IMG/VR virus record: IMGVR_UViG_3300017987_000001
Location: 143,858 to 207,857 of that record
Strand: one strand, 5' to 3'
Length of the DNA stretch: 64,000 bases
Shown: positions 1 to 64,000 of the stretch, one piece after another
Position numbering within the stretch: position 1 is the first letter of the stretch
How the letters are laid out: the number at the start of each line of letters is the position of its first letter
The notes under the pieces: generated by a model
Database searches by the model: none
What the model saw: the letters and a program-made list of their open reading frames with translations, nothing else
Told to the model about the DNA's origin: nothing
Translations under genes and position numbers: made by a program

Positions 1-1959
1 GCTACCGGGGGACTGCGCTGCGGGCGCTCCCCGGAAGTAGCCCATGATACTCGAAATCGTGTCGAGAATGTTGCCCGTATCTCGGATTGACTGCGGCTTC
101 GTGCCGAGCAGCATACTCAGCAGATTCTCTCTGAGACCGAACGGCTTCGCGGGCGCCGGGCCGCCCATCCAATGCGGCTTCGCCGGAGAGCCGCCGCCCA
201 TCCACGCAGGCTTCTGTGGTCCGCCACCGCCGAGCAGCCCACCAAGGAACGCCTGCTTCAGCAGCCCAGCCGATTCGTGGACCTTGTCCCAATCGACCGA
301 AGCTGCATGCTCGAAAATGGATTGTAGTATCGTGATCTTCCCGGTCTTGGGGTTCATGTAGATGTCCCCAGCCTCTGGGTTCTCTGGGTCAAGCGGTCCC
401 AATCGAATCGAATCTTCTTCATCGTCATCAAAGCGATGCGCTCCTGCATCGACTGCGCGTTGATCTTCTTTCCACTGCTCTTCATCCTCGTCGGGTTCCT
501 TCTTAGAGAATGGCCAGAGCGCTTCCTTCAACAGGATGCCTGCGTAGTCGGATGCTTTCCTCATGTCTGGATAGTCCTCGTGAATGGAGATCAGTCCGGG
601 CGCGCGGTACGCCCCACTCGGGAACTGACCCTGTGCCTTGATCCGAGCAATCCGACCAAGGAACTCCTCCGGGTTCTTCAGCATTGCCCGCCGAAGATCC
701 TCGGAGAATCCCGTTCCTACTTTACCAACTGCGGGGCCGTCAGGCGAGAGCGAATACTCGAAGCCGCCCGCTCCGACGCCCTCCAACCGCTTCTCGCCGG
801 GGAAGATGTCCTTCACGAACACGTCGTGCTCGTCGTACAGCTTGACCTTCGCGGGCTTGCCGCCCTTCTTCGGCCACGCTACAATGCCCTCATGAGTAAG
901 CGGATCACGCCCACCCTTGACATCCTCCCACAGAGCACGCTGTTCTTCCGGGGTCTCGGCCATTCGTGGGAGATGGAACTTGCCTTCAGGCAGATGCTTG
1001 AGGATTTCGCGGACCTTATCAAGGCGCTCGGCAATCGGGACGTCCATGCCGATGGGCTTCTTGCCGTACTTCAGGATATTGAAGATTGCATTGCGGAGCT
1101 GAACGCCCTGCTCGCGCTGCTTCTTCAGCGATTTGCGCGTCGAGGAGTTAAGAATCCCACCCAGTTCTTGGGGAGGGATGGCACGATCATCACGCGTACC
1201 GTAGAGTTCCCCACGGAGAATTGATCCCACGAGATGCTTGGGGATGTTGAGGCCAGTAGTTCCTCCAACTCGGTAGGTGTGGACAATAGGTCGGCCAGTC
1301 GTTGTCGGCCGGTATGAGAGAACATCGATCTTATCCGAGAATAGCTTGTAGAGGGCTGCTGCTCCATCGATCTTCTCCATGTGGAGGTACTTCTCGTCGA
1401 AGAGCTTCTCCACGTCCTCGGCCGGAACCTTGGCGTACCGAACCTTCTTGTGCTTGATGACCTCCGTGGGCGTCGTGTTGATCATCAGCCACGAGCCGCC
1501 CTGCGTCTTCTTCGTACGCGGCGAGCCGCCGGTGGGCGGTCCGCTCTTGCGTATCATCGTGTACATCTCTGGGTGCTTCTTGTGCGTGACCACGAAGTTG
1601 ATCTTGTTCGGCTCGACCTTCGTGACCAGCACCGTGCCTTTGTCGTGCGTCTTCACCAGCCCCTTGCCGTAGCCCGACGTTATTTCGCCCTCGAAATTCG
1701 CGTAGGCTCCGGTGTGAAGCGGTTGTTGGAATGCTAAAACTTTCTGCCCCGACTCCTCGGGGAGTTTGCGTGATGCCCAACTGAGAAGTGATGGCTTGCC
1801 GCCTAGGTTTGGTCCGAACCGAATATCGTAGTGCGGCCCAGCTCGGTCAGCTAGGTGGCGCTGGATCACATACAGAAGCTCACGGCCCTTCGGGAGATCC
1901 GTAACGCTCCCGAAGCGCCGTGGGTCTGGTAGGCCCGGCGCGAACTCAGTCTTGGCCAC
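1..1959 (-). CDS. LigD-type 3'-phosphoesterase + ATP-dependent DNA ligase fusion with C-terminal extension (3' end outside window)
   Basis: Hand translation, open from GTG 1959 (AGGAG upstream) to base 1. PE motifs IQRHLADRAGPHYDIRF, SWASRKLP and YANFEGEITSGYGKG. Ligase motifs EKIDG, GELY, EGIV, KVK and OB-fold VGTGFS. Confidence 0.85.
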   Translation of the reverse strand, partial: MAKTEFAPGLPDPRRFGSVTDLPKGRELLYVIQRHLADRAGPHYDIRFGPNLGGKPSLLSWASRKLPEESGQKVLAFQQPLHTGAYANFEGEITSGYGKGLVKTHDKGTVLVTKVEPNKINFVVTHKKHPEMYTMIRKSGPPTGGSPRTKKTQGGSWLMINTTPTEVIKHKKVRYAKVPAEDVEKLFDEKYLHMEKIDGAAALYKLFSDKIDVLSYRPTTTGRPIVHTYRVGGTTGLNIPKHLVGSILRGELYGTRDDRAIPPQELGGILNSSTRKSLKKQREQGVQLRNAIFNILKYGKKPIGMDVPIAERLDKVREILKHLPEGKFHLPRMAETPEEQRALWEDVKGGRDPLTHEGIVAWPKKGGKPAKVKLYDEHDVFVKDIFPGEKRLEGVGAGGFEYSLSPDGPAVGKVGTGFSEDLRRAMLKNPEEFLGRIARIKAQGQFPSGAYRAPGLISIHEDYPDMRKASDYAGILLKEALWPFSKKEPDEDEEQWKEDQRAVDAGAHRFDDDEEDSIRLGPLDPENPEAGDIYMNPKTGKITILQSIFEHAASVDWDKVHESAGLLKQAFLGGLLGGGGPQKPAWMGGGSPAKPHWMGGPAPAKPFGLRENLLSMLLGTKPQSIRDTGNILDTISSIMGYFRGAPAAQSPGS

Positions 1960-1985
1960 TGCAGGCTCCTGTCAAAGCCCGTGCA

Positions 1986-2555
1986 TTATAGACGAGTGCC
2001 GCGAATCAGGCAATATACATCGCGGTTCTTGTCGACGTGGTCGATGTCGCTCCAGATGGGGTTGCCTATCCCGAGATCGGACAGGAATGACTCCTCTCGG
2101 GCCACGGACTCCTTGTTCATCGTGACGATCGTACCTCCGACAGCCGTCACGCGCGCCAGCTCTCGTGAGACGGTCTCCCGGTCCTTCGCCGCATTGATGC
2201 TCTGCATCGTCATGATGTCGACCACGAGATCGAACGTGCCGTCGTCGAAGGGCAGCTGGAATGTGTTCAGCGTGACGGGCGTCACGGTCTTGCGGTTGTT
2301 GGCCGCTCTGCCCACCCAATCGCCGAAGAGATCCGCTGCCCACACGTGCCCGCACTTCGATGCGATCTGCTGCGTGAACCGCCCGTAGCCACAACCGAAG
2401 TCGAGACCGTGCGTGTAGAAGCCCGTGAGCACCTTCGTCAGCTCGGCCCCAATGATGGTGCCCTGCCGCACGTGATCCTCACCCACGTGGCCCACGCACT
2501 TGTCGCCGAAGCGCTTCTTGCGATCGGTCCAGTATTTCAGCGTGTCGGAGAACAT
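1986..2555 (-). CDS. class I SAM-dependent methyltransferase
   Basis: LDFGCGYGR SAM motif; LPFDDGTFDLVV. Confidence 0.85.
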   Translation of the reverse strand: MFSDTLKYWTDRKKRFGDKCVGHVGEDHVRQGTIIGAELTKVLTGFYTHGLDFGCGYGRFTQQIASKCGHVWAADLFGDWVGRAANNRKTVTPVTLNTFQLPFDDGTFDLVVDIMTMQSINAAKDRETVSRELARVTAVGGTIVTMNKESVAREESFLSDLGIGNPIWSDIDHVDKNRDVYCLIRGTRL

Positions 2556-2556
2556 G

Positions 2557-3486
2557 TTAGTCCTCGGAGATCGTAGGATATACGTACCACTGAATGGTCT
2601 TGTGCAGCCCTTCGAGCAACTTCATCTTCGGCTCGAACTTGAGTGCTTCGCGCATCTTCGTCACGTCGAGCACCTTGCGCGCCGCGCCGTTGGGCTTCTC
2701 CGTATCCCAGACGACCTCGCCCTTGTATCCGGTCAGCTTGACGATCTTCTCCGTCAGTTCCTTGACCGTCGTGCCGATACCGGTGCCGATGTTGATCGTA
2801 CCCATCGCCAGCTTCTCGTAGGCGAGGAAGATGGCATCGGCAGCGTCGTCGACGTACATGAACTCACGGATCGGGCTTCCATCTCCCCAGCACTTCACAC
2901 TGGGCTTGTCCTCCTGTACGGCTTCAATGAAGCGCGCGATGAGCGCACCGACGACATGCGAGCGGTAGATCGTGAAGTCGTCGTGCGGGCCGTAGAGATT
3001 CGTGAGGATGGCCTGCCCGCCCATGATGCCGTGCTGCTTGCGATACTGCCGCTGGCAGACCAGATGGATGCGCTTGGTCATGCCATAACCCTCGACGGAC
3101 TCATGGCACGGCCCAGCTTCGAGATTCTCCTCGACGAGGTCTTCCCCCACGTCGCCCGGGTAGGCGCACGCTGAGCCGACAGAGAAGACCTTCTTGATCT
3201 TCATGCGCGCGGCAGCCTCCCACACGTTCAGCGCCATGATCGAGTTGATGTGGAACATATCGGCAGGCTGGTACATGTTGATGCCGATGCCGCCGTAATA
3301 GGCTGCCGAGTGAAGGATACCGTCGACGTGCTCGTGCCGCTGCAGGTAGCGGCAGACACTGTTGAGGTCCATCAGATCCATCTCGGTCGAACGCGGCGCA
3401 AGAACCTCGATGTGCTTCTCCTGTCTGAAGCGACGCACGAGCTTCTGTCCCAGAAAGCCTGACCCGCCAGTGATCAGAATAACCAT
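2557..3486 (-). CDS. fcl: GDP-L-fucose synthase-like epimerase/reductase
   Basis: ITGGSGFLG, HSAAYYGGIG, GSACAYP, YGMTK, NLYGPHD, WGDGSPIREFMYVDD. Confidence 0.85.
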   Translation of the reverse strand: MVILITGGSGFLGQKLVRRFRQEKHIEVLAPRSTEMDLMDLNSVCRYLQRHEHVDGILHSAAYYGGIGINMYQPADMFHINSIMALNVWEAAARMKIKKVFSVGSACAYPGDVGEDLVEENLEAGPCHESVEGYGMTKRIHLVCQRQYRKQHGIMGGQAILTNLYGPHDDFTIYRSHVVGALIARFIEAVQEDKPSVKCWGDGSPIREFMYVDDAADAIFLAYEKLAMGTINIGTGIGTTVKELTEKIVKLTGYKGEVVWDTEKPNGAARKVLDVTKMREALKFEPKMKLLEGLHKTIQWYVYPTISED

Positions 3487-4103
3487 CAGTTCCTCCTCGT
3501 GAAGATCGCATCACCCCAGAAGTCGGGGGTCGACCCCGGCTGGAAGTGACGCAGTGTGAATCCCTGCTCGTTCATGTACTTCTCGATCTCGGGCAGCAGC
3601 TTCGTGCCTTTGTACAGCGGCTTGAGCCACGCCTCACAGATGACCAGCTTGCAGTTCTCCAGCGTCTTGAGCGCTCCAAGCAGCACCTCGTAGTCGTGTC
3701 CCTGCACGTCCGTGACCATGACGTCGATAGGCGGCAAATTCAGCATGTCGATCGCCACTACTGCCACAGGGATCGTCGTATGGGTGCGTATCGACCGAAA
3801 TCGCTTCTTCGCTATGTCCTTGTCCAGCGGGTGAAGCGACGAGCATTCGAGCGGGACCGTCGAGTACCACGGCCGAACGCCTGCCCGATCCGACACGATC
3901 TTCTGCAGGCATACGACATCCGGGTACTTCTCGCCGATCACCTCGGCGTTCGACGAGTCGCCCTCGACGCACACGATCTTCGCGTTCCACTGACGGTACG
4001 CTTCGATCTCCTGCCCGATACCAGCGCCTACGTGAAGAATCGTAGGTTCGTCTTCCGGCTGGATCTCTGCCAGCCGCATCCCGATGTCGATCAACGCTGG
4101 CAC
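3486..4103 (-). CDS. FkbM-family methyltransferase
   Basis: LHVGAGIGQE, VEGD, TDVQGHDYEVLLG; start taken as GTG 4103 after GAGGGAAG. Confidence 0.75.
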   Translation of the reverse strand: MPALIDIGMRLAEIQPEDEPTILHVGAGIGQEIEAYRQWNAKIVCVEGDSSNAEVIGEKYPDVVCLQKIVSDRAGVRPWYSTVPLECSSLHPLDKDIAKKRFRSIRTHTTIPVAVVAIDMLNLPPIDVMVTDVQGHDYEVLLGALKTLENCKLVICEAWLKPLYKGTKLLPEIEKYMNEQGFTLRHFQPGSTPDFWGDAIFTRRN

Positions 4104-4879
4104 AACTTCCCTTCGATCAGATAGTGCCATCCGAAGAGCCTTTCGAGTGCACGGAACAGGTGATGAGGCATCCACCGCCATGGCAATGCCTGCCTGTACT
4201 CGTGCCGGACGTACTCCGGGATGCTCCACGAGAAGATATGTTCCTTGCGTGCGCTCGTCAGCTCGAAGTGCGGTTCGAGCAGCTTGCGTACCCCGCGCTT
4301 CGTGTAGGTGTACGCTACAGGAACGCCGGGCTGGGCCTCGCACGTTACGCTGCTGATGAGCATCTGCAGCGACTTGATCGAGTACTTGGCGTACAGCATG
4401 AGCTTCAGCACGGTGTCAGGACCGGCGAAGTTCGCCAGCTCCTGCATCGCACGATCCGGACTCGGCGTGTGGTGAATCACTCCGAACGAGTAGATGAGAT
4501 CGTACGGATACGGATCGACGGTCCGGCTCAGCTCCTCGCAGTTCGCCTGCTTGAGCACCACACGATCCTCAAGACCGTACGCCTTCACGCGCTTCTCGGT
4601 GAGTTTCAGGCTCTCCGTGGAGAGATCGACGGCAGTCACGTATGCACCGGCTCGCGCGAAGCTGACGGTGTCAGTGCCAATGCCGCAGCCGATCTCCAGT
4701 ACGTAGCGATCCTTCCATCTCGGGAATTCGGCGAACGTGGGAATGTGCGGCTCGACGAAGTACTTGCGCTTCTCGACCTGATCGAAGTACTCACGCGTCC
4801 CGACGGGGGCCGTGCCGTGTCGGATGTTGCACGGGCGCGCGTCCCAGAACTTCTGGACCTCCTCGATGGTTGCGGTCAT
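4091..4879 (-). CDS. class I SAM-dependent methyltransferase
   Basis: VLEIGCGIG, VDLS, YDLIYSFGVIHHTP; ATGA overlap with upstream gene. Confidence 0.85.
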   Translation of the reverse strand: MTATIEEVQKFWDARPCNIRHGTAPVGTREYFDQVEKRKYFVEPHIPTFAEFPRWKDRYVLEIGCGIGTDTVSFARAGAYVTAVDLSTESLKLTEKRVKAYGLEDRVVLKQANCEELSRTVDPYPYDLIYSFGVIHHTPSPDRAMQELANFAGPDTVLKLMLYAKYSIKSLQMLISSVTCEAQPGVPVAYTYTKRGVRKLLEPHFELTSARKEHIFSWSIPEYVRHEYRQALPWRWMPHHLFRALERLFGWHYLIEGKLCQR

Positions 4880-5655
4880 ACGAACTTCCACCTTCCGCCT
4901 GTCGCCCCAGCCTTCTGCTTGCTGGGCTTGTAGATGCCCATGTTGTGCTTCACGGCCGGATGCTCGTAGATCGAGCGCTTTACCTTCGCACCGAGCTGAC
5001 GATACGTGTGAGCGGGGTGCAGGATCTTCGGGTTCTTCAGCGTACAGATCGGCGTGCGCGAGCGGTTGAGCGCTACCCAATGCAGCCAGTTGTCCCACGC
5101 CGCCGCACCCATCACGTAGTCGGGCATGTACTCCAGCATCTGGAGCGCGAACTTCTTGGTGAATGCGAAGTAGTCACTGCCGCCCGTGCGGTGCGCCTTG
5201 ATGTCCTTACGCTGCCACAGCGCCTTGTAGCTCGGCTCGTCTACGGCTGGCCTATCGAGGTTGATGTCGTAGCGAATACCAACGACGAACGGATTGGGGT
5301 TCTTGAACAGCAGCGATCCGAGCTTCGGGTGGAACTTCGGGCATACGATGATGTCGGAGTTGATGAGGCACATGTACTGCGTCGTCGTGTGCTCCGCAGC
5401 GACAGCGATCAGCGAGCGCAGCATCGGATGCGTGGTTTCCAGCCCCTGATCGCACGCGAGCTTGACCTCGGGGATGTACTTGAAGCCGTGCTTCTCGCAG
5501 AACTCCTTCACGCCCTTATCGCGGCCGAGCGCGAGAATCGGGTTCGTATCCATCTTCTCGCGCTTCCACGAGTAGACGGCACTGCGCTGACCAATGTCGT
5601 CGGTCGCATCGCCGATCTCCTTGAAGGTCGTGAAGAAGGTGACGTTACTTTCCAT
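4876..5655 (-). CDS. glycosyltransferase-like protein (GT-A fold, DxD-like)
   Basis: CLINSDII, GGSDYFAF and WDNW segments; cluster context. Confidence 0.5.
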   Translation of the reverse strand: MESNVTFFTTFKEIGDATDDIGQRSAVYSWKREKMDTNPILALGRDKGVKEFCEKHGFKYIPEVKLACDQGLETTHPMLRSLIAVAAEHTTTQYMCLINSDIIVCPKFHPKLGSLLFKNPNPFVVGIRYDINLDRPAVDEPSYKALWQRKDIKAHRTGGSDYFAFTKKFALQMLEYMPDYVMGAAAWDNWLHWVALNRSRTPICTLKNPKILHPAHTYRQLGAKVKRSIYEHPAVKHNMGIYKPSKQKAGATGGRWKFV

Positions 5656-6562
5656 AGACTTCCCTCAGCCTCTCGTCTGCCAGTCGAAGGTAGCGATTGT
5701 TCTGGAGATACTCCGTCAGCTGCTTGCCGAGCTTGTGGCGAGGGAGCACCTTGATGACGGTGGCGTTCGCGGCGCGAGAGCGCTTCTTCTGCGTGTCGCC
5801 GAGAACGTTGGTCTGCTCGAAGAAGAACTTCCACCCATCGGAGAACCGAATGCCGAGCTTGTTGCACAGGTTCTGCAGGAAGGCATCCGGGTCGCGACAG
5901 AAGTGCTCGTAGCGCACGATCGGGATCTTGTGCTGGATGAGCTTGTCGACGTAGACGAGATACGCCTTCGCGTACCGGTTGGCCTTACTGAACTGACGAT
6001 CGGACCAGCCGTGGAATTTCGCAAAAGATAGTGCACAGTCGACCGCGTTGCGTACATAGGCTACTGTACGCGGACCGTTCCCGAGCAGCACGTGTGTGCG
6101 AAGATCCTTGTGGGTTCGCCCACCATTGAAGTCGGTGGTATAGAAGCTGTTGATCGTCCAGTCGCGTACGACTACCGCGCGGTTCTCTCGCTCCGCCCAC
6201 ACGCGATCGAGATGATCGACGCAGGAGAGCCATGGCGTGCCCTTGGGGATATCGACATTGAACCAGTTGCGCGCCTGCCAGTGCGCGGAGTGAATGCCTG
6301 TGTGGATACTCGGATGAACCTCTGAGAGCACGGCATGACCCATCGCAAGCAGGCACCTGTTCAGCACCGTAGCGCCGGTGCGCGCCCACGCGTAGATGAG
6401 CGGCACGTTGACACGAATATGCGGTTCGGGAGCCTTGAGAACGGTAGGCGCTCTCGGCTTGGCCTTTCGCCTGCGCTCGTCGAGCGCACGCTGCCGCGCC
6501 CGCGAAATTGCGGCTGCGCGGGGATTCTGGTTTGCTCTATCGCCTTTGTATGCCCGGCTCAT
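5645..6562 (-). CDS. sulfotransferase-family protein
   Basis: 5'-PSB-like WARTGATVLNRCL, 3'-PB-like YVRNAVDCALS, VRYEHFCRDP...LCNKLGI. Confidence 0.75.
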   Translation of the reverse strand: MSRAYKGDRANQNPRAAAISRARQRALDERRRKAKPRAPTVLKAPEPHIRVNVPLIYAWARTGATVLNRCLLAMGHAVLSEVHPSIHTGIHSAHWQARNWFNVDIPKGTPWLSCVDHLDRVWAERENRAVVVRDWTINSFYTTDFNGGRTHKDLRTHVLLGNGPRTVAYVRNAVDCALSFAKFHGWSDRQFSKANRYAKAYLVYVDKLIQHKIPIVRYEHFCRDPDAFLQNLCNKLGIRFSDGWKFFFEQTNVLGDTQKKRSRAANATVIKVLPRHKLGKQLTEYLQNNRYLRLADERLREVYGK

Positions 6563-6565
6563 GAC

Positions 6566-7216
6566 TCACCGCTTCAGAAGGTAGTTCTCGCCGTCGTAGA
6601 CCTCGGGGTCAGAATAGCCACGTGCGGCCAACCACTTCAGCGCATCCTCGGCACTCTGGCCCCGCTTCCCCAACGCATGATTCAGCTCGACCATGACGTA
6701 GGGATTGAGATGCTCCAGTGTCGACTCGGCGCCCTGCAGCACCTCAAAGTCATATGAATCCACATCGATCTTGATTGCATCAACGTGATGGAGATTCTCG
6801 CGATCAATGAAGTCGTCGATCGTGACGAACGTATACTCTTGGAACTCGGGCGCCTGTCCCCAGACCTTGAAGATGCCATCCTCGATCTTGCCGCTCTTCG
6901 CACCCATCGCGCAGCGCCAGCAGTCGACATTGTCGCCGCACTGATCCTTCGTCTGATTGTGCTTCACGTTCTCCATGAGCATAGCGAACGTCTCGGTCGG
7001 CTCGATGGCCAGCACGTGACCCTTCGGTGCGAGCTGGGAGAAGAGGAGCGTGTAGTAGCCGATGTTCGCACCCACATCGATGATGGTCCAGTCTTCCTTC
7101 ACGTGCTGGACGAACCACTTCTTCGTCTGCATCTCGCAGTTCGGGTAATAGTTCGCGAACTGTGGATAGAATGCGATCAGCTCGATGGGGTCTCTGCCGG
7201 GAATGTTCGTGTGCAT
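6566..7216 (-). CDS. FkbM-family methyltransferase
   Basis: IDVGANIGYY, AIEP, IKIDVDSYDFEVLQGA; TAATG overlap at 7216. Confidence 0.9.
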   Translation of the reverse strand: MHTNIPGRDPIELIAFYPQFANYYPNCEMQTKKWFVQHVKEDWTIIDVGANIGYYTLLFSQLAPKGHVLAIEPTETFAMLMENVKHNQTKDQCGDNVDCWRCAMGAKSGKIEDGIFKVWGQAPEFQEYTFVTIDDFIDRENLHHVDAIKIDVDSYDFEVLQGAESTLEHLNPYVMVELNHALGKRGQSAEDALKWLAARGYSDPEVYDGENYLLKR

Positions 7217-8259
7217 TATGATGGCCTCGATGGTCCGGGTCGGAGGGTGCGAGCAATCGGAGGCGGCTGCGTGCGCTGCCTCTTGGGGCTTGGCTTCAAT
7301 GCACGCTGAGGCGTGGGCGGCTGGATACGCTTGCGCGGCGTCACCGCCTTCGAGACCCCCACAGGGGTCGGATGCTTCGGAAGCGGCGGGATCTCGCGCA
7401 TCTTCGGTGCGGGTACGAGCATGTCGAAGCCCATAACCTTCGTCGTCTGCACGTGTCCCAGCCCCCAGCGTCGCCGATCGTTGGTATACGGCATCCACAG
7501 CTCGGGGTTGTATTCCGGCCCCCACGGTGGATCCTGCGGGAGCCGCTTGTGATTCACATACGACGACTTATGCCACAGATGGTAGCAGCTGCCCGTCGCT
7601 ACGATCTTGCCCTTCAGCTTGATCACCTGAGAGCACAGCCGATGGTCCTTGTGGATTTTCGCCCAGCGGATCGTCTCATCGTAACCGAGCAACGCCTTCC
7701 AGTAGGATACGAGCGCCATCTGGAAGTCCCCCGCGCCCTGCGTGTACGCAGGAGGCACCGACTTCCAGTTCTTCACGACGATGTCCGGACTGGTCAGCTC
7801 CTCCGCGCGCTCGTAGACACGGTCGGACTTGATATCGGTCCGATGCACTGTGCGATAGAGCGTGCGAGGCTGGCAGCCCTGCCATCCGGCAAGCAATTCC
7901 ACGGTATCGGGGCCGAAGAGAATATCAGCGTTCGTGCACAGCGCAACCTTCGCAGTGCTGCGCCTGAGCGCGACGTTCTTGGCGAAGAACTCCATGATGA
8001 CCATCTTCGGATTGTCGCACACCATCGAGTGCCACTCGGGGCCAACGACGTACGCCTTGGAGTTCGGAACCTCGTTGATGTAGCGATGAGCCAGCGTGCC
8101 GAGCTTGTCGTGCGGCGAGTTCCACTCGACGAACGTGAACTGGAAGTCCACGTCCGCCTCAGCGAGTGCTCGCGCATTGAACTGTGAGGCATAGATCAAC
8201 CGACCGCCGAAGTCACCGGTGTGGTTGTCCGCCCGCCCGACAACGATGATCTCAAGCAT
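7216..8259 (-). CDS. glycosyltransferase family 2-like protein with Pro/Lys/Arg-rich tail
   Basis: FVEWNS, NVALRR, CTNADILF, GDFQM...GYDE. Confidence 0.55.
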   Translation of the reverse strand: MLEIIVVGRADNHTGDFGGRLIYASQFNARALAEADVDFQFTFVEWNSPHDKLGTLAHRYINEVPNSKAYVVGPEWHSMVCDNPKMVIMEFFAKNVALRRSTAKVALCTNADILFGPDTVELLAGWQGCQPRTLYRTVHRTDIKSDRVYERAEELTSPDIVVKNWKSVPPAYTQGAGDFQMALVSYWKALLGYDETIRWAKIHKDHRLCSQVIKLKGKIVATGSCYHLWHKSSYVNHKRLPQDPPWGPEYNPELWMPYTNDRRRWGLGHVQTTKVMGFDMLVPAPKMREIPPLPKHPTPVGVSKAVTPRKRIQPPTPQRALKPSPKRQRTQPPPIARTLRPGPSRPS

Positions 8260-8923
8260 CTTTGTTCAGTACCAGTTCCAGCCACTCCATCTCCGCTTCG
8301 GGGAGCGGCATCTGCGTGCCACGGCGCTTCACGAGTGTGATACCGGGGATGCTACGCTTCGGCACGTACTTCATCTTCGGCTGATTCCACTGCGTCCCAA
8401 ACGGATAACGATCAAAGCCCATCACGTCAAACTGATCCGTCGAGCGAATCTCCTCGACAAGCTTACGTACGCCTGCCATCTGCGTGCTGTCGTGCATGAT
8501 CCAGAAGTCGGTCAGCTTCTGCGCTCCCAGCCAGTCAGCCTTCGAGCCTTCGTAGGAGTGATCGCCGTCGATGAAGCACAGTCCGAAGCGGTGGCCATCC
8601 TCCGTAAGCTCCTGCAATGCATTCTGACTGTAGTCATTCATGATGTGAAGAAACTTCTCCGGGGCGTGCTGAACTTCCCAATTCTTCTTTATGTAGGGAA
8701 TACACGCCGGATTCTTCTCGATCGTGACGATGTGCACGTTCTTCGTCGTGTTGGTCGCCGATGCGCCCTTCCAGAGCGACAGCGTGCCCAGCCCCATATT
8801 CGCACCGATCTCAAGGATGCGCTTCGGCCGCAGGAGTGCTGCGATGCCGTAGAGGAAGTAGTACTCCTCGATGAGGCACGACTCCGAGAACGTCAGTCCT
8901 TCACACTTAATGGCTTGCAGCAT
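8252..8923 (-). CDS. class I SAM methyltransferase (Methyltransf_24-like)
   Basis: ILEIGANMGLGT, CFIDGDHSYEG, IMHD. Confidence 0.85.
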   Translation of the reverse strand: MLQAIKCEGLTFSESCLIEEYYFLYGIAALLRPKRILEIGANMGLGTLSLWKGASATNTTKNVHIVTIEKNPACIPYIKKNWEVQHAPEKFLHIMNDYSQNALQELTEDGHRFGLCFIDGDHSYEGSKADWLGAQKLTDFWIMHDSTQMAGVRKLVEEIRSTDQFDVMGFDRYPFGTQWNQPKMKYVPKRSIPGITLVKRRGTQMPLPEAEMEWLELVLNKDA

Positions 8924-10205
8924 GTGTACGCTCCTTCAGCAGGCTGTCGACCTCGTCCCAGAAGTGTTGGTACAGCCAGTGATCGCACCGTTGATTGAAC
9001 CACTGGAGCCCGCGCAGCGCTATCGGCTTGTACTTGTCGAACCGGCGCACGAGTTCGGTGAGCTGCGGTATCAGTCGCTCCTTGACCGGACGAGCGAGCT
9101 GCACGTAGTTGTTGTCGGGTTTCAGCCCAACGAGCTTACACTCAGGCACCGTGGGAGCCACCATCAGTGAGCATGCACTCGGGATCTCCGAGTACTTGTT
9201 CACGAGGTAACCGAACTTGTCCTGCCCGAACACACAGATCTTCGCTTGCGACAGATGCTTCGACCACAGCAGGAGGGGTGGAGCAGCGTACTTCGATGCG
9301 CTGATGTTCTCCTTCCCCACCTTGGGCGCTGGCGTGCCCCACAGCTTCAGCTTGAACGGTACCTTCGTATTGCGCAGCAGGTTCCAGATTGCCGTGCGCT
9401 CGGGGTACACCGGCCCAGCCACGCCGATCACCATCACGTCGTACGGTCGCTTCTTGAACGTCGTATTCTGGTTCGCCCAGAACGGATCGGCGAGGAACGG
9501 CGTGAAGATGACCCTCGTCTGCTTGGCGATGCTGAACGCGCCGTTCCAGATCGATGGATAGGGCGTGAGCACGGCCGCAGGCTTCTTGTCGAAGAGCTGC
9601 TGCGCGCGCTTCTGGATCGCAGGCGGATGATGATCGTGACAGTACAGGAAGATCGGCGGGTTGCCCTTCTGCGTAAGCAGTGGCGTCTGTCCGTGCACCG
9701 TCATGATGATGAAGTCGTAGTCCTTCAGATTGTAGCGGTCGATGTCGCCGAACCCGCAGAAGGTCGTCTGGTACGGACTCATCCGCTTGCGCCAGAGCAT
9801 GAGACCGGTCTTCGGACCGTGACGCACGAGCAGATGCGGCGCTCCGGCCACGAACAGACACTTGCGCCCGGGCAGGTCGGCGTGCTTCCCCAGTGCGAAA
9901 TTGTAGTTGCGACGGAGATGCAGCCACTCGGGCTTCAGTACGTTCGCACACTGCTGCTGCATCTGTGCCTTGTGCGCCGGGTGCCCGCATGAATGCGGCT
10001 TCCACTGATTCCTCCCCGAGATGCGTGACTGCCACTCCATGAGCGTACACAGCTCGCAGTTGGTGATCTCGCGCGGTCCGCCGTAGGTCTCCATATGCTC
10101 GCGCGTGATAGTGCATAGCGCGAGATCGTTCCCCCATGCGACCGTGGAGAACTCCTCGCGCTGGAACCACGCCTTGCGAGCAAGCTGAAAGACCCGGGAC
10201 GCCAT
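8907..10205 (-). CDS. glycosyltransferase-like protein (GT-B, CgeB-like C-terminus)
   Basis: RPYDVMVIG..YPER; LSQAKICVF...KYSEIPSACSLMV. Confidence 0.55.
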   Translation of the reverse strand: MASRVFQLARKAWFQREEFSTVAWGNDLALCTITREHMETYGGPREITNCELCTLMEWQSRISGRNQWKPHSCGHPAHKAQMQQQCANVLKPEWLHLRRNYNFALGKHADLPGRKCLFVAGAPHLLVRHGPKTGLMLWRKRMSPYQTTFCGFGDIDRYNLKDYDFIIMTVHGQTPLLTQKGNPPIFLYCHDHHPPAIQKRAQQLFDKKPAAVLTPYPSIWNGAFSIAKQTRVIFTPFLADPFWANQNTTFKKRPYDVMVIGVAGPVYPERTAIWNLLRNTKVPFKLKLWGTPAPKVGKENISASKYAAPPLLLWSKHLSQAKICVFGQDKFGYLVNKYSEIPSACSLMVAPTVPECKLVGLKPDNNYVQLARPVKERLIPQLTELVRRFDKYKPIALRGLQWFNQRCDHWLYQHFWDEVDSLLKERTHAASH

Positions 10206-11134
10206 CAGTCAATCCTCCACGGGTTGTGAATGACGATGTTCTTGGCAATCTGACCCACTTCGAGCACGCCTTGGTTCAGATCGACGAGCGACTTGAATCC
10301 GGTGTCCGTGAACTTCGAGTAGTCAACCGCATAGTTGCGGCAGTCAGCGTCCTTGCCGATCGACGCCTCGTGAATGTACATCGGGAAGAGCTTGTCGATA
10401 GCATTCGCAGCTTCACGCTTCGTGAGGTTGAGATGATCCGCTCCCACGTTGAAGATGTGCCCGCCTACGCTATCGAACTTGTTGATGGCGTGGAGGTAGC
10501 TATCCGCAGCGTCACGAACGTGGAGGAACGTGCGCCTGTGGCCGCCCTCGTAGATCACGAGATAGCGCTTGCGCACGGCGTGGAACACGAAGTTGTTGAT
10601 CAGCAGGTCGAAGCGCATGCACGGGCTACCGCCGAAGATGGTAGCGAAGCGAAGGCATGCAGCACCCGCGTCCTGACAGATCTTCTCCGCCTCGGCCTTC
10701 GTATGCCCATAGTGGCTGAGCGGGCTGATCGGCGTCGTTTCGTCACACACGCCATCCACCATGCCGTACGTGCTACCGGTGGAGGCATACACGAAGACCT
10801 GATTCTTCGACACGTGCTTGGCCACGTTGCGGCTGCCAACTACGTTGGTCTCAGTAGCAAGCTGCGGGTCAGCGGCGCACGCCGGGAAGCCCACAATCGC
10901 GGCGAGATGAAGCACGACATCGTTCTGACTGACGAGCTTGCCTACCAGCTCCTCGTCACGGACGTCGCCCTTCACGCAGTCGAACACGCGACTGATGGTC
11001 GCATGCCCCAGCAGCGAGTGGAATCCATAGTCTAGCTTGTCGAGTACGGTGACGCGATGTCCCGCATCGAGAAGACGCCCGCAGAGCACTGATCCGACAT
11101 AGCCTGCTCCACCCGTAACGAGAACGTTAGCCAT
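10205..11134 (-). CDS. NAD-dependent sugar epimerase/dehydratase
   Basis: VTGGAGYVG, HLAAIVG, YASTGSTYG, YGHTK, LRFATIFG. Confidence 0.9.
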   Translation of the reverse strand: MANVLVTGGAGYVGSVLCGRLLDAGHRVTVLDKLDYGFHSLLGHATISRVFDCVKGDVRDEELVGKLVSQNDVVLHLAAIVGFPACAADPQLATETNVVGSRNVAKHVSKNQVFVYASTGSTYGMVDGVCDETTPISPLSHYGHTKAEAEKICQDAGAACLRFATIFGGSPCMRFDLLINNFVFHAVRKRYLVIYEGGHRRTFLHVRDAADSYLHAINKFDSVGGHIFNVGADHLNLTKREAANAIDKLFPMYIHEASIGKDADCRNYAVDYSKFTDTGFKSLVDLNQGVLEVGQIAKNIVIHNPWRID

Positions 11135-12440
11135 TGGTATGCAATCCGTTTCTGTAAAGGTCGACTACACGCTTGCCAGAGAGCTTGTAGTCGAGCACCT
11201 TCGCGAAGACCTCGGGCTGCAGCCGCATGTTGACGATGATCGCATCCGAGGTCTCAAGTAGATCATCGACATTCGCCGTAAGATTGTGCATCAGTTCCGC
11301 AGCTTCTGCATCGCCACGAACCATAAGATCGAGCGTGACGTCGTCGGTGTCCGAGAAGATCGGATCCCAGAAATGGATCCCCACGTCATCGCCCTCGGCA
11401 AGCGCGAAGAACTCCACAGCGAGCGAGTGCCGAGCGTCGGGGTATCCGGGGCGATAACCCATGCCGATCATGCCGAGCGTGTTAACGTCATCGTGATCGG
11501 CAGCTTCCCGGTAGATGCGCTGGATGCGGTCGCGGTTGTGGAGATTCGCCAGTGCGAGCGTCGGGCACCGATGCGAGATGAGGTTCTCCAGCAAGATGCC
11601 GCGCAGGATGGCGCTGTCCTTCGGCAAGCACGTGCCACTGAACGGAGGACCGGCCTTCATGTGGGAGAGTGTGAGCAGTCGTCCGGCGCTGCTCTCGCAG
11701 AATGTCAGATGCGTGACGATCGTGGGGTCGACGCCGAAGTGGTCGCACAGATCACCCAGTTCGTTGGCGAAGTTGATCTTGAGACACATGTACGTGTTGT
11801 GCATCAGCTTGACGAACTCGGCCTCTTCGTAGCTACAACGACTCTGCTCCGTCTCATTCCATGTCACCGAGCGAATGAACTTGTCGAGCTTGTCGTTCGG
11901 CCTGCCGATCTCGCGCTGCCACGACTTCAGCGGTCCCATACCGAGCACGATCTTGGGCGGATGCAGGAAGTCGGTCACGCCAGCGCCCGCGCGCAGGAAC
12001 ACGGGCTGATACACGAACTGTGCCTCGCAGTCCTTGAGCGCGGGAAGCACGTGCTTCGCAATCGTGCCCGGAAAGACCGTCGAGCCGAGGATGAGGATCT
12101 GCCCCTTCTTCAGGATGGGCGCCAGATCCTTCAGGAGGCCCGTCAGAGCGCTGAAATCACAGACCTCGTACTCTGACCCCTCGGGAACGATTGAGGGCGT
12201 CTGAACGGCTATGAAGATGATCTCCGCATCAGCGACGTACGCGAGATCATTGGTGATGTAGGCGCGCTTGTAGTCGATGCCATTCCAGCAGCTTTCCTCG
12301 CCCTCGAACAGCTTCCCGCTCTCCCACGCTTCGAGCTTCGTGCGGTCCTTATCGATGACGATCAGGTCATGCCCTGCGAGCAGCGCTGCACCGCCCCAGC
12401 TGATTCCCATGTTGCCCGCACCGATGAGTGCTACCTGCAT
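11127..12440 (-). CDS. ugd: UDP-glucose/GDP-mannose dehydrogenase family
   Basis: LIGAGNMG, IAVQTP, STVFPGT, EFVKLMHN..K.NFANE, catalytic GTCLPKD. Confidence 0.85.
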   Translation of the reverse strand: MQVALIGAGNMGISWGGAALLAGHDLIVIDKDRTKLEAWESGKLFEGEESCWNGIDYKRAYITNDLAYVADAEIIFIAVQTPSIVPEGSEYEVCDFSALTGLLKDLAPILKKGQILILGSTVFPGTIAKHVLPALKDCEAQFVYQPVFLRAGAGVTDFLHPPKIVLGMGPLKSWQREIGRPNDKLDKFIRSVTWNETEQSRCSYEEAEFVKLMHNTYMCLKINFANELGDLCDHFGVDPTIVTHLTFCESSAGRLLTLSHMKAGPPFSGTCLPKDSAILRGILLENLISHRCPTLALANLHNRDRIQRIYREAADHDDVNTLGMIGMGYRPGYPDARHSLAVEFFALAEGDDVGIHFWDPIFSDTDDVTLDLMVRGDAEAAELMHNLTANVDDLLETSDAIIVNMRLQPEVFAKVLDYKLSGKRVVDLYRNGLHTNG

Positions 12441-12441
12441 G

Positions 12442-13128
12442 CTATCTCCTCGCGATCTTGAATGGCTTGCGCTTGCCCTGCAGTACCATGCGCAGGCTCT
12501 GCTTGTAGCCGAGATGGGTGGACATATCGAGTACGCCAAGCCACGGCCTCGGCTTCATCTTCAGGAACTTCTGATCGTAGTACCAGTCGGACATCGACTT
12601 CTGGTCCACGCGCCCGGTGACCTTCGGGATGCCGAACTTCTCAGCGAAGTCACGTCGAACAACCCAGCACGGGCCGTTCGACGTGTTCTTCAACCGCACC
12701 TCATAGTCTCCGATCTGAACGGTGGAGCGCGTGGGGTGCTTGCGCTCCTGCAGTCGATCGGTATGCATCGCTGCAGCTACCACATCCTCGCGCTCGTCGA
12801 GCACGAGCTTGCCCGCCTTCAGCCACTCGGGCTTGAGAATCATGTCGTCATCAACCCACGACACGTACTTCGCGTCGCTCGCTTCTACCTGCTTCCACAT
12901 CTGGCGCAGCGCGTACGACTTCTGCCACTGCGGAACGTTGCGCTGATTCTTGATGATCTGTTGCACGCGTCCAACAGTCTTCAGCCACTTGTACGTGCCG
13001 TCGATCGAGCCGTTGTCGATGACGAGCAGGTGGGCATCTCCGATGTCGGATGCGAGCAGCGACTCCACGCACTGCTTCAGGAAGTCGAGTCGATCACGCG
13101 TGATCACCGTGATGATTGTGTCGGGCAT
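12442..13128 (-). CDS. glycosyltransferase family 2
   Basis: LKQCVESLL, VIDNGSIDGT, WVDDDM. Confidence 0.85.
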   Translation of the reverse strand: MPDTIITVITRDRLDFLKQCVESLLASDIGDAHLLVIDNGSIDGTYKWLKTVGRVQQIIKNQRNVPQWQKSYALRQMWKQVEASDAKYVSWVDDDMILKPEWLKAGKLVLDEREDVVAAAMHTDRLQERKHPTRSTVQIGDYEVRLKNTSNGPCWVVRRDFAEKFGIPKVTGRVDQKSMSDWYYDQKFLKMKPRPWLGVLDMSTHLGYKQSLRMVLQGKRKPFKIARR

Positions 13129-14009
13129 CAGAGTCGATCCTTTTTGTAAACGCTGTAGAGCAGCTTAACGATGGTCCCCGTGATCTGTGCAGGCGGGAGC
13201 ACCACGCCCTTCTTGTGCAGGATCACTTCCACGGGCGTAGCGAACGGATTCCAGTCCTTCTCGTACCGAACTTTGTTGCCGCCGCCGATCAGGCTCTGGA
13301 AGCGGCTCGTCGCCCACACGACGTGAGGCACGCGGCAGAGCGACGCCAGATGCATCGGACCGCTCGACGGGCCGATCACGAGCTGCGAGCTGGCAATGAG
13401 GTTCACCAACTCGTTCAGTGGCATGCCGCGCTTGTCCGTCACGCCTATGGGCAGGAGTGAAGCGTGCTTGGTACCGATCGCCACAATCTCTTCACGCTTT
13501 GCGATCTTCTTCGTGACGATCTGCTCGATCAGTCGGTCCCACATCTTCTGCGGATAGTTATCCCCGGCGAATGGAGCAGCGCATCGACGATTGCGCGCGT
13601 GAATGACGACCTTCCACGGTGTCGGGATCAGGCCGCCATATGGCACGAATGACTGATCGCGGAGCTTTCGTCGAGGAGGACGGCGTACCCAGCTCTCCAG
13701 CCTAATCACTTCGTATCCGAGCTTCTGGTACTTGTGCTCGTAGGCGCTCAGCTCGCCACGAACGCGCGCGACCTCGGCGGGGTTGTCGACCTTGCCCTTA
13801 CGTGGACGGTGCCCGTCACGATCGCAGAGGATGACATGGGGAATGAAGGTGTGACTGAAGTCACGGTAGAGCGGCCAGAGCCCTTCCGTGCTGCAGATGA
13901 TTACGTTTCGGGGATCAATACCCTGAGCCTGCTTGCGTACGAAGCCCTGCCACTCCATCAACTCCCAGCCGAACTCCGATACGCACGGTCCAGCGATAAG
14001 CGCCTTCAT
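13128..14009 (-). CDS. glycosyltransferase family 9-like (heptosyltransferase fold)
   Basis: VIHAR...NYP..MW; LVIGPSSGPMHLASLCRVP. Confidence 0.7.
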   Translation of the reverse strand: MKALIAGPCVSEFGWELMEWQGFVRKQAQGIDPRNVIICSTEGLWPLYRDFSHTFIPHVILCDRDGHRPRKGKVDNPAEVARVRGELSAYEHKYQKLGYEVIRLESWVRRPPRRKLRDQSFVPYGGLIPTPWKVVIHARNRRCAAPFAGDNYPQKMWDRLIEQIVTKKIAKREEIVAIGTKHASLLPIGVTDKRGMPLNELVNLIASSQLVIGPSSGPMHLASLCRVPHVVWATSRFQSLIGGGNKVRYEKDWNPFATPVEVILHKKGVVLPPAQITGTIVKLLYSVYKKDRL

Positions 14010-14045
14010 TGCCCTGCGGTCCCTCCTCGATTAGGGACGGCGGCG

Positions 14046-16820
14046 TCAGCCAGTCTGTGCGCCGGTCATCTGTTGTAGTGCTTGGAACCCTCCCTCAAGC
14101 TTCGCCTGATCCCTTGTCTCGTCCATCTTCTGGATAACGAGCGCGTGAAGCGTCTGATCGGACTTCTTGAGGTCCGTGAGCTGCGACTTGCGGATCTCGT
14201 ACGGCATACCAAGCATCTGCATCGCAATCTGCTCAGCCTGCGATTGCATATCGTCGGGTGTCGTTCCACCCGCCGGAGAGGGCTGTCCAGCAGGAGCAGC
14301 GCCTGCGGGAGCGCCACCAGCAGGAGCGGGCTGACCGGGCATCTGCGGCTGGTCTGCGGCAGCGAAGATCTGCTCGAACTCCTGCTGCTTCGCCTGATCC
14401 TCCTGAAACTTCTTGCTCTCGTCGGCGAACTGCTTCTCTTCCTCGAACATCCGCCGTATTTCCTCGCGCCAGTCGATTCCATACGGTGCGAAGGCAGTCT
14501 GCTTCGAGATCTGCTGCGAGGCGGCGAGCTGAAGCTGGATCTGCTTCTTCTCGATGTCCTCGGCGAGCGTCGTCGGCTGGAGGCGTCCGCTGATCTTCTC
14601 CCAGTTCATCAGGTCGGTAATCGCCTCGAAGAACCAGTTGACCCACCCGTTCATGGCGGAGACGAAATGCGTCCACGTGCGCTCAAACAGACGCAGCGCC
14701 ATCGGAGCTGCCTGCACCTGCAGCGTGCCACGGTACATCTCAGCCGGAACGCCCATAGCATTGAGGAACTCGTCCATGCCTGCATTGATGAGGTCAACGG
14801 GAGCGAGATCCTGCCCCTCGCCACCAAGAGCGCGGTAGTCGATGGGGAACGGGAGTGCATTCCACTGAGTCGGATCCTTGCGATGCTTGCGAATCATGCC
14901 CATCACGCGGCCCATGAACGAACCAGCATTGACGTGATACAGCGGGTCGACCTCGCCAGTGCCCGAGCCCTTGCCCGGCGTGATGATGCGGAATGGAATG
15001 ATGTAGTCGAGACCGATGGCCTCGTTGTAGCGCTTGAGCACCTGCACGTACCACGCCTGCTTGAAGTTGGCGAGGATGCGCGGAATGCCCCATCCGGCAT
15101 TACGCAAACCGGCGACGCACTCCTCTTTGAAGTGGTAGATGATGCCCTTGTTGAACTGGAACCACTTGTCGGTGCGCAAGCACTCGACTATTTCCCACGG
15201 CGTCGACTCAAGGTAGAACGGGTTGCCCTTGCGGACCTCTCGCTTGATGTCCGAAGGCGGGATCCAATAGTACGCAGTCTCGTGAGAAATTGGGTGGTGC
15301 TGGAGACGGACCTCGTGGGGCGACCATCGAATGATTCGTGGCTTATCCTCTTCCACGGAACGGCGATCGACACGTTCGAATACTCCCGTCCACCCACACT
15401 GTGGACACGTCGCGTTGAACTGCCAGTTCTCAAAGGAGTATTCCATCCGACCGAGCGTGCGTTCGTGGAAACACTTACGACAGCGAAGATATCGGCGGAA
15501 TGGAATGTGTACGGAAGTGAATGAATTACCGTAGCACTGCTTCGTCAGAATGCCGTTATCGATAACGAACGTATGCGTCTCCATCTCGACACAGCAGAAT
15601 ACCTCGTCAACAATACCTGTTCCGCGTACTTCCTTGACTCCGATATACTGACCATAGTTCGTGGGCTTGTAGTTCTCCTCGAACTTGGCTCTATGCGCTG
15701 GGATCAGGAAGTCTTGCGGCAACATCGACTGCTTAAGCAACGTGACGTAATAAATGTCACTGTCGTATACGTCGACGTGTCCGTCATCACGAACAAACTC
15801 CGCCGTACGCCGCTGACTTCGGACAGGACCAGCGGACATACCGATACGAGGAAGCTGTCGAACAATTGCCTCCAACGTAGCGGAGGATGCCTGCGTCAGC
15901 ATCGCACAACCGTGCGTGTCCACAGTACCATCAGCAGACAGGAAGCCGCATACGAAGCCGTACCAATACTCCGCACTCATGTCATTCGACGGGAGCGCCT
16001 TGTAGTGCGGCGGCAGACCAAACATCTCGACTTTTCCAGAGTCCGGCGTGTAGTCGTCTACATCCCAGTACGCCAGCATGACCGCGTCCTTCTCCCCGAA
16101 GAACGTAGCCTTTGCCTGCTTGCCCTTGTTGTACAGTGAGCCGTCACCAAACGTGAAGCCGTGGCGAACGCCTTCCTTGAAGTCATCACCCCGCTCGGGG
16201 CGAGGAGCTACGACTCTGGGGATCCTGTATCCCTTCCGCAGTTCAGCTGTAGAAACTTCAACCTCTTTGTCAGAGCAGTTCTTGGCGATCCACCGATGCT
16301 CGGGCGTAGCCAGCACGGTGCGGCCGTCGCTAAACTCAACTTCGAGAAGTTCTTGATGACCAAAGGACTTGAACTCTGCGGGGCGATACACGCCATCTTT
16401 CGATAGCACGTCAACAGTCTTACCCACAAGCTCGCGAAGCTTGAAGACGCCACCGCGCGTGACCGCTTCAGTGTCGCCGTGGAAACACATGTAATCGTCG
16501 CCAATAGTAGCGAGCACGTCGAGGATCTTGATCTGCTTATTTAGGAAGTCTTCGTACTTCTCCTTCTCGTCATCCGATGCATCCTGCAGTTCGATCTTCG
16601 TCAGGAAGTAGCGAACGACACGCTGCGCAGCCATGCGAAACGTGCCGTTGGTTACCCACAGATACTCACACCAGCGCATGACGTCGTAGAGCGAGCGCGG
16701 CATCTGTGTGGATGCGTAGTCAAAGAACGGGTCGGGGAATGCTTGAGAATACCGGTTCGCCGTACTGTTGGCTGAACCGACACCGGTCGTTGGGAACATC
16801 GGGAAGACAGCTTCGGCCAT
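14046..16820 (-). CDS. probable phage portal protein interrupted by an intein
   Basis: About 607-aa extein; YGNSF next to the intein, GWGIPRILA segment, Gln/Pro/Ala-rich tail. Portal call rests on resemblance only. Confidence 0.55.
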   Translation of the reverse strand: MAEAVFPMFPTTGVGSANSTANRYSQAFPDPFFDYASTQMPRSLYDVMRWCEYLWVTNGTFRMAAQRVVRYFLTKIELQDASDDEKEKYEDFLNKQIKILDVLATIGDDYMCFHGDTEAVTRGGVFKLRELVGKTVDVLSKDGVYRPAEFKSFGHQELLEVEFSDGRTVLATPEHRWIAKNCSDKEVEVSTAELRKGYRIPRVVAPRPERGDDFKEGVRHGFTFGDGSLYNKGKQAKATFFGEKDAVMLAYWDVDDYTPDSGKVEMFGLPPHYKALPSNDMSAEYWYGFVCGFLSADGTVDTHGCAMLTQASSATLEAIVRQLPRIGMSAGPVRSQRRTAEFVRDDGHVDVYDSDIYYVTLLKQSMLPQDFLIPAHRAKFEENYKPTNYGQYIGVKEVRGTGIVDEVFCCVEMETHTFVIDNGILTKQCYGNSFTSVHIPFRRYLRCRKCFHERTLGRMEYSFENWQFNATCPQCGWTGVFERVDRRSVEEDKPRIIRWSPHEVRLQHHPISHETAYYWIPPSDIKREVRKGNPFYLESTPWEIVECLRTDKWFQFNKGIIYHFKEECVAGLRNAGWGIPRILANFKQAWYVQVLKRYNEAIGLDYIIPFRIITPGKGSGTGEVDPLYHVNAGSFMGRVMGMIRKHRKDPTQWNALPFPIDYRALGGEGQDLAPVDLINAGMDEFLNAMGVPAEMYRGTLQVQAAPMALRLFERTWTHFVSAMNGWVNWFFEAITDLMNWEKISGRLQPTTLAEDIEKKQIQLQLAASQQISKQTAFAPYGIDWREEIRRMFEEEKQFADESKKFQEDQAKQQEFEQIFAAADQPQMPGQPAPAGGAPAGAAPAGQPSPAGGTTPDDMQSQAEQIAMQMLGMPYEIRKSQLTDLKKSDQTLHALVIQKMDETRDQAKLEGGFQALQQMTGAQTG
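15537..16487 (-). mobile_element. intein (317 aa) with LAGLIDADG homing endonuclease, Gln-terminal
   Basis: Starts C112 (CFHGDT); block B ATPEHRW; LAGLIDADG-like GFTFGDGS and GFLSADG; block F VFCCVEMETHTF; ends ILTKQ|C. Confidence 0.92.
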
Positions 16821-16828
16821 GCCGACCT

Positions 16829-17038
16829 CTACTTCTGTTCGTGTGCATCTTTCAGGTGAAGCGGTACGGCCTTGAGTGGAACGGTGTCAGCTTCGGATGC
16901 GCGCTTGTCCATCTCCTGCTGCGCCTCACGCGCATGACGCAGGCAGAGCACCTTGTCATCCATGATCGTGTACGAAGGAGCCTGACAGTAGTCGCAGCGC
17001 GTCGAGCCGATCACGACCTTGTTTGCTTTATCCATCAT
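16829..17038 (-). CDS. small Cys-containing hypothetical protein
   Basis: MMDKANK...CDYC...CLRH; lies just upstream of the portal-like gene. Confidence 0.6.
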   Translation of the reverse strand: MMDKANKVVIGSTRCDYCQAPSYTIMDDKVLCLRHAREAQQEMDKRASEADTVPLKAVPLHLKDAHEQK

Positions 17039-17735
17039 CCTGCTCCTCTGCGATGAACAGTACCGTAAATGTAACCGAGTCGTCTGGCATTGTAAACTGA
17101 ATTCCAGCCCACACGCACGTGAGCGTCTTCTTGTTGACCTGTACCTCGACGACCATCGCTTCCTCACCCTCGATCTCGGGCAGCTCGTAGGTGGTTCCGA
17201 GTTCGGCGTTCCGAGACATGAGCACCAGCTGATTGCCATCGCGAAACACCGACGAGTACTGCTGGCGCACACGCCCGAATGTCCCCTTGATAGCGACAGG
17301 TACCGTGGTGCGCTTCGGGATGGTTACGTTCGGAACGTCGAGCGTGGCAGGCGGAATCTCGTGCGTCTCGTCGACCTCCACACGTGTGGGGATATCCGTG
17401 TCGACAGGAGGAACAGCGCGTCCGGCCGGTGCTTGCTTCGGCGCTTTGTTGGACGCGTTCAAAAATGTCTGCTCCACATCGGCCTCGTCCGGGCTGGCCT
17501 TCTTCTCCGAGCCTTTGGCCAGTGCTCCCGGCTCGACTACAGCGATGGTACGCATTTCACCACCTTCGCACACCACGATGTTCTGCTCGATCTGAGGGTT
17601 CTGCGCGTCGAAGCCCATGCTGCCACCGACCTCTCCGCCCTTCCGGTGGGAGGGGATGACGGTCGCATGCAGCGCCTCATCACGTGCGTATTCGGTGCGG
17701 TTCTCCGGCCCAAAGTCGCCTTCTGTGGGGGTCAT
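17028..17735 (-). CDS. hypothetical protein
   Basis: ORF with GGAG before the ATG; downstream of a promoter. Confidence 0.7.
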   Translation of the reverse strand: MTPTEGDFGPENRTEYARDEALHATVIPSHRKGGEVGGSMGFDAQNPQIEQNIVVCEGGEMRTIAVVEPGALAKGSEKKASPDEADVEQTFLNASNKAPKQAPAGRAVPPVDTDIPTRVEVDETHEIPPATLDVPNVTIPKRTTVPVAIKGTFGRVRQQYSSVFRDGNQLVLMSRNAELGTTYELPEIEGEEAMVVEVQVNKKTLTCVWAGIQFTMPDDSVTFTVLFIAEEQDDG

Positions 17736-17763
17736 ATAGTTTTGCTCCAAATAATGTGCCTAC

Positions 17764-17792
17764 ATAATAATCCTGCGAAACTACGCGGTCAA
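17764..17792 (-). promoter_or_regulatory. sigma70-like promoter TTGACC-17-TATTAT
   Basis: Spacer counted by hand; precedes the portal/glycan gene run. Confidence 0.65.
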
Positions 17793-17818
17793 GCTGATAG
17801 CTAAAGAAAGGGCGAACC

Positions 17819-17848
17819 CATCCCGCCAGCCTTACGACTGACGGGACG
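17819..17848 (-). terminator. 13-bp hairpin (with GU pairs), GUAA tetraloop
   Basis: CGUCCCGUCAGUC-GUAA-GGCUGGCGGGAUG; U-rich tract about 9 nt downstream. Confidence 0.5.
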
Positions 17849-17859
17849 ATCCACCCCTC

Positions 17860-18018
17860 CTACCATCCGAGGATTGTAGCCACAGCCGCGAAGATGACGA
17901 GCAGTATCACTCCCACACAACCACACGTACAAGCACTCCCGTGATCACACTCAGGGCACAGCTGCGGGTATTGCTTGAGCGTAGGCTTGCCGCACATGCG
18001 ACACGGTCGGTTTGACAT
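17860..18018 (-). CDS. small CxxC-containing membrane protein (52 aa, not in ORF track)
   Basis: MSNRPCRMCGKP...CPEC...GCVGVILLVIFAAVATILGW*. Confidence 0.6.
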   Translation of the reverse strand: MSNRPCRMCGKPTLKQYPQLCPECDHGSACTCGCVGVILLVIFAAVATILGW

Positions 18019-18022
18019 ACTA

Positions 18023-18253
18023 CTACGCCTCCTCGCGCATGTACTTCTCGTCCATGACGCCCAACGCGTAGCTCATCAGCCTGTCCATCTCGGCCAGCGG
18101 CTCACGCACGTAGACCGTATCTGCGTCGTACGGCCCGACCTTGATGCACGTCCCAGCCGAGGGCTTCTCCGGCTCCTTCGCCTGATAAGACACGATCTTG
18201 TGCGCGTTGAGGCGATAGTCCTCGCCATTCAGCATGTGGAGCAGAAGAATCAT
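18023..18253 (-). CDS. small hypothetical protein (weak FlbD-like resemblance)
   Basis: LHMLNGEDYRLN...VYVREPLAEM. Confidence 0.55.
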   Translation of the reverse strand: MILLLHMLNGEDYRLNAHKIVSYQAKEPEKPSAGTCIKVGPYDADTVYVREPLAEMDRLMSYALGVMDEKYMREEA

Positions 18254-18741
18254 CGCTTCCTCCCATTGAGCTGTCGTTGCATGTTCAGGATCCTACCGGC
18301 CTCGCTAGCCGATCTGGGCACGTGCGTACGTGCTCGCTTGCGTAGTGCCTCCTCCTGTGCCCACTCCTTGGCCCTGTAGATGAGCAGCATGGTCGTAACC
18401 GACGACAGAGCGTACAGGATCGCCAGACTGATCGGAATGAGCCGCGTCAGGGTCGACACTGCAAGGGCTATCAGGGAGGCCAAGCAGATCGGAGCTGTAG
18501 CACGCGCGATATCCTTGACCAGCGGAGGATTGTTCGGGGTGCACAGTCTCACGAGGTTGGCCGTCAGGCGGAAGAGCAGATGAGTGAGCAGGAAAGCGAC
18601 GACCCCCACGTAGAGGGTCGGCGCCTTCCCGGTGCGTACGGAGAGCAGGAGTTCGAGAATGGCTGGGATGGCAAGCAGGCAGGCGTTGACGAACAGGATG
18701 GTCGCCGCGCCCATCAACACGCCGTAGATGTGCCTGCGCAT
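18250..18741 (-). CDS. multi-pass membrane protein
   Basis: About four hydrophobic segments. Confidence 0.7.
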   Translation of the reverse strand: MRRHIYGVLMGAATILFVNACLLAIPAILELLLSVRTGKAPTLYVGVVAFLLTHLLFRLTANLVRLCTPNNPPLVKDIARATAPICLASLIALAVSTLTRLIPISLAILYALSSVTTMLLIYRAKEWAQEEALRKRARTHVPRSASEAGRILNMQRQLNGRKR

Positions 18742-19316
18742 GACGCCCTCCTTGGATCGTGCCCGAGCGCCTTGGCGCGATTGATGAACGACATGTTATT
18801 CAGCACCCGCTTGCGCGCCTCGTAGAACAGCGGCATCTGCGAGCGCGCGGCGAACTCCTCACGCAGGCAGAGGTCCGCGATCGCGGCGTCTGCGCTCTTA
18901 TCACGCACCACCTCGGCGAGTGCTACCTGCAGTTGTCCGTCGTACATGGCGTGGTACTTCTCGGCCAGCTCGTCGCCGCGTCGCGGCTTGTCCGAACGCG
19001 CAATGCGCACGACCTCGCCGGTCTGCAGGTAGTACGTGCCATCGTGGTCGAACACGGCCATGATGACCTCCGTGCTCTGGGCGATGACGATCCCGCCGTG
19101 GTTGCTGGGCAGGTAGGGCGCGCAGTCCGCCACGGATTCGATCATGCCCTTGCCGCCCCGCACCTGTGCGAACGCGCCCCACTTGATCCAGCACGTGTAG
19201 CGCTTGCCGAGGTGGAGGAACGGCACATCCTCCTCGTGGCTCGTGTTGAAGCCCGACACCACCCGTCCGACGAGCGAACCGGACGGCCAGCTCTCGCGTG
19301 CTATGTCTACGAGCAT
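18714..19316 (-). CDS. hypothetical protein
   Basis: ORF in operon context. Confidence 0.65.
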   Translation of the reverse strand: MLVDIARESWPSGSLVGRVVSGFNTSHEEDVPFLHLGKRYTCWIKWGAFAQVRGGKGMIESVADCAPYLPSNHGGIVIAQSTEVIMAVFDHDGTYYLQTGEVVRIARSDKPRRGDELAEKYHAMYDGQLQVALAEVVRDKSADAAIADLCLREEFAARSQMPLFYEARKRVLNNMSFINRAKALGHDPRRASCAGTSTAC

Positions 19317-19328
19317 GACAGATTCTTT

Positions 19329-19763
19329 CTAGCGCAGATGATCGCGTACCCAGTCGGCGAAGCTCATGCCTTCGGGGCAGCGTGCGCGAATGTGGTCCTC
19401 TTCCCCGTACTCCTTGGCGTCCTTCTCCCACTTCGGTGCGCACGTGGGGCAGATTGCCCGGCTGTCGAAGAGGATCCCGCCCGACTCCTTGGATTCGGAC
19501 CAGTCCTCGTTGCAGCCGTCGCAGATCACGAAGTCGCCGGGATCGATGACGATGTGCTTCACGGGTCCGAGCATGTGCACATCGAAGCCACGATCCTGCA
19601 TCAGTCCGGCGAGGGCGGAGGCGAAGCTCTTCCCGGGTGGGAGCTTCGCCTTTGCCTCCTCGGCCTCGATCGCTTCCAGCCGATCCTCAGCCTTCTTCAG
19701 CTCGGCGGCCGTGTAGTGCATGGGGTTCTCGAACATCTTCTGCAGGCGCTCTTTCTCGGTCAT
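19329..19763 (-). CDS. hypothetical Zn-finger protein
   Basis: CDGC...CPTC. Confidence 0.65.
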   Translation of the reverse strand: MTEKERLQKMFENPMHYTAAELKKAEDRLEAIEAEEAKAKLPPGKSFASALAGLMQDRGFDVHMLGPVKHIVIDPGDFVICDGCNEDWSESKESGGILFDSRAICPTCAPKWEKDAKEYGEEDHIRARCPEGMSFADWVRDHLR

Positions 19764-19771
19764 GGGAGCAC

Positions 19772-20170
19772 CTAGACGCAGAAGCGGTCGATGTGGATGG
19801 CCTTGGTCTCGCGGTCGGCGACCCGGATGACCCGGAAGGGCGTGTCGTGCAGCGGCTTGTCGAGCTGCGCCGCCATCGCCTGCTTCACCGGCAGCGGGAT
19901 CAGCACGACGTCGACTTCGCCCTGCTCGGCCAGCTGCGTCCACGCGAAGATGAGCGCCGCGCACCCGGTCGACATCTTGAACGTGATGTCGATGTCCGTC
20001 GTACCCTTGATCCCCGGCTGCTCGATCTCCTCCACGTCGAGCTTGCCCAGCACCGCGTCCTCCTGCGAGGCGCGCGGGAGGACCGTCCCATCCACGAAGT
20101 TGAACGGATGCGGCGAGCTGAAGTTGCCCACGCGCAGCCCGTTCGTCAGCGTCACGATACTCTTGTCCAT
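19772..20170 (-). CDS. hypothetical protein
   Basis: Well-formed ORF with SD-like upstream sequence. Confidence 0.7.
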   Translation of the reverse strand: MDKSIVTLTNGLRVGNFSSPHPFNFVDGTVLPRASQEDAVLGKLDVEEIEQPGIKGTTDIDITFKMSTGCAALIFAWTQLAEQGEVDVVLIPLPVKQAMAAQLDKPLHDTPFRVIRVADRETKAIHIDRFCV

Positions 20171-20272
20171 GGTCAGTTCCTTTCATCCCACGGGAGCTAA
20201 TGGGAGAACCATCTCCCATAGAATGGTGACGCGCTGCTGGGCTGGTTTAAGCTGATAGCTAAAAAGGAACAC

Positions 20273-20306
20273 TGACCACCGCCGCCCCCCACGGCGGCGG
20301 TGGTCA
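20273..20306 (-). terminator. perfect 14-bp hairpin after the ParB-like gene
   Basis: TGACCACCGCCGCC / GGCGGCGGTGGTCA; TTCCTTTTT follows on the minus strand. Confidence 0.7.
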
Positions 20307-20321
20307 TTCCGATCGTACCGG

Positions 20322-21605
20322 CTAGCCGGTCTTGCGCTTGCGCTTCGACTTCGCGGGCTTCACCTCGACCTTCGCAGCTTGCTTGAGGTACTCATCCAAG
20401 CGCCGCTTGATCGTGTGCATAGACACTTCGAAGTCTTTGGCAATCGCAGCGTACGAACGTCCGGCTTCACGCATCTTCGCCATGCGCTTGAGCTGCTTCT
20501 CGGTGAAGTCGATGCGCTTACGCGTGTGTGCCTTCGGCTTCTCGGCCTTGGACTTCGGCTTCTTGTCAGACATCGACGTCTTCACGTACTTCCCCATTTT
20601 CTGTACGCGCTCCTTGAGTCCGTAGTCCTTCATTGCGTCGAGGAACTTCTCGGACCCAATCGAATACTGGAACGGGGTACCGGCAACGTTGAGCCGCGAG
20701 TTTACGGCCAAAGCCTCACCGGGAATCTCGATCGCCGACTTGCCTTCATAGTACTGCGTCCACGCCCACGCAACTGCATGAGAGAGTGCGCGCGGAGACG
20801 GCCGCGCTCGCTGATTGAGCGCGTTCCGCGTACGATCCTGTACATCGATCAGGAACTCACGAAGCGCCTGTCGTGGATCATTCGCCTTCATGATGCCGTT
20901 GTGCGCAACACCGTGCCAGAAAAGCTTGGCCTTCCTCGGCTGCCACTGCATGGTGATCAGCGCGACCGACAGGATCGATTGCTGATAGACTGTCGGACGC
21001 CGCAGCGCACCCATCCGCCCTTCGAAGACTCCATTGAGGCTGATCATGGAGTCCACGAAATGCTTGGCGAACTGGCAGTACAGTGCAGGGTAATGCGTCT
21101 GCACCCTCGCGATGCTCTGCGAGAATGAATCAGCGATGAACGTCACGGCACTCATCAGCTTACCAACGCCCCGCTTCCCGAGAATCTCGATGATCTTCTT
21201 GCCGTAATAGGCCACGAACATATCGGCCTTCGTACGGCTGCCCATACCGGTGTCGAATGATATGTACAGACGGTCGACCTGTGCCATATCCTTGCACTTG
21301 TACGTGATCATGACGAAGTACATCGGGATTCCTGTTCGTGCGATGGTCGTGAGCCTGTGGTAGCCGTCAACGATGAATGTCTTGGCCCCGACCGCCGCAA
21401 GCGAGAGTACCGATCCCGGTCGGAAGGCACCCTCGTCCAGCATCATCTCCAGCCCGCCGAGTGTGACGTTCCGCATCGGGCGCTGCTTCGGGTACATCAT
21501 CGTCTTGAGCATCTCGCGCGCCTTGACCGGTGTGATCCGCGTCAGCTTCACGCGGATGCTCAGGATAAACCTGAACAATCCAAACAACGAAGACAGAAAA
21601 GCCAT
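20322..21605 (-). CDS. ParB/Srx (DGxHR)-like domain protein with C-terminal HTH
   Basis: FIVDGYHRLTTI; C-terminal GRSYAAIAKDFEVSMHTIKRRL. Confidence 0.65.
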   Translation of the reverse strand: MAFLSSLFGLFRFILSIRVKLTRITPVKAREMLKTMMYPKQRPMRNVTLGGLEMMLDEGAFRPGSVLSLAAVGAKTFIVDGYHRLTTIARTGIPMYFVMITYKCKDMAQVDRLYISFDTGMGSRTKADMFVAYYGKKIIEILGKRGVGKLMSAVTFIADSFSQSIARVQTHYPALYCQFAKHFVDSMISLNGVFEGRMGALRRPTVYQQSILSVALITMQWQPRKAKLFWHGVAHNGIMKANDPRQALREFLIDVQDRTRNALNQRARPSPRALSHAVAWAWTQYYEGKSAIEIPGEALAVNSRLNVAGTPFQYSIGSEKFLDAMKDYGLKERVQKMGKYVKTSMSDKKPKSKAEKPKAHTRKRIDFTEKQLKRMAKMREAGRSYAAIAKDFEVSMHTIKRRLDEYLKQAAKVEVKPAKSKRKRKTG

Positions 21606-21635
21606 TGTGGTATTCCTTTCACCCACGGGCAGTAG

Positions 21636-21875
21636 CTAGTGCTTCGGGTCGCTCTTGAAGTCGGGCATGAGCGACCGCGCGACGTCGTCGACGATGGTGT
21701 TGCGCGACTGCTCGCACTGCTTGATCTCGGCCTCGACGCTCCTCAACATCTCGCACCACTCCTTGGTGGCGTCGTCGGTCGGATCCTCCAGCAGCGTCTT
21801 GTGCGCCTCACGCAGTACGCGGAGGCGTCGCTCGTTGTCGTTGAACTTGCCCTGCGTCTTGATCTCCAGCGCCAT
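21636..21875 (-). CDS. small coiled-coil hypothetical protein
   Basis: ORF with AAAGGAG RBS. Confidence 0.65.
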   Translation of the reverse strand: MALEIKTQGKFNDNERRLRVLREAHKTLLEDPTDDATKEWCEMLRSVEAEIKQCEQSRNTIVDDVARSLMPDFKSDPKH

Positions 21876-21888
21876 GACGGCGCTCCTT

Positions 21889-22257
21889 TCATTTCGGCCA
21901 CGTGATGTGGCGTTCGATAACTTCGCACTTGCGCCTGATCTCGCGCTGTGCCTTCTCGTCGCTCTTGATCGCCCGCTCCATGCATTCGGGCACGTTCACG
22001 CATAGGTGAATGCGTTGCCGTCCGTCGTAGTAGTACGTCGTGTCGACGACGTTTGGGAAGCAGACGAACGTGCCGGGTGCCGTCATGCCGCAACGCTGGC
22101 AGTACACGGACTTGAGCTTGCGTGTGCACTCGTAGATGCGTGGCAGATCGTACGGGAACAGCAGGATATGTGCGACGGGAAGGGTGTACCGGTCAGGCAA
22201 GATCGTGGCGAGCTTCATCAGCGCGCTCACGTCCGGCATCTCTATATTCCTTTCCAC
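21889..22257 (-). CDS. hypothetical Cys-rich protein
   Basis: CQRC...C..VPEC. Confidence 0.6.
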   Translation of the reverse strand: MERNIEMPDVSALMKLATILPDRYTLPVAHILLFPYDLPRIYECTRKLKSVYCQRCGMTAPGTFVCFPNVVDTTYYYDGRQRIHLCVNVPECMERAIKSDEKAQREIRRKCEVIERHITWPK

Positions 22258-22263
22258 CCACGG

Positions 22264-22452
22264 TCACGTCTTGAGCCTCGTGCGCACCTTGTACCCGCTC
22301 GGCAGCTTCAGCTCAGCGAGAGACTTGGCGCGCATAGCATCTGCGAGACCGAGACCTTCGGCGCCGATGAGGTCGACCACCGTGTTCGTCCGGCGGTCGA
22401 TGATCTCGACGATGTAGCGCAACTGGGTCGGGTCTAGCATGGTGACGTCCAC
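22264..22452 (-). CDS. small hypothetical protein
   Basis: Shares V.(I)IDRRT...VV..(I/V)G with 22732-22923, so a likely paralogue. Confidence 0.55.
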   Translation of the reverse strand: MDVTMLDPTQLRYIVEIIDRRTNTVVDLIGAEGLGLADAMRAKSLAELKLPSGYKVRTRLKT

Positions 22453-22703
22453 TTCGACACTTCGCAGATCGCACAGTCGAGGTAGCCCGAGCCATCATAC
22501 AGGTAGTTGAACAGGTAGATCACCTCGCGGACGATGTAGCGCGTACCGTCTGCGCCACGTCCACCAGCGGTGTCGATTACCCACTCGCCCACGCGCGGCG
22601 GCATCGGCAGCTCCATGACGAAGTCTGCGGAATTGGCATCATCGTCCTTCGTGCGATCGTATGCGAACTGCGACTTCGGGATGATGATGAACTCGATACG
22701 CAT
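22434..22703 (-). CDS. hypothetical protein
   Basis: GGAGGG RBS. Confidence 0.6.
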   Translation of the reverse strand: MRIEFIIIPKSQFAYDRTKDDDANSADFVMELPMPPRVGEWVIDTAGGRGADGTRYIVREVIYLFNYLYDGSGYLDCAICEVSKWTSPC

Positions 22704-22731
22704 GCGCCCTCCAATTGTTGGACGCGTCCAA

Positions 22732-22923
22732 CTATGCGACAACGCACTCGCATTCGCAATCCATCGCGAGTTCGACCTTGAACGACCGGCGGCTGCGATC
22801 CTTCTCCAGAATGGACTTCAGCCGCTGCGCTTCCCGGTACAGCATCTTCGGCCCGACGCACTGCACGATCTCCTTCGTGCGTCGATCGATGACGTGAACC
22901 ATCCACTCTTCGTTCTCGGGCAT
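22732..22923 (-). CDS. small hypothetical protein
   Basis: VHVIDRRTKEIVQCVG; paralogue of 22264-22452. Confidence 0.6.
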   Translation of the reverse strand: MPENEEWMVHVIDRRTKEIVQCVGPKMLYREAQRLKSILEKDRSRRSFKVELAMDCECECVVA

Positions 22924-23048
22924 CGCTCCATGTCCTTTCACAGTTGGCAGGGCTACCCACTGTAGCGCCCTCCAGATTCAAGAAAGTGGGCGTGCGCCGA
23001 CAACCTTCCCGAAGCCGACGCACGCCCGTTCCCGTGGGTGGGGAACTG

Positions 23049-23633
23049 CTACAGTTGACGACAGTTCAGATTGTGAAGGATGGTCATTGCGTCGCTGACA
23101 CGATCCCACGCATGCATGTCGTTGCGTGACGAGAATCGACTCCCGTCGCGTTTGAACGCGCTCTTTGTCAGCGCGTCCTTCACGATCGATATCGGCGCTG
23201 CCGAGAACCAGACCGTGATCTTGTTCTTGTCGTGGTGCTCGCGGAAGATGATGGCCTCGCGAGCGTTCCCGTTCGCCTTGACCACGGCAAGCGCGACTCC
23301 CTCACTGTAGTCGAAATCGTCCCACCAGCAGTCCGCGTCGGACTCGCCGCTCTTGGCGTACACCTCCGACCAGTTGTGCCGAGCGAGTTCGCGAAGCAGC
23401 GGATCGATCGCGTAGGTGGCAATCGGAACCCACCAGTCGCCGGTGGCACTACTGTACTTGAAGCCGCACGTCTTGAGCACCTCGATGATCGCATTGGCCT
23501 TCAGCCAGAAGCGAACGATGATGCGCTCCTTCGTGCGGTAGATCCCACAGTAGTTACCGCAGCGATGCAGCAGCACCGCATTGCTCTGGTTGATCGCGAT
23601 GTTCCAGCTGCTGATGACCTCACCGATGTTCGG
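23049..23633 (-). CDS. hypothetical protein (start uncertain)
   Basis: Protein-like 3' part of track ORF 23049..23933; no clear start codon. Confidence 0.45.
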   Translation of the reverse strand, partial: PNIGEVISSWNIAINQSNAVLLHRCGNYCGIYRTKERIIVRFWLKANAIIEVLKTCGFKYSSATGDWWVPIATYAIDPLLRELARHNWSEVYAKSGESDADCWWDDFDYSEGVALAVVKANGNAREAIIFREHHDKNKITVWFSAAPISIVKDALTKSAFKRDGSRFSSRNDMHAWDRVSDAMTILHNLNCRQL

Positions 23634-23665
23634 GGTCTTCGCTGCAGCCCCAGCCCCGGCTAGGG

Positions 23666-24184
23666 CTAGCGGTCGAAAGGGCGGACGGCGATCTTCTGCT
23701 TGTCGGGGTCGAACCCGCCCTCTTCCTTCGATTCGAGGATCGCCGCGCGGATCACCGCGTCCTCGGGGGTCTTGGCGACGACCTTCTTGGTGGGACCGAC
23801 GGACGTGATGACGTCCTTCTCGCCGATGGTGCGCACTTCGTACTCGAACGTCTGCATGCTCTTCTCCTCCCGCTTTCGCGGAGCGTGGATCTTCGGTGTA
23901 ACCGCAGGGGCCGGTCGTGCCGGATTGACGCACATCGCAGTGACGTCGACTTTGACCTCAATTGGGTAAAGCTTCTTCCCGTCGCTGTACTTCCGCGACG
24001 AGATCGACAAGGTCTTGTCGAAGGGGATGAGTTCGTCACTAGACAGGTGTTGGTACGGATCTTCCTTCAGGCGGATCATGAAGTCGAACGGATCGTAGCC
24101 CGGGAAGAACTTGTGGAATGCCTGAATGAACGTCGTACCCGGCGGGACCATTTCCACACGCGGTTTCTTCTCGTCATGTGGCAT
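23666..24184 (-). CDS. hypothetical protein
   Basis: GGAGG RBS before MPHDEKK. Confidence 0.7.
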   Translation of the reverse strand: MPHDEKKPRVEMVPPGTTFIQAFHKFFPGYDPFDFMIRLKEDPYQHLSSDELIPFDKTLSISSRKYSDGKKLYPIEVKVDVTAMCVNPARPAPAVTPKIHAPRKREEKSMQTFEYEVRTIGEKDVITSVGPTKKVVAKTPEDAVIRAAILESKEEGGFDPDKQKIAVRPFDR

Positions 24185-24262
24185 GAATCCTCCAGCCAAA
24201 GTGGGAGCCTCTGCTGGAGCTTCGCTTACCAACCAGCACCGCGCTGGTTAGGTGGATGGTTT

Positions 24263-25675
24263 TCAGGCGTCGGACGTGCGCTTGGCTTTCTTCCTGCGCT
24301 TCGTCGTCGCCTTCTTGTTCGCCGCACTTCTGGCCTTGGCTTTCGCCGCCTTGCTCTCTTGCTGGCGTTCGACAGCCTGCATGACCAGATGGTGCGCCGC
24401 GTCTACGTACAGGTCGATGGCGTAACCGATGCCCTCCTTCTTCACCAGATTCCGGACGGGCGTGAGGTTGCGGCCGTAGCGCCCACGCCGGTTCTCCGCA
24501 GGACCGGCGATGACGTGGGGGCCAGAATCGACACGTACGCGCACTTCCCCGAGCGACTGCGGCACAACGAACTCGATCGGATAACCGAGCTGTTCGCCGA
24601 TGAGCTGCTTAGCTTGCGTAAGGATGAACCACGACTGCACCTGAGCCAGTGCAAGTTCGAGGTTCCCTCCCAGCTTCGAGACCATCGCGGGGATGTCATT
24701 CGGATTATTGACCCGCTGAACGGGCCAAGGTCCGTAGAGAGCGGTGCCGGGCATGACCTTCTGCCCGGACCGCACGATGGGTTCGACGTATGGCAGGTCG
24801 AACCCCGTCCGCTCGGAAGCGATGCGATTCGCTTCCGCCGGGTCAAACGTGTACGTCTTCTCCTGATTCCCGTCGGTGACGGTCACGTCGAATCCATCCA
24901 CTGACGCAACCGTGCCGACCATGTCGGCAGACATGTTCGGCACACCCGGAATCCCCCACCTGCCGGTGGAGGTGGCGCTGCTGATGCCGATCATCAGGCT
25001 GCGGCGGGAACGCGCGCAGTCTGCGAAGGTCTCGTCACTCGCGCGAAGCGTGAGCTTGCGCTTGGTGACGACGATGAAGTCCATAGGAGGCATCTCGGTG
25101 GTAGCTTCGACCCCGTTCTCCTTGACTTCTTCGAGCATCGCCAGCACCTTCCCGGCGAGCCGTCGCTCATCGTCCGTCGAGTCCTCCCCCGTGACGAGGC
25201 AGTACTTCCCGGACTCACGATCAGCTCGACGGGACATCCCGAGGGGCACTGAGTAGGTGATTTCCGACTGTCGCCTATAGTGCCCGTCTACGACGGTCCC
25301 CTTGAGACGCCGATCGCTCGACGCGCGAACGATCCAAGCGCCGCCGTTGTGCATCGTGCCGTTGCACAGTTTCCCGTCAGCTGAAAGGTGCCATGGATCC
25401 AGCTTGTGACGGGCGAAGTTCCTTCTCGTGGAGTAGTCGAGGTCCACAAGAGTGGTGACGGTCTCCATGGTGTCGACGGGGCGGTACTCCTCGTCTCCAC
25501 GCAAAAGGAACTTGAACACTGCACGGTCTTCGGCCGATAGATCGTGCAAAACGGAGGGTCGCGGCTGGACGATCTCGTTCCAGAGTCCGCCCATGCGCTG
25601 CGATCGATCTCCGCAATTCTCGTCGAGAGGCCCGTGGAGCCTTTCGACAACCTTCATGAAGTCTGCGTGCTTCAA
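24263..25675 (-). CDS. hypothetical protein (470 aa)
   Basis: Long ORF; contains PIVRSGQKVMPGTAL. Confidence 0.75.
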   Translation of the reverse strand: MKHADFMKVVERLHGPLDENCGDRSQRMGGLWNEIVQPRPSVLHDLSAEDRAVFKFLLRGDEEYRPVDTMETVTTLVDLDYSTRRNFARHKLDPWHLSADGKLCNGTMHNGGAWIVRASSDRRLKGTVVDGHYRRQSEITYSVPLGMSRRADRESGKYCLVTGEDSTDDERRLAGKVLAMLEEVKENGVEATTEMPPMDFIVVTKRKLTLRASDETFADCARSRRSLMIGISSATSTGRWGIPGVPNMSADMVGTVASVDGFDVTVTDGNQEKTYTFDPAEANRIASERTGFDLPYVEPIVRSGQKVMPGTALYGPWPVQRVNNPNDIPAMVSKLGGNLELALAQVQSWFILTQAKQLIGEQLGYPIEFVVPQSLGEVRVRVDSGPHVIAGPAENRRGRYGRNLTPVRNLVKKEGIGYAIDLYVDAAHHLVMQAVERQQESKAAKAKARSAANKKATTKRRKKAKRTSDA

Positions 25676-25740
25676 CAGACTCTCCCCTACTATGAAATAG
25701 CAGAGGCTCCCATTAATAGTAACGCGCTGGGAACGCGCAT

Positions 25741-26067
25741 TTAGCCCGTTTTGGGCTTGGGAATGAAGGGTACGAAGTGCCCCGAATCGTTGACCGTCGT
25801 GGCGTCAATTCCGACCTGCACAACCTCGCCATCCACCTCGAATGACCCCACCGGAGCAAGGTTGCCCAGCCGCACGCGGTGGCCACGGAACGCGAAGGCA
25901 TGCAGCTCCTCCGTAGCCTCCAGTACGTTGGACTTCAACGCCCGCTCGAAGGCCGAACGGTCACCGCACTCAAGGCACTGCGGCGGCTTGTCGGCTGCGT
26001 CAGGAATGATGATCAGCCAGAACGGTATCGGCTTCGTCTCCGCCTTCTTATCTGGTTCGTCGCTCAT
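25741..26067 (-). CDS. hypothetical protein
   Basis: Operon context. Confidence 0.65.
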   Translation of the reverse strand: MSDEPDKKAETKPIPFWLIIIPDAADKPPQCLECGDRSAFERALKSNVLEATEELHAFAFRGHRVRLGNLAPVGSFEVDGEVVQVGIDATTVNDSGHFVPFIPKPKTG

Positions 26068-26327
26068 TGCGGCTTACCCTTCTTCGGCGCATCCAACGCA
26101 GGCTGCACGGGACGCGTACGCTGATCGACATCCACGGAGCCGGTCTTGCCGTTCACCGACAGGATGCCACGGAACACGATCGTGCCGTCGTTGCGTGCCA
26201 CCTCGACGATGCCGATAGTCGCCTTGCCCTTCGGCTGGTAGAACGTGGGTTCCAGCACGATCATGTCCTTCTTGATCTCCACATTCTTCGCCTCGATGCT
26301 ACTGGGCGGCTTGATCGCCACTTTCAT
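26064..26327 (-). CDS. hypothetical protein
   Basis: ATGA overlap with next gene. Confidence 0.65.
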   Translation of the reverse strand: MKVAIKPPSSIEAKNVEIKKDMIVLEPTFYQPKGKATIGIVEVARNDGTIVFRGILSVNGKTGSVDVDQRTRPVQPALDAPKKGKPQ

Positions 26328-26949
26328 TGAGTTCTCCCATCTCTATCAGTCGTGCGCGCCCGCGAGCGACGATAGTCGGCTCCGGCGGCTGCACGGTCAG
26401 CGTAATCATCTCTGGTGCCGTCGTTGGATGCGGCAATCGCTTCAGGAATTCTTCACGTTCGAGATCTTCAGCCTCTCCCGGCTTGAAGATCGGATACGGC
26501 AGCATCTCCCGGTGTGTCTCTGCGACGAGCCGGGCAGACATGGTTGAGATGGTCCACACATCGATAACCTCGGGCCGAGGGTTCTCGACACCGACCATCC
26601 GCATAAACGGATCGCCGATCGGTGCCGCCATACGGCGCGGCACACAGAAGCCGCCATGCTTCGGGTGAACCATCTCAACCGACTCCAGCCAGCTACAGAA
26701 TGCCGGATATGCCTGATCGTTCATGACATACAGACGAGACCCGAACGGCTGCGGCAGGTTGATGATCTCGAATCCCTGAAAGTCGTAGTACGTCAGCGTC
26801 ACGTCCATCTTCGTGTCATTGACGAAGCGGCCAACGACGTCGAACGTGATGCCGCCGTAGGTGTAGAGGGCCGCGTGCGTGAACGGCACGAAGCCCTCCT
26901 TCCGAGCCTCCAGCAACGAGCCGAGCAGTTCGAGCTTGTCTGTACTCAC
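26299..26949 (-). CDS. hypothetical protein
   Basis: Overlaps the glutaredoxin stop codon. Confidence 0.65.
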   Translation of the reverse strand: MSTDKLELLGSLLEARKEGFVPFTHAALYTYGGITFDVVGRFVNDTKMDVTLTYYDFQGFEIINLPQPFGSRLYVMNDQAYPAFCSWLESVEMVHPKHGGFCVPRRMAAPIGDPFMRMVGVENPRPEVIDVWTISTMSARLVAETHREMLPYPIFKPGEAEDLEREEFLKRLPHPTTAPEMITLTVQPPEPTIVARGRARLIEMGELNESGDQAAQ

Positions 26950-27215
26950 TAGTGATTCTTTCTAGCTGCCTTTATCACCCTCATTGCAGCAGTGTAGCTG
27001 TACGGCTTTCCGTCAACGACCAGCATGGGGATCTGCTGGTTTATCAAGCAGTGCATCGCCATGACATCAATACTGCGGTCCGTCCGCCACCCCTCGTGCG
27101 GCATACCGTAGTACTCGATGTCGTGCTTCTCGTACTCCAGCTTCATGCGCTTGAGCTTATCCTCAGCCGACGCACAAAGACCACAGTTCTTCTTTCCGTA
27201 CAGGACGATCTGCAT
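26949..27215 (-). CDS. glutaredoxin-like protein
   Basis: YGKKNCGLC (CxxC), IPMLVVDG. Confidence 0.8.
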   Translation of the reverse strand: MQIVLYGKKNCGLCASAEDKLKRMKLEYEKHDIEYYGMPHEGWRTDRSIDVMAMHCLINQQIPMLVVDGKPYSYTAAMRVIKAARKNH

Positions 27216-27257
27216 TTCATTTCCCCTTAACGGCGGAGTCTCACCGCCGCAGTAGTT

Positions 27258-27289
27258 TGGCCGGTGCGGTATATATACCGCACCGGCCA
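27258..27289. repeat. perfect 32-bp palindrome
   Basis: TGGCCGGTGCGGTATATATACCGCACCGGCCA equals its own reverse complement. Confidence 0.95.
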
Positions 27290-27296
27290 GTGCCCC

Positions 27297-27923
27297 CTAC
27301 AGACCGAGACGGGTGCTCAGCGCAAGAGCGAATATGGCCATCTCTTCCGCGTCGTCCTCGTTCGGCACGGGTAAGCCAAAGCGCTTCGCGATCTTGTCGT
27401 ATGGGATCTCGGGAACGTGCGGTCCCCGATACCCACAGATCACACGCGCAGGATCGAAGTAAATCGGGACATCAGGCTGCACCGCAGCCGCCGTGTGCCC
27501 GAACATCCAGTGGAGCGAGTACGGAAGCGAGCCGTTGGCGATCATGTACTCGATGGCCATGATGCGCAGCGTCGCTTCCAGCCTGCAGCCACTGACGATG
27601 ATCCGTGTCACCTTCGAAGGATCCGTGATGACCCCCGACTTGTTGAGGATGTAGTCGACGGCCATACGGCCACAGCCTACGCCCCCTTGCGAGAACGAGT
27701 TCTCTTCGTCGGGTGTGCCATCACGCTTGAGCGTAAGAACGCAGGCCGAGGTGATCGTGCCCGCCAGTGGGTGGGTCACGGTCTCGGCCTGCAGTTCAGC
27801 TTTGCGCTCGGCGATGTACTGCGCGATCTTCGCCGGATCCTTGTAGTTCTTGGGTGCCTTTACGTCTATGTACTCCTCCCAGTCGGGGACTGAGCGGAGC
27901 ACTGCGCCCACGTAGTACCGCAT
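27297..27923 (-). CDS. PolB-type 3'-5' exonuclease-like protein, probably inactive
   Basis: APKNYKDPAKIAQY...PLAGTI signature, but no DxE in the first strand. Confidence 0.45.
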   Translation of the reverse strand: MRYYVGAVLRSVPDWEEYIDVKAPKNYKDPAKIAQYIAERKAELQAETVTHPLAGTITSACVLTLKRDGTPDEENSFSQGGVGCGRMAVDYILNKSGVITDPSKVTRIIVSGCRLEATLRIMAIEYMIANGSLPYSLHWMFGHTAAAVQPDVPIYFDPARVICGYRGPHVPEIPYDKIAKRFGLPVPNEDDAEEMAIFALALSTRLGL

Positions 27924-28273
27924 GCCTTCTCGAATTCCTCCCTAGCCTCCTTCATGTAACGGGGCAGGTAGTAATCCCACCCCATTCGCGGCGTATGGCA
28001 CGGTGCCTTCCCGCGCACCTGCGCATACACATTCAGGTAGGCCGAAATCTGGAAGCGGCGAACGGCAGCCTCAGACTGAACGTACGTGACGTCGTGCCTG
28101 TAGCCGTACTTCGACGGAGAGAGACGATCCACCTCCGCCTGCAGCCGTTCCCGGTCTTCCTTCGTCTTGCGCGGCATACGAAGCGCACGTTTCGCTTCCC
28201 GCTGTATGTCCGCAAGCTCCTTGATCTTCTGCTTCAGCGTCTGAATCCCACGACGATAGTCATCACGGTCCAT
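27866..28273 (-). CDS. hypothetical basic protein
   Basis: Coiled-coil N-terminus. Confidence 0.6.
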   Translation of the reverse strand: MDRDDYRRGIQTLKQKIKELADIQREAKRALRMPRKTKEDRERLQAEVDRLSPSKYGYRHDVTYVQSEAAVRRFQISAYLNVYAQVRGKAPCHTPRMGWDYYLPRYMKEAREEFEKACGTTWAQCSAQSPTGRST

Positions 28274-28401
28274 CTTGAGTCTCCAATCGGTAGTACCTAA
28301 TCAAATGGGTAATGAATTGGGTACTGGCGATCGGCGGACCGCGAGCCTATGGGGGATGTAGCTAGGTGAACTCCATGGCTTTCCTCCTTCCCGTGCCCCC
28401 G

Positions 28402-29070
28402 TTACGACTGATTCTGAACGTCCCCGTCGTCGTCATCCGCGCTCGACCCGGCCGTCCAGTCGATGGACTGCGCACTCGCGCCGCCACGGTATGCGCCGAC
28501 ATTGCTCGACATGCACTTCACGGCATGCGCGTAGTGATGCGCGTTGCCAGCACGGTACTTGACGATCCGGTCCATCGCGATACCCATGCCGCGCGCCTCG
28601 TCGAACGCTTCAGCACCCGCAGCGAGGAAGACGAACTGCCACTGGAACTGATTCGTCTGCGTGTCGATCATCTTCATGAGCTGATCGCGCTTGTACTCGT
28701 GACTGGAGTTCTCCTGCCCGTCGGTGATGATCGCCATCACAACCTTGCTCGGGCGTTCCTCTTCGGGCTTCTCAGCCAGCCGCTTCCCGACCTCGTCGAT
28801 CGTGCGTCCGACCGCATCCAGCAACGCCGTCATGCCGCCGGGCGTGTACGTGCTGGTGCTGAGACGCGGAACTTCCTTGATGGGCGCGCACTTGTGAACG
28901 ATATCATACGCGGTATCGAACAGCGTCAACGTGAGCTGTGCCTCTCCGGGCAGCTTCTTCTGCTCGTCGAGGAACGTGTTGAACGCACCCATCGCATCGT
29001 CGCGAATCGTGGCCATCGATCCGGACTTGTCCATCACTACGATGATCTCCGTCAGATTTGGCTTCGTCAC
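28402..29070 (-). CDS. von Willebrand factor A domain protein
   Basis: MIDAS motif MDKSGSM, GMTALLDA, ITDGQENSS. Confidence 0.9.
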   Translation of the reverse strand: MTKPNLTEIIVVMDKSGSMATIRDDAMGAFNTFLDEQKKLPGEAQLTLTLFDTAYDIVHKCAPIKEVPRLSTSTYTPGGMTALLDAVGRTIDEVGKRLAEKPEEERPSKVVMAIITDGQENSSHEYKRDQLMKMIDTQTNQFQWQFVFLAAGAEAFDEARGMGIAMDRIVKYRAGNAHHYAHAVKCMSSNVGAYRGGASAQSIDWTAGSSADDDDGDVQNQS

Positions 29071-29071
29071 G

Positions 29072-29266
29072 TCACTCTCCTCTTGCCTCAGCCTGTATGT
29101 CACGAAGCTGCTCTTCGAGGCGATGAATAGCTTCGTCTGGGGTCACCCCCATTGCAGAATGGAAGCCCCAGTGCGCCTTCCACGCGCGGGCCTCGTACAC
29201 GAACGTCAGCGACACGTTGTCGCGAAGCTTGTCCGCCAACATCTCGATAGCTATCACGACATTCAT
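29072..29266 (-). CDS. small hypothetical protein
   Basis: AGGAGAG RBS right after the tRNA. Confidence 0.55.
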   Translation of the reverse strand: MNVVIAIEMLADKLRDNVSLTFVYEARAWKAHWGFHSAMGVTPDEAIHRLEEQLRDIQAEARGE

Positions 29267-29278
29267 GATTCTCTCCTT

Positions 29279-29353
29279 TGGAACGTCCGGCGGGGGTCGA
29301 ACCCGCATCTTGCGCCTTTAGAGAGCGCCGCACTCCCATTGTGCTACGGACGT
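29279..29353 (-). tRNA. amber suppressor tRNA (anticodon CUA)
   Basis: Acceptor ACGTCCG/CGGACGT, D stem GCAC/GTGC, anticodon arm GCGCT-CTCTAAA-GGCGC, T arm GCGGG-TTCGACC-CCCGC, U73, encoded CCA. Confidence 0.9.
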
Positions 29354-29493
29354 TCCTCTTGTTTCTCCTCCATCGCGTCGCGCTTGAGCTTCGCGCCCAG
29401 CACAAACGAGCAGGACACGGATCCGAAGACCCCGAGCATGCGCGCGTAGATGTTGCCGGACAGTATTGCTGCGGTCGCACCCATTAGAATCAT
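29344..29493 (-). CDS. small membrane protein (49 aa, not in ORF track)
   Basis: MILMGATAAILSGNIYARMLGVFGSVSCSFVLGAKLKRDAMEEKQEERP*; the stop is nt 8-10 of the suppressor tRNA. Confidence 0.55.
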   Translation of the reverse strand: MILMGATAAILSGNIYARMLGVFGSVSCSFVLGAKLKRDAMEEKQEERP

Positions 29494-29512
29494 CGCAAGC
29501 AGCCAGCTCCTG

Positions 29513-30589
29513 CTATTCATCATCCAGTACCAGCATCTTGTTGAGCTGCGTGACCGGGTAGATGTTGCTGTCGATCTGAACGTTCATTGTCCCGCCCGCA
29601 AGTTGCGAGGGCTTGAAGTCTGCCCATACGTGCGGCCTATCAGTCAGGTACGGAGGGTACAGCTCCTCCGGACGCATGCCTTGTGGCTGGTCGTGCTCCG
29701 TGTTGATCCCGACTACGGTAGCAATCGGATAGTGGAACTGCAGCTGCTGCAGCGTGGCCAGCGATCGCACGAGCCGCGCAGGGCGTGGTTCGATCGTCTG
29801 CTCCTCGGCGATGAGCTGATCGAGATCTTCAATCACGAGCAGGCCAGATGGATTGAACTGGTCGGTAACTGAAGAGCGAAGTACCTCAACCAGCTGTCCG
29901 ACCGTATCACCTTTGCCCCGCCAACCGCTCAGCGCAATCACCTTGCTCGCATGCACGTCTTCCTCGCCCGCCTTGCCCGTGATGGGGTGTCGGTCGTCTT
30001 CGCCAGCATGAAGCACGACGACACGCCCGCCCGCGCGCTCGTATACCTTCGTGAAGAGCGCGAGGATAATGGGGAGTGCGGTCGAATGTGAGAAGATGGG
30101 GAAGATGTCCTCGTGCGTCATCCCGTTCTCGAACTTCCGATCGAGATCGAGCGGCAGCGGGACGGCCTTGCTCTTGATGCGCCCCGTGAGCTTCTTCATC
30201 CGGGCCTTACGCCCCTCGTCGCGCTCCAAAGCGATCTGAGCCTGCGCGTTGAGCCATGGCTGGAGCTTCTGGTTGAACTCGGCCAGCATGGGCGGGAAGT
30301 CGAACATCTTACCCGCCGCGTGCTGCTGTGCCTCGTACAGAATGCCGACCATCATGGCCGATACGTCAGGCATCTCCGACGCGCGCATCGACGCCCAGTT
30401 GACGAGCCTATGTCCGAAGAGGGCTAACGCGGCCAGACGGCGGAGATCCGCGCTTTCCTCCATTGCCTTTTCGAGACGCTCTCCCGCCTCGTCGTGGAGC
30501 TTCATCCGCCGCTCCGCTTCCTTCTGCTGCTGCTCCTTCATCGCTGCCTGCAGCTTCGCGATGTCCACGTTCTGTGGAATCTGGGGCAT
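29513..30589 (-). CDS. hypothetical protein, possible degenerate RecA/DnaB-fold domain
   Basis: Walker B-like LLVIEDLDQL; no Walker A seen. Confidence 0.5.
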   Translation of the reverse strand: MPQIPQNVDIAKLQAAMKEQQQKEAERRMKLHDEAGERLEKAMEESADLRRLAALALFGHRLVNWASMRASEMPDVSAMMVGILYEAQQHAAGKMFDFPPMLAEFNQKLQPWLNAQAQIALERDEGRKARMKKLTGRIKSKAVPLPLDLDRKFENGMTHEDIFPIFSHSTALPIILALFTKVYERAGGRVVVLHAGEDDRHPITGKAGEEDVHASKVIALSGWRGKGDTVGQLVEVLRSSVTDQFNPSGLLVIEDLDQLIAEEQTIEPRPARLVRSLATLQQLQFHYPIATVVGINTEHDQPQGMRPEELYPPYLTDRPHVWADFKPSQLAGGTMNVQIDSNIYPVTQLNKMLVLDDE

Positions 30590-31208
30590 AAAACGCCTCC
30601 AATACTCTAGGGTCGACGGTGTCGAGGAACTGGTCGAACCTGAACCCGACAACCGAATGCTCCGGCAAATGAATCTTGTGCTTCTTCACCTCAACGACGC
30701 GCTCGTCGATGCGGAAGATCATGCTGGGGGATGGGCGGTAGCCGAACATGGTGAACTCGGCCAGTGTAGCCGTAGTGACCCAGCCAAGCAATAGTCCGCG
30801 ATTGCGCTTTGTCACGAGAAATGGCCGCCTCGGGACGGCCATCGCTTCGTCGTAGCATTGCGCCCAAAACTTCATCCAGTCATGATTCGGGTCGACGTTC
30901 TGGAGTACGCCAAGCACGTCGTATGTCTTGTACGACTTGAATTCGAAGCAGAACGCATCCAGCAGCGGCTTGCCAAGCGGGTCGGTATACTTCATGTCAC
31001 CAAACTCGTTGGCCGTGGACTTCCCGCTCCGTCTGCGTCGGGATGTTGCGCGTGAGCCGGACCCGGACGTCCTCCAGTAGATATCGTCACGTTTGCCCTC
31101 AGTCCACCACAGGCTCATCTGTACGCAGCGGTCGCGTTCGAATTGTCCACCTTTCGCCGCACCGCCGCCGGGTCTCATCTTCCTACCCTTCTTCTTTCTC
31201 TTCGCCAC
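30408..31208 (-). CDS. PD-(D/E)XK Holliday junction resolvase-like nuclease
   Basis: KGGQFER, RTSGSG, FGDM, FEFKSY. Confidence 0.65.
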   Translation of the reverse strand: MAKRKKKGRKMRPGGGAAKGGQFERDRCVQMSLWWTEGKRDDIYWRTSGSGSRATSRRRRSGKSTANEFGDMKYTDPLGKPLLDAFCFEFKSYKTYDVLGVLQNVDPNHDWMKFWAQCYDEAMAVPRRPFLVTKRNRGLLLGWVTTATLAEFTMFGYRPSPSMIFRIDERVVEVKKHKIHLPEHSVVGFRFDQFLDTVDPRVLEAFYAPDSTERGHREAAGSDEGAAAEGSGAADEAPRRGGRASRKGNGGKRGSPPSGRVSPLRT

Positions 31209-31410
31209 GGTCGTCTTCCTCATTGAGCGGGACAGGCGGCTTGATCTTGCGGGAGAAGTACTCCTCCCGCGCCTTCAGCTGCTCGTCTGCGGCCTGCTTC
31301 GCCTTCCGCTCCTGATAGGTCCGCGCGTCCCTGCAGCTGGGACACTGGCCGTGATTGCGGCAATGCGGGTCATTCCGCTTGCACTTGTTGATCTTACGCC
31401 ACCGACTCAC
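31183..31410 (-). CDS. small basic Cys/His protein
   Basis: CRNHGQCPSC. Confidence 0.6.
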   Translation of the reverse strand: MSRWRKINKCKRNDPHCRNHGQCPSCRDARTYQERKAKQAADEQLKAREEYFSRKIKPPVPLNEEDDRGEEKEEG

Positions 31411-32089
31411 GGAACCCCTCCAACAGGTAGTGCGTCATGAGACAGTCGAACCCTGCGTCGTGCGCAGCATTGAGATCGAGGTTGTACTTCTTGTCCACCT
31501 CGTACGTCGTTACTGCGAACTCAAGCCGCCACTTCACGCGACTTCGCGTGTGGCGTATCCGATTGAAGTAGCTCTCCAGCGATTCGTGCGGTCCGATCAT
31601 CGACTTCATCTGAGCTGCTTTGAAAATGCAGCCCGTATCGATGATCTCACCCGGCTTAAACGCGAAGTCCATTCCCTGCCGCTCGAACTCGCGGGAGATG
31701 AAAGGACCATCGAAGGATAGAGCGTTGTGCCCGACATACATACAACGACCGCTGCGGTATAGCTGCAGCAGCCTGAGTATGCGGGGGTACAGCTCGTCGG
31801 GTTCTTCGCCTTCCTTTTGGAGGATGTCATCCGTGATCCCCGTCACTTCCATGGCCTGCCCCTTCATCGTCCCACGGGGACGACGAACGTAGTGCGCGGC
31901 GTTCGCTACGACCTTACGCTCGCGCACGGCGGCATAACCAAACTGCACGATTACGTCCGGCTTCTTGCCTTCCGGCGGGTTGTAGTGAAACCCGCTCGTT
32001 TCGATATCGATGACGAGGTAGTCGTCGGGAAGACTGCCGCCCGGGCAGCGGGCCGCAATCCCAGCAATGATCTTCTGTGTGTCATTCAT
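31394..32089 (-). CDS. DEDDh 3'-5' exonuclease (Pol III epsilon-like)
   Basis: IDIETSG, GHNALSFD, AHDAGFD. Confidence 0.9.
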   Translation of the reverse strand: MNDTQKIIAGIAARCPGGSLPDDYLVIDIETSGFHYNPPEGKKPDVIVQFGYAAVRERKVVANAAHYVRRPRGTMKGQAMEVTGITDDILQKEGEEPDELYPRILRLLQLYRSGRCMYVGHNALSFDGPFISREFERQGMDFAFKPGEIIDTGCIFKAAQMKSMIGPHESLESYFNRIRHTRSRVKWRLEFAVTTYEVDKKYNLDLNAAHDAGFDCLMTHYLLEGFRESVA

Positions 32090-32564
32090 CAGATGATCCT
32101 GCTCTACCCAAGCATCGAAGGATCCGGTCGACCTCACTTTGTACGTCCTCCAGCGAGGGCGTTTGGCCCTCCTTCTCCGGCTGTACGGATTCGAACCAGA
32201 TCGGCATCTCGGAGAACATCGCGCACATCAGCAACTCGGAGATGAGCGCACGAACTCCTGCGCGTGGACCGTCCTCGAACAAGTCCCTGAACCAACCCTC
32301 CGGCTCTCGCCGTACCACTGGATCCTCACGCAGCGCATTCAAGAAGCGTGCGAGATCCTTGATGAACGACTCCAGCTCTTCGCGAAGTCGCTCGTCAGGT
32401 ACGTGACAGTCTATGCACCGGTCGATCATCATCCCACGAATGTGGTCCGTGGTGATGTCCTGCCCCAGCATGTGGAGCGCGTTATGAATCAACCGTGGCA
32501 TAGCCCAAATGAGATCCCGATCCGGGTTGTAGAGCCGCTTATCGGCCCCGCGCATTTGAAGCAT
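32082..32564 (-). CDS. hypothetical protein
   Basis: Operon context. Confidence 0.65.
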   Translation of the reverse strand: MLQMRGADKRLYNPDRDLIWAMPRLIHNALHMLGQDITTDHIRGMMIDRCIDCHVPDERLREELESFIKDLARFLNALREDPVVRREPEGWFRDLFEDGPRAGVRALISELLMCAMFSEMPIWFESVQPEKEGQTPSLEDVQSEVDRILRCLGRAGSSDE

Positions 32565-32573
32565 CTGGTTCTC

Positions 32574-33530
32574 CTAGCCCATTCGCTCGCGCGCCCAGTG
32601 CGCGCGAACATCCTTTGTCTGACAAGAGATGCACGCCTTCGCGTTCTTCCGCTCGGGATCGAACGCCGCGTGATCCCTATTACACAGGTCACACCGTTTG
32701 ATGATCCACGTGTACCGATGTGTGCCGAGCATGCACTCCGAGTAGCCGACCGGACACGTGTGACAGCGTTGGTTGTAGTGCCGAACGCACGGACCTGCGC
32801 GCGCCTTCCGTAGACGCTTGTTGTAGCGCTTGTGCTGATCAAGGCAGTGCATCTCGTCGATGTCGAGCGTGCCGTCGTCCTTCTGCACTATGTAGGCGAG
32901 GAACCACATGCCGACCAGCTCGCTGTGGAGCGGTCTCATATCGTTCATGTTCCACGCCAGCTCGTTGGCGAGCATCCACATCACGAGCTTGTAGGAAACG
33001 GACTTCAGCAACTCACGTCCGGACATCGCGCCCGCACTGATCATCACGGTCATGTTGATGCGCGTCCTGTTGTTGATCACCCGACCAAAGCGCATGTCCG
33101 TGATCGTCACAGGGTACCAGCCCGGCTCGCCTAGCGTGCCCGTGATCGGTTTGCCGTCGCGTAGCAATGAGAGACCGCCCGCGAGCTTCGTCGCGATCTG
33201 ATCACCTACACGACCCGTCAGCTCCTGCCCGATGAATTCGAGCAGCGATTGGCGCAGCGCAAGCTCATGATCGTCGTCCTCGTCGTCCAGCTTGAGCATG
33301 CGCATGAAGAGCGCGACCAGCTCGTCGAGCTGGTCTTCGTCTATGATCGTTCCGTAGTAGGACGTGAGTCGCAGCGCGATCTTCTTGCGCCACTGCCTGA
33401 CACGACCGAGGTCGAATGCAGGCACACGCACCGCTTCTTGGCGAATCACCGCTTCCTCCTCGACTTTTACGTTGTACCAGCAGTTAGGGTGCTTGACAAG
33501 ATCAAAACTATGGGGCCGCTCTGCGGGCAA
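32574..33530 (-). CDS. hypothetical protein with C-terminal Cys-rich domain (start uncertain)
   Basis: CHTC, CDLC and CISC motifs. Confidence 0.7.
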   Translation of the reverse strand: MPAERPHSFDLVKHPNCWYNVKVEEEAVIRQEAVRVPAFDLGRVRQWRKKIALRLTSYYGTIIDEDQLDELVALFMRMLKLDDEDDDHELALRQSLLEFIGQELTGRVGDQIATKLAGGLSLLRDGKPITGTLGEPGWYPVTITDMRFGRVINNRTRINMTVMISAGAMSGRELLKSVSYKLVMWMLANELAWNMNDMRPLHSELVGMWFLAYIVQKDDGTLDIDEMHCLDQHKRYNKRLRKARAGPCVRHYNQRCHTCPVGYSECMLGTHRYTWIIKRCDLCNRDHAAFDPERKNAKACISCQTKDVRAHWARERMG

Positions 33531-33567
33531 AAAGAAAGACGGGGCGGTTGCGGAGGCCGCCCCGTCT
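33529..33567 (-). terminator. intrinsic terminator
   Basis: GACGGGGCGG / CCGCCCCGTC followed by TTTCTTTTT. Confidence 0.8.
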
Positions 33568-33608
33568 GCGGAGGAATCGGCGACAGTGGGGGTCGCCTTT
33601 TCGGGAAG

Positions 33609-34124
33609 CTAGGTGGGAGGTACGAAGTCAGTCAGCGAGGCTTTCGCTCCTCGCAGGAATGCCTTGGCGATATCGAGAAGCACCTTGGTCTCCTCACTCG
33701 GCTCGACCTTCGGTAGCTTGATGTCTTGGTCCATCTTCATCAACAAAATCCGCGACAGGCTCTTCGCGCCCGGAAGGAATGCAGCGTCTTCGCCGGTAAG
33801 CCGCTCCTCCAGCTTCGTGTGGACGAGGTCCGTAAGCGAGACGAATCCGCCGTCACCGGGTGAGCCGGTGATGTTCGCTTCGAGCGTTTCGATCGCAGTG
33901 AGATACTTCTGTGCGTTCTTCGCATCGTCCTTGTTCGCTACAAAGTACGTGAAGACCGCAAGGTTGCCCGCCATCTCGGCATTCGAGACCGCCTGTGCGG
34001 GATCGTCGATGTCGATGTTCGGGCAACCAGCTATCGGCAATAGTAAGACCAACGCCAGCAAGCTGGTTAGTATCGCACGCAAAACTCGCCTCCTTTCGCT
34101 TGTAGTGGTACCACGAACCACCAC
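33609..34124 (-). CDS. putative lipoprotein
   Basis: Basic-then-hydrophobic signal peptide with lipobox IAGC. Confidence 0.65.
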   Translation of the reverse strand: MVVRGTTTSERRRVLRAILTSLLALVLLLPIAGCPNIDIDDPAQAVSNAEMAGNLAVFTYFVANKDDAKNAQKYLTAIETLEANITGSPGDGGFVSLTDLVHTKLEERLTGEDAAFLPGAKSLSRILLMKMDQDIKLPKVEPSEETKVLLDIAKAFLRGAKASLTDFVPPT

Positions 34125-34168
34125 AAGATCAAGTGTATTCTGGGTCAGAAAACTAAGTCTAGCGGTAG

Positions 34169-34543
34169 CTAGAACCTATGACTTGGCATCGGCGGCAGGT
34201 CGTCTTCCTCGACGATCTCGGCCACCATGGATTGTGTCTCTGCTTCCAGAGCGGCAGCATCCTGCTCTTCCCGCTCGTATTCCCCACTGGCGCGCTTCTC
34301 TTTCTCGCGCTTGAGTATCTCCGCTACACGGTGCTGGTAGTTGGCAAGCTCTTCTTTGGTAGGTGTGAACAGCTTCCCGCCGATCCATACTGCCGCCCGC
34401 TCATCGTAGTCCTGAATGTCGAGCAGCAGCGAGAGCGCAGCACTCCTGACGGCCTCCGTTCCGCCAGTCATGTACGCCCACAGCACGCGCGCAGCCTTCT
34501 CACCGGTATACGCGAACTCGATGAGCACTGCGTCGTCACTCAC
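34169..34543 (-). CDS. hypothetical protein
   Basis: Operon context. Confidence 0.6.
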   Translation of the reverse strand: MSDDAVLIEFAYTGEKAARVLWAYMTGGTEAVRSAALSLLLDIQDYDERAAVWIGGKLFTPTKEELANYQHRVAEILKREKEKRASGEYEREEQDAAALEAETQSMVAEIVEEDDLPPMPSHRF

Positions 34544-34868
34544 GGGTACCGTTCCCTTTCACAACACGAATCAGCTTCTTCACCGCAGTCAGGATCCTCG
34601 GCTCGCCAGCCTGTTCATCGGCTTCGAACGGCCGATTCTCATCCGACCCGGCGTACTGCACATTGATCTTGTTGGAGGATGGCCACCAGTTCAGGATGTA
34701 CTCACGCGCCCTGAACTGATGGCCTCCTGAGATATCACGACACTCGATCCCGTACTTCTGACAGAGTGCCTGAAGGATTGGCAGCCACTTCTGGAGTCGC
34801 TTCTTCCGCTCACGGCGGCGCTCGCGACGCTCCAGCCTCGCTGTCTTGTATTGATTGGTTGCCTGCAT
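34536..34868 (-). CDS. hypothetical protein
   Basis: Operon context. Confidence 0.6.
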   Translation of the reverse strand: MQATNQYKTARLERRERRRERKKRLQKWLPILQALCQKYGIECRDISGGHQFRAREYILNWWPSSNKINVQYAGSDENRPFEADEQAGEPRILTAVKKLIRVVKGNGTRE

Positions 34869-34903
34869 ATGAGAGTTGTACTGCGTGCAACCAGCGACGT
34901 CAA

Positions 34904-35341
34904 CTACTCACGTTGCGAGCGCGGGACGAGCGAGAACTCCGTCGCTACGAGATCGAACCCCGCAATGAAGTCCTCCACGACGATGTACTTGCGTGGGGTT
35001 CCGTTGCTGGAATTCGTCGGGTCGGGTATCGCATCTCCGCGCATGAGCTGCTCGTACAGCTTCAGCGGATCGTGCCCGAGCGCCTTGGCGAGATTGATGA
35101 ACGACTTCGCGCGCATTGCATCCTTGCGCGAGTAGTTCTCGATCGTCGACCGGCCGACTCCCGCCTTCTTCGCGAACGCGCCCATCGTCATGCCCTTCTT
35201 CGCATTGTGCTGCTTGATGAGCGTAAGAAGTGCGGGCATCAGCTCGCCCATGTACAGATCCACGCCCCAAGGCTGTCGTCCGTGCAGTACCTCTGCCAGC
35301 ACGTGTGCCTCGTGAGCGTACGTCTTGTCCTTCGTCGCCAT
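34904..35341 (-). CDS. XRE-family HTH regulator
   Basis: MTMGAFAKKAGVGRSTIENY...INLAKALG; GAGGAGG RBS. Confidence 0.75.
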   Translation of the reverse strand: MATKDKTYAHEAHVLAEVLHGRQPWGVDLYMGELMPALLTLIKQHNAKKGMTMGAFAKKAGVGRSTIENYSRKDAMRAKSFINLAKALGHDPLKLYEQLMRGDAIPDPTNSSNGTPRKYIVVEDFIAGFDLVATEFSLVPRSQRE

Positions 35342-35366
35342 ACGTCCTCCTCGTTCTGTTGAGCTG

Positions 35367-35849
35367 CTATGCGACCTTGTACTTCGCGAACGCCTTGGTG
35401 ATCGCTGCATCGAGATCTTCCAATGCGAGGATCATTCGGCGGTGCTTCAGAAGCTCGTCCTTCGTAGCATCCGTCTTCAACTGCTTCGAGTTGCGCTTGC
35501 TGTAATCGCGGTTACCCATGCCGTTACGCAGCGAGGACTTGGCGCGACGCAGGCGCTTCTGGATATCGCGACTCACTTCATTGAGCGTCGGCGTCGTCGT
35601 GTAGCCGTGCTTCGTGTGCACGACCACGCCGAGAGAGCGACGGATATCCGTCAGCACCTTGCCCAGCGGCCTGTCGACACTATCACGCGCGAGCGCAGCG
35701 ATGAGCGCCGCCTTCTCGTGATACTGTGCCGTGGCCATGTGGTTTTCGAGCTTCTGGTGCGGCTTGTCCGGGAGTCGGAACGTGCGAGCACGCCCTACGT
35801 ACGTGATTGCTTCCTTCTTCCGCTTCGGCGCTGTTTTCGTCTTCACCAT
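35367..35849 (-). CDS. basic helical hypothetical protein
   Basis: AGGAG RBS. Confidence 0.65.
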   Translation of the reverse strand: MVKTKTAPKRKKEAITYVGRARTFRLPDKPHQKLENHMATAQYHEKAALIAALARDSVDRPLGKVLTDIRRSLGVVVHTKHGYTTTPTLNEVSRDIQKRLRRAKSSLRNGMGNRDYSKRNSKQLKTDATKDELLKHRRMILALEDLDAAITKAFAKYKVA

Positions 35850-35858
35850 TTCTTTCTC

Positions 35859-36593
35859 CTAACGACGGGTGTTCACTTTCGACCCCGCCGGTTTTTCACT
35901 CAGCCCGCGTCGCTTGGCTTTGTTCACTGCCACCCCGTAGTTGAAGGCCGTGAACGGCAGCCCCTGCTGACGGACCGCCTCTCCGAGGAGCGTGTCGCCA
36001 CCATTGTGACTCAGCCGCACGTCGGGCCAGTCGATCTGCTTCATGACATCCGTGCGGAGCCACCAGTAGGCTCCCTGTGCGAATGTGATTCCGGGGGACT
36101 TGATACCGGGCGTTCGGGTCGCACACATCTCCGTGGGCTTCCCTTTGAACCACGTCGCCTGCTTGATGAAGTCCCACTGCCCCGGAAGGTGGTGCACGTA
36201 CCACGACTGCCCAACATACGAGCAGTTCGGGACGCGCGCGATATGTCCTGTTGTCTTCTGCCACCAATCGCTCTTGTCGATATACGAGTCGTCATCGAAC
36301 CAGAGGATCCATGGGGTTTGCGGCTTCCACGTCTCCATCTCGTGGAACATCAGCCGCATGGCCTTGTACTTCGGCTTGTTCTCTTCGCTGAAGAGGTACT
36401 CGAAGTCCGCGCTGCCGTGCTTCTCCTTGAAGCCCATCACAAGCTTCTGCGACGGCTTGCCAATGGTATTGCACCACAGCCTGATCACCGCCTGATCGAG
36501 CGGCGTGTAAGCGAACAGCGAGCGAAGGAGGCGCGTGTGCAGGGCAAGATCGTTGCCGTACAGGAGCGCGTAAATTGTCACGAACTCATTCAT
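35859..36593 (-). CDS. glycosyltransferase-like protein (GT-A)
   Basis: WILWFDDDSY, QGAYWWLR, GGDTLLG. Confidence 0.6.
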   Translation of the reverse strand: MNEFVTIYALLYGNDLALHTRLLRSLFAYTPLDQAVIRLWCNTIGKPSQKLVMGFKEKHGSADFEYLFSEENKPKYKAMRLMFHEMETWKPQTPWILWFDDDSYIDKSDWWQKTTGHIARVPNCSYVGQSWYVHHLPGQWDFIKQATWFKGKPTEMCATRTPGIKSPGITFAQGAYWWLRTDVMKQIDWPDVRLSHNGGDTLLGEAVRQQGLPFTAFNYGVAVNKAKRRGLSEKPAGSKVNTRR

Positions 36594-37117
36594 TGGCGTC
36601 TCAGATCCTTAGACATCATCCTACTGAAGAGCCGCTGCTTCACGTCGAAGATCGCATTCTTGATGCTGTCGATCTTGCGATAGCCCTTCTTCGTGACCGC
36701 ATCCAGCTCTTCGATGGCTTTGGATATCACTCCCGTGAAGTGCGATGCCGTCTCGACTACCTGAGGACCGTTCGCTACCTGCTTGAGCGCAACAGCGAGA
36801 TGGTCCACGAGCGCGGCATTGAACTCCGCAGGCGGCAGCGACTCGATGCCGGATATCATATCCCAATACTTGAGCGGAATGCGCATATCATGCTGATCAT
36901 CGTCGTCCGGGTCAACGCGCTTGCGCACGTCACCGTGCCGGAAGGCAACAGCAACTTCGTTGACGACGATGACCTCGAAGTCACAGCCGGGATACGCAAT
37001 CACGACGCTAGGCAGTGAGTTCTTCCCGCCCTTCACGACCACTGACGAGAAATTACTCCGTCGAGATTTCTTCAAAAGTCTGGGATCCAAGCCAGACCAC
37101 GACTTACGTTTGGCCAT
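36590..37117 (-). CDS. hypothetical protein
   Basis: GAGGGGG RBS. Confidence 0.7.
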   Translation of the reverse strand: MAKRKSWSGLDPRLLKKSRRSNFSSVVVKGGKNSLPSVVIAYPGCDFEVIVVNEVAVAFRHGDVRKRVDPDDDDQHDMRIPLKYWDMISGIESLPPAEFNAALVDHLAVALKQVANGPQVVETASHFTGVISKAIEELDAVTKKGYRKIDSIKNAIFDVKQRLFSRMMSKDLRRQ

Positions 37118-37132
37118 TTCACCCCCTCATCG

Positions 37133-37160
37133 TTGACTTACATCACCCAAGGTGTATCAT
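37133..37160 (+). promoter_or_regulatory. sigma70-like promoter TTGACT-16-TATCAT
   Basis: Counted by hand; points opposite to the flanking genes. Confidence 0.6.
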
Positions 37161-37166
37161 TGCTCT

Positions 37167-37298
37167 GCTTGGCGGAGAGTTCGGGAGGCAGATCACAACT
37201 TCAACCCCCCAGCAAGTGATTTCCGATACAGACAGTGGGGCACTGCTCTGTCCACCAAGCAACAACGGCGACCCAGCCCGGGTCGCCGTTGCTTTTTT
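37167..37298 (+). ncRNA. candidate ~130-nt small RNA
   Basis: Own promoter; 12-bp terminator hairpin (37263-37291) plus T-run; internal stems; no convincing ORF. Confidence 0.5.
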
Positions 37299-37314
37299 GG
37301 ACGCGTCCAACAAT

Positions 37315-37638
37315 CTACTTGGAGTCGGATGCAGAGCTGGACTCCTCCTCGTCAGGCTTCGCCTCACCGGTCGCACGCTTCTTCAGCCCGTCTTCGAGCG
37401 CGGTGCCGCCGATGAACATCGCCGACACAGTAGCGACAACCATGCCGAAGATCTCCGCCATGTTGTTGACGATCTCGGGATCCTCTCCCTCCGGGAGCCG
37501 CCCCAACAACATGAAGTAGCTCGCCACGACCGCCAGTATGGCGAAGACGCCCTTCCGACTCGCGAAGATGTTACCGAGAGACTTGAGTCCTCCGTACTTC
37601 GCAAGCTGCTCCACGGCTTTCGCGACATGGTTCTTCAT
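37315..37638 (-). CDS. two-TM membrane protein (holin-like topology)
   Basis: Two hydrophobic helices, charged C-terminus. Confidence 0.6.
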   Translation of the reverse strand: MKNHVAKAVEQLAKYGGLKSLGNIFASRKGVFAILAVVASYFMLLGRLPEGEDPEIVNNMAEIFGMVVATVSAMFIGGTALEDGLKKRATGEAKPDEEESSSASDSK

Positions 37639-37666
37639 CTCTGCATCCTCCCATTGCGCCGGGGGC

Positions 37667-38395
37667 CTAGATCCCGGCCGCTTTCAGTGCCTTCTCGACG
37701 TCTACCACGAGCTGCTTCGCGATCGGCAGCTGCTCGTGAAGCGCTTCCGCCACCTCTTCCAGCTTATCATCCGGCGTCTTGTCGCGCTTCGCGAACTCGC
37801 GCAGCCGGACCAGCAGGTCGGGCAGCAGCTCGCCGTTGACCTTGGTCAGGACCGTGGTCGCCGTCTTGATCGGGCGTGAGAGGCCGCTCGGGACGCCCTT
37901 GTCGTCGTCCTTCTTCGTCTTCTTCGGATCCTGCTCGCCCTTGTACTCCTTGACGGCCTCGATGAACTCGTCGGAGTTCTTGAACTTGCCCTTCTCCCAC
38001 GCCAGCTGGAACTTCGCGCGGTCGTCGGGATCCTCGATCTTGACGAGATAGAGCATCGCGCGCCACGGCCAGAGGTCGGCAAGCTTCTTCACTTCCGACT
38101 TCTTGAAGAGCCGCGAGAACTTGATCGCCGCGTAGACGAGTGTCTTCTCCTCGCCGAGATACTTGATGATGTCCTCGACGACGTGGGCACCGTAGGTCTT
38201 CTCGTGAAGCTCCTTGCCCTCCTCGTCGGCCATCGTACGAGCGACAATGCCGAGATCGTACTTCCAGACGAGGTCGACCTTGGTCATCTCGTGCTTGCGG
38301 TTCGCCAGCTCGTTGACGTCGTCGCGGAACTTCGACTCCGCAGCCTTCAGCATGGACTTCTTCTGCGTCACAGTGATCGTTGCAGCTTCAGCCAT
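37667..38395 (-). CDS. hypothetical protein, weak DUF1016/YhcG N-terminal resemblance
   Basis: YGAHVVEDI...FSRLF...LWPWRAMLYLVKIEDPDDR. Confidence 0.45.
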   Translation of the reverse strand: MAEAATITVTQKKSMLKAAESKFRDDVNELANRKHEMTKVDLVWKYDLGIVARTMADEEGKELHEKTYGAHVVEDIIKYLGEEKTLVYAAIKFSRLFKKSEVKKLADLWPWRAMLYLVKIEDPDDRAKFQLAWEKGKFKNSDEFIEAVKEYKGEQDPKKTKKDDDKGVPSGLSRPIKTATTVLTKVNGELLPDLLVRLREFAKRDKTPDDKLEEVAEALHEQLPIAKQLVVDVEKALKAAGI

Positions 38396-38429
38396 TACGT
38401 CCTCCAGTTTCCCGATTCCTCCGCAGGAA

Positions 38430-38870
38430 TCACTTGTCGTCCGCTGAATCCTCAGGGACGAGATACCCTCCGTCTGACATTGCGGCCTGTTTGAACAGCC
38501 GCCGCAGTTCCTTCGCCGCACACCACCGCTCGTGCACGTTTAGAAGGCCGTGCGCAGTTTCGCGCACGGAGAGCGCTACCACGTGGAGGTCAAGCTCCAC
38601 AAGCGCGGCATGCTCCTCTGGTGTGAGTCCTTCCGTCAGGATGTTGTACACGGGGCTGTCCTGCATGAGCCGCACGAGCGTCGATAGATTCTCCGCAAGA
38701 CGCTCGTCCGGTCGCATAACAGCCAGCCGCCCGAACAGTACCTTCGCCTGCTCGGAGATGTGCGACTCCGTCATCTCCTCGCCGAGCTTCTTCAGATCGT
38801 CAGCGCTCGGGTAGGATCGTGACTTGAGCTTCTCCGGCGGGAGAAGCGGGCGCTCTTTCATGGTTGCCAT
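38430..38870 (-). CDS. hypothetical protein
   Basis: Operon context. Confidence 0.6.
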   Translation of the reverse strand: MATMKERPLLPPEKLKSRSYPSADDLKKLGEEMTESHISEQAKVLFGRLAVMRPDERLAENLSTLVRLMQDSPVYNILTEGLTPEEHAALVELDLHVVALSVRETAHGLLNVHERWCAAKELRRLFKQAAMSDGGYLVPEDSADDK

Positions 38871-39349
38871 TTCTGTCTCAGCCCAGCGGCAAATGCGTCG
38901 AACGGCAAAACCGTGAGCCGCGAGCCATCGTGGCCGTTCCGAATGATCGCGTTGACGCCCGGGATGACCGAGACGTCGGCATCGTGGATGATCCAGTTGC
39001 TCTTGGCGACCAGCGGGAAGACCACTCCTACTTTCAGTCCTTCTTCGTGCGTCGCGCGGGCTTCGATGAACGCCTGCGCGATCGGATGCTTCATGAAGGA
39101 TTTCAGCAACAGGTCTCCGATGACCTGCCCCTTCAGTTTGGTAACGGTGACATATACGGGTGGGTTGTACGCGTCGTTGAACCACTCGAACCCGAACTCA
39201 TCACCGGCCTCGTGCGCCAGCTCTCGGGCATCCTCATCATCCAACAGGATGGAGAGGAGCCGGTTGAGCATGCGAATGTCATAACGCTGCTCCGATTGCT
39301 GCCGCTTGTCGGCTTCGAACTGGTCGAAGCCGGGAAAGAGATTGTTCAT
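38858..39349 (-). CDS. hypothetical protein
   Basis: Operon context. Confidence 0.65.
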   Translation of the reverse strand: MNNLFPGFDQFEADKRQQSEQRYDIRMLNRLLSILLDDEDARELAHEAGDEFGFEWFNDAYNPPVYVTVTKLKGQVIGDLLLKSFMKHPIAQAFIEARATHEEGLKVGVVFPLVAKSNWIIHDADVSVIPGVNAIIRNGHDGSRLTVLPFDAFAAGLRQKWQP

Positions 39350-39924
39350 ACCGTTCCCTCATCACACAGCGAGTCGGTGAGCTTCCTGATATAGTTGCGC
39401 ACGCGACGGAGCCACTCGCAGTCACGGAAGTTGACGAAGAACATGAAGACGGGGATGTTGAGCACCTGCGCCAGACCACGCACGTACGTACCATTTGGCG
39501 CTGTGTCGTTGCGCTCCCAGTACGAGATAGTGGTCTGTGCGACTGGGATACCCTTGTCAGTCATGAGCTTCGCGAGGCGCCACTGTGGGACGCTCCGCTC
39601 TTCTCTGAACCTCCGTAGATTCTCTCCGAAGTGGTAGTCGTAGTGCGTGGGTGGTTGGGGGAGCGCGGGCAGATCTAAGATCTGCCCGGGCGGGACAGCT
39701 ATGTACGCTTCATCCGATAGCTCATTGTTCTCGGTATCGAACTTCAGGTCTTCGAAGTGGTGCCAGTAGAGCTTGCGACGCCCATTCCACTGTACGGCGA
39801 CCTTGTTGAAGTTCGACACACGAGTCGTTTGCTTGCGTACCGCGATACCCTTACGATCCTTCTTCGCGACCAACAGCTTACCGTTGGCCGCATACAGATC
39901 CGTACGCGCCCACACAACCCCCAT
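39346..39924 (-). CDS. protein with C-terminal XRE-family HTH
   Basis: FGENLRRFRE...QTTISYWER..TAP...LAQVLNI. Confidence 0.75.
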   Translation of the reverse strand: MGVVWARTDLYAANGKLLVAKKDRKGIAVRKQTTRVSNFNKVAVQWNGRRKLYWHHFEDLKFDTENNELSDEAYIAVPPGQILDLPALPQPPTHYDYHFGENLRRFREERSVPQWRLAKLMTDKGIPVAQTTISYWERNDTAPNGTYVRGLAQVLNIPVFMFFVNFRDCEWLRRVRNYIRKLTDSLCDEGTV

Positions 39925-39970
39925 GTAGTAGCTCCCTCCTCAAGCAACCCATATGCTATCTGAAGTGGAA

Positions 39971-41167
39971 CTACGATTCAAGCGGCTCGTCGTCTTCGCA
40001 CGCAACTTCCGGATCCTGAACCGTGGACTCCGGAATGGGCATAGCACCCACCCATTCCTTGTAGTCGTTGATGCCCAACCGCTTACGGAGTTCGACCATA
40101 AGCTCAGGATTCGACTGAACAGCCAGCCCCACATCCTGCCCGGAAACCGCCTTCAGCCCGAGCTGTCGACAGTTGAACGAGCGCGTGAGCGCCGTCATAT
40201 TCTCCGTAGAGGGTGTCACCTCAATGAGATCCTTTACCGCCGCTTTCTGCTGCGACAGCATTTCGGCGGTAGCGTGATTCCAGTCGAAATGCATTCGTGC
40301 GAGCGGGCCAGAATGATCGTAGACGAACAGCGTGTCGATCGAGCGCTTGTGCTCGCCAAACGAGTTCTTCTCCGATCGGAGCCTGAGCTGCGTCAACGTC
40401 TGCTCGGACCCGCGCTGATCCTTGATGCGGCGGATGCTGAGGTACACGGTCGCGTAGAAGTCCTGCGCGATACCGCTCGGCTTCGACTTCTCGTGGCCGG
40501 TACGCCCATCCATCTTCTGCTTCTCGTGGTTCACGTAGATCATCGCCATCGGCCAGCCTGCAAGCTTGCTGGCATACGTCTTCAGCCACTTCGTCCAGAG
40601 CAGCGCTTCGGACGAGTAGTCGCGCTTCGCCGAGCCGTCCTTCGCGATCTGTTCTCCGCGCTCCTCCGTGGCTGCGCCACTCAGGCTGTCCAAACCTACT
40701 GCGATGAGGAAGTCGCGACTCGGCTTCTCCTTCTTCATCCACTCGATAATCCACGTCAACGACTCCTGCGCTGCATCGACGCTGGTAACGGGACGCATGA
40801 GGATGCGCTTCGCCATCTCGCCGCATGTTGACTTCAGCATCGGTGCGCTGATCTTCTCGCCTTCCGTCTCCACGAGCCAGCCGGATCCCGTGAAGCTGCA
40901 GATGTGCCGCATGAAATCAAGCAGGAGCGCCGACTTGAACGACTCGGGCGGCCCAGCGATGCCATACGACTTCCCGAGGATCAGCTTGTCACTACCGAAC
41001 AGGTACTCCAACGCCAGCGACTGGAGCGGCAAGCCGACGTGCCGCTCGTTGATCAGTTCGCTGGCGTAAACGCCCTCCGCGCCGAACTGATTCTGTGCGC
41101 CATGCAGCAGCCCAAGGTGGGCGTCGGCAGGCATTGCTGCAGTGGCTTTCGCTTTTCGCTTTCCCAT
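39971..41167 (-). CDS. RecA/UvsX-like recombinase
   Basis: GPPESFKS Walker A variant, VETE, VGLDSL, YVNHEK. Confidence 0.8.
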   Translation of the reverse strand: MGKRKAKATAAMPADAHLGLLHGAQNQFGAEGVYASELINERHVGLPLQSLALEYLFGSDKLILGKSYGIAGPPESFKSALLLDFMRHICSFTGSGWLVETEGEKISAPMLKSTCGEMAKRILMRPVTSVDAAQESLTWIIEWMKKEKPSRDFLIAVGLDSLSGAATEERGEQIAKDGSAKRDYSSEALLWTKWLKTYASKLAGWPMAMIYVNHEKQKMDGRTGHEKSKPSGIAQDFYATVYLSIRRIKDQRGSEQTLTQLRLRSEKNSFGEHKRSIDTLFVYDHSGPLARMHFDWNHATAEMLSQQKAAVKDLIEVTPSTENMTALTRSFNCRQLGLKAVSGQDVGLAVQSNPELMVELRKRLGINDYKEWVGAMPIPESTVQDPEVACEDDEPLES

Positions 41168-41254
41168 GATTCCTCCAAGGTGGGCGGCCGTAGGTCATCA
41201 CGTGGTGCCCCGTTTTAAATGCACCGCCCACCCACGATTGTTGAACGCGACCAA

Positions 41255-42649
41255 CTATTGACCAGCGTTACCCGGAGTCTCTCCCTTGTTCTTCGCATCG
41301 TTCAGCATGGTGAGAGCCTGAGCGAGGAGCGCCGGGTCGACCGCACCGCCCGTCACCGCCGGACCGGGAGTGTGCGGAGCCGCATTGGGCGACTGAGGCG
41401 TCTGCTGCGTCTGCGGCTGCTGCCCGGCAGGTGCCGAGAACTCAGACGGAGTCGCAGGAACTTCCGGACCGGACGGGGTCTCTTCGTCGCCTCCGTCACC
41501 GGAACCCCAGCCGTCGTCCGCAGGCGGAGCCTGCTGAGTCTGCGGGGGAGCCTGTTGCGTCTGCTGAGTCTGCGGAGGCGCCTGCTGCGTCTGAGACTGC
41601 TGCAGCTGCTGCTGCGCCGCCCCCTGCAGTCCACCACCGCCACCCGTGGCATACGCCTGCCGCACGCCGCCGCGCATGCTGTTCTGCAGCGCCTGCCAAC
41701 TACCGCACGTGCCCTCGGGGAGCATCCCCTCGTACTCGCTGCGACCGAGTGCGAAGTCGAGCAGCTCGACCGGGAACGCCCGCTTCAGGTAGCCGATCTG
41801 CTGCTCTGCCGTGTGATACCGGAAGAGCTGGGGCCACGGGGTCCAGAAGCTGCGCACGCGATTCTGCATCGCCTCGTTGAGCGGCTTCTCGGCGAGCATC
41901 TCGATGTCGTAGTGCGCAATCTCCGTCTCCGTCTTCTCGGCCTGAAAGATCTTCATGATCCGGCCGTGCTCGGGCGAGCACCAGTCCCCGAGCTTGAAGC
42001 CGCGAGCACACAGCTCGTCGAACGCGCGACGTCCCTCTTCCGTATCCGTCGGCGGAAGCTGCGCAGGGAACTCGAAGCCCTCAACTTGCGCATTGCCCAG
42101 TCGCGAGAACGCCATGAGGATCGAGAGCGAACCCATGAAGAGCACCGGGAATCGCGGCTCTTCCTTGCCCGTGACGCGGTTCTTGCAGGGCTTACCCTTG
42201 ATCGCCGTGGCAGCCGCCTGCGCGAACATGTGCGTCTGGACCTTCGATACCTTCGCACCCCGTCCCGGACCGCTCTGGGTCCAGCCGTACCACTCCTTCG
42301 GGATGTCGTGCGGACTGTGCTCTGCCACCGTCAGCAGGGCATTGGTCAGCTTGGTCGTCGGATCCTCACCATCCAGCTCGGGGATCCGCGTGATGTACGT
42401 GAACGACTCGAATGCACCGAGCTTCTTCGCGACAGGCTCGGTCTCAACAGCCGGGCCGAAGTGGTCAAACTCGATGCTGTTACGCATCGGTTCCCAGCCA
42501 CCCTCTCGCGGAGCAGGGAAGATGCGGATCTCCGTGAATGTCTTCCAGTCGGGCAGCTGAGTCGAATGCGGCGTACCGGGCTGCTTGATCATGAACCCCG
42601 GAACGCCATCGAGTCCGCCACCGCCACCAGCACGATCTCTGAACGCCAT
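41255..42649 (-). CDS. putative ssDNA-binding / recombination mediator protein
   Basis: Lies between recA-like and pol genes; Gln/Pro/acidic low-complexity tail. Function inferred from context. Confidence 0.4.
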   Translation of the reverse strand: MAFRDRAGGGGGLDGVPGFMIKQPGTPHSTQLPDWKTFTEIRIFPAPREGGWEPMRNSIEFDHFGPAVETEPVAKKLGAFESFTYITRIPELDGEDPTTKLTNALLTVAEHSPHDIPKEWYGWTQSGPGRGAKVSKVQTHMFAQAAATAIKGKPCKNRVTGKEEPRFPVLFMGSLSILMAFSRLGNAQVEGFEFPAQLPPTDTEEGRRAFDELCARGFKLGDWCSPEHGRIMKIFQAEKTETEIAHYDIEMLAEKPLNEAMQNRVRSFWTPWPQLFRYHTAEQQIGYLKRAFPVELLDFALGRSEYEGMLPEGTCGSWQALQNSMRGGVRQAYATGGGGGLQGAAQQQLQQSQTQQAPPQTQQTQQAPPQTQQAPPADDGWGSGDGGDEETPSGPEVPATPSEFSAPAGQQPQTQQTPQSPNAAPHTPGPAVTGGAVDPALLAQALTMLNDAKNKGETPGNAGQ

Positions 42650-42650
42650 G

Positions 42651-43253
42651 TTAGTTGCTCCCTTCAAGCAATTGATCGATTATTGGTGTGAACATCTTGA
42701 TAAGCGCTTTCTTTTCTCTCTGTACCAATTCGAAGAACGGTTCTCTGTACGTCACCTCACGAAACATATACCGAGGAACGTAGTAGCATGGTTCCGCGTC
42801 GTTCGCCGCATCAATACGTCCGTTGCAAATCCGACCTCCACAAGGATCGTAGCCGACTTTGCTAAGGTCGATATCCGCAACATCGACGACGTGAATTCTG
42901 TCATCGCCGAGCGTGCGTACGATGAACAAGCAATGAGGGATGCTTCCCACATACTTCATCAGTTCATCATACTTATCCACGTCGAGGATATAGGTGGGCC
43001 ACTTCTCCCATCGTCCGCTTCGGCACTTCACTTCAGAAATGAAGCATAACGCGAGCGATGAGGTTCCTACCCGGTAGTGCGCGTACCGCCCAGCCAACGG
43101 TGGTGGAAGCTGCTGTAGATTAAGCACACTCCACGCATCGAGCGGATCGAAACGCTCGAAACGGTAGATCTCCGGATTCCCAAAGGCTTTGGACAGGCAA
43201 TGCAACGCGATGAACTCGTTCTCCATGTGTTCTCTGTTTTCGTAGGTAGGCAT
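42651..43253 (-). CDS. putative PD-(D/E)XK nuclease
   Basis: DPLD...FISEVKCR; more AT-rich than its neighbours. Confidence 0.45.
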   Translation of the reverse strand: MPTYENREHMENEFIALHCLSKAFGNPEIYRFERFDPLDAWSVLNLQQLPPPLAGRYAHYRVGTSSLALCFISEVKCRSGRWEKWPTYILDVDKYDELMKYVGSIPHCLFIVRTLGDDRIHVVDVADIDLSKVGYDPCGGRICNGRIDAANDAEPCYYVPRYMFREVTYREPFFELVQREKKALIKMFTPIIDQLLEGSN

Positions 43254-43268
43254 ACCTACTCCTCGATC

Positions 43269-46166
43269 TTACCAGTACTTTTCAGGCACTCCGATTTGCT
43301 CTAAGCTCTCTTTCTTTGGCTTCTCACCCCATCTCAGCATGATCTCCGGATCGATACCGAAGCTGAAGTTCAGCCGGGGAACCACCGCGTTGTGCACCAT
43401 GCACAGCGGGAGCACGAACTCCACGACATGTTCGATCTGTTCCACCGGCACTTCGAGCATGACTGCATCGTGAATCGCAAGCAGGATCCGATACGCACAC
43501 CACGGATTCTGCTGCTTATAGAGCCACAGGTTGTACAGCGCCGTCGACAGCGTGTCGGCGACGACGGACTGAATCGGGAAGTTGACTGCCTCCCGCTCCT
43601 GCGCTGCCATCACGGACTCGTCGGGCGACACGAAGAAGTGTCGTCGCCGTCCGTACGGGTTCTCGATCCAGTGCGGGTGATTGCGTACACAACTCTTGCA
43701 CCAGTTCACGTAGTCGCGAACCTTGCTATAGCGTTCGTACCACGCATCGATAATCCGTTGAGCCTTGTCGGCATCCATGTTGGCCGCGCCCTTGGTTTCA
43801 CGATTGACTTGACGGGCGATAGCCTTCGCTCCGCGCTGATACGGGATGCCGAAGTTGATATTCTTCGCAGCGACGTACAGGTGCGGGAAGGCTTTCGATA
43901 CCTCCTCGTAGCTGCACGGTGCGCGAAGGATGTCAACGGCAACCTTAGCGTGGAGCTTAATGGGGCCAAGAGCATCAGCGATGAGATTCTTGTCGCCGCT
44001 GATGTAGGCAAGCCCACAGACCTCGGCCGACTTGTAGTCAGCTTCGATGAGGACGTAGCCATCAGGCGCAATCACACACGATCTGAGCGACTGAACATCC
44101 TCGCCCATGATCATCTTGTACTTGCTCTCCTGACGCTTACTCCAGTTCTGCAGGTTGGGTCTGCTCGATCCGTACCGGCCCGTCTCCTTCGTCTGGGAGA
44201 TCATGGTACGAATACGCCCGTCGGGATCGATATGCCCGAGGAGACCTTCGATGTACATGTTCGGATCGTAGGTCATGTCCTCAGGAACTTCGGTCATTCC
44301 GGCGGGGGGACGAAGGAAGTTCTTCGTCATCTGGTCGATCGTCTGGAAGTTGCTGATCATCTCGACGACCGGCTGCACCTTCTCTGGAGCGTCGGCTGAG
44401 AGCAGCTCCAGTACTTCGGAATCAACGGCAGGCTTGACACGCGCACGCTCCTTCTCGGGCAGCGACATCACGCGATCCCACGTCATGGCGGGCTTACCGG
44501 TAGACTTCACCGGCATCAGCCCGAAGCCACCGTCTTCAGGCGACCCGAACAGCAACTCCGCCTTCTGCTTGTACGAGCGCGGGTTGAAGTCCGGATTACC
44601 GACGCCCTTGCGTACGTCTTCGAGAAGCTCCTGCTTCTTCTGAACGTAACGCCAGAGCATCGACACCATACGATCTGCGTCGATGAGGATACCGTTCTGC
44701 TCCATCTCGAAGATGGGCAGATTCGCGGGCATGACGACGTTGTAGAACAGATCACGCACGCTCTCGTTGCCCGGCTGATCGAGCAAGCCGGTCAGTGTGA
44801 GGAAGCAGCGGAACGTGCAGTCGGCATCTTTCGCGCCATACGGAATGATCAGTTCGGCCGGAATGCCCATATACCCGGACGTCTTGGTTACGATCGCCGG
44901 ATGCGCCTTGATCCAGTTCTCCAGATCGTAGTCGTATCGTCCGAGCGGGGTGTAACGAACCGACAGCCCGGTGAGGGAGTGGTCCGCGCTCTCGTTCAGA
45001 AGGTGATCTGCAAGCATCGTGTCGAAGTACAGATACTTCATGAACGGAACGCCAATGTCCTCCAGCCACGGGGCGTCAGCGCGAGCGAAGTGACCGATCA
45101 ACCGCACGCCGGGCCGATCGATCAGCCGCTTCAGCTCGTGAGCCACGCCGATGAGTTCGGTGGATTCGGATGAGTTGTTGAAGACCCACTCGCCGTTCTC
45201 CTCGCGCAGCACGATAACCGCCGCGAAGCCTGCTGCCCACGAGAACTGAATCGTGCGCAGCTTGCCACCCGACTGAGGGGACTGACCACCCCACTCGCAG
45301 TCGAACGCGAAGTACTTCACATCGGACTCGATGAGCAGATCGACCAACTTGATCAGCTGCGACTGCGTCTCGATGGTGAAGTAGTTCTCGGCTTCTCCCG
45401 GCGCCGTACCCGGGGCGTCGGCCATCAGTCCTATGAACCGACGGATGTCCTCTTCCAGTCCGGGTGTGAGCGACGGCTCCCGCAGCGACTGCGCGGGATT
45501 AACCGTCCCGATAACCGAGACCTTCGTGGGGTCGTCATTGCGCCCCGTCTCCGTCGGTATCTTGCCCATCTCTTGCGGGTCGAACACGATGTTCGCACCA
45601 CGCACCGACTTCAGTGTCGCCTTCCTGCCGAAGAACGCTTTCACGGCGTCCGTGCCGAGCAGGAGCATGTACTTGGGCCGCACGATGCGGAACTCGTACA
45701 TGAGCAGCGGCAGGCAGTCCTTGATGTGGTCTGCCCTGAGATTTCTCCCGCCGTCTGGCGGGATGAAGCGACACACGTTCGTCACGTATGCCGAGTTGAG
45801 ATTCACGTTCAGGTTGGTGAGAATGCGAGTCAGCTCTTCCCCGGCGTTACCGCACAGGTTCCTGCCGTACTCGACCTCTTCGGTACCCGGACGCTTGCCG
45901 ACGATCATCACGTCGGACTTGACCGGACCATACTGACCGCTTCCCCAAACGTGACCGGGGATCATCGTTACGGGCGCGTAGGTGTGCGGCACGTCGCCCT
46001 TGCCCTTCACATCGACCACGTGAAACGTCATGACGTTATGCAGTGCGCGATCGAAGAGTCTGGACGAGGGCGTACCCAGCACGCGCGAGTTGTAATCCCA
46101 CGTGTCAGTGAACGCCAAGTCGTCGAGGCCGATCTCGGCCAACGAGACTTCGACTTCTTCACTCAT
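43269..46166 (-). CDS. polA: family A DNA polymerase with N-terminal UDG-like and 3'-5' exonuclease domains
   Basis: UDG-like VMIVGKRPG and YVTNVCRF; exonuclease FDCE, DTM, YGAKDA; polymerase TGRYGSSRPNLQN, ADYKSAE, AKNINFGIPY, VNFPIQS, IHDA. Confidence 0.93.
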   Translation of the reverse strand: MSEEVEVSLAEIGLDDLAFTDTWDYNSRVLGTPSSRLFDRALHNVMTFHVVDVKGKGDVPHTYAPVTMIPGHVWGSGQYGPVKSDVMIVGKRPGTEEVEYGRNLCGNAGEELTRILTNLNVNLNSAYVTNVCRFIPPDGGRNLRADHIKDCLPLLMYEFRIVRPKYMLLLGTDAVKAFFGRKATLKSVRGANIVFDPQEMGKIPTETGRNDDPTKVSVIGTVNPAQSLREPSLTPGLEEDIRRFIGLMADAPGTAPGEAENYFTIETQSQLIKLVDLLIESDVKYFAFDCEWGGQSPQSGGKLRTIQFSWAAGFAAVIVLREENGEWVFNNSSESTELIGVAHELKRLIDRPGVRLIGHFARADAPWLEDIGVPFMKYLYFDTMLADHLLNESADHSLTGLSVRYTPLGRYDYDLENWIKAHPAIVTKTSGYMGIPAELIIPYGAKDADCTFRCFLTLTGLLDQPGNESVRDLFYNVVMPANLPIFEMEQNGILIDADRMVSMLWRYVQKKQELLEDVRKGVGNPDFNPRSYKQKAELLFGSPEDGGFGLMPVKSTGKPAMTWDRVMSLPEKERARVKPAVDSEVLELLSADAPEKVQPVVEMISNFQTIDQMTKNFLRPPAGMTEVPEDMTYDPNMYIEGLLGHIDPDGRIRTMISQTKETGRYGSSRPNLQNWSKRQESKYKMIMGEDVQSLRSCVIAPDGYVLIEADYKSAEVCGLAYISGDKNLIADALGPIKLHAKVAVDILRAPCSYEEVSKAFPHLYVAAKNINFGIPYQRGAKAIARQVNRETKGAANMDADKAQRIIDAWYERYSKVRDYVNWCKSCVRNHPHWIENPYGRRRHFFVSPDESVMAAQEREAVNFPIQSVVADTLSTALYNLWLYKQQNPWCAYRILLAIHDAVMLEVPVEQIEHVVEFVLPLCMVHNAVVPRLNFSFGIDPEIMLRWGEKPKKESLEQIGVPEKYW

Positions 46167-47286
46167 ACGACCTCCTATGGCAGGCGAGCTGGAACGCTCC
46201 CGTGTCGAAGATCGGGTGCTTATAGCCTGCGCGGTCGGCGTACTTGAGGACATAGACCCACAAGTCCTCCGACCAGTAGCTGCCGGGATCCTTCTCCGGC
46301 AGGCGTACCTCCAGCATGCCCCATCGACAAAGCGAGGTGAGCGAGTCACGAAGCTTCGTGTACTTCTTTCGCTTGTCCTCTGTATCCATCACGTCAGCAT
46401 CGGACATCAGGATGATCCCTGTCTCGCCCCACGCTGCGTGAATCAGTTGACGCTGACGGTCCCCGGCGCTATCTCCGAAGATGTTCACGCCCTGACCGCC
46501 TACCGACCACACGTCGGTAATGCCCTCCATGATCACGCCGACCGGATACTGGCTGGCCCAATCATAGTTGTAGAGCACCTGCGTCTTGCGCATGCCCGGC
46601 ATCGTGAAGTACTTCGGCAGGTTCTCGGGGACATTGTCACCGATGTACCGTGCCTGATACCCCATGAGTCTCGACGATTGCCGGATCGGGAGAATGATCC
46701 TGTCATCTACGAGCGGATGAGGATCATTCGGACAGTACGCCACCTGATGAATCTCCACGAGCCGCTGCACGTTGAAACCCCGTGTCGTTTCGAGGTAGTA
46801 CCGTGCAGGGTGATGCGGATCGAGCTGCGTAATGGGAACCAGCTTCTCGGGGAGCGTCGGGACGACAGGCTTGGGAGCCTCGCCCAGATGAACCGGCAGC
46901 GACACAGTATGTCGCAGCAGCGGACTGATCAGCTTACGCAGATCCTCCTGCCGCACGCGCTTGTCGTATCTGTCTGCTGCCCGGTTCAGGTCGCAACCGT
47001 CGTTGAAGCAGTTCGCCAGTCCGAGTCCGAACTTCACCTTCGTAGCCGGATCTTCGGTATCCCAGCGATGATTGATCCAGAGTCGGAACCGCGTGTCTCC
47101 GCAAAATGGACAACACACGCGGTACTCTTCGCCGTGATAGTCCTTATCGATCACGATCGTCTCACGCTGCGTGATGAAGTCAGGCCGTACCGTGTAGCGC
47201 ATCGCTTCACCCTCCTTGGCGATCTTCACGCCGGAGGGGAATGCAAGCTTGAGCGCATTGAAGAGCTGTGGATTCAGCGGCATCAC
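46159..47286 (-). CDS. DNA primase (Zn finger + TOPRIM)
   Basis: CPFC, MEGITDVW, DAD. Confidence 0.88.
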   Translation of the reverse strand: MMPLNPQLFNALKLAFPSGVKIAKEGEAMRYTVRPDFITQRETIVIDKDYHGEEYRVCCPFCGDTRFRLWINHRWDTEDPATKVKFGLGLANCFNDGCDLNRAADRYDKRVRQEDLRKLISPLLRHTVSLPVHLGEAPKPVVPTLPEKLVPITQLDPHHPARYYLETTRGFNVQRLVEIHQVAYCPNDPHPLVDDRIILPIRQSSRLMGYQARYIGDNVPENLPKYFTMPGMRKTQVLYNYDWASQYPVGVIMEGITDVWSVGGQGVNIFGDSAGDRQRQLIHAAWGETGIILMSDADVMDTEDKRKKYTKLRDSLTSLCRWGMLEVRLPEKDPGSYWSEDLWVYVLKYADRAGYKHPIFDTGAFQLACHRRSYE

Positions 47287-48749
47287 GCAAAATCCTTGCT
47301 CTGCTCGTAGTTGCTTCTCACCTTATCCTCCGCTGATGTGTCCTCCTCTCCGGAATCACCGTCTTCGTTGAAACTATGAACCTTGTCGGACTCAACGAAG
47401 CCGCGTCCCTTCTGGTAGGTCATGTCCTTGTCGACGATATCAAATCTATTGAACTCACCCACCATGCGCGCCACGATATCCTGCTTCTTGGCGTGGCGAG
47501 CCTTCGAACCGACAATCCAGCAACGACCGCTCTCGTCAGCGGTTCCGATGGCGAAGCAGTACGAGAGCAACCACGCGAAGCTGCCAGCCTCGGCGCTGTT
47601 GAACCACTGCGGCTTGCGCCCCGGCGACTTCTTCGACTGCTCGGTACTCAGCTGCTGGAGTATTAAGAAGTTGATCTTGTACTTCGTTGCCATCCCTTTG
47701 TACGCATCAAGTAGATCATTTGCGAACTGCCGTTCAGGCTTGCCACGCTTATCCGACTCGGAGGCAGCGCGCGACACAGGAATCCACATCCAGTCGATGA
47801 CGACCAGTCGTGGTTTCTGCCCAGCGGCAATGCTCTGCCTGATGCGCTCTTCAATTTCGATCGGCGCCCAACCATCGGACGAACGATCGATTAGCGACAC
47901 GTACTGCTTGCAAGCGAAAGAAGCCCTCTTAACAGCATCACGCGTCTGCTCGTCCAAATCACCAACACGCTTGCCTTCCAGCTTCTCACGCGCAATACGA
48001 CCAACGCACGAAATCAGGCGTGGACGCAGCTCGTCCGGCGAGGTCTCGTACGTGAAGTACAGCACATATTGCTTGCGCGCCGCACACCCACCGGCGAGCT
48101 GGAGCGCCAGCGTAGTCTTGCCTCCGCCCGTCGGGCCGAGGATTCCGAGTACGTCTGACGGGAACGTCCCGCCGTTCATCAGCAGGTCGATCACGGCAGT
48201 ACCGAGCGGCTCACGCTCTTCACCGAATACTGTGTCGTCATCGACATCGAACGGATCGATCTCATACATGTCGCTGACGTGCCGCTTGCGGTATTCGCCT
48301 TCGATCAGCTCGTGAACCTTCGCCGCGTCTCCGTGCGTCGTGCTGAACTGGCCAACTGCATTGAGGTACAGCCGACCGAGGAACGCCTTGATAAGCTCCT
48401 TTCCGTACTTCGGTGTCAGTGTCGCCACGTCCACCGCATAGATCTCATGAATGAGGTTGGTCGCACGCTCGTACAGTACCGGCTCGACAATCCCCTGCGC
48501 CCGCATGATCGCGGGGCAGATGTCGGCGAGGTACTGCGCGGGCGGCTGCTCGTTGTACTTCTCCCAGTACGCCTTGGCGGCGATCCAGACGATCTGGAAC
48601 TCGCCTTCGGTAGCCGGGTCGAAGTCCTGTGGATGCAGCTTGAGCAACGCTGTCGGCGATACCTCGTGACAGCGAATCGCGTAGGTGAGCAGTCGGACCA
48701 GAGCTTCGCGCCCTTTGAACTCGCGAACGAGATCGGGCAACAGACCCAT
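47283..48749 (-). CDS. DnaB-like replicative helicase
   Basis: GPTGGGKTT, FTYE, VVIDW, LQQLS. Confidence 0.88.
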   Translation of the reverse strand: MGLLPDLVREFKGREALVRLLTYAIRCHEVSPTALLKLHPQDFDPATEGEFQIVWIAAKAYWEKYNEQPPAQYLADICPAIMRAQGIVEPVLYERATNLIHEIYAVDVATLTPKYGKELIKAFLGRLYLNAVGQFSTTHGDAAKVHELIEGEYRKRHVSDMYEIDPFDVDDDTVFGEEREPLGTAVIDLLMNGGTFPSDVLGILGPTGGGKTTLALQLAGGCAARKQYVLYFTYETSPDELRPRLISCVGRIAREKLEGKRVGDLDEQTRDAVKRASFACKQYVSLIDRSSDGWAPIEIEERIRQSIAAGQKPRLVVIDWMWIPVSRAASESDKRGKPERQFANDLLDAYKGMATKYKINFLILQQLSTEQSKKSPGRKPQWFNSAEAGSFAWLLSYCFAIGTADESGRCWIVGSKARHAKKQDIVARMVGEFNRFDIVDKDMTYQKGRGFVESDKVHSFNEDGDSGEEDTSAEDKVRSNYEQSKDFA

Positions 48750-48751
48750 AG

Positions 48752-49294
48752 CTAGCCCCCTTCGAGCGGCAGCATGTCTCCGAGTATCGCTTTGTAGAGA
48801 GGTTCGTCACCAATCGCACGCTCCGCGTCAGCGCGGAGTCCGCTCGCGAGATCGGTCAATCCTCCATGGTGCGCAAGAACATAGCGCACCACCGTCCCAA
48901 TTTCAAGGGTGGGATCTGCCAAAATGGAATCGAGAGACCAGCCGAGAGATGTCCGCTGGCGCACGATACCCAACTGGATATCGAGCTTAACCTGCAGCTG
49001 TCTACGCCGATCCTCCGCTTTGTGGGTCGCGTTCTGCAGGTAGATCTGTACCGACTTCGGCGAGGCGATCTGCCTCGGATACGCGGTAGGCCGCGTGGTC
49101 GTGTAGAAGTCGTAGATCCAACGAACGTAATGTGCGCCGTCCAGCCCCTTGTCGATGAGCGACTTGGCGAGCTGGGTCCAATACTTCTCGTCGTTTGGAT
49201 TCACCCGATACTTGGGGCGAGTCAATCGGCACGTTGACGTATATATGTCGCGCATCCTCGTGGCGAGGCGCTCGACTTCTTCAATTGTCGGCAT
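48752..49294 (-). CDS. hypothetical protein in the replication module
   Basis: Lies between the two helicases. Confidence 0.7.
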   Translation of the reverse strand: MPTIEEVERLATRMRDIYTSTCRLTRPKYRVNPNDEKYWTQLAKSLIDKGLDGAHYVRWIYDFYTTTRPTAYPRQIASPKSVQIYLQNATHKAEDRRRQLQVKLDIQLGIVRQRTSLGWSLDSILADPTLEIGTVVRYVLAHHGGLTDLASGLRADAERAIGDEPLYKAILGDMLPLEGG

Positions 49295-49296
49295 CG

Positions 49297-50742
49297 CTAT
49301 CTTCCAAAGCGCTTCGGAGGTACGTGTACTTCCCAGCCGCGTTTCTTGTACGCGCGTACACGATCCTTCGCTCTACGGTTCAACGTCTTGTCCCAATCAT
49401 CCATGTAGTCGATCAGCAAGCCGTGGCTCTTGTCGCTGTGCGTTCGTGACAGTCGTCCGGGCACCTGCATGTTCTGGATGTCCGACGAGATTCCATCGCC
49501 GCGAATGAGCACCGTCAGCTGCCGAAAGTCGACGCCCTGATTCCAGCACGTCGCTATCGCGCGCCGCAGCTTGCCCTGCTCGAACAGTTCCTGCAGCTCT
49601 TCCTGCTGGTGCTTGCTGATCGGGTGAACCCCCGGTTCGATCACGCCCTCCTTCTCGTACTTGTCACGCAAGTCCTTCCGCATCGTGCTGTAGACAAATA
49701 CGAAGTCGGGGAGATACCGGAGAAGCTCAAGCCCGTGCTCGACGGTCGTAACCCGAATCAACAGCTGCTCGCCGTTCTTCGAGTGCTCCCGCGCGTCAGC
49801 GGCGATCTGCTGGTTGCGAATCTTGTTACGCCACAGTCCGTGTCGGTTCTTCGCCGTCGTGGTCTTCTGATGAAGCGTCGGACCCTGCGGGACCGTCTTC
49901 ATGATGACCCTGATCGGCGTGACGTTGCCTTTCTCTACGGACTCGTCGTAGTCGGATTCGTGGATGATGGGACCGAACAGCATCTCGACAGCCAGATCGG
50001 CGCTGTCGGATCGCATGTTCGCCGTAGCAGTGAAGCCGAACATCTTCGGACCAGCGGCGGACAGGAAGCCGAGCATGTAGCCCGTCTGCGGACCACCGGC
50101 CGTATGGACCTCGTCGTAGAGGATGAGCTTTGGCTTGGTGGTCGCCGCGCTCGCCGCCATGAGGGAGTTGCGAATACAGACAGTGATACGGCGGTTCAGC
50201 TGCTTCTTGCCGCCGCCAACCTGTCCTACCTCATGTAACGGGAACAGACCGACCAAGCGGTCCCTGATGTTCTTGGCTTCGAAGCGCCCCGCGACGACGA
50301 TGAGGATCTTCGTGTTCGGGTACATGCGACATACCTGACAGATGACCCATGACTTGCCGTCGCCGGTAGGTGCGACAATTTGACCGCGCTCCGCAACCGC
50401 GATCTTGGCGAGGATCTCGTCTTGGCCGGGCCGGGGCTTGCCGATGAACTCGAACTTCGGCTGCTCAATCTCCAGCGGCTTGAGATCCTCAATTGTATAC
50501 GGGATGTTGTAGCTGATGAACGCGTTCACGATGCGCGGTACGAGTCCGGCATGCGTGATCATGAAGCGACGTCCGTGTTCATCCTCCCGTATGTCGTAGG
50601 ACTGTAGATCTACGTATACAGCCTTACTGGCGTTTCCTCCGACCTGTTGTCGGCGGGTGCATTTCAGCACCGACTGCAAGATTTCCTCGTGAGGCGGGAT
50701 GACCTGTACTACGCCGCCCGCCTTTCTGATGACTGCCCCCAC
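49297..50742 (-). CDS. SF2 helicase (UvsW-like)
   Basis: APTGDGKS, YDEVH, GFTAT, QGVD, QVPGRLSR. Confidence 0.88.
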   Translation of the reverse strand: MGAVIRKAGGVVQVIPPHEEILQSVLKCTRRQQVGGNASKAVYVDLQSYDIREDEHGRRFMITHAGLVPRIVNAFISYNIPYTIEDLKPLEIEQPKFEFIGKPRPGQDEILAKIAVAERGQIVAPTGDGKSWVICQVCRMYPNTKILIVVAGRFEAKNIRDRLVGLFPLHEVGQVGGGKKQLNRRITVCIRNSLMAASAATTKPKLILYDEVHTAGGPQTGYMLGFLSAAGPKMFGFTATANMRSDSADLAVEMLFGPIIHESDYDESVEKGNVTPIRVIMKTVPQGPTLHQKTTTAKNRHGLWRNKIRNQQIAADAREHSKNGEQLLIRVTTVEHGLELLRYLPDFVFVYSTMRKDLRDKYEKEGVIEPGVHPISKHQQEELQELFEQGKLRRAIATCWNQGVDFRQLTVLIRGDGISSDIQNMQVPGRLSRTHSDKSHGLLIDYMDDWDKTLNRRAKDRVRAYKKRGWEVHVPPKRFGR

Positions 50743-51178
50743 GGGGACTTACCTCCAACACTTTGAAGTGGCCAAACGAGCCCAGCTTCCAACCATAGGG
50801 ACTGATGCCTATGTAGTCACCAATCGCCTCCAGCAGCTCGACGAACTGGCGGACATGCATCTTCCCCGGAATAGCGAACTTGACTTTGATGGTAGCGCCT
50901 GCATCGAAGCCTTCGTGGGTTTTGCAGTCGTCATCGCCCTTACCGTAACGCCGCTCGATCTTCGTGATCGCTCCTTCCACTGGCGGCGCAGCGCGAATCT
51001 GGTCTACGTACTGGTAGTATCGACTGATGGCATTAGCCGCTTGCGCAAAAGCGGCCCTCCACCACGAAGGCAGGAAGATGACTCGACCGCTGTCGTCTCT
51101 CAACATGCGATCGAAGTCATCGCGTCTCACGTTCCCGAGACACGGGGTCGTGAACTTCAGCTTGACTACGAGTTCCAT
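50624..51178 (-). CDS. stand-alone RAMP (Cas7/Csm3-like) protein
   Basis: N-terminal LKFTTPCLG and C-terminal Gly-rich loop IGISPYGWKLGSFGHFKV. Confidence 0.55.
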   Translation of the reverse strand: MELVVKLKFTTPCLGNVRRDDFDRMLRDDSGRVIFLPSWWRAAFAQAANAISRYYQYVDQIRAAPPVEGAITKIERRYGKGDDDCKTHEGFDAGATIKVKFAIPGKMHVRQFVELLEAIGDYIGISPYGWKLGSFGHFKVLEVSPRGGSHQKGGRRSTGHPASRGNLAVGAEMHPPTTGRRKRQ

Positions 51179-51455
51179 TGGGTTGCTCCGCAGCCTTGAG
51201 CTTAGCTTGTTCGACGGCGTTCTGCAAGCTGATAGCAAGAGATTTAGCTTCGTCGAGGGACAGCATCACCATATCAGTGTACGGTGTGCCGTCCCTCAAG
51301 ATTTTGAGGATGTGTCGAATACGGAATGCAAGATCACGTCTTCGTGAATGACCCTGTTGCCAGAAGGCCAGCTGGACGAAGCCGTCTTCGTCTGGTTCGA
51401 CCGCTACACCTTCTCCATAACAGGCGCAGCGTATGACTTCCACATTTTCAGGCAT
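51117..51455 (-). CDS. hypothetical protein
   Basis: AAAGGA RBS after tRNA-Leu. Confidence 0.6.
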   Translation of the reverse strand: MPENVEVIRCACYGEGVAVEPDEDGFVQLAFWQQGHSRRRDLAFRIRHILKILRDGTPYTDMVMLSLDEAKSLAISLQNAVEQAKLKAAEQPNGTRSQAEVHDPVSRERETR

Positions 51456-51467
51456 GTGGATCCTTTC

Positions 51468-51544
51468 TGGTGCCGGGAGCGGGATTCGAACCCGCAACAC
51501 GCTGGGTTTAAGCCAGCTGCATCTGCCGATTGTGCTACCCCGGC
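51468..51544 (-). tRNA. tRNA-Leu(UAA), short variable loop
   Basis: GCTGG-CTTAAAC-CCAGC; CCA. Confidence 0.88.
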
Positions 51545-51545
51545 T

Positions 51546-51623
51546 TGGTACCAAGGACAGGATTCGAACCTGCACTGAGTGGCTCTTGAAACCACCGCCT
51601 CTGCCAGATTGGGCTACCTTGGC
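51546..51623 (-). tRNA. tRNA-Leu(CAA), short variable loop
   Basis: GTGGT-TTCAAGA-GCCAC; CCA. Confidence 0.88.
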
Positions 51624-51660
51624 ACATAGTTGCACGCGTCCAACTATCCCACCTGCTCAT

Positions 51661-51719
51661 AGATTATTCGCGAAGTTCTCAAAGTCAAGGTTGCCATCGC
51701 GACCCATGTGCGCTAGTCT
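51661..51719. promoter_or_regulatory. back-to-back promoters (minus TTGACT-16-TAATCT; plus TTGCCA-17-TAGTCT)
   Basis: Spacers counted by hand; next to the palindrome at 51630. Confidence 0.55.
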
Positions 51720-51756
51720 GACTGACCGGTCACTCTTTGGGGGCAAAGGGGGATTC

Positions 51757-52110
51757 ATGGACTGCAGGGGATTCTACCGTCGTGTCGTCGATCATCCTGA
51801 ACTCGAATGGCTTGGCTCCGTCGAGGGGCGCACACCGGAAAAGGACGCAGTGCTTGTTCGCTGTGCGCCTACCGGCTACGCGTTCAGCGTAACGATCCCG
51901 GCAATCGCGGACAACGACTGGCAGGTACTCGAAGACGTTCTGTTCAGTCGACGTTCCGCGCGGATCATGACACACGTTACGCGCATCGTCGGCTACTACA
52001 GCCAGATCCAGAACTGGAACCACTCCAAGGTGGCTGAGCTGCGCGACCGGCACAAGGGCAACTATGGTGTGCCGGACGAGTCGCAGCAGCTGCCTATTGC
52101 TGCCGACTAG
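51757..52110 (+). CDS. small protein with NrdD-like C-terminal glycyl-radical motif
   Basis: TRIVGYYSQIQNWNHSKVAELRDR; the only convincing plus-strand CDS. Confidence 0.75.
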   Translation: MDCRGFYRRVVDHPELEWLGSVEGRTPEKDAVLVRCAPTGYAFSVTIPAIADNDWQVLEDVLFSRRSARIMTHVTRIVGYYSQIQNWNHSKVAELRDRHKGNYGVPDESQQLPIAAD

Positions 52111-52113
52111 GGG

Positions 52114-52192
52114 TGGTCGGGGTGACTGGATTCGAACCAGCGAACCTCTCGGACCCGAACCGAGCGCTCTGTCCAAGCTGAGCTACACCCCG
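52114..52192 (-). tRNA. tRNA-Pro(CGG)
   Basis: CTCGG-TTCGGGT-CCGAG; CCA. Confidence 0.92.
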
Positions 52193-52743
52193 TCCCTTGT
52201 CGACAACTCCAGCCAGCGCATCATCGGGATGCGCAGGCCGCTACCGTGCTCCGAAGTCCATTCGAGCGCACGCTCGTGGGTCATTCGCTCAAGCGCCCAC
52301 GCGAAGCTGGCGTGGAAGCGTCTATCTGCGATGAAGCCACAGTCAAGCTCAAGAAACCAGTTGAGCGAGCTTCCCGACACCGGATACGAAGGACTACCAC
52401 TCCGCAGGAAGTACCGCCATACCGCCTCACGTACTGCCTCATAGTCCGGCCGCTCGTACCAGCGCTTCCAACGCTGCTTTGCGTCTCCGTTCCGAGATGT
52501 GATATGGGCGTTGAGAAGCAACCCATCACGGTATGCGCGGGTGAGCACTCCTCCGAACTCCGTCCTCGACACGTAGTGATGGTACTGATCGTGCAGCGCA
52601 ACGAGCAGCGCTTCTGTGGAGTAGAGCTTCTTGGGATCCTCGTCGAGAATGCGGAGGATCAGATCCAGTGTGCGTCTTCGCTTCTTCGTGTTCGTCTTCT
52701 GCTTCGCTCCCGTCGAACGACGGCGCGGGGCAGTCGACCTCAT
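52183..52743 (-). CDS. hypothetical protein
   Basis: Stop codon is nt 8-10 of tRNA-Pro(CGG). Confidence 0.6.
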   Translation of the reverse strand: MRSTAPRRRSTGAKQKTNTKKRRRTLDLILRILDEDPKKLYSTEALLVALHDQYHHYVSRTEFGGVLTRAYRDGLLLNAHITSRNGDAKQRWKRWYERPDYEAVREAVWRYFLRSGSPSYPVSGSSLNWFLELDCGFIADRRFHASFAWALERMTHERALEWTSEHGSGLRIPMMRWLELSTRDGV

Positions 52744-52762
52744 AAGTTCCCTTTCATGAGAA

Positions 52763-52838
52763 TGGCGCACCCAGCAGGACTCGAACCTGCAAGCTCTTGG
52801 TCCGCAACCAAGTGTCCTATCCATTAGACGATGGGTGC
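52763..52838 (-). tRNA. tRNA-Arg(GCG)
   Basis: CTTGG-TTGCGGA-CCAAG; CCA. Confidence 0.9.
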
Positions 52839-52846
52839 GCCGACTC

Positions 52847-53362
52847 CTACGCCCGACCGAAGTACGGCGTCCAATCCGCGTAGCCAAGGCGTACGGCTCG
52901 CTCACGGATCAGTAGTGCGCGGGTTGGTACCCACGGCTCGCGAAGGAGCTTCATTCCAGCCTCCTTCGGCGTGCGGTCATCCTTGGTGTTGTTGCACGGC
53001 TTGCATGCAGCAACAACGTTCTTCCACGAATGCTTCCCGTCACGACAGAGCGGGAGGACGTGGTCGATGGTGGCCGAGTTGTCCGACAGGTGCCGCCCGC
53101 AGTACTGGCACGTGAATCCGTCACGGGCAAGAACGTTCTTCTTGTTCAGCCCAATGCGCCGACTGCCCGGGATCACCACGTACTTGACCAGCGCGATGAC
53201 GCTCGGCAGCGGGAAGCTCTGCGTCGCCGAATGCACCTCATCGCTCCAGTACTCGTACACATCAACCTTCTGCTTGAGCATCAGCCCAAGCGCCCGCGTC
53301 CAGTGAATCATAGATAACGGCTCACCGTTCGCGTTCAGAAGCAGCACCTTTCTCTGCTGCAT
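52847..53362 (-). CDS. HNH endonuclease (McrA-like)
   Basis: CQYCG, TIDHVLP, ACKPCNNTK. Confidence 0.92.
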   Translation of the reverse strand: MQQRKVLLLNANGEPLSMIHWTRALGLMLKQKVDVYEYWSDEVHSATQSFPLPSVIALVKYVVIPGSRRIGLNKKNVLARDGFTCQYCGRHLSDNSATIDHVLPLCRDGKHSWKNVVAACKPCNNTKDDRTPKEAGMKLLREPWVPTRALLIRERAVRLGYADWTPYFGRA

Positions 53363-53383
53363 GACGTCCTCCTTCCAAAGTAG

Positions 53384-53461
53384 TGGTCGGGACGAGAGGA
53401 TTCGAACCTCCGACCTCCTGCTCCCAAAGCAGGCGCTCTAGCCAAGCTGAGCTACGTCCCG
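53384..53461 (-). tRNA. tRNA-Pro(UGG)
   Basis: CCTGC-TTTGGGA-GCAGG; CCA. Confidence 0.93.
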
Positions 53462-53868
53462 TCCTTTCCATGTAGCCGACGCTCTCTCTTCCACACCGTG
53501 GTGAACGTACCATGGTACGGATCCAGCTCCTGCATGCACTTGTCGATGAATGGTTTAATCGTGTTCATCATCGGCTGTGCCTGAATCAGGTCCATGATGT
53601 CCGGGAACTTGCGTGCCCCTCCCTCAACGTGATCCATCTGCAGGCAGCGCTGGCACTGCTCGATGCGCACATCAGGCTCTTCTCCGGTCATGACCTTCCA
53701 TCGGTGTCCGAATACCAAGCATATGATCTTGTGAAGAAAGCGCCAGCGCGAACCCCAGTAGAGTCGCTCACGCGTGACTGGCTTGCCAATCGTTGGAAAG
53801 CAGAACTTCTCGAATGGGTTCACCGTTACTTTCGGCGTAGACTTGAATACCTCAAGTGGTGGACTCAT
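53452..53868 (-). CDS. hypothetical protein
   Basis: CLVFGHRW...CQRC; stop inside tRNA-Pro(UGG). Confidence 0.6.
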   Translation of the reverse strand: MSPPLEVFKSTPKVTVNPFEKFCFPTIGKPVTRERLYWGSRWRFLHKIICLVFGHRWKVMTGEEPDVRIEQCQRCLQMDHVEGGARKFPDIMDLIQAQPMMNTIKPFIDKCMQELDPYHGTFTTVWKRERRLHGKDGT

Positions 53869-53878
53869 GATACCTTTC

Positions 53879-53952
53879 TGGAGCCGAGAGCGGGAGTCGA
53901 ACCCGCATCTGCCGATTACGAATCGGCTGCTCTTCCGTTGAGCTACCCCGGC
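53879..53952 (-). tRNA. tRNA-Thr(CGU)
   Basis: GCCGA-TTCGTAA-TCGGC; CCA. Confidence 0.92.
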
Positions 53953-54311
53953 TCCCTCTTACCCATCTTGTGCGCACACATGTCGCAGTCTGGGTTATCG
54001 CAACCGCTGCAAGGCTCCGTATGGCTGCTGACGTATAGGTCGCAGAAGGTTTCTCTGTACAACCCATGCCGTGGGCAGTCAGTGTTATCGCAACTGACGC
54101 AGTTACGTACTGACGTCTGCGCCAGTAGCGCTTCGACCTCCTTGACACGCGACTCCGCTGCCTCAGCGCGTGCGACGGCCTTTAGCTCGGCGGCTCTTGC
54201 TTCGCGCATCGCCGTGATGCAGCGGGCTGTGGCTTCGTTCTCTGCGCGTCGCAGCCGCTCGCTTTCGGCGAGCTGCGCGCGGACCTCGTCGATAGAGTTC
54301 TGCTCGCTCAC
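53943..54311 (-). CDS. coiled-coil + Cys-rich hypothetical protein
   Basis: CVSCDNTDC, CSGCDNPDC; stop inside tRNA-Thr(CGU). Confidence 0.6.
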   Translation of the reverse strand: MSEQNSIDEVRAQLAESERLRRAENEATARCITAMREARAAELKAVARAEAAESRVKEVEALLAQTSVRNCVSCDNTDCPRHGLYRETFCDLYVSSHTEPCSGCDNPDCDMCAHKMGKREPG

Positions 54312-54507
54312 TTGCTGTCCTTATCGGGATCCCGTATCGCTTCGAGGCTCTCCATCCATGAATCGCACAGTAGAGCTTCGTCGGAAACGATCCGTTGTGC
54401 GAGTACGAGAACAGCACCTCTGCGATATTGTTACACAGATCACACCGACGTGTCGAGATGTCGAGCATCCATGTCAACTCGCGAACCTCACGAAATCTCA
54501 GGTTCAT
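54163..54507 (-). CDS. hypothetical protein (3' part overlaps the next gene)
   Basis: CDLC...YCAIH. Confidence 0.4.
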   Translation of the reverse strand: MNLRFREVRELTWMLDISTRRCDLCNNIAEVLFSYSHNGSFPTKLYCAIHGWRASKRYGIPIRTASERAELYRRGPRAARRKRAAATRRERSHSPLHHGDARSKSRRAKGRRTR

Positions 54508-55333
54508 CGGGGATCTTCATTCCCTTCTGCTTCATGTATCCGCGAATGATCTCGTACTCCGAGGAGAGTACGCCATTCACGAAGTAGTTCCAGCTGTTCG
54601 CAGTCGTCAGGATGGTGCGCCAGAGCGAAACACGCATCCCGTAGATCGAATAGATCGGTGCGGTTTCGTACTCGTCGAGCTTCGTGAAGCTCGCGTCGAT
54701 CTCCTTCGCCAGCTTCTCGAACTCGTCCTGTGCCGGCTTCCAGTCACGACGGCGTGTGATCGTGCTGACACGTCGAAGCTGTACGTACCGGACGTTCCTG
54801 AACTGGCTGATGTACTGGATCAGGTCCAGCACCTCGGGCGCGTTGTTCTGCGTCACAACGATAGCCATGCGCAGTGGCACGGTGATCTTCGGAATGAGCT
54901 TCTCCCATTCGGGCATGCTACGGCGGCCAGTAAGGAAGAAGAAGCGATCCGGGTCACGCGTAAGCATCGTCAGCCCGACCGCGTCCTCCGTGCACGTTGT
55001 ACACGCGTTGAAGAGGGCAAGATCGGGGATCATGCCATTGCTGCGCACGCCGACGTAGAAGCCCTGCTCTTTCAAGTAGTCCACGAGTTCGTGAATGTAC
55101 TTGTAGCAGGTCGGGTCGGTGTTCTGCCCCGTGATGTACAGCTGCTTCACGAGGCCGTTGCGGCACCACCCGAGGAATTCCTCGAATCGTGACCACGCAT
55201 CGAAGTGGACCTTGTTGAAATCGTACTTCGAGAACTCCTTCTCCAGATCCTTGCCCAAGCAGAAGTTGCAGTCGAGCGTGCACTTCCCGAGCAAGTTGAT
55301 ATTGGCGAATGTCGCAGCGCTCCTACGCTGCAT
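54488..55333 (-). CDS. radical SAM protein
   Basis: CTLDCNFC (CxxxCxxC), YITGQNTDP, VRSNG. Confidence 0.85.
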   Translation of the reverse strand: MQRRSAATFANINLLGKCTLDCNFCLGKDLEKEFSKYDFNKVHFDAWSRFEEFLGWCRNGLVKQLYITGQNTDPTCYKYIHELVDYLKEQGFYVGVRSNGMIPDLALFNACTTCTEDAVGLTMLTRDPDRFFFLTGRRSMPEWEKLIPKITVPLRMAIVVTQNNAPEVLDLIQYISQFRNVRYVQLRRVSTITRRRDWKPAQDEFEKLAKEIDASFTKLDEYETAPIYSIYGMRVSLWRTILTTANSWNYFVNGVLSSEYEIIRGYMKQKGMKIPDEPEIS

Positions 55334-55880
55334 CGTCGCCTTCCACTTCCGACATTCGGATCCTGCGCCCTATGCCGCCACGTCCGGGCTGAAAGCGTTC
55401 CGCCTTCGCGTTGAGCGTCAGCTCTACCTCATGCACGCCTGAGAATAGTTCGGTGATCAGCCGGGCCGCCAGCATAACGTCAGCGACCTCTTCCAGCATG
55501 CGCGCTCTGCCGATGCGCCCGCGCCGGTAGTGATTCATGGCCGTCAGCAGTTCGCCCATCTCTTCGGACGCGATATGGAACGCATGCTCCATGGCCTCTT
55601 CGCCATAGCCCTCTCGGTGGCGAACCAGTGCCTTGCGCACGTGCACGCTGTTCACGTCGAGGCGAGGCATGCAAAACTCGCGAGCGGTCTCACCCTCAGC
55701 CAGCTCGTACGTCAATGCGCCGCAATGCGGGCACTGACCTGACGGTACTACGCCGTTCGGCGTGAGCCGCTCCTGTATGTCGCTGATCATTTCGAGGCTG
55801 CCGCCCCAGATCAACTCGCCACAGTCATCGCACATGTGCTGTGCGTGAGAGTTGGCTTCCTGTATGTAGCACTCCGTCAT
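55323..55880 (-). CDS. Zn-ribbon + MazG-like NTP pyrophosphohydrolase
   Basis: CDDC/CPHC; SEEMGELL...EEVADV. Confidence 0.75.
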   Translation of the reverse strand: MTECYIQEANSHAQHMCDDCGELIWGGSLEMISDIQERLTPNGVVPSGQCPHCGALTYELAEGETAREFCMPRLDVNSVHVRKALVRHREGYGEEAMEHAFHIASEEMGELLTAMNHYRRGRIGRARMLEEVADVMLAARLITELFSGVHEVELTLNAKAERFQPGRGGIGRRIRMSEVEGDDAA

Positions 55881-55895
55881 GGAGTTCCTTTCGTG

Positions 55896-55969
55896 TGGAG
55901 CCGGGACCGAGAATCGAACTCGGGTGCCTACCTTACCAAGGTAGTGCTTTACCACTAAGCTATCCCAGC
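55896..55969 (-). tRNA. tRNA-Thr(GGU)
   Basis: CTACC-TTGGTAA-GGTAG; CCA. Confidence 0.92.
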
Positions 55970-55975
55970 TCCGTG

Positions 55976-56242
55976 TTACGGAACGACGGTGAACTCTTCC
56001 ATGTGATGCGTGTCACAGAACGCTTCAACGATCAGCAGCATGTCCGCTAGATCGAGGTTGCTGTCGTAGTAGAGTCCTTCGTCGGCTTCGTGCTGAAGCA
56101 TCTCCAGATCCACATGAATGCTGGAGACTTCGTATTCCGGACGGAAGCCTTCGAGAAGCGCGAAGGCGTCCGGCTCGGAAAACCCCAGTTCCTCAGCGAA
56201 CCGGATCAACTCATGAAACTCTACGGTAACGGTAGCCCGCAT
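55976..56242 (-). CDS. acidic hypothetical protein
   Basis: AGGAG RBS. Confidence 0.65.
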   Translation of the reverse strand: MRATVTVEFHELIRFAEELGFSEPDAFALLEGFRPEYEVSSIHVDLEMLQHEADEGLYYDSNLDLADMLLIVEAFCDTHHMEEFTVVP

Positions 56243-56258
56243 GCGGGTCTCCTGTGAT

Positions 56259-56336
56259 TGGCACCCCCGGTAGGACTCGAACCCACAGGTTGTCCGGATA
56301 GAAGCCGGATGCCTTATCCAGTTTGGCTACGGGGGC
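56259..56336 (-). tRNA. tRNA-Arg(UCU)
   Basis: TCCGG-CTTCTAT-CCGGA; CCA. Confidence 0.9.
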
Positions 56337-56800
56337 TAGAAGGTACGCTTGAACCACGTCGAGATCTTGTCGGCGGTGATGTGCAGCAGTGCACTCGCCT
56401 CAAGTCCGGCAAGCGCAGAAACGAGCGACCACTTGTGTGTGATCGCCCACTCCTGCAGCTCAGGTAGCGACGTCTTCTCCAGTAGAACGAACGGAGTGAG
56501 CACCAGCGCCACGAGGGGGCTGATGTAGATGAGCCGCGCCAGCGTGCCAATGATCGGCGTGTGGCTGAGCAAGCCGCGATGAGGCACGTACTTCTGGTAC
56601 AACCGCCAGTACCATGAAAGCCAGCCCCAGTGCTTGTATGGCTCCGATTCGAGATCGAGGTCAGGATTGAAAGCCAGAGCCGCGAACAGAAAAGCTGAAA
56701 TGCCGGGCAGTGCCAGCACGTCAAAGAAGTAGATCGCCACAGGTGCAGCGATAAGTACCATCATGACGTTCAGCTTGTTGTGTCCGCGATCATCTGGCAT
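56336..56800 (-). CDS. DUF2227-like metal-binding membrane protein
   Basis: NPDLD, PHRGLLSHTP, LHITAD. Confidence 0.75.
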   Translation of the reverse strand: MPDDRGHNKLNVMMVLIAAPVAIYFFDVLALPGISAFLFAALAFNPDLDLESEPYKHWGWLSWYWRLYQKYVPHRGLLSHTPIIGTLARLIYISPLVALVLTPFVLLEKTSLPELQEWAITHKWSLVSALAGLEASALLHITADKISTWFKRTF

Positions 56801-56802
56801 TG

Positions 56803-57261
56803 CTACTCCTCGAAACCGTCGACCAAATCGGACTCCTCATAGCCATCAAGGATGTCCGGTCGCGTCGGAACCTCGATGATGTTGTCGCTTGCTGCCAAGT
56901 GATGCGCAGCAGCCCAATCCTCAACCAGCTGTCGACGCTCCGGATCCCATTGTTTGATGATGTCAATTGGCACGTCGTAACTGACACACAACAGTAGATC
57001 GCGCAGCACCTCAAAAGAGTTGGCACCCTCGGAGGGATTTGAACCCCCAACCTCAGGTTCGAAGCCTGAGATGATATCCGTTTCACCACGAGGGTATCTC
57101 TTATCCAACTGCTCCAATAGAAGATCTTCCTCGACATAATACGGGTCGTATCCGCCGGGAAACGCATTGCCGAGAAGCTGCATGAGCCGCAGATCCGGAT
57201 TGTTCAGCCAGATCCTGCGAATCTTCGATAAGACCTTGTTGATTCTTCCAGCGGGTCTCAC
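56803..57261 (-). CDS. hypothetical ORF reading through tRNA-Arg(UCG); may be two genes
   Basis: RINKVL...IWLNNPDLRLMQLL...YYVEED; no stop before or within the tRNA. Confidence 0.5.
   Translation of the reverse strand: MRPAGRINKVLSKIRRIWLNNPDLRLMQLLGNAFPGGYDPYYVEEDLLLEQLDKRYPRGETDIISGFEPEVGGSNPSEGANSFEVLRDLLLCVSYDVPIDIIKQWDPERRQLVEDWAAAHHLAASDNIIEVPTRPDILDGYEESDLVDGFEE
57021..57095 (-). tRNA. tRNA-Arg(UCG)
   Basis: TCAGG-CTTCGAA-CCTGA; CCA. Confidence 0.88.
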
Positions 57262-57274
57262 GCTGTTCCTTTCA

Positions 57275-57352
57275 TGGTCGGGATGAGAGGATTTGAACCT
57301 CCGACCTCCTGACCCCCAGTCAGGCGCGCTAACCAAACTGCGCTACATCCCG
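57275..57352 (-). tRNA. tRNA-Pro(GGG)
   Basis: CCTGA-CTGGGGG-TCAGG; CCA. Confidence 0.93.
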
Positions 57353-57355
57353 AAG

Positions 57356-57429
57356 TGGTGTGGTAACGGAGAATCGAACTCCGGCCTCGACGTTGGCAAC
57401 GTCGTGTACTGCCACTATACGATTACCAC
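57356..57429 (-). tRNA. tRNA-Gly(GCC)
   Basis: CGACG-TTGCCAA-CGTCG; CCA. Confidence 0.88.
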
Positions 57430-57674
57430 TACCTTTGTTCAGCGCCGACGTGGTCTTCGTGCGGCGTGTCCACCCAGAAGACCTTCTCCATCGGTATCCG
57501 TCTGACGATCGGGCGTCCCCATTCATCCTTGTCGGGTAGCTCGATGCAGAAGCATCCTGCCTTCACGTAGAAGCGCCGCACGTCCGGGTACCGTTTCGGC
57601 GTACTCGCTGGGTCGAATACGAACTCCACCCAGTACGGCGCCTTCTTCTTCGCTTTCATATCCCAAACGTCCAT
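57429..57674 (-). CDS. hypothetical protein
   Basis: Last base of the TAG is G1 of tRNA-Gly. Confidence 0.55.
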   Translation of the reverse strand: MDVWDMKAKKKAPYWVEFVFDPASTPKRYPDVRRFYVKAGCFCIELPDKDEWGRPIVRRIPMEKVFWVDTPHEDHVGAEQR

Positions 57675-58798
57675 TTCGCCACGTCTATCGCCTTTGGATC
57701 ACCGATGGCCTTCTTCGGGTCGTCCGAAAGCTTGACCACCGGGACGTTGTCGATCTCGACCAGCTTGATGACGATGTTGGCTGATATGGTGCCGGGCACG
57801 TCGTTCGTCAGATTCGTACCGATCCCGAATGCGACCTTGGTCTGCTGAGCGAACTCGCGCTGAAGGCTGATGCACTTCGGCACGTCCAGCGAGTCGCTGA
57901 AGATGATGGTCTTCGACATCGGATCGACGCGTAGCCACTTGTAGTGATTGATCATCCGCCGCGCGAACTCCTTCGAGTTACCGGAATCCTGACGGACACC
58001 GTCGAACAGCCGAGCAAGCTTGCCGTCGAAGTCCTGCAGGAATGCGCTGGTGCCGAACGTGTCGGGGAGCGCGATGCCGAGATCGCCCTCATAGACGTCG
58101 TTCCATGCCTCCAATGCGAACTTGTTGGCGTGTCGCAAACCTACCAGCGCGGAAATCGCTTGGATCCACTCGTGCGCCATCGTACCGATGGGCTTGACCC
58201 CGTGCTTCATGGCGAAGTGTACGTTGCTCGTTCCGATGAAGTTCGGGAACTTCTTCAGCGCTCCTACGACCATGTCCTGCATGTGGTACGAGTAGCGCCG
58301 CCGCGTTCCGAACTCGGCGAACCGGCAGTCTTCGGCAAGCAGCATGCCCGCCTTCTTCAGCGCCTGCTCCTTCTGCTCGTCCCAGTTGGGGCGAGGCTGC
58401 TGCTGCGCCATGATTTGCTCGGTGACGATCGCGAGCAGTGGCACCTCCCAGTAGATAGTTTCGGCCCACAGGCCACTGATCTCGATCTCCGTACCAGCGT
58501 CGGTCGGGGTGATCTTCACGAGGTGCGGATTCGGCTGAAAGTGCTCCAGCCAGTCGATGTACCAGCCTTCCAAGAAGGGGCACTTCTCACGGAGGAACAG
58601 CGACTCCTTGTCGGTCAGCTTCGCGCGGCTGTAGCCCCACATGTGAGAGCTGACGTACTTCGCCATCACCTTCGTGACGGGCTGATGAGCATTTCGGTTG
58701 ACGAACCTGTACGTAGCCTGCGCCTTGGGGAACTTCTTGAGGACAGCTTGCCCCATCGTAAGCTTGTACAGGTCGGTATCAAGGATCGAAGGTTCCAC
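57656..58798 (-). CDS. pncB: nicotinate phosphoribosyltransferase
   Basis: LDTDLYKLTM, EFGTRRR, GTSN, GTMAHEW, VRQDSG, FSDSL, FGIGT, KLSD. Confidence 0.93.
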   Translation of the reverse strand: MEPSILDTDLYKLTMGQAVLKKFPKAQATYRFVNRNAHQPVTKVMAKYVSSHMWGYSRAKLTDKESLFLREKCPFLEGWYIDWLEHFQPNPHLVKITPTDAGTEIEISGLWAETIYWEVPLLAIVTEQIMAQQQPRPNWDEQKEQALKKAGMLLAEDCRFAEFGTRRRYSYHMQDMVVGALKKFPNFIGTSNVHFAMKHGVKPIGTMAHEWIQAISALVGLRHANKFALEAWNDVYEGDLGIALPDTFGTSAFLQDFDGKLARLFDGVRQDSGNSKEFARRMINHYKWLRVDPMSKTIIFSDSLDVPKCISLQREFAQQTKVAFGIGTNLTNDVPGTISANIVIKLVEIDNVPVVKLSDDPKKAIGDPKAIDVAKWTFGI

Positions 58799-59421
58799 TA
58801 CAGCTGCAGCCGTGCGGTGTGCTCGATGAGCACGCCCGCCTTGGCCATCTCCTCGATCGCTTCGACCGTCGTCTTCGGATCCACGCCCTTGCACGCGTCC
58901 AACAGGACGCTTGCGACGTAGCCCCTCTTGACGGCGTCGAGCGCGGTCGCCTTGACGCAGTAGTCCGTGGCAAGGCCGCAGATGATGAGGTTGTCATGCG
59001 GAGGCGTACCGGCGTGCGCCAACGTCTGCAGCATGGCCGTCGGATTCCTGCCCGCGTCCTCGAAGCCGGAATAGCTGTCGAACTGCGGGTTGGTACCCTT
59101 CTCGACGATGAGCTTGCCCTCAACGACCAGCAGCTGACTGTGCAGCTCGTTGCCGGGAGTCTCGACCACGCAGTGATCGGGCCAGAACATCTGTGGCTGC
59201 CCGTTCAGCACGCCCATCGTGAATGGCTCCGTGCCCTGCATCGACGCGAAGCTCTTGTGCATCGGCGGGTGCATGTCCTTCGTGTAGATGATGGGCAATC
59301 GCGAGAAGGCGAACTTGTTGATGACCCGATTGACGACCGGGAGTATGTGGACGGCATCCGGTACGGCAAGGCTGCCGCCGATGAAGTCGTTCTGCATGTC
59401 GACGACTATGAGCGTCGGCAT
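58798..59421 (-). CDS. pncA: nicotinamidase
   Basis: VDMQNDF..GSLAV, DMHP, WPDHCV, YSGF, GLATDYCV. Confidence 0.95.
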   Translation of the reverse strand: MPTLIVVDMQNDFIGGSLAVPDAVHILPVVNRVINKFAFSRLPIIYTKDMHPPMHKSFASMQGTEPFTMGVLNGQPQMFWPDHCVVETPGNELHSQLLVVEGKLIVEKGTNPQFDSYSGFEDAGRNPTAMLQTLAHAGTPPHDNLIICGLATDYCVKATALDAVKRGYVASVLLDACKGVDPKTTVEAIEEMAKAGVLIEHTARLQL

Positions 59422-60203
59422 TATGTTCCTCTCTGGAAGACGAGCAGACCCGCGCCCGACGGCGGGATCTCGCGCTTGTGCTGCGTGCGCTGATAAATGT
59501 CCAATACCTTCTTGTGGAGATCTTCGAGACCCTCGGGGATCGTGTCGCCCTCACTAATGGCGTACACGATCTTGTCGAGGTCGTCGTAGGACGCACCGAG
59601 TTCCTCTTCGTCCGTCTGGCCTTCCCACAGCCCCGCGCTCGGAGCCTTGGTGATGATTGCTTCGGGAACGCCCTTAACGCGCGCGAGCTGCCGCACTTCG
59701 CCCTTCAGCAGCCCCATGATCGGCTCGATGTCGATGCCGCCATCGCCGTACTTCGTGAAGTAGCCCAGCACGTCCTCGGTGAGGTTGGTCGTGCCGACGA
59801 CAAGCAGGTTGTGCGCGTTCGCCACGGCGTAGAGCGCCACCATACGAAGCCGCGACTTCGTGTTCGCGCGGGCCATCTTGCTGCTTCGCAAGTGCCCCGA
59901 AAGCGCACCCAGCTCCAGCGTCTTGAACGTCGGGAACAGGTCGATCTGCTCGGTCGCGATACCGAACGTCTTCGCGACCTCCCGCGCGTGCTCGGCGCCG
60001 ATCTTCGAGCTTTCACAGTCGAGGATCAGCCCGCGTACGCGATTCGCGCCGAGCGCGCCTACGCACAGCGCTGCGACGAGCGACGAGTCCACACCGCCGC
60101 TCAAGCCGACGACGACGCCGCTCGCGCCGACGCCCGCGATGTAGTTCCTGATCCAGTCCTGAATGGCCTCGATCGTCTTCTGTTCGTCGAGTCTCTCAAT
60201 CAC
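59421..60203 (-). CDS. nadE: NH3-dependent NAD+ synthetase
   Basis: GLSGGVDS, NTKSRLRM, GYFTKYGDGG, KAPSAGLWEGQTDE. Confidence 0.95.
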   Translation of the reverse strand: MIERLDEQKTIEAIQDWIRNYIAGVGASGVVVGLSGGVDSSLVAALCVGALGANRVRGLILDCESSKIGAEHAREVAKTFGIATEQIDLFPTFKTLELGALSGHLRSSKMARANTKSRLRMVALYAVANAHNLLVVGTTNLTEDVLGYFTKYGDGGIDIEPIMGLLKGEVRQLARVKGVPEAIITKAPSAGLWEGQTDEEELGASYDDLDKIVYAISEGDTIPEGLEDLHKKVLDIYQRTQHKREIPPSGAGLLVFQRGT

Positions 60204-60220
60204 AACTTCCCCTATCTTGT

Positions 60221-60295
60221 TGGAGCCAGCGAAGGGAATCGAACCCCCATTTTCGGATTACAAAACCGACGTAATGGCCGTTATACGACGCTGGC
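60221..60295 (-). tRNA. tRNA-Thr(UGU)
   Basis: TCGGT-TTTGTAA-TCCGA; CCA. Confidence 0.88.
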
Positions 60296-60300
60296 TCAGT

Positions 60301-60888
60301 CTACTCCAGTTCGTCTTCGCGGATGCCGCCGCTCGTCGGGACTTCCGCTGTACCCGAACGCCCGCCTATGTAGGCGCGGTTGGACATGGCCCACTCGTCC
60401 CGCCATCGCCACTTGCCGAGGACGAGCTGTGCGTAGTCGTCCTGATCGAGTTCGATCTTGTCGTCGACCGACATCTCCAGCATCTGAATCGCGACGGCGA
60501 AGTCTTCGTCGTGCGACTTCGGCACCTCGATGCTGTTGCGCAGCGCACGCGGGAACTTCGCGAGCTTCGGACCCTTGTCCATCAGTTCGCGGCCCAACGC
60601 CATCATGCGCGAGCGCCAGCCCTCCATCGCCGCCTTGTACTCCTCGGCGTGGACGGCGCGTTGCTTCTTCACGGCTTCGATGAGATCCGCCTTCATGACG
60701 GGGAACTTGATACTCAGCATTCGGTCTCCTGATTCGCGACGCAGCGCTCGCACGTTTGCGATCGCTACGCCGAGCTTCTCATAGCACTTGAACCGCAGCG
60801 GCTTGCCGCGAATGTAGCGCGGTACGCGGATGCTGCGGAACGGTACCGCCAGCTCAGGCGGTACCCGTATTCCGCCTTCGTCGGTCAT
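60301..60888 (-). CDS. hypothetical protein (start uncertain)
   Basis: Helical ORF between tRNAs. Confidence 0.6.
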   Translation of the reverse strand: MTDEGGIRVPPELAVPFRSIRVPRYIRGKPLRFKCYEKLGVAIANVRALRRESGDRMLSIKFPVMKADLIEAVKKQRAVHAEEYKAAMEGWRSRMMALGRELMDKGPKLAKFPRALRNSIEVPKSHDEDFAVAIQMLEMSVDDKIELDQDDYAQLVLGKWRWRDEWAMSNRAYIGGRSGTAEVPTSGGIREDELE

Positions 60889-60907
60889 TGAGTTGTCCTT
60901 GAAAGAG

Positions 60908-60984
60908 TGGAGCACGCAGCGGGATTCGAACCCGCACCTTGAGCTTGGAAGGCTCGTATGCTAGCCGTTAAACACCATGCGTGC
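60908..60984 (-). tRNA. tRNA-Gly(UCC)
   Basis: GAGC-CTTCCAA-GCTC; CCA. Confidence 0.9.
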
Positions 60985-60987
60985 GAT

Positions 60988-61118
60988 CCGGAGGTGCGTG
61001 CCGTGGGTTTTCGGGTTATCCCTTGGCATCCTTACGGTAACCGTGGCTTCCCATTGGTGGCCCGACTCGCGTGGCTTTCAGCCCCTCGGGCCAACAGGGC
61101 ATTGTGCCGATCCTCCGG
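60988..61118 (-). ncRNA. candidate multi-stem structured RNA
   Basis: Closing stem CCGGAGG/CCUCCGG, GGCCCGA/UCGGGCC, GAAA and GUAA tetraloops. Confidence 0.4.
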
Positions 61119-61126
61119 GATAAACG

Positions 61127-61202
61127 TGGTAGCGGGACCAGCGAGTCGAACGCTGATTGCCCTAGGTTATGAGCCTAAGTCCGATACCGACCGGCCTCCC
61201 GC
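61127..61202 (-). tRNA. tRNA with CAU anticodon (Met or Ile2), atypical D arm
   Basis: TTAGG-CTCATAA-CCTAG; T arm CAGCG/CGCTG; CCA. Confidence 0.75.
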
Positions 61203-61212
61203 ATCGTCTGTT

Positions 61213-61299
61213 TGGTGCTCAGGAGAGGATTTGAACCTCCACGTCCTTGCGGACACCAGCCCCTCAGACTGGCGCGTCTACCAGTTCCACCACCTGAGC
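61213..61299 (-). tRNA. tRNA-Leu(GAG), long variable arm
   Basis: CCAGT-CTGAGGG-GCTGG; CCA. Confidence 0.93.
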
Positions 61300-61449
61300 A
61301 TGTGGGAGGGCCGTGCGCGCGACCGGCCCTCCAACCATAGCAAGCCCCGGGTAGGGGCGTACAAAGACTGGCAGGTATACCACCCATCACCGGGTTGAGG
61401 TTTCCCTGCCAAAACCAGAAGAGGACGCAGCACCGTCCTCGCCGAACGC

Positions 61450-61536
61450 TGGTGCCGCCGAGAGGATTTGAACCTCCACGGGATTTCTCCCACTAGCTCC
61501 TGAAGCTAGCGCGTATGCCAGTTTCACCACGGCGGC
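61450..61536 (-). tRNA. tRNA-Leu(CAG), long variable arm
   Basis: CTAGC-TTCAGGA-GCTAG; CCA. Confidence 0.93.
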
Positions 61537-61548
61537 AGTAAATGTCAA

Positions 61549-61626
61549 TGGTACTGGGGACAGGATTCGAACCTGCAACATCCTGCTCCTAAGGCAGGCG
61601 CCTCTGCCAGATTGGGCTACCCCAGC
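61549..61626 (-). tRNA. tRNA-Leu(UAG), short variable loop
   Basis: CCTGC-CTTAGGA-GCAGG; CCA. Confidence 0.88.
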
Positions 61627-61628
61627 AC

Positions 61629-61704
61629 TGGGGCGAGCGGCGGGAATTGAACCCGCATCCCCACGGTCACAACGTGGTGTCTTTGCCACTGGACCACGCC
61701 CGCC
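61629..61704 (-). tRNA. tRNA-His(GUG)
   Basis: CCACG-TTGTGAC-CGTGG; G-1:C73; CCA. Confidence 0.92.
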
Positions 61705-61738
61705 ATCAGAAAGTTGAACGCGTGCAACAATGTGAGAA

Positions 61739-61817
61739 TGGCGCCCCCGACAGGATTCGAACCTGCGGCCCCCTGATCGACAATCAGGTGCTCTAAACCG
61801 GGCTGAGCTACGAGGGC
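61739..61817 (-). tRNA. tRNA-Asp(GUC)
   Basis: CCTGA-TTGTCGA-TCAGG; CCA. Confidence 0.9.
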
Positions 61818-61827
61818 GCGTATCTTG

Positions 61828-61904
61828 TGGTACCTCCGAGGGGACTCGAACCCCTACTCTCCACAGTGAGAGTGTGGTGACTTGGCCAGTTCGTCTACGG
61901 AGGC
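61828..61904 (-). tRNA. tRNA-Glu(CUC)
   Basis: CCACA-CTCTCAC-TGTGG; CCA. Confidence 0.9.
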
Positions 61905-61916
61905 TACTGGATGAAA

Positions 61917-61992
61917 TGGAACCCGCGACCGGATTCGAACCGGCACTCTCTAGGGTGAAAACCTAGTGACTTAACCATTCGTCTACGCGGGC
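61917..61992 (-). tRNA. tRNA-Glu(UUC)
   Basis: CTAGG-TTTTCAC-CCTAG; CCA. Confidence 0.9.
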
Positions 61993-62291
61993 TTCTCATC
62001 CGTGGCTTCGGCGAGCATCTGCAGGTACAGCTTCTTCCTGTCCTCGGAGGACAGCGGATGCTCGCCACGCATGCCGCACACCATCAGCTCGTTGAGCAGC
62101 GTCTTGGTGCCCATCGAACGGATGCGCAGCAGGCTGTTGGTTGCGGCACGAAGATGATTGATGTCGCCGGTTCGCAAGTAGCTGAGAAGCTGAAGGCTCA
62201 TATGCCCCGCCTCGTCCGCCGTCGCGAACACCGTATCGACCATCGTCTTCGGTACGTCAGGACTCGTCACGATCGTCACATCTTCAGACAT
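61983..62291 (-). CDS. hypothetical protein
   Basis: AAGGAG RBS; stop is nt 8-10 of tRNA-Glu(UUC). Confidence 0.65.
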   Translation of the reverse strand: MSEDVTIVTSPDVPKTMVDTVFATADEAGHMSLQLLSYLRTGDINHLRAATNSLLRIRSMGTKTLLNELMVCGMRGEHPLSSEDRKKLYLQMLAEATDEKPA

Positions 62292-62302
62292 GTCGCTCCT
62301 TC

Positions 62303-62376
62303 TGGATGCCCCACCGGGACTCGAACCCGGAACCCTCTGCTTCAAAGGCAGATGCTCTGCTTTGAGCTATGGGGCA
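62303..62376 (-). tRNA. tRNA-Gln(UUG)
   Basis: TCTGC-CTTTGAA-GCAGA; CCA. Confidence 0.88.
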
Positions 62377-62387
62377 CCCTTCGTTGG

Positions 62388-62462
62388 TGGCTCCACGGGG
62401 AGGACTTGAACCTCCAACCCTCCGGTTAACAGCCGGATGCACTACCGTTGTGCTACCGTGGA
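62388..62462 (-). tRNA. tRNA-Asn(GUU)
   Basis: TCCGG-CTGTTAA-CCGGA; CCA. Confidence 0.92.
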
Positions 62463-62464
62463 AA

Positions 62465-62538
62465 TGGTGGACCGACCGGGACTCGAACCCGGATCTCCTG
62501 CTTGCAAAACAGGGGTTCTCCCTTTGAACTATCAGCCC
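62465..62538 (-). tRNA. tRNA-Ala(UGC)
   Basis: CCTGT-TTTGCAA-GCAGG; CCA. Confidence 0.9.
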
Positions 62539-62541
62539 AGA

Positions 62542-62617
62542 TGGTTGCCCCGGGAGGACTTGAACCTCCAACTTCCTGATCCAGAATCAGGCGTTCTGCC
62601 AATTGAACTACGGGGCA
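62542..62617 (-). tRNA. tRNA-Gln(CUG)
   Basis: CCTGA-TTCTGGA-TCAGG; CCA. Confidence 0.92.
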
Positions 62618-62618
62618 A

Positions 62619-62695
62619 TGGTGGCCGCACTGGGAATCGAACCCAGAACCTCCCGATTAAGAGTCGGGGACTCTACGCAATTGAGTTACACGGCC
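62619..62695 (-). tRNA. tRNA-Lys(CUU)
   Basis: CCCGA-CTCTTAA-TCGGG; CCA. Confidence 0.92.
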
Positions 62696-62703
62696 GGTAT
62701 ATA

Positions 62704-62779
62704 GAGAAGGCGACGAAGAGGTGTAGAGATCCGTTTACATGGCAATTGTATGTAATCCCTACGGGCATTCGCCTTACTC
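62704..62779 (-). ncRNA. Y-RNA-like element 1 (short)
   Basis: AAGGCGA-AUG...GUAGGGAUU/GAUCUCUAC...UUCG-UCGCCUU. Confidence 0.65.
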
Positions 62780-62784
62780 ACAGA

Positions 62785-62862
62785 TGGTGGGAACGACCGG
62801 ATTTGAACCGGTAACACCGAGTGCTTCAAACTCGTGCTCTACCTGAGTTGAGCTACGTTCCC
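62785..62862 (-). tRNA. tRNA-Phe(GAA)
   Basis: CGAGT-TTGAAGC-ACTCG; CCA. Confidence 0.9.
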
Positions 62863-62889
62863 AAATTCGTTTTCCCGCTCCGCAAGAGA

Positions 62890-62965
62890 TGGTAGGCGCG
62901 GCAGGATTCGAACCTGCGATACCCAGTTTGTAAGACTGGTGTCTTAGCCGCTAGACTACGCGCCT
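62890..62965 (-). tRNA. tRNA-Val(UAC)
   Basis: CCAGT-CTTACAA-ACTGG; CCA. Confidence 0.92.
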
Positions 62966-62975
62966 GCCCAAGTAT

Positions 62976-63085
62976 GTGAACAGCGACAAGAAGTGGAGAG
63001 TGATAGCCTCCATAGGCTTCCCCCGGTAATCGGGGGATCAGGAATTGAACTTGATGTACACCCTACCGGGCATTCGCTGTATCAC
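62976..63085 (-). ncRNA. Y-RNA-like element 2
   Basis: ACAGCGA-AUG...GGGUGUACAU...CUUG-UCGCUGU. Confidence 0.65.
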
Positions 63086-63088
63086 GCG

Positions 63089-63176
63089 TGGTGGGGGCAG
63101 ACGGAGTCGAACCGCCAAAGCCTTTCGGCGGGAGATTTACAGTCTCTTGGGATCGCCACGTTCCCTGTGTACCCCC
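63089..63176 (-). tRNA. tRNA-Tyr(GUA), atypical acceptor/D-arm junction
   Basis: GAGA-CTGTAAA-TCTC; long variable arm; CCA. Confidence 0.82.
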
Positions 63177-63184
63177 AGTGAAGC

Positions 63185-63320
63185 TGCGTCGACTAGAAAT
63201 GGAAGAGTCGTTTTTGCGCTCTACCCACTGAGCTACCGCCGCATCAAGAGCGGCGGGCTGGACTCGAACCAGCGACCTCATCCTCCGTATGGATGTAGAC
63301 CCGTCCGGGCATTCGACGCA
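63185..63320 (-). ncRNA. Y-RNA-like element 3 with circularly permuted tRNA module (YrlA-like)
   Basis: UGCGUCGA-AUG...; T arm GCUGG-UUCGAGU-CCAGC; acceptor CCGCCGC/GCGGCGG closed by UCUUGAU; then D arm; ...CUAG-UCGACGCA. Confidence 0.75.
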
Positions 63321-63328
63321 ACATTTAT

Positions 63329-63397
63329 GTGAACGGACGACGAATAGGTAGGAGTCACCTTTATAATGTAGACCCCAAGGACATTCGTCCGTGTCAC
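63329..63397 (-). ncRNA. Y-RNA-like element 4 (short)
   Basis: ACGGACGA-AUG...GGGGUCUACAU...ACUCC...UUCG-UCGUCCGU. Confidence 0.65.
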
Positions 63398-63402
63398 GCT
63401 TG

Positions 63403-63482
63403 TGGTGGTGCGAGCTGGAGTCGAACCAGCGACCTCCTGTGTATCAGACAGGTGCTCTAACCAAGGGCTGAGCTACCGCACC
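63403..63482 (-). tRNA. tRNA-Ile(GAU)
   Basis: CCTGT-CTGATAC-ACAGG; CCA. Confidence 0.92.
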
Positions 63483-63524
63483 ACTTACGTTTGTGCATTC
63501 CGTATTCGATTTTCAAAGAGCAGC

Positions 63525-63596
63525 GTCGGCGACGAGTTGGGTTGTAGAGATCTGGTATGCTTAAATGGCATGTAATCCCTACGTTCATTCGCCGAC
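63525..63596 (-). ncRNA. Y-RNA-like element 5 (short)
   Basis: GUCGGCGA-AUG...GUAGGGAUU/GAUCUCUAC...CUCG-UCGCCGAC. Confidence 0.65.
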
Positions 63597-63607
63597 ACAC
63601 TTCTAGA

Positions 63608-63757
63608 GTGAAGCAGGCACGACAAGAATTGACGAGTCAACCCCGTCAGGGTCAGCTGCTCTGCCACTGAGCTATACGCCCATCAATGGGCGCAGAAGGA
63701 TTCGAACCCCCGACCCGCTGATTATGATGTAGACCCGATCAGCATTCGTACCTACAC
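63608..63757 (-). ncRNA. Y-RNA-like element 6 with circularly permuted tRNA module (YrlA-like)
   Basis: AGGUACGA-AUG...; UCAGC; T arm with UUCGAAU; acceptor UGCGCCC/GGGCGUA closed by AUUGAU; D arm; GCUGA; ...CUUG-UCGUGCCU. Confidence 0.75.
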
Positions 63758-63773
63758 TCGATTGTCAAAGAGC

Positions 63774-63850
63774 TGGTGGATCCGCTCGGACTCGAACCGA
63801 GGACCGTCCGCTTATGAGGCGGATGCTCTAACCGACTGAGCTACGGATCC
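63774..63850 (-). tRNA. tRNA with CAU anticodon (Ile2 or elongator Met)
   Basis: TCCGC-CTCATAA-GCGGA; CCA. Confidence 0.9.
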
Positions 63851-63852
63851 AC

Positions 63853-63927
63853 TGGAGGGCCGGACTGGATTCAAACGAGCATAAGCACGATCTGCAGTCG
63901 TGCGCCTAGTCGTTCGGCCACCGACCC
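63853..63927 (-). tRNA. tRNA-Cys(GCA), weak T stem
   Basis: CACGA-CTGCAGA-TCGTG; U73; T stem GCTCG/CCAGT mispaired; CCA. Confidence 0.72.
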
Positions 63928-64000
63928 TCTTGAATCTCCTTCCAGTCCTTCTCGGACTGTTCCATGTCGATGATCTCGCGGAGGAAGAACTTCCCCATCC
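63906..64000 (-). CDS. 3' end of a CDS overlapping tRNA-Cys (partial)
   Basis: ...MGKFFLREIIDMEQSEKDWKEIQEGRWPND*; TAG inside the tRNA D arm. Confidence 0.4.
   Translation of the reverse strand, partial: MGKFFLREIIDMEQSEKDWKEIQEGRWPND

What the first reader, a model, noticed from the sequence alone, without database searches (positions are those of the whole stretch)
62704..63757. Six Y-RNA-like elements interleaved with tRNAs
Seen: six spacers share one architecture with different, compensating sequences. Each has a terminal helix ending CGA, then AUG, an inner helix (GGGUC/GACUC or GGGAUU/GAUCUC), a conserved UACAU, a variable insert, and a pyrimidine-rich strand ending Y(U/C/A)G-UCG that closes the helix. 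Terminal stems: AAGGCGA/UCGCCUU, ACAGCGA/UCGCUGU, UGCGUCGA/UCGACGCA, ACGGACGA/UCGUCCGU, GUCGGCGA/UCGCCGAC, AGGUACGA/UCGUGCCU. Known: bacterial Y RNAs bind the Ro60 orthologue Rsr through such a bulged terminal helix (5' GNCGAA.G and 3' CUUG, as I recall the consensus). Inference: an expanded phage Y RNA repertoire, released by tRNA processing, that tethers or titrates Ro60/PNPase. No rsr gene is in this window.
Basis: partly seen in the sequence, partly recalled or inferred. Interest (0 to 1): 0.9.

Follow-up and report, generated by a model that had tools for sequence, protein, structure and literature searches.

The report
Six phage Y RNAs among tRNAs
Six small structured RNA genes packed between the tRNA genes of an uncultivated 208-kb phage are real relatives of bacterial Y RNAs, the partners of the Ro60 protein, and the phage carries its own Ro60 gene 46.6 kb away; the RNA family is known, but this six-copy layout inside a tRNA array is unusual.

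Summary
On the minus strand of 62707-63752 lie six elements (E1-E6). Each has a 7-bp terminal helix ending CGA/UCG, an AUG-containing internal loop, a 7-bp inner helix with an invariant G-U pair, a UACAU motif, a variable apical module and a pyrimidine-rich 3' loop. They alternate with seven tRNAs, at gaps of 9-43 nt.

The Y RNA reading is largely supported:
- Rfam YrlA matches E4 and E1, though below its curated cut-off.
- A covariance model trained only on RNAs beside Ro60 genes in other phages finds exactly these six in 64 kb.
- Related elements sit on the Ro60 strand in all 145 matches across 79 phage Ro60 loci.
- The same RNA motif found 79 bacterial loci, and 63 of them have a Ro60 gene.

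The window has no rsr gene, but the phage genome does: a 555-aa Ro60 orthologue lies 46.6 kb upstream on the same strand, linked on one contig.

E1 and E4 carry a permuted tRNA-like domain. E2, E3 and E6 are minimal forms, and E5 is intermediate.

Multi-copy Y RNA arrays, often mixed with tRNAs, recur in large Ro60-encoding phages, including the cultured Myxococcus phage Mx1. Binding, processing and function are inferred. Verdict: a new variant of a known kind, of moderate interest.

The parts
63616..63752 (-). E1: Y RNA-like element of the YrlA type. It has the terminal helix AGGUACGA/UCGUGCCU, a CGAAUG loop, the inner helix GGGUC/GACUC and UACAU. Its permuted tRNA-like module has a T arm (GGUUCGAAUCC), a 7-bp acceptor-like hairpin, U8 and a D arm (GCUCAGUGGCAGAGC).
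   Evidence: Rfam YrlA 35.5 bits, full model. R1 96.7 bits. R2 (no window sequences in training) 71.8 bits, E 5e-14. Fold z -4.27. Alignment.
63526..63595 (-). E2: minimal Y RNA-like element. It has the terminal helix GUCGGCGA/UCGCCGAC, the inner helix GUAGGGAUU/AGAUCUCUAC and a small apical hairpin, with no tRNA-like module.
   Evidence: R1 37.3 bits, E 1.7e-7. R2 38.8 bits, E 2.9e-6. Fold z -4.27.
63334..63391 (-). E3: the smallest Y RNA-like element. It has the terminal helix ACGGACGA/UCGUCCGU and the inner helix GGGGUC/GACUCC closed by a short loop.
   Evidence: R1 38.5 bits, E 8e-8. R2 37.0 bits, E 7.5e-6. Fold z -3.36.
63186..63319 (-). E4: Y RNA-like element of the YrlA type. It has the terminal helix UGCGUCGA/UCGACGCA and a tRNA-like module with a T arm, a perfect 7-bp acceptor-like hairpin (CCGCCGC/GCGGCGG), U8-A9 and a D arm (GCUCAGUGGGUAGAGC).
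   Evidence: Rfam YrlA 48.4 bits, E 1.9e-9, model 1-114. R1 108.3 bits. R2 80.1 bits, E 5.7e-16. Its T-arm region is 25/27 identical to the neighbouring tRNA-Ile.
62980..63080 (-). E5: intermediate Y RNA-like element. It has the terminal helix ACAGCGA/UCGCUGU and the inner helix GGGUG/CACUC. Its apical module keeps a three-hairpin layout but has lost the T-loop and D-loop consensus.
   Evidence: Rfam YrlA 27.3 bits. R1 49.2 bits, E 1.8e-10. R2 47.1 bits. Alignment with low posterior probability in the apical part.
62707..62775 (-). E6: minimal Y RNA-like element. It has the terminal helix AAGGCGA/UCGCCUU, the inner helix GUAGGGAUU/GGAUCUCUAC and a small apical hairpin.
   Evidence: Rfam YrlA 18.1 bits. 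R1 48.1 bits, E 3.3e-10. R2 50.1 bits, E 6.5e-9.
63774..63850 (-). tRNA-Met(CAU), directly 5' of E1 with a 21-nt gap; it encodes its own CCA.
63403..63482 (-). tRNA-Ile(GAU), between E2 and E3.
63090..63176 (-). Candidate tRNA-Tyr(GUA) with a long variable arm, between E4 and E5. It falls below ARAGORN's default threshold.
   Evidence: Rfam tRNA-Sec model 32 bits. ARAGORN at -ps90 calls tRNA-Tyr(gta).
62785..62965 (-). tRNA-Val(UAC) at 62890-62965 and tRNA-Phe(GAA) at 62785-62862, between E5 and E6.
62619..62695 (-). tRNA-Lys(CUU), 11 nt 3' of E6.

Best explanation
E1-E6 are six paralogous phage Y RNAs of the YrlA lineage. They are the RNA partners of the Ro60 (Rsr) protein that this phage encodes 46.6 kb upstream on the same strand.

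Shown:
- All six share one module: a 7-bp terminal helix ending CGA/UCG, a CGAAUG-containing internal loop, a 7-bp inner helix with an invariant G-U pair, UACAU, and a pyrimidine-rich 3' loop.
- This module matches the Ro60-binding end of YrlA.
- Relatives of these elements are found almost only beside Ro60 genes.
- The apical module varies: a permuted tRNA-like domain in E1 and E4, a degenerate three-hairpin form in E5, and a short hairpin or loop in E2, E3 and E6.

Inferred:
- The six RNAs are made as part of one long tRNA precursor, because gaps are 9-43 nt with no promoter or terminator matches. They would be freed when the host's tRNA-maturing nucleases cut out the neighbouring tRNAs.
- Phage Ro60 then binds the conserved helix and loop.
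- The different apical modules tether or gate Ro60 toward different partners. PNPase and tRNA-recognising enzymes are the documented precedents.
- The outcome would be remodelling of RNA decay, quality control or counter-defence during infection.
For: - Rfam YrlA full-length matches to E4 and E1.
- Model R2 was built only from 145 elements next to Ro60 genes in other phage contigs. It finds exactly these six in the window (80.1 to 37.0 bits, E 6e-16 to 7.5e-6), two in phage Mx1, and the published mycobacteriophage ET08 YrlA, with nothing else at E<=1e-3 in 158 kb.
- In 79 phage Ro60 loci (985 kb) all 145 matches lie on the Ro60 strand. After I dropped matches that overlap an ARAGORN-called tRNA, 135 remained, at a median of 609 nt from the gene.
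- The Ro60-adjacent elements were first seen in L012, L013 and L015.
- The RNA motif alone retrieved 79 bacterial loci, and 63 of them have a Ro60 ORF. I read adjacency on the same strand in examples and did not tabulate it. Some of those copies exceed the YrlA curated cut-off, at 74.2, 70.5 and 70.2 bits.
- Covariation across 129 distinct sequences: 96.1% of cells paired, against 37-50% when slid; 737 cells changed on both sides, against 198 in shuffles.
- The same pattern holds within the six copies alone.
- The phage Ro60 scores 35.2 bits on Pfam vWA_Ro60 (cut-off 27.7). It matches D. radiodurans Rsr 2nvo at E 3.8e-16 and phage phiLo Ro60 at E 3.6e-12, and its MIDAS D-x-S-x-S motif is conserved.
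- One ENA contig carries both rsr and the array.
[quoted passage not shown] The phiLo Ro60 binds two phage Yrl RNAs and forms a complex with host PNPase (PMC12135203).
Against: - No expression, RNA-end or binding data exist for this uncultivated phage.
- All six score below Rfam's YrlA gathering score of 69 bits.
- The elements are not within 4 kb of rsr, the criterion used in the 2014 survey. Genes on the opposite strand lie between rsr and the array, so the two are not co-transcribed.
- Four of the six lack the tRNA-like domain that defines YrlA.
- The A5 and A6 alignments were fitted to the model structure, which favours that structure.
- The 79 phage loci include near-duplicate contigs, so the counts are not fully independent.
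- The host and its PNPase and Ro60 status are unknown.
Confidence: 0.8

Rival explanations
1. The elements are Y RNA mimics that act on the host's Ro60 rather than the phage's. They would be decoys or sponges that titrate host Rsr/PNPase complexes instead of building a phage RNP.
For: The array is unlinked from the phage rsr, at 46.6 kb with opposite-strand genes between. The phage Ro60 clade is close to bacterial Ro60: the phage-derived HMM scores 600-770 bits on bacterial ORFs, so cross-binding is conceivable.
Against: The phage keeps an intact Ro60 with a conserved MIDAS motif. In 48 of 79 related loci the same RNAs sit directly beside the phage Ro60 gene on its strand, the pattern expected of cognate partners. 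The host is unknown.
Confidence: 0.08
2. Only E1 and E4 are functional Y RNAs. E2, E3, E5 and E6 are decaying duplicates that have lost the tRNA-like domain.
For: Four of six lack the T-arm and D-arm consensus. A clearly degenerate copy with broken helices lies 42 nt downstream of rsr (L099 7638-7730, 9.6 bits), so decay does occur in this genome.
Against: Across all six copies helix 1 is 100% paired and helix 2 is 92.9% paired, through compensatory changes, and the loop motifs are invariant. About half of the Ro60-adjacent elements in other phages (65 of 129 distinct rows) are also of the short type and keep both helices. Bacteria also have a second, simpler Y RNA, YrlB or Yrn2 (PMC4201824).
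Confidence: 0.07
3. The elements are Ro60-independent parts of the tRNA operon, such as processing or stability hairpins that guide RNase E, RNase III or RNase P cleavage between tRNAs.
For: They sit in tRNA spacers at 9-43 nt gaps, and no promoter or terminator matches lie inside the array.
Against: The same elements occur in multiple copies beside Ro60 genes in loci with no tRNA at all. Examples are L045/L046 with five, L057 with four, L070 with four and L086/L098 with three. Most of the roughly 40 tRNA spacers in this phage lack them. The conserved loop motifs match the Ro60-binding motif, not a known nuclease site.
Confidence: 0.05

Closest known systems
YrlA, the bacterial and phage Y RNA-like RNA (Rfam RF02553; Chen et al. 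2014, PMC4201824)
   Same: Both have a 5'/3' terminal helix carrying (G)NCGAAUG, an asymmetric internal loop, a second helix and a CUAC/UACAU motif. E1 and E4 also share the circularly permuted tRNA-like domain (T arm, 7-bp acceptor-like hairpin, D arm), as in M. smegmatis YrlA. Relatives are encoded beside Ro60 on the same strand. E4 and E1 score as well as or better than the published mycobacteriophage ET08 YrlA on the Rfam model (48.4 and 35.5 bits against 37.4).
   Different: All six score below the Rfam gathering score of 69. There are six paralogues rather than one or two. They are embedded in a tRNA array 46.6 kb from rsr instead of within 4 kb. Three copies have no tRNA-like domain and one has only a degenerate version.
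YrlB and Yrn2, the second, simpler Y RNAs of S. Typhimurium, M. smegmatis and D. radiodurans (PMC4201824)
   Same: They are short Ro60-bound RNAs that keep the Ro60-binding end but lack a full tRNA-like module, and they are co-encoded with a YrlA-type RNA. E2, E3 and E6 fit this description.
   Different: I found no sequence homology to those RNAs. The short forms here are plainly derived from the same module as E1 and E4, since one covariance model aligns all six end to end.
Thermus phage phiLo Yrl1 and Yrl2 with phiRo60 (PMC12135203; PDB 9L5Y, 9KOP)
   Same: A phage-encoded Ro60 with several phage-encoded Y-like RNAs carrying a CGAA motif in a stem-bulge-stem; binding and a ternary complex with host PNPase were shown. 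The window phage's Ro60 matches phiRo60 at E 3.6e-12.
   Different: phiLo has two RNAs directly upstream of the Ro60 gene. Here there are six, unlinked from the gene and mixed with tRNAs.
Escherichia phage Bas63 gp130, a Ro60-like protein upstream of a tRNA stretch (PMC11482910)
   Same: A phage Ro60 homologue is associated with a tRNA gene cluster. The authors guessed that some annotated tRNAs may be Y RNAs and showed that gp130 counters the ppl defence system.
   Different: No Y RNAs were defined there. I did not examine Bas63.

Membership tests
YrlA / bacterial Y RNA | GNCGAAN0-1G motif near the 5' end (PMC4201824) | tested here: met
   CGAAUG is invariant in 6 of 6. The full GNCGAA is present in E2, E3, E4 and E6. 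E1 has U and E5 has A at the first G.
YrlA / bacterial Y RNA | The 5' and 3' ends pair into a helix that carries the Ro60 site, followed by an internal loop and a second helix | tested here: met
   Helix 1 is 100% paired and helix 2 is 92.9% paired in the six copies, with compensatory changes. Across 129 distinct relatives 96.1% of cells are paired.
YrlA / bacterial Y RNA | A tRNA-like domain with T arm, D arm and acceptor-like stem | tested here: inconclusive
   Met in E1 and E4: T loop UUCGARU, D loop with GG, 7-bp acceptor-like hairpin. It is degenerate in E5 and absent in E2, E3 and E6.
YrlA / bacterial Y RNA | Rfam RF02553 gathering score of 69 bits | tested here: not met
   The best score is 48.4 bits, for E4. 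The published ET08 phage YrlA also scores only 37.4 bits. Bacterial copies with the same motif range from 38.7 to 74.2 bits.
YrlA / bacterial Y RNA | Encoded within about 4 kb of the Ro60 gene on the same strand (the survey criterion of PMC4201824) | tested here: not met
   The strand is the same but the distance is 46.6 kb. Only a degenerate copy lies next to rsr. The criterion is met by relatives in 48 of 79 phage Ro60 loci. 63 of 79 bacterial loci found by the RNA motif hold a Ro60 ORF within the fetched stretch of at most 8 kb.
YrlA / bacterial Y RNA | Physical binding to, and stabilisation by, Ro60/Rsr | not testable with these tools
   This needs EMSA or RIP with the phage Ro60.
Ro60 / Rsr protein (the partner, L099:5929-7596:+, outside the window) | TROVE HEAT-repeat ring plus a vWA domain with a MIDAS motif | tested here: met
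   Pfam vWA_Ro60 scores 35.2 bits against a cut-off of 27.7. TROVE scores 22.8 bits against a cut-off of 23, which is borderline. phmmer matches 2nvo_A Rsr at E 3.8e-16 over residues 37-477 and 9l5y/9kop at E 3.6e-12. D-x-S-x-S is invariant in the alignment with five other phage Ro60 proteins. The fold was not modelled.
tRNA | Cloverleaf with an anticodon arm, detected by tRNA models | tested here: not met
   ARAGORN calls none of the six. The Rfam tRNA model gives only 16.5 bits on part of E4, against a cut-off of 29.

The most novel reading that the evidence does not exclude
Large Ro60-encoding phages may carry batteries of Y RNA paralogues that are co-expressed with their tRNA arrays. Each paralogue would keep the same Ro60-binding end but carry a different apical module. 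A single phage Ro60 could then be directed to several different host or phage enzymes (exoribonucleases, tRNA-repair or tRNA-modifying enzymes). Alternatively, the tRNA-like copies could serve as decoys or sensors for tRNA-targeting defence nucleases. This would be a modular RNA-adaptor system for taking over host RNA metabolism and for counter-defence. Current annotation misses it because the RNAs score below Rfam's cut-off and can lie far from rsr.
Probability: 0.2. Interest if true: 0.8.

Novelty: new variant of a known kind. Interest (0 to 1): 0.5.

Why it matters
Ro60 and Y RNAs are conserved from bacteria to humans, yet what the RNAs' variable modules do is still largely open. A phage that keeps six paralogues with one common Ro60-binding end and six different apical modules is a natural experiment in module diversification.

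The survey done here indicates this is a recurrent trait of large uncultivated phages:
- 48 of 79 Ro60 loci have at least one element.
- After dropping matches that overlap a called tRNA, the most in one locus is seven.
- 13 loci have tRNAs interleaved with the elements.
- None of the elements in the 11 loci I tested reaches the Rfam cut-off.

Two practical points follow. Searches restricted to the neighbourhood of rsr or to Rfam gathering scores will miss such RNAs. At least one is currently annotated as a 40-aa hypothetical protein in Myxococcus phage Mx1. Mx1 is cultured and has a laboratory host genus, so the prediction can be tested directly.

Tried and rejected
- A first Python descriptor (CGAA-G plus any closing 9-mer) was far too permissive and gave hundreds of chance hits. 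It was replaced by a stricter one and then by covariance models.
- Looking for relatives through the 102-aa protein inside the tRNA array returned only the same genome.
- GenBank phages hold no DNA relative of the region; only tRNA matches came back.
- The MAFFT alignment of the short elements (A3) put the 3' strand of helix 2 out of register, so I did not use it for a model.
- Rfam at gathering thresholds finds no YrlA in the window or in 11 related Ro60 loci.
- Two look-ups failed because the longest-ORF start codon was not the called start. They succeeded with the ATG and MANK starts.
- The two Wolin-lab reviews and the supplementary tables of Chen 2014 are not held. I therefore could not check how many Y RNAs per phage, or what tRNA adjacency, were tabulated there.
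- I rejected the tRNA-pseudogene and plain spacer-hairpin readings (see the rival explanations).
- I rejected a close relationship of the whole phage to Mx1: only Ro60 is similar (44.9%, 47%). PolA has no close isolate relative, at 24% identity or less.
- About 110 kb of the 208-kb genome was not scanned for further copies. The exact-pattern scan of IMG/VR found only E1 and E4 of the tRNA-like type in this contig.
Full report
**What is there**

The window is about 59% G+C phage DNA. It carries a PolA-UDG fusion, a DnaB-like helicase and NAD salvage genes, and 32 tRNA genes, all on the minus strand.

Reading the minus strand of 62600-63800, the order is: tRNA-Cys, tRNA-Met, E1, E2, tRNA-Ile, E3, E4, a sub-threshold tRNA-Tyr(GUA), E5, tRNA-Val, tRNA-Phe, E6, tRNA-Lys. 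Gaps between neighbours are only 9-43 nt.

Helix-to-helix coordinates (all minus strand):

| Element | Coordinates |
|---|---|
| E1 | 63616-63752 |
| E2 | 63526-63595 |
| E3 | 63334-63391 |
| E4 | 63186-63319 |
| E5 | 62980-63080 |
| E6 | 62707-62775 |

**Is it more than chance?**

- Each element folds with its ends paired, with z-scores from -3.4 to -4.3.
- Aligned to a covariance model, the six share four features:
  - a 7-bp helix 1 ending CGA/UCG;
  - a 7-nt 5' internal loop beginning AUG;
  - a 7-bp helix 2 with an invariant G-U pair, followed by UACAU;
  - a 9-12-nt pyrimidine-rich 3' loop ending (Y)UNG.
- Counting the six alone, 96.3% of cells pair, helix 1 pairs 100%, and all four of its variable positions change on both sides. 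No shuffle in 500 reached the observed values, and slid controls pair 34-57%.
- Model R1 gives exactly six full-length matches in window plus flanks. All other matches are partial T-arm hits on tRNAs.

**What it is**

- Rfam's YrlA model (RF02553, Y RNA-like) aligns E4 at 48.4 bits (E 1.9e-9) and E1 at 35.5 bits (E 1.1e-5) over the whole model. E5 scores 27.3 and E6 18.1. All are below the curated 69 bits.
- E1 and E4 contain the circularly permuted tRNA-like domain that characterises YrlA. It has a T arm with UUCGARU, a 7-bp acceptor-like hairpin, U8, and a D arm with the GG loop.
- The published Ro60-recognition motif GNCGAAN0-1G (PMC4201824) is present as CGAAUG in all six.

**Evidence from relatives**

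- An exact-pattern scan of IMG/VR with the E1/E4 motifs found ten other large viral contigs of 43-424 kb, with several copies per locus.
- In three of them the elements lie directly beside a gene with Pfam vWA_Ro60 and TROVE domains, on the same strand.
- Using those proteins as a query returned 79 phage Ro60 loci.
- Model R1 found 145 matches (E<=1e-4) in these 985 kb, all on the Ro60 strand.
- After I dropped matches that overlap an ARAGORN-called tRNA, 135 remained, at a median of 609 nt from the gene. Of the 79 loci, 48 have at least one, 37 at least two, 14 at least four and 4 at least six.
- Thirteen loci have tRNAs interleaved with the elements, and 27 have a tRNA within 500 nt.
- Roughly half of the elements have the T arm and half are short forms. 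Across 129 distinct sequences 96.1% of cells pair, and 737 cells changed on both sides against 198 in shuffles; slid controls pair 37-50%.
- Model R2 was built only from these Ro60-adjacent elements, with no window sequence. It again finds exactly the six, at 80.1, 71.8, 50.1, 47.1, 38.8 and 37.0 bits. It also finds the published mycobacteriophage ET08 YrlA just upstream of its Ro gene.
- The same pattern in 185,579 bacterial and archaeal genomes gave 79 loci, 63 of which have a Ro60 ORF. Some of those RNAs exceed the YrlA cut-off (74.2, 70.5 and 70.2 bits), and Nannocystis genomes carry five or six tandem copies.
- The window's elements therefore sit inside the score range of a family whose members are bona fide YrlA.

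**The partner protein**

- The same genome (207,857 and 207,878 bp in two JGI assemblies) does encode a Ro60 orthologue. It scores 35.2 bits on vWA_Ro60 (above the cut-off) and 22.8 on TROVE (borderline). It matches D. radiodurans Rsr at E 3.8e-16 and phage phiLo Ro60 at E 3.6e-12, and its MIDAS D-x-S-x-S motif is conserved.
- One ENA contig (k141_1448909) carries both features. The rsr stop codon lies about 46.6 kb upstream of E1 on the same strand, with opposite-strand genes between them.
- No tRNA and no intact Y-like element lie within 6 kb of rsr.
- A degenerate copy sits 42 nt downstream of rsr. It has an exact 5' motif but broken helices, and scores 9.6 bits with filters off.

**How it most likely works**

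Shown: homology to YrlA; a conserved, covarying Ro60-end module; variable apical modules; an exclusive genomic association of the family with Ro60; and a Ro60 gene in the same genome.

Inferred:
- The elements are co-transcribed with the tRNAs. The gaps are tight, and no sigma-70-like promoter matches lie inside the array. The five terminator-like matches equal the number expected from shuffles, and two of them are the elements' own 3' ends.
- They are released by tRNA-maturing nucleases.
- The phage Ro60 binds the CGAAUG helix and loop.
- The apical modules tether or gate Ro60 toward effectors.

Precedents are Rsr/Y RNA/PNPase in D. radiodurans and Salmonella, RNase P and CCA-enzyme recognition of M. 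smegmatis YrlA (PMC4201824), the phiLo Ro60-Yrl-PNPase complex (PMC12135203), and the Ro60-like gp130 of phage Bas63, which sits by a tRNA stretch and counters the ppl defence (PMC11482910).

**Comparison and novelty**

Phage Y RNAs are known. Chen 2014 reported 22 phages, nearly all with the RNA within 4 kb of rsr, and phiLo has two. Four things differ here:
- there are six paralogues;
- they are embedded in a tRNA array unlinked from rsr;
- four of the six lack a proper tRNA-like domain;
- all score below the Rfam cut-off.

The arrangement is not unique to this genome:
- 31 of the 79 Ro60 loci have no adjacent element.
- UViG_3300013121_000005 has its elements about 25 kb from rsr, and UViG_3300029893_000001 has extra copies 20-33 kb away.
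- The cultured Myxococcus phage Mx1 has the closest isolate Ro60 (44.9% identity). It has two elements in its tRNA array 11.3 kb upstream of rsr, one of them under an annotated 40-aa CDS.

I found no paper in the held library that describes such arrays. The key reviews and the 2014 supplementary tables were not available, so prior tabulation cannot be excluded.

**Verdict**

It is a new variant of a known kind, of moderate interest. It has a clear experimental route through Mx1 or recombinant Ro60.

Noticed in passing
L099:7638-7730 (+), outside the window; same genome, 42 nt downstream of the rsr stop codon: A degenerate seventh Y-like copy. It has an exact CCGAAUG-N7-GGGAGUACAU 5' motif and a GUCG 3' motif, but two mismatches in each helix (R2 9.6 bits with filters off). 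It may be a relic of an ancestral rsr-adjacent Y RNA.
   Followed up: partly
window 63090-63176 (-); also L001:6894-6977 (+), beyond the window end: Two type-II tRNA-like genes missed by ARAGORN at default settings. The first is called tRNA-Tyr(GUA) at a relaxed threshold and can be read with a perfect 7-bp acceptor stem (GGGGGUA/UGCCCCC) and encoded CCA. The second was only seen as a 31-bit match to the tRNA-Sec model.
   Followed up: partly
window 29279-29353 (-): A tRNA with a CUA anticodon, labelled 'Pyl' by ARAGORN and scoring 63 bits on the Rfam tRNA model. It is a potential amber suppressor and lies far from the main tRNA array. TAG still ends 40 of 115 long minus-strand open stretches, so general TAG recoding is not evident.
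   Followed up: partly
window 57656-60203 (-): An NAD salvage cluster lies within the tRNA array. It comprises nicotinate phosphoribosyltransferase (57656-58894), an isochorismatase/nicotinamidase-family gene (58798-59421) and NAD synthase (59421-60203). Phages may use it to rebuild NAD+ against NAD-depleting defences.
   Followed up: no
window 63274-63300 versus tRNA-Ile 63403-63482 (-): The stretch of E4 from the variable region through the T arm to the start of the acceptor strand is 25/27 identical to the same part of the neighbouring phage tRNA-Ile; the next best tRNA scores 19. This hints at gene conversion with, or derivation from, the adjacent tRNA, but T arms are constrained, so the evidence is weak.
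   Followed up: partly
L101:45515-45630 (Myxococcus phage Mx1, OR576727.2): A full-length Y-like element (R2 56.2 bits) overlaps the annotated CDS WNM70101.1 (45524-45646, hypothetical protein), which is probably a mis-annotation. A second element at 45163-45300 is unannotated.
   Followed up: partly
L116:2793-3606 (Nannocystis radixulma) and L131:111-721 (N. pusilla): Tandem arrays of five to six YrlA-like RNAs next to the bacterial rsr gene, at 38.7-64.5 bits. Multi-copy Y RNA arrays are therefore not confined to phages.
   Followed up: no
L074:9039-9405 and L091:7928-8324: tmRNA genes (108.7 and 69.1 bits) lie among the Y-like elements and tRNAs beside phage Ro60 genes in two other viral contigs.
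   Followed up: no
window 43269-46349 (-) and 14046-16820 (-): The family A DNA polymerase carries an N-terminal uracil-DNA-glycosylase-superfamily domain. A 924-aa ORF has a weak intein-splicing match (23 bits, below the cut-off).
   Followed up: no

What the first reader, a model, noticed from the sequence alone, without database searches (positions are those of the whole stretch)
63185..63320. Circularly permuted tRNA module with an ACG stem-loop (element 3)
Seen, 5' to 3': CAUCC-AUACGGA-GGAUG (anticodon-like arm, ACG), variable loop, T arm, acceptor 3' strand, UCUUGAU loop, acceptor 5' strand, full D arm. There is no CCA. This matches the YrlA tRNA-mimic layout, but keeps an anticodon-like loop for an isoacceptor missing from the window. 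It could be a mimic or decoy, or a precursor of a permuted tRNA-Arg.
Basis: partly seen in the sequence, partly recalled or inferred. Interest (0 to 1): 0.7.

Follow-up and report, generated by a model that had tools for sequence, protein, structure and literature searches.

The report
Phage Y RNA that mimics tRNA
This 136-base element is a phage copy of a known bacterial "Y RNA" (YrlA type), a Ro60-partner RNA shaped like a tRNA, and its "ACG anticodon" is an incidental loop sequence, not evidence of a hidden arginine tRNA.

Summary
On the minus strand, 63320→63185 reads: paired 5'/3' ends, GUCGAAUG motif, CUAC, a 5-bp/7-nt hairpin (loop AUACGGA), AGGUC, T arm, a 7-bp acceptor-like stem closed by UCUUGAU, a D arm, and no CCA.

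It is a YrlA-type Y RNA. It matches Rfam YrlA over its full length (48 bits, E 1e-9; the published phage ET08 YrlA scores 37). It also matches a covariance model built from 41 other relatives at 120.5 bits (E 4e-35).

The phage encodes a Ro60/Rsr protein. Five more Y-RNA-like elements lie in the same tRNA array.

The hairpin belongs to a widespread YrlA subclass found next to Rsr genes in bacteria and phages. Across 34 distinct loops, U33, R37 and A/C38 never change. The triplet is unconstrained, with 29 different triplets and uniform base use that includes A34.

A permuted tRNA-Arg precursor is unlikely. The element lacks A20, has U73 rather than G73, and has no encoded CCA, which 37 of 38 phage tRNAs carry. 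The phage encodes no RtcB ligase. A related phage carries both a GUA-loop YrlA and a real tRNA-Tyr(GUA).

Verdict: a new member of a known kind. The complete anticodon-arm mimic is an under-described feature.

The parts
63185..63320 (-). Whole YrlA-type Y RNA (the finding, called E3 here)
   Evidence: Rfam RF02553 matches 63183-63319 at 48.4 bits, model positions 1-114. Family model R1 matches 63178-63330 at 120.5 bits, E 4e-35.
63313..63319 (-). Y stem 1, 5' strand GCGUCGA. It pairs with 63186-63192.
   Evidence: Fold and R1 alignment. All 7 pairs of this helix show changes on both sides across the family.
63186..63192 (-). Y stem 1, 3' strand UCGACGC
63310..63317 (-). GUCGAAUG, which fits the GNCGAAN0-1G motif proposed as the Ro60/Rsr recognition site
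   Evidence: Read. The motif is defined in Chen et al. 2014, PMC4201824. It is invariant or nearly invariant in alignment A1.
63299..63306 (-). Y stem 2, 5' strand GGAcGGGU. It pairs with ACUCuUCC at 63201-63208.
   Evidence: R1 alignment. 6 of 7 pairs covary in the family.
63201..63208 (-). Y stem 2, 3' strand
63295..63298 (-). CUAC, the conserved YUAY of YrlA RNAs
   Evidence: Described in Chen 2014. Invariant in A1.
63279..63295 (-). Anticodon-arm mimic: 5-bp stem and 7-nt loop AUACGGA, with triplet ACG at 63286-63288. Pairs 27:43 and 28:42 can equally be made by C63216 and A63215, which follow the D arm.
   Evidence: The composite stem is shown by covariation.
63274..63278 (-). 5-nt variable loop AGGUC. 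C48 can pair with G15 (Levitt pair).
63257..63273 (-). T arm GCUGG-UUCGAGU-CCAGC
   Evidence: The T stem covaries.
63236..63256 (-). Acceptor-like 7-bp stem (CCGCCGC/GCGGCGG) closed by the loop UCUUGAU. It has no free end and no CCA.
   Evidence: All 7 pairs covary in the family.
63215..63235 (-). U8 A9, D arm GCUC-AGUGGGUA-GAGC, then G26 C27 A28
   Evidence: The D loop lacks A20.
63613..63752 (-). Second YrlA-type RNA of the "open" design. The anticodon-like stem UCAGC/GCUGA is formed across the module.
   Evidence: RF02553 at 35.5 bits. R1 at 76 bits. Fold.
63523..63598 (-). Short Y-RNA-like stem with the same CGAAUG...UACAU and ...UCGUCGCC ends, but no tRNA module
   Evidence: z-score -4.3.
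63333..63392 (-). Short Y-RNA-like stem
62980..63080 (-). Y-RNA-like element with two small hairpins in place of the tRNA module
   Evidence: RF02553 at 20.6 bits. R1 at 28.1 bits, full length. Fold.
62707..62775 (-). Short Y-RNA-like stem

Best explanation
The element is a phage-encoded Y RNA of the YrlA type. It is very probably transcribed with the surrounding minus-strand tRNA array.

Its 5' and 3' ends pair into a two-part stem that carries the GNCGAAUG motif. This stem is the docking site for the phage's own Ro60/Rsr protein, which is encoded about 48 kb away on the same strand.

The middle of the RNA folds into a complete tRNA-shaped module: T arm, an acceptor-like stem closed by a loop, D arm, 5-nt variable loop and a full anticodon-arm mimic. 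This module serves as the effector or handle end of the Ro60-Y RNA particle. It presents a tRNA shape to tRNA-binding enzymes (in studied bacteria, PNPase and tRNA-modifying and tRNA-processing enzymes) during infection.

The ACG triplet is not read as an anticodon. Only the loop's frame (U33, R37, A/C38) is under selection.

What is shown: family membership, the structure, the presence of Rsr, and the constraint pattern of the loop.

What is inferred: transcription, Rsr binding, and the partner of the tRNA-like end.
For: **Family membership.**
- RF02553 matches over its full length at E 1e-9. The published ET08 phage YrlA scores lower, at 37.4 bits.
- A model built from 41 relatives, with this element left out, scores it at 120.5 bits, E 4e-35, with all pairs standard.

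**Structure.**
- On alignment A1, 99.0% of cells are paired and 25 of 35 pairs change on both sides. 0 of 500 shuffles reach this, and slid controls give 37-50% paired.

**Rsr link.**
- The phage has a 572-aa Rsr. It matches PDB 2nvo Rsr at E 4e-16, the Pfam domain vWA_Ro60 above its cut-off, and phrog_850 at E 2e-35.
- The CAUCC-hairpin relatives mostly lie about 0.3-2 kb from an Rsr gene that is 40-50% identical to the phage's. This holds in 48 of 66 metagenome loci and 31 of 40 genome loci; most of the rest are non-Y-RNA pattern hits or short contigs.
- Some of these loci are classical rtcR/rsr/Y RNA/rtcB/rtcA operons.

**Anticodon-arm mimic.**
- The composite anticodon stem covaries. Pair 28:42 is G-C in 61 sequences, C-G in 2 and A-U in 1 (this element).
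- Other phages have CCG/CGG plus GG:CC, or GGC/GCC plus CC:GG.
- Across 34 distinct loops, U33 is present in 34/34, R37 in 34/34 and A/C38 in 34/34, while positions 34-36 have uniform base composition.

**Tertiary structure.** The nucleotides for tRNA tertiary pairs are all present: U8-A14, G15-C48, G18G19 with the UUCGA T loop, and G53-C61.
Against: - The Rfam score is below the curated cut-off (48.4 against 69 bits).
- Rsr is not adjacent. Chen et al. found nearly all YrlA genes within 4 kb of Ro60, whereas here the distance is about 48 kb.
- There is no RNA-level evidence. Only DNA metagenome runs hold the sequence.
- Rsr binding could not be modelled (not folded).
- The role of the tRNA-like end is not known even for characterised YrlA RNAs.
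Confidence: 0.82

Rival explanations
1. It is the precursor of a circularly permuted tRNA-Arg(ACG). The flanking stem would be cut out, the ends joined at 26/27-28/29, and the acceptor loop opened by RNase P/Z. The product would be a decoding tRNA that fills the missing ACG isoacceptor.
For: All tRNA parts are present and in register. When un-permuted in silico, the sequence is called tRNA-Arg(acg). No tRNA-Arg(ACG) gene exists in the genome. Wang et al. 2018 raise this possibility for YrlA RNAs in general.
Against: - The D loop lacks A20 and the discriminator is U. The phage's three real tRNA-Arg genes have A20, G73 and an encoded CCA.
- 37 of 38 phage tRNAs encode CCA, and this element does not.
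- The phage encodes no RtcB and no CCA-adding enzyme.
- No bulge-helix-bulge is visible at the junction.
- Relatives have acceptor stems of 7-18 bp.
- Triplets include many A34 forms that decoding tRNAs avoid.
- Related phage G001 carries both a GUA-loop YrlA and a real tRNA-Tyr(GUA), and G003 has three YrlA genes and no tRNA at all.
Confidence: 0.03
2. It is a two-piece, CCA-tailed tRNA mimic. RNase P would cut 5' of G63242 (the stem is 7 bp, as in M. smegmatis YrlA). The 3' side would be trimmed and CCA added, giving a nicked Y RNA with a free acceptor end. That end would protect the RNA or allow it to be charged.
For: - M. smegmatis YrlA, which has a 7-bp acceptor stem, is cleaved by RNase P in vivo and in vitro and gains CCA (Chen 2014).
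- This element also has exactly 7 bp stacked on a 5-bp T stem.
- U73-C74 is encoded, so only CA would need to be added.
- In 66 relatives, the seven T-stem-proximal acceptor pairs are standard base pairs in nearly every sequence.
Against: - Some relatives have stems of 13-18 bp, which argues against a general requirement.
- S. Typhimurium YrlA is not cleaved.
- There are no RNA data for this phage.
- Charging is unlikely without A20.
Confidence: 0.3
3. It is a decoy or competitive inhibitor. The complete anticodon arm would bait enzymes that attack or handle anticodon loops (anticodon nucleases of host defence systems, or repair enzymes). This would protect the phage's tRNA supply.
For: - Hughes et al. 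2020 propose that the YrlA tRNA-like domain competitively inhibits an anticodon nuclease.
- The loop frame is strictly kept while the triplet varies quickly between close relatives.
- The element sits inside a 39-gene phage tRNA array.
- Bacterial relatives sit in rtcB/rtcA RNA-repair operons.
Against: - The triplet turns over at about the rate of the presumably unconstrained acceptor-closing loop and has uniform composition. Drift explains this as well as an arms race does.
- No nuclease partner is known.
- Nothing was tested directly.
Confidence: 0.15
4. It is a dead relic: the remains of a tandem tRNA duplication, with no function.
For: The tRNA array is dense. The T arm and variable loop are nearly identical to those of the neighbouring tRNA-Ile.
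Against: - All 35 modelled pairs are intact.
- The structure is kept by compensatory changes across phyla and phages.
- The sequence is identical but for one base in an independent sample.
- An Rsr gene is kept in the genome.
Confidence: 0.02

Closest known systems
YrlA of mycobacteriophage ET08 and other Ro60-encoding phages (Chen et al. 2014, RNA 20:1715; Rfam RF02553)
   Same: - It is a phage-encoded Y RNA with a GNCGA-type motif, YUAY, a T arm placed 5' of the D arm, and a closed acceptor-like stem.
- ET08 has the same composite anticodon-like arm: CUC/GAG plus C27U28:A42G43, with the 7-nt loop AUUGAAA and then AGGUC.
- It matches model R1 over its full length at 59 bits.
   Different: - In ET08 the RNA lies directly upstream of the Ro60 gene. 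Here it lies about 48 kb from Rsr, inside the tRNA array, together with five further Y-RNA-like elements.
- Chen et al. label the hairpin upstream of T a variable (V) stem-loop, not an anticodon arm.
Salmonella Typhimurium YrlA (crystal structure 6CU1; Wang et al. 2018)
   Same: It has a Ro60-binding stem plus an L-shaped tRNA mimic held by the canonical tertiary pairs, a closed acceptor stem and no CCA.
   Different: The Salmonella RNA has no anticodon loop, because its anticodon-like stem runs straight into the Ro60 module, and its acceptor stem is 6 bp. Here a 5-bp stem with a 7-nt U-turn-type loop is present as well, and the acceptor stem is 7 bp.
Mycobacterium smegmatis YrlA
   Same: It has a 7-bp acceptor-like stem, the feature that makes it an RNase P substrate and a target for CCA addition.
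   Different: Processing has been shown there and is untested here. I could not fetch its sequence to compare the hairpin.
Circularly permuted tRNA genes of Cyanidioschyzon merolae and Thermofilum (Soma 2007; Chan 2011)
   Same: The 3' half precedes the 5' half, the acceptor ends are joined by a linker, and the termini pair.
   Different: Those genes are matured by the splicing endonuclease and a ligase into real, charged tRNAs. Here there is no bulge-helix-bulge, no arginine identity elements and no ligase gene in the phage, and the flanks are a conserved Ro60-binding module.
Two-piece (permuted) tmRNA
   Same: It is a tRNA mimic made from a permuted gene and held together by pairing.
   Different: Two-piece tmRNA has a free CCA end, is charged with alanine and carries a tag reading frame. 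None of these is present here. The Rfam permuted-tmRNA model gives only a chance-level match at the neighbouring element (19.7 bits, E 1.5).

Membership tests
YrlA / bacterial Y RNA (RF02553; Chen et al. 2014) | GNCGAAN0-1G motif near the 5' end | tested here: met
   GUCGAAUG at 63317-63310. The motif is defined.
YrlA / bacterial Y RNA (RF02553; Chen et al. 2014) | The 5' and 3' ends pair into the stem that carries the Ro60 site | tested here: met
   Stems 1 and 2 are seen in the fold and in the model alignment. 13 of 14 pairs covary in relatives.
YrlA / bacterial Y RNA (RF02553; Chen et al. 2014) | tRNA-like module in the order T arm, closed acceptor-like stem, D arm, with conserved YUAY and tertiary-pair nucleotides | tested here: met
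YrlA / bacterial Y RNA (RF02553; Chen et al. 2014) | Score at or above Rfam's gathering cut-off (69 bits) | tested here: not met
   48.4 bits, full length, E 1e-9. The published ET08 YrlA scores 37.4 bits, and hairpin-bearing copies in bacterial rsr operons also stay below the cut-off. The cut-off therefore excludes accepted members.
YrlA / bacterial Y RNA (RF02553; Chen et al. 2014) | A Ro60/Rsr gene in the same genome, usually within 4 kb on the same strand | tested here: inconclusive
   Rsr is present on the same strand at genome positions 46470-48188. It is about 48 kb from the RNA, not within 4 kb.
YrlA / bacterial Y RNA (RF02553; Chen et al. 2014) | Bound by Ro60/Rsr | not testable with these tools
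   The complex prediction was not folded. This needs co-immunoprecipitation.
Hairpin-bearing YrlA subclass defined here (model R1) | Full-length match to a model built without this element, including the composite 5-bp anticodon-like stem and the 7-nt loop | tested here: met
   120.5 bits, E 4e-35, model positions 1-151, no non-standard pair.
Circularly permuted pre-tRNA | All tRNA parts present in permuted order | tested here: met
   ARAGORN calls tRNA-Arg(acg) after in-silico un-permutation.
Circularly permuted pre-tRNA | Identity elements and ends of the cognate tRNA (A20, G/A73, CCA), as in the genome's own tRNA-Arg genes | tested here: not met
   No A20, U73 and no CCA, against A20, G73 and CCA in all three real tRNA-Arg genes. 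37 of 38 phage tRNAs encode CCA.
Circularly permuted pre-tRNA | Processing signals and enzymes: a bulge-helix-bulge at the junction and an RNA ligase | tested here: not met
   By inspection, no 3-nt bulge / 4-bp helix / 3-nt bulge is present. The junction strands are UA and AAAAAC. The phage genome has no RtcB. Host enzymes are unknown.
Canonical tRNA (RF00005) | Detected as a tRNA in its native order | tested here: not met
   Neither ARAGORN nor the Rfam tRNA model calls it.

The most novel reading that the evidence does not exclude
A large, previously unremarked subclass of YrlA Y RNAs carries a complete anticodon-arm mimic. It occurs in phages and in Verrucomicrobiota, Acidobacteriota, Planctomycetota and Betaproteobacteria.

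The stem is built from three strands, with the Ro60 module inserted at position 28/29. The loop frame (U33, R37, A/C38) is invariant and the triplet changes freely.

If the loop is the working end, acting as bait, inhibitor or sensor for anticodon-loop nucleases or repair enzymes, then this phage uses Ro60 plus a set of Y RNAs to defend its own tRNA array in a tRNA-cleavage arms race.
Probability: 0.2. Interest if true: 0.75.

Novelty: new member of a known kind. Interest (0 to 1): 0.5.

Why it matters
What the tRNA-like end of bacterial Y RNAs does is still an open question.

This element, and the roughly 65 relatives found from it, show that many YrlA RNAs mimic the whole tRNA, including an anticodon stem-loop. 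The U-turn frame of that loop is strictly conserved, while the triplet is free to vary.

This narrows the search for the partner to proteins that recognise a generic anticodon loop together with the tRNA elbow. It also makes the published "nuclease inhibitor" idea directly testable.

The phage itself is notable. It is a 208-kb environmental phage that keeps its own Ro60, six Y-RNA-like genes and 39 tRNAs. That makes it a compact system in which to study Ro60-Y RNA function during infection.

For annotation: the element should be labelled a Y RNA, not a tRNA or pseudo-tRNA. Rfam's cut-off misses this subclass.

Tried and rejected
**Searches that gave nothing useful**
- Megablast of 62600-64000 against GenBank phages: no match.
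- The search for related loci with the Rsr protein in viral contigs: no relative.
- Laying contigs of four metagenome runs on the region confirmed the sequence in an independent sample. It gave no informative variants; most hits were cross-matches to generic tRNAs.
- No RNA run holds the sequence, so expression is untested.
- Complex prediction of Rsr with the RNA was returned "not folded" and is not evidence either way.
- Supplementary files of Chen 2014 and the 2020 Annual Review (PMC10870794) are not held. I therefore could not check how those authors draw the hairpin, or see the Rfam seed.

**Readings considered and rejected**
- A false "dimeric tRNA" match. The two acceptor strands pair with each other across a 7-nt loop, and the flanks are a Y stem.
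- Twister-sister ribozyme: 19.4 bits, E 4 (0.23 on the 801-base stretch). Permuted tmRNA: 19.7 bits, E 1.5. Both are chance-level.
- A purely local 5-bp hairpin as the family's structure. In relatives the upstream A28 faces C42, whereas the strand after the D arm supplies a standard pair in 64 of 66 sequences.
- Loop identity as mimicry of a specific tRNA. 13 of 34 loops equal real tRNA loops, but this follows from the shared frame. The triplet's composition and turnover look unconstrained.

Full report
**Setting.** The window is the last 64 kb of a 207,857-bp virus record. The record's ends overlap by 123 bp, so it is a closed genome. The sequence recurs in sediment and seawater metagenomes. 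One independent seawater run has a 36-kb contig covering 62751-63900 with a single mismatch.

The minus strand carries a tRNA array that runs across the record's ends. ARAGORN finds 38 tRNAs. A class-II tRNA-Tyr(GUA) at 63093-63176 is missed by ARAGORN and shows up only as a weak tRNA-Sec match.

**The observation.** Read on the minus strand from 63320 to 63185, the element contains these parts in order:
- GCGUCGA, AUG, GGAcGGGU(C), and UA; the C that ends the second stem, UA and the first C of the arm spell CUAC.
- CAUCC-AUACGGA-GGAUG, the anticodon-like arm.
- AGGUC, the variable loop.
- GCUGG-UUCGAGU-CCAGC, the T arm.
- CCGCCGC-UCUUGAU-GCGGCGG, a 7-bp acceptor-like stem closed by a loop.
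- UA, then GCUC-AGUGGGUA-GAGC, the D arm.
- G, then CAAAAAC, then (G)ACUCuUCC, then AUUUCUAG, then UCGACGC.

When I joined the halves at 26|27 in a script, ARAGORN called a canonical tRNA-Arg(acg) (I appended the CCA in that test). The nucleotides for U8-A14, G15-C48, G18G19 with the T loop, and G53-C61 are all in place.

**What it is.** An E-value search of Rfam matches the YrlA family (RF02553) from model position 1 to 114 at 63183-63319. The score is 48.4 bits, E 1e-9, with a 14-nt insertion exactly where the hairpin sits. This is below Rfam's cut-off of 69 bits. However, the YrlA of mycobacteriophage ET08, published in Chen et al. 2014, scores only 37.4 bits in the same test.

Chen et al. 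define YrlA by these features:
- a GNCGAAN0-1G motif near the 5' end, proposed as the Ro60 site;
- a conserved YUAY;
- a T arm that precedes a closed acceptor-like stem and a D arm;
- in many members, a fourth stem-loop upstream of T, which they call V.

The element has GUCGAAUG, CUAC and all the arms.

The genome also encodes a Ro60/Rsr ortholog of 572 aa at genome positions 46470-48188 on the minus strand. It matches the D. radiodurans Rsr structure 2nvo at E 4e-16. It matches the Pfam domain vWA_Ro60 above its cut-off and TROVE just below, and it matches PHROG 850 at E 2e-35. Its closest phage relative is Myxococcus phage Mx1 at 45% identity. Mx1 has an unannotated YrlA-like RNA in its own tRNA array.

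**More Y RNAs in the window.** Five other elements share the CGAAUG...GGG..UACAU 5' side and the ..CUC..UUGUCGNC 3' side:
- One, at 63613-63752, has a tRNA-like module of the "open" design. Its anticodon-like stem UCAGC/GCUGA is formed between the strand before the variable loop and the strand after the D arm. It scores 35.5 bits with RF02553 and 76 bits with my model.
- Four (about 63523-63598, 63333-63392, 62980-63080 and 62707-62775) are stems without a tRNA module, like YrlB.

**Relatives.** A first pattern scan of viral contigs gave about 25 YrlA-like RNAs in phage contigs, some in tandem triplets.

I then searched with a pattern that fixed only CUACAUCC, GGANG, .GGU. and UUCNA and left the 7 loop bases free. 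It found:
- 2 viral loci;
- 66 metagenome loci, one of which is the window's own record;
- 40 loci in species-representative genomes.

After removing coding or random hits and real tRNAs, 66 distinct full sequences remained.

Most loci carry an Rsr gene 40-50% identical to the phage's, usually within 0.3-2 kb of the RNA. The loci are of two kinds:
- Some are classical bacterial operons: rtcR, rsr, Y RNAs, rtcB, rtcA.
- Others are tRNA-dense, phage-like arrays.

Named hosts include Chthoniobacter flavus, Vitreoscilla massiliensis, Pedosphaera, Luteolibacter, Pyrinomonadaceae, Blastocatellia and Phycisphaerae. In these loci the copies that pass Rfam's cut-off are the neighbouring open-type YrlA genes. 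The hairpin-bearing copies stay below it.

**Structure of the family.** I aligned 41 non-redundant relatives, leaving the window's element out (A1). I then counted pairs for a structure of seven helices. 99.0% of cells form standard pairs, and 25 of 35 pairs show changes on both sides. None of 500 shuffles reaches any measure, and sliding the partners drops pairing to 37-50%.

A covariance model from A1 (R1) scores the window's element at 120.5 bits, E 4e-35. The match is full length and has no non-standard pair. This is the strongest membership test.

**The anticodon-like arm.** In the relatives the 3' strand is GGACG. The upstream strand CAUCC would put A28 opposite C42. The two bases after G26, which follow the D arm, give C27-G43 and G28-C42 instead.

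Across the 66 sequences, pair 28:42 taken this way is standard in 64: G-C in 61, C-G in 2, and A-U in 1 (the window's element). Taken from the upstream strand it is standard in only 1.

The arm is therefore a composite 5-bp helix. Positions 27-28 come from the strand after the D arm, and positions 29-31 come from the upstream strand. The Ro60 module enters between 28 and 29. Both forms give 5 bp.

Homologs not selected by my pattern change both parts together:
- CCG/CGG with GG:CC;
- GGC/GCC with CC:GG;
- ET08 has CUC/GAG with AG:CU.

This is covariation for the hairpin itself. ET08's published YrlA thus already contains this arm (loop AUUGAAA, followed by AGGUC). From its position, the arm is what Chen et al. 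call the V stem-loop. The structural paper on Salmonella YrlA states that YrlA lacks an anticodon loop. I found no paper in the library that describes the arm as an anticodon mimic.

**Is ACG meaningful?** Among 34 distinct loops:
- position 33 is U in all 34;
- position 37 is a purine in all 34;
- position 38 is A or C in all 34;
- position 32 is never G.

Positions 34-36 have near-uniform base composition (position 34: A 11, G 10, U 7, C 6) and show 29 different triplets. By contrast, A34 occurs in 3% of 748 real tRNAs from the same loci.

Between close relatives the triplet changes about as fast as the first three bases of the acceptor-closing loop. For pairs with 0-3 stem differences the triplet is shared in 38% of pairs, against 44% for the closing loop. 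For 4-7 differences the figures are 10% and 9%. The loop's frame is therefore under strong constraint and the triplet is not.

The idea that ACG stands in for a missing isoacceptor fails elsewhere:
- The complete 191-kb phage G001 has a YrlA with loop AUGUAAA and also a real tRNA-Tyr(GUA).
- The 62.7-kb phage G003 has Rsr and three YrlA genes but no tRNA at all.
- In 4 of 7 tRNA-rich loci, a real tRNA with the same triplet lies nearby.

In this phage, CGN codons are already served by tRNA-Arg(GCG) and tRNA-Arg(UCG).

**Could it become a tRNA-Arg?** Several points argue against it:
- The phage's three real tRNA-Arg genes all have GGA in the D loop (A20), G73 and an encoded CCA. The element has AGUGGGUA, U73 and UCU. 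From established knowledge, A20 and C35 are the main ArgRS identity elements in bacteria.
- 37 of 38 phage tRNAs encode CCA.
- The phage has no RtcB and no CCA-adding enzyme.
- No bulge-helix-bulge is visible at the junction.
- Relatives have acceptor stems from 7 up to 18 bp.

A permuted pre-tRNA is therefore unlikely.

One tRNA-type processing step is plausible. M. smegmatis YrlA has a 7-bp acceptor stem, is cut by RNase P and receives CA to complete a CCA tail. This element also has 7 bp and an encoded U73-C74.

**Mechanism proposed.**
- Shown: family membership, the structure, the Rsr gene and the loop constraints.
- Inferred: co-transcription with the array. It lies on the same strand, 9 nt upstream of tRNA-Tyr, and no promoter-like site and only chance-level terminator-like sites were found in 62200-64000.
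- Inferred: release by tRNA-processing nucleases, binding of the phage Rsr to the GUCGAAUG stem, and use of the tRNA-shaped end as the effector handle of the particle.

In Deinococcus and Salmonella, Y RNA tethers Rsr to PNPase. Hughes et al. suggest that the tRNA-like domain may inhibit an anticodon nuclease. The conserved U-turn frame with a free triplet fits a partner that recognises a generic anticodon loop together with the elbow. It does not prove one.

**Novelty.** The element is a new phage member of a known RNA family.

Three things appear under-described:
- how general the complete anticodon-arm mimic is, and its three-strand construction;
- the fact that Rfam's threshold misses this subclass;
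- a phage with six Y-RNA-like genes embedded in its tRNA array, far from its Rsr gene.

Noticed in passing
window 63613-63752, 63523-63598, 63333-63392, 62980-63080, 62707-62775 (all minus strand): Five further Y-RNA-like elements lie between tRNA genes. One has an open-type tRNA module and four are bare stems. That makes six Y-RNA-like genes in 1.1 kb, about 48 kb from the phage's Rsr gene.
   Followed up: partly
window 63093-63176 (-): A class-II tRNA-Tyr(GUA) with a long variable arm and an encoded CCA. ARAGORN misses it, and it appears only as a 32-bit tRNA-Sec match.
   Followed up: partly
window 29279-29353 (-): A solitary tRNA with anticodon CUA (ARAGORN calls it "tRNA-Pyl"; Rfam tRNA model 63 bits), far from the array. 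It could be an amber suppressor, which may point to TAG readthrough or recoding in this phage.
   Followed up: no
window 57656-60203 (-): Three NAD-salvage genes sit inside the tRNA array: nicotinate phosphoribosyltransferase, an isochorismatase-family protein (possibly a nicotinamidase) and NAD synthase. The set resembles phage NAD-reconstitution counter-defence gene sets.
   Followed up: no
window 52763-52838 (-): A tRNA-Arg with anticodon GCG. Bacteria normally use ACG (read as ICG) for this codon box.
   Followed up: no
L013 5159-5303 and 5511-5633 (Myxococcus phage Mx1, OR576727.2, about 45158-45302 and 45510-45632): Two YrlA-like RNAs (63 and 40.5 bits with model R1) are unannotated in the GenBank record. 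They lie in the Mx1 tRNA array, about 12 kb upstream of its TROVE-domain protein.
   Followed up: partly
G003 (IMGVR_UViG_3300047319_000963, 62.7 kb) 18437-18871: Three tandem YrlA genes (two open, one with the hairpin) lie directly after an Rsr gene, in a complete phage genome that has no tRNA gene.
   Followed up: partly
L101, L138, L108, L110, L114, L161 (metagenome loci): Rsr loci usually hold 2-4 tandem Y RNAs of mixed design. Only the open-type copies pass Rfam's YrlA cut-off, so standard annotation would miss the hairpin-bearing copies.
   Followed up: partly
window 52847-53362 (-): An HNH endonuclease ORF lies between tRNA genes of the array.
   Followed up: no
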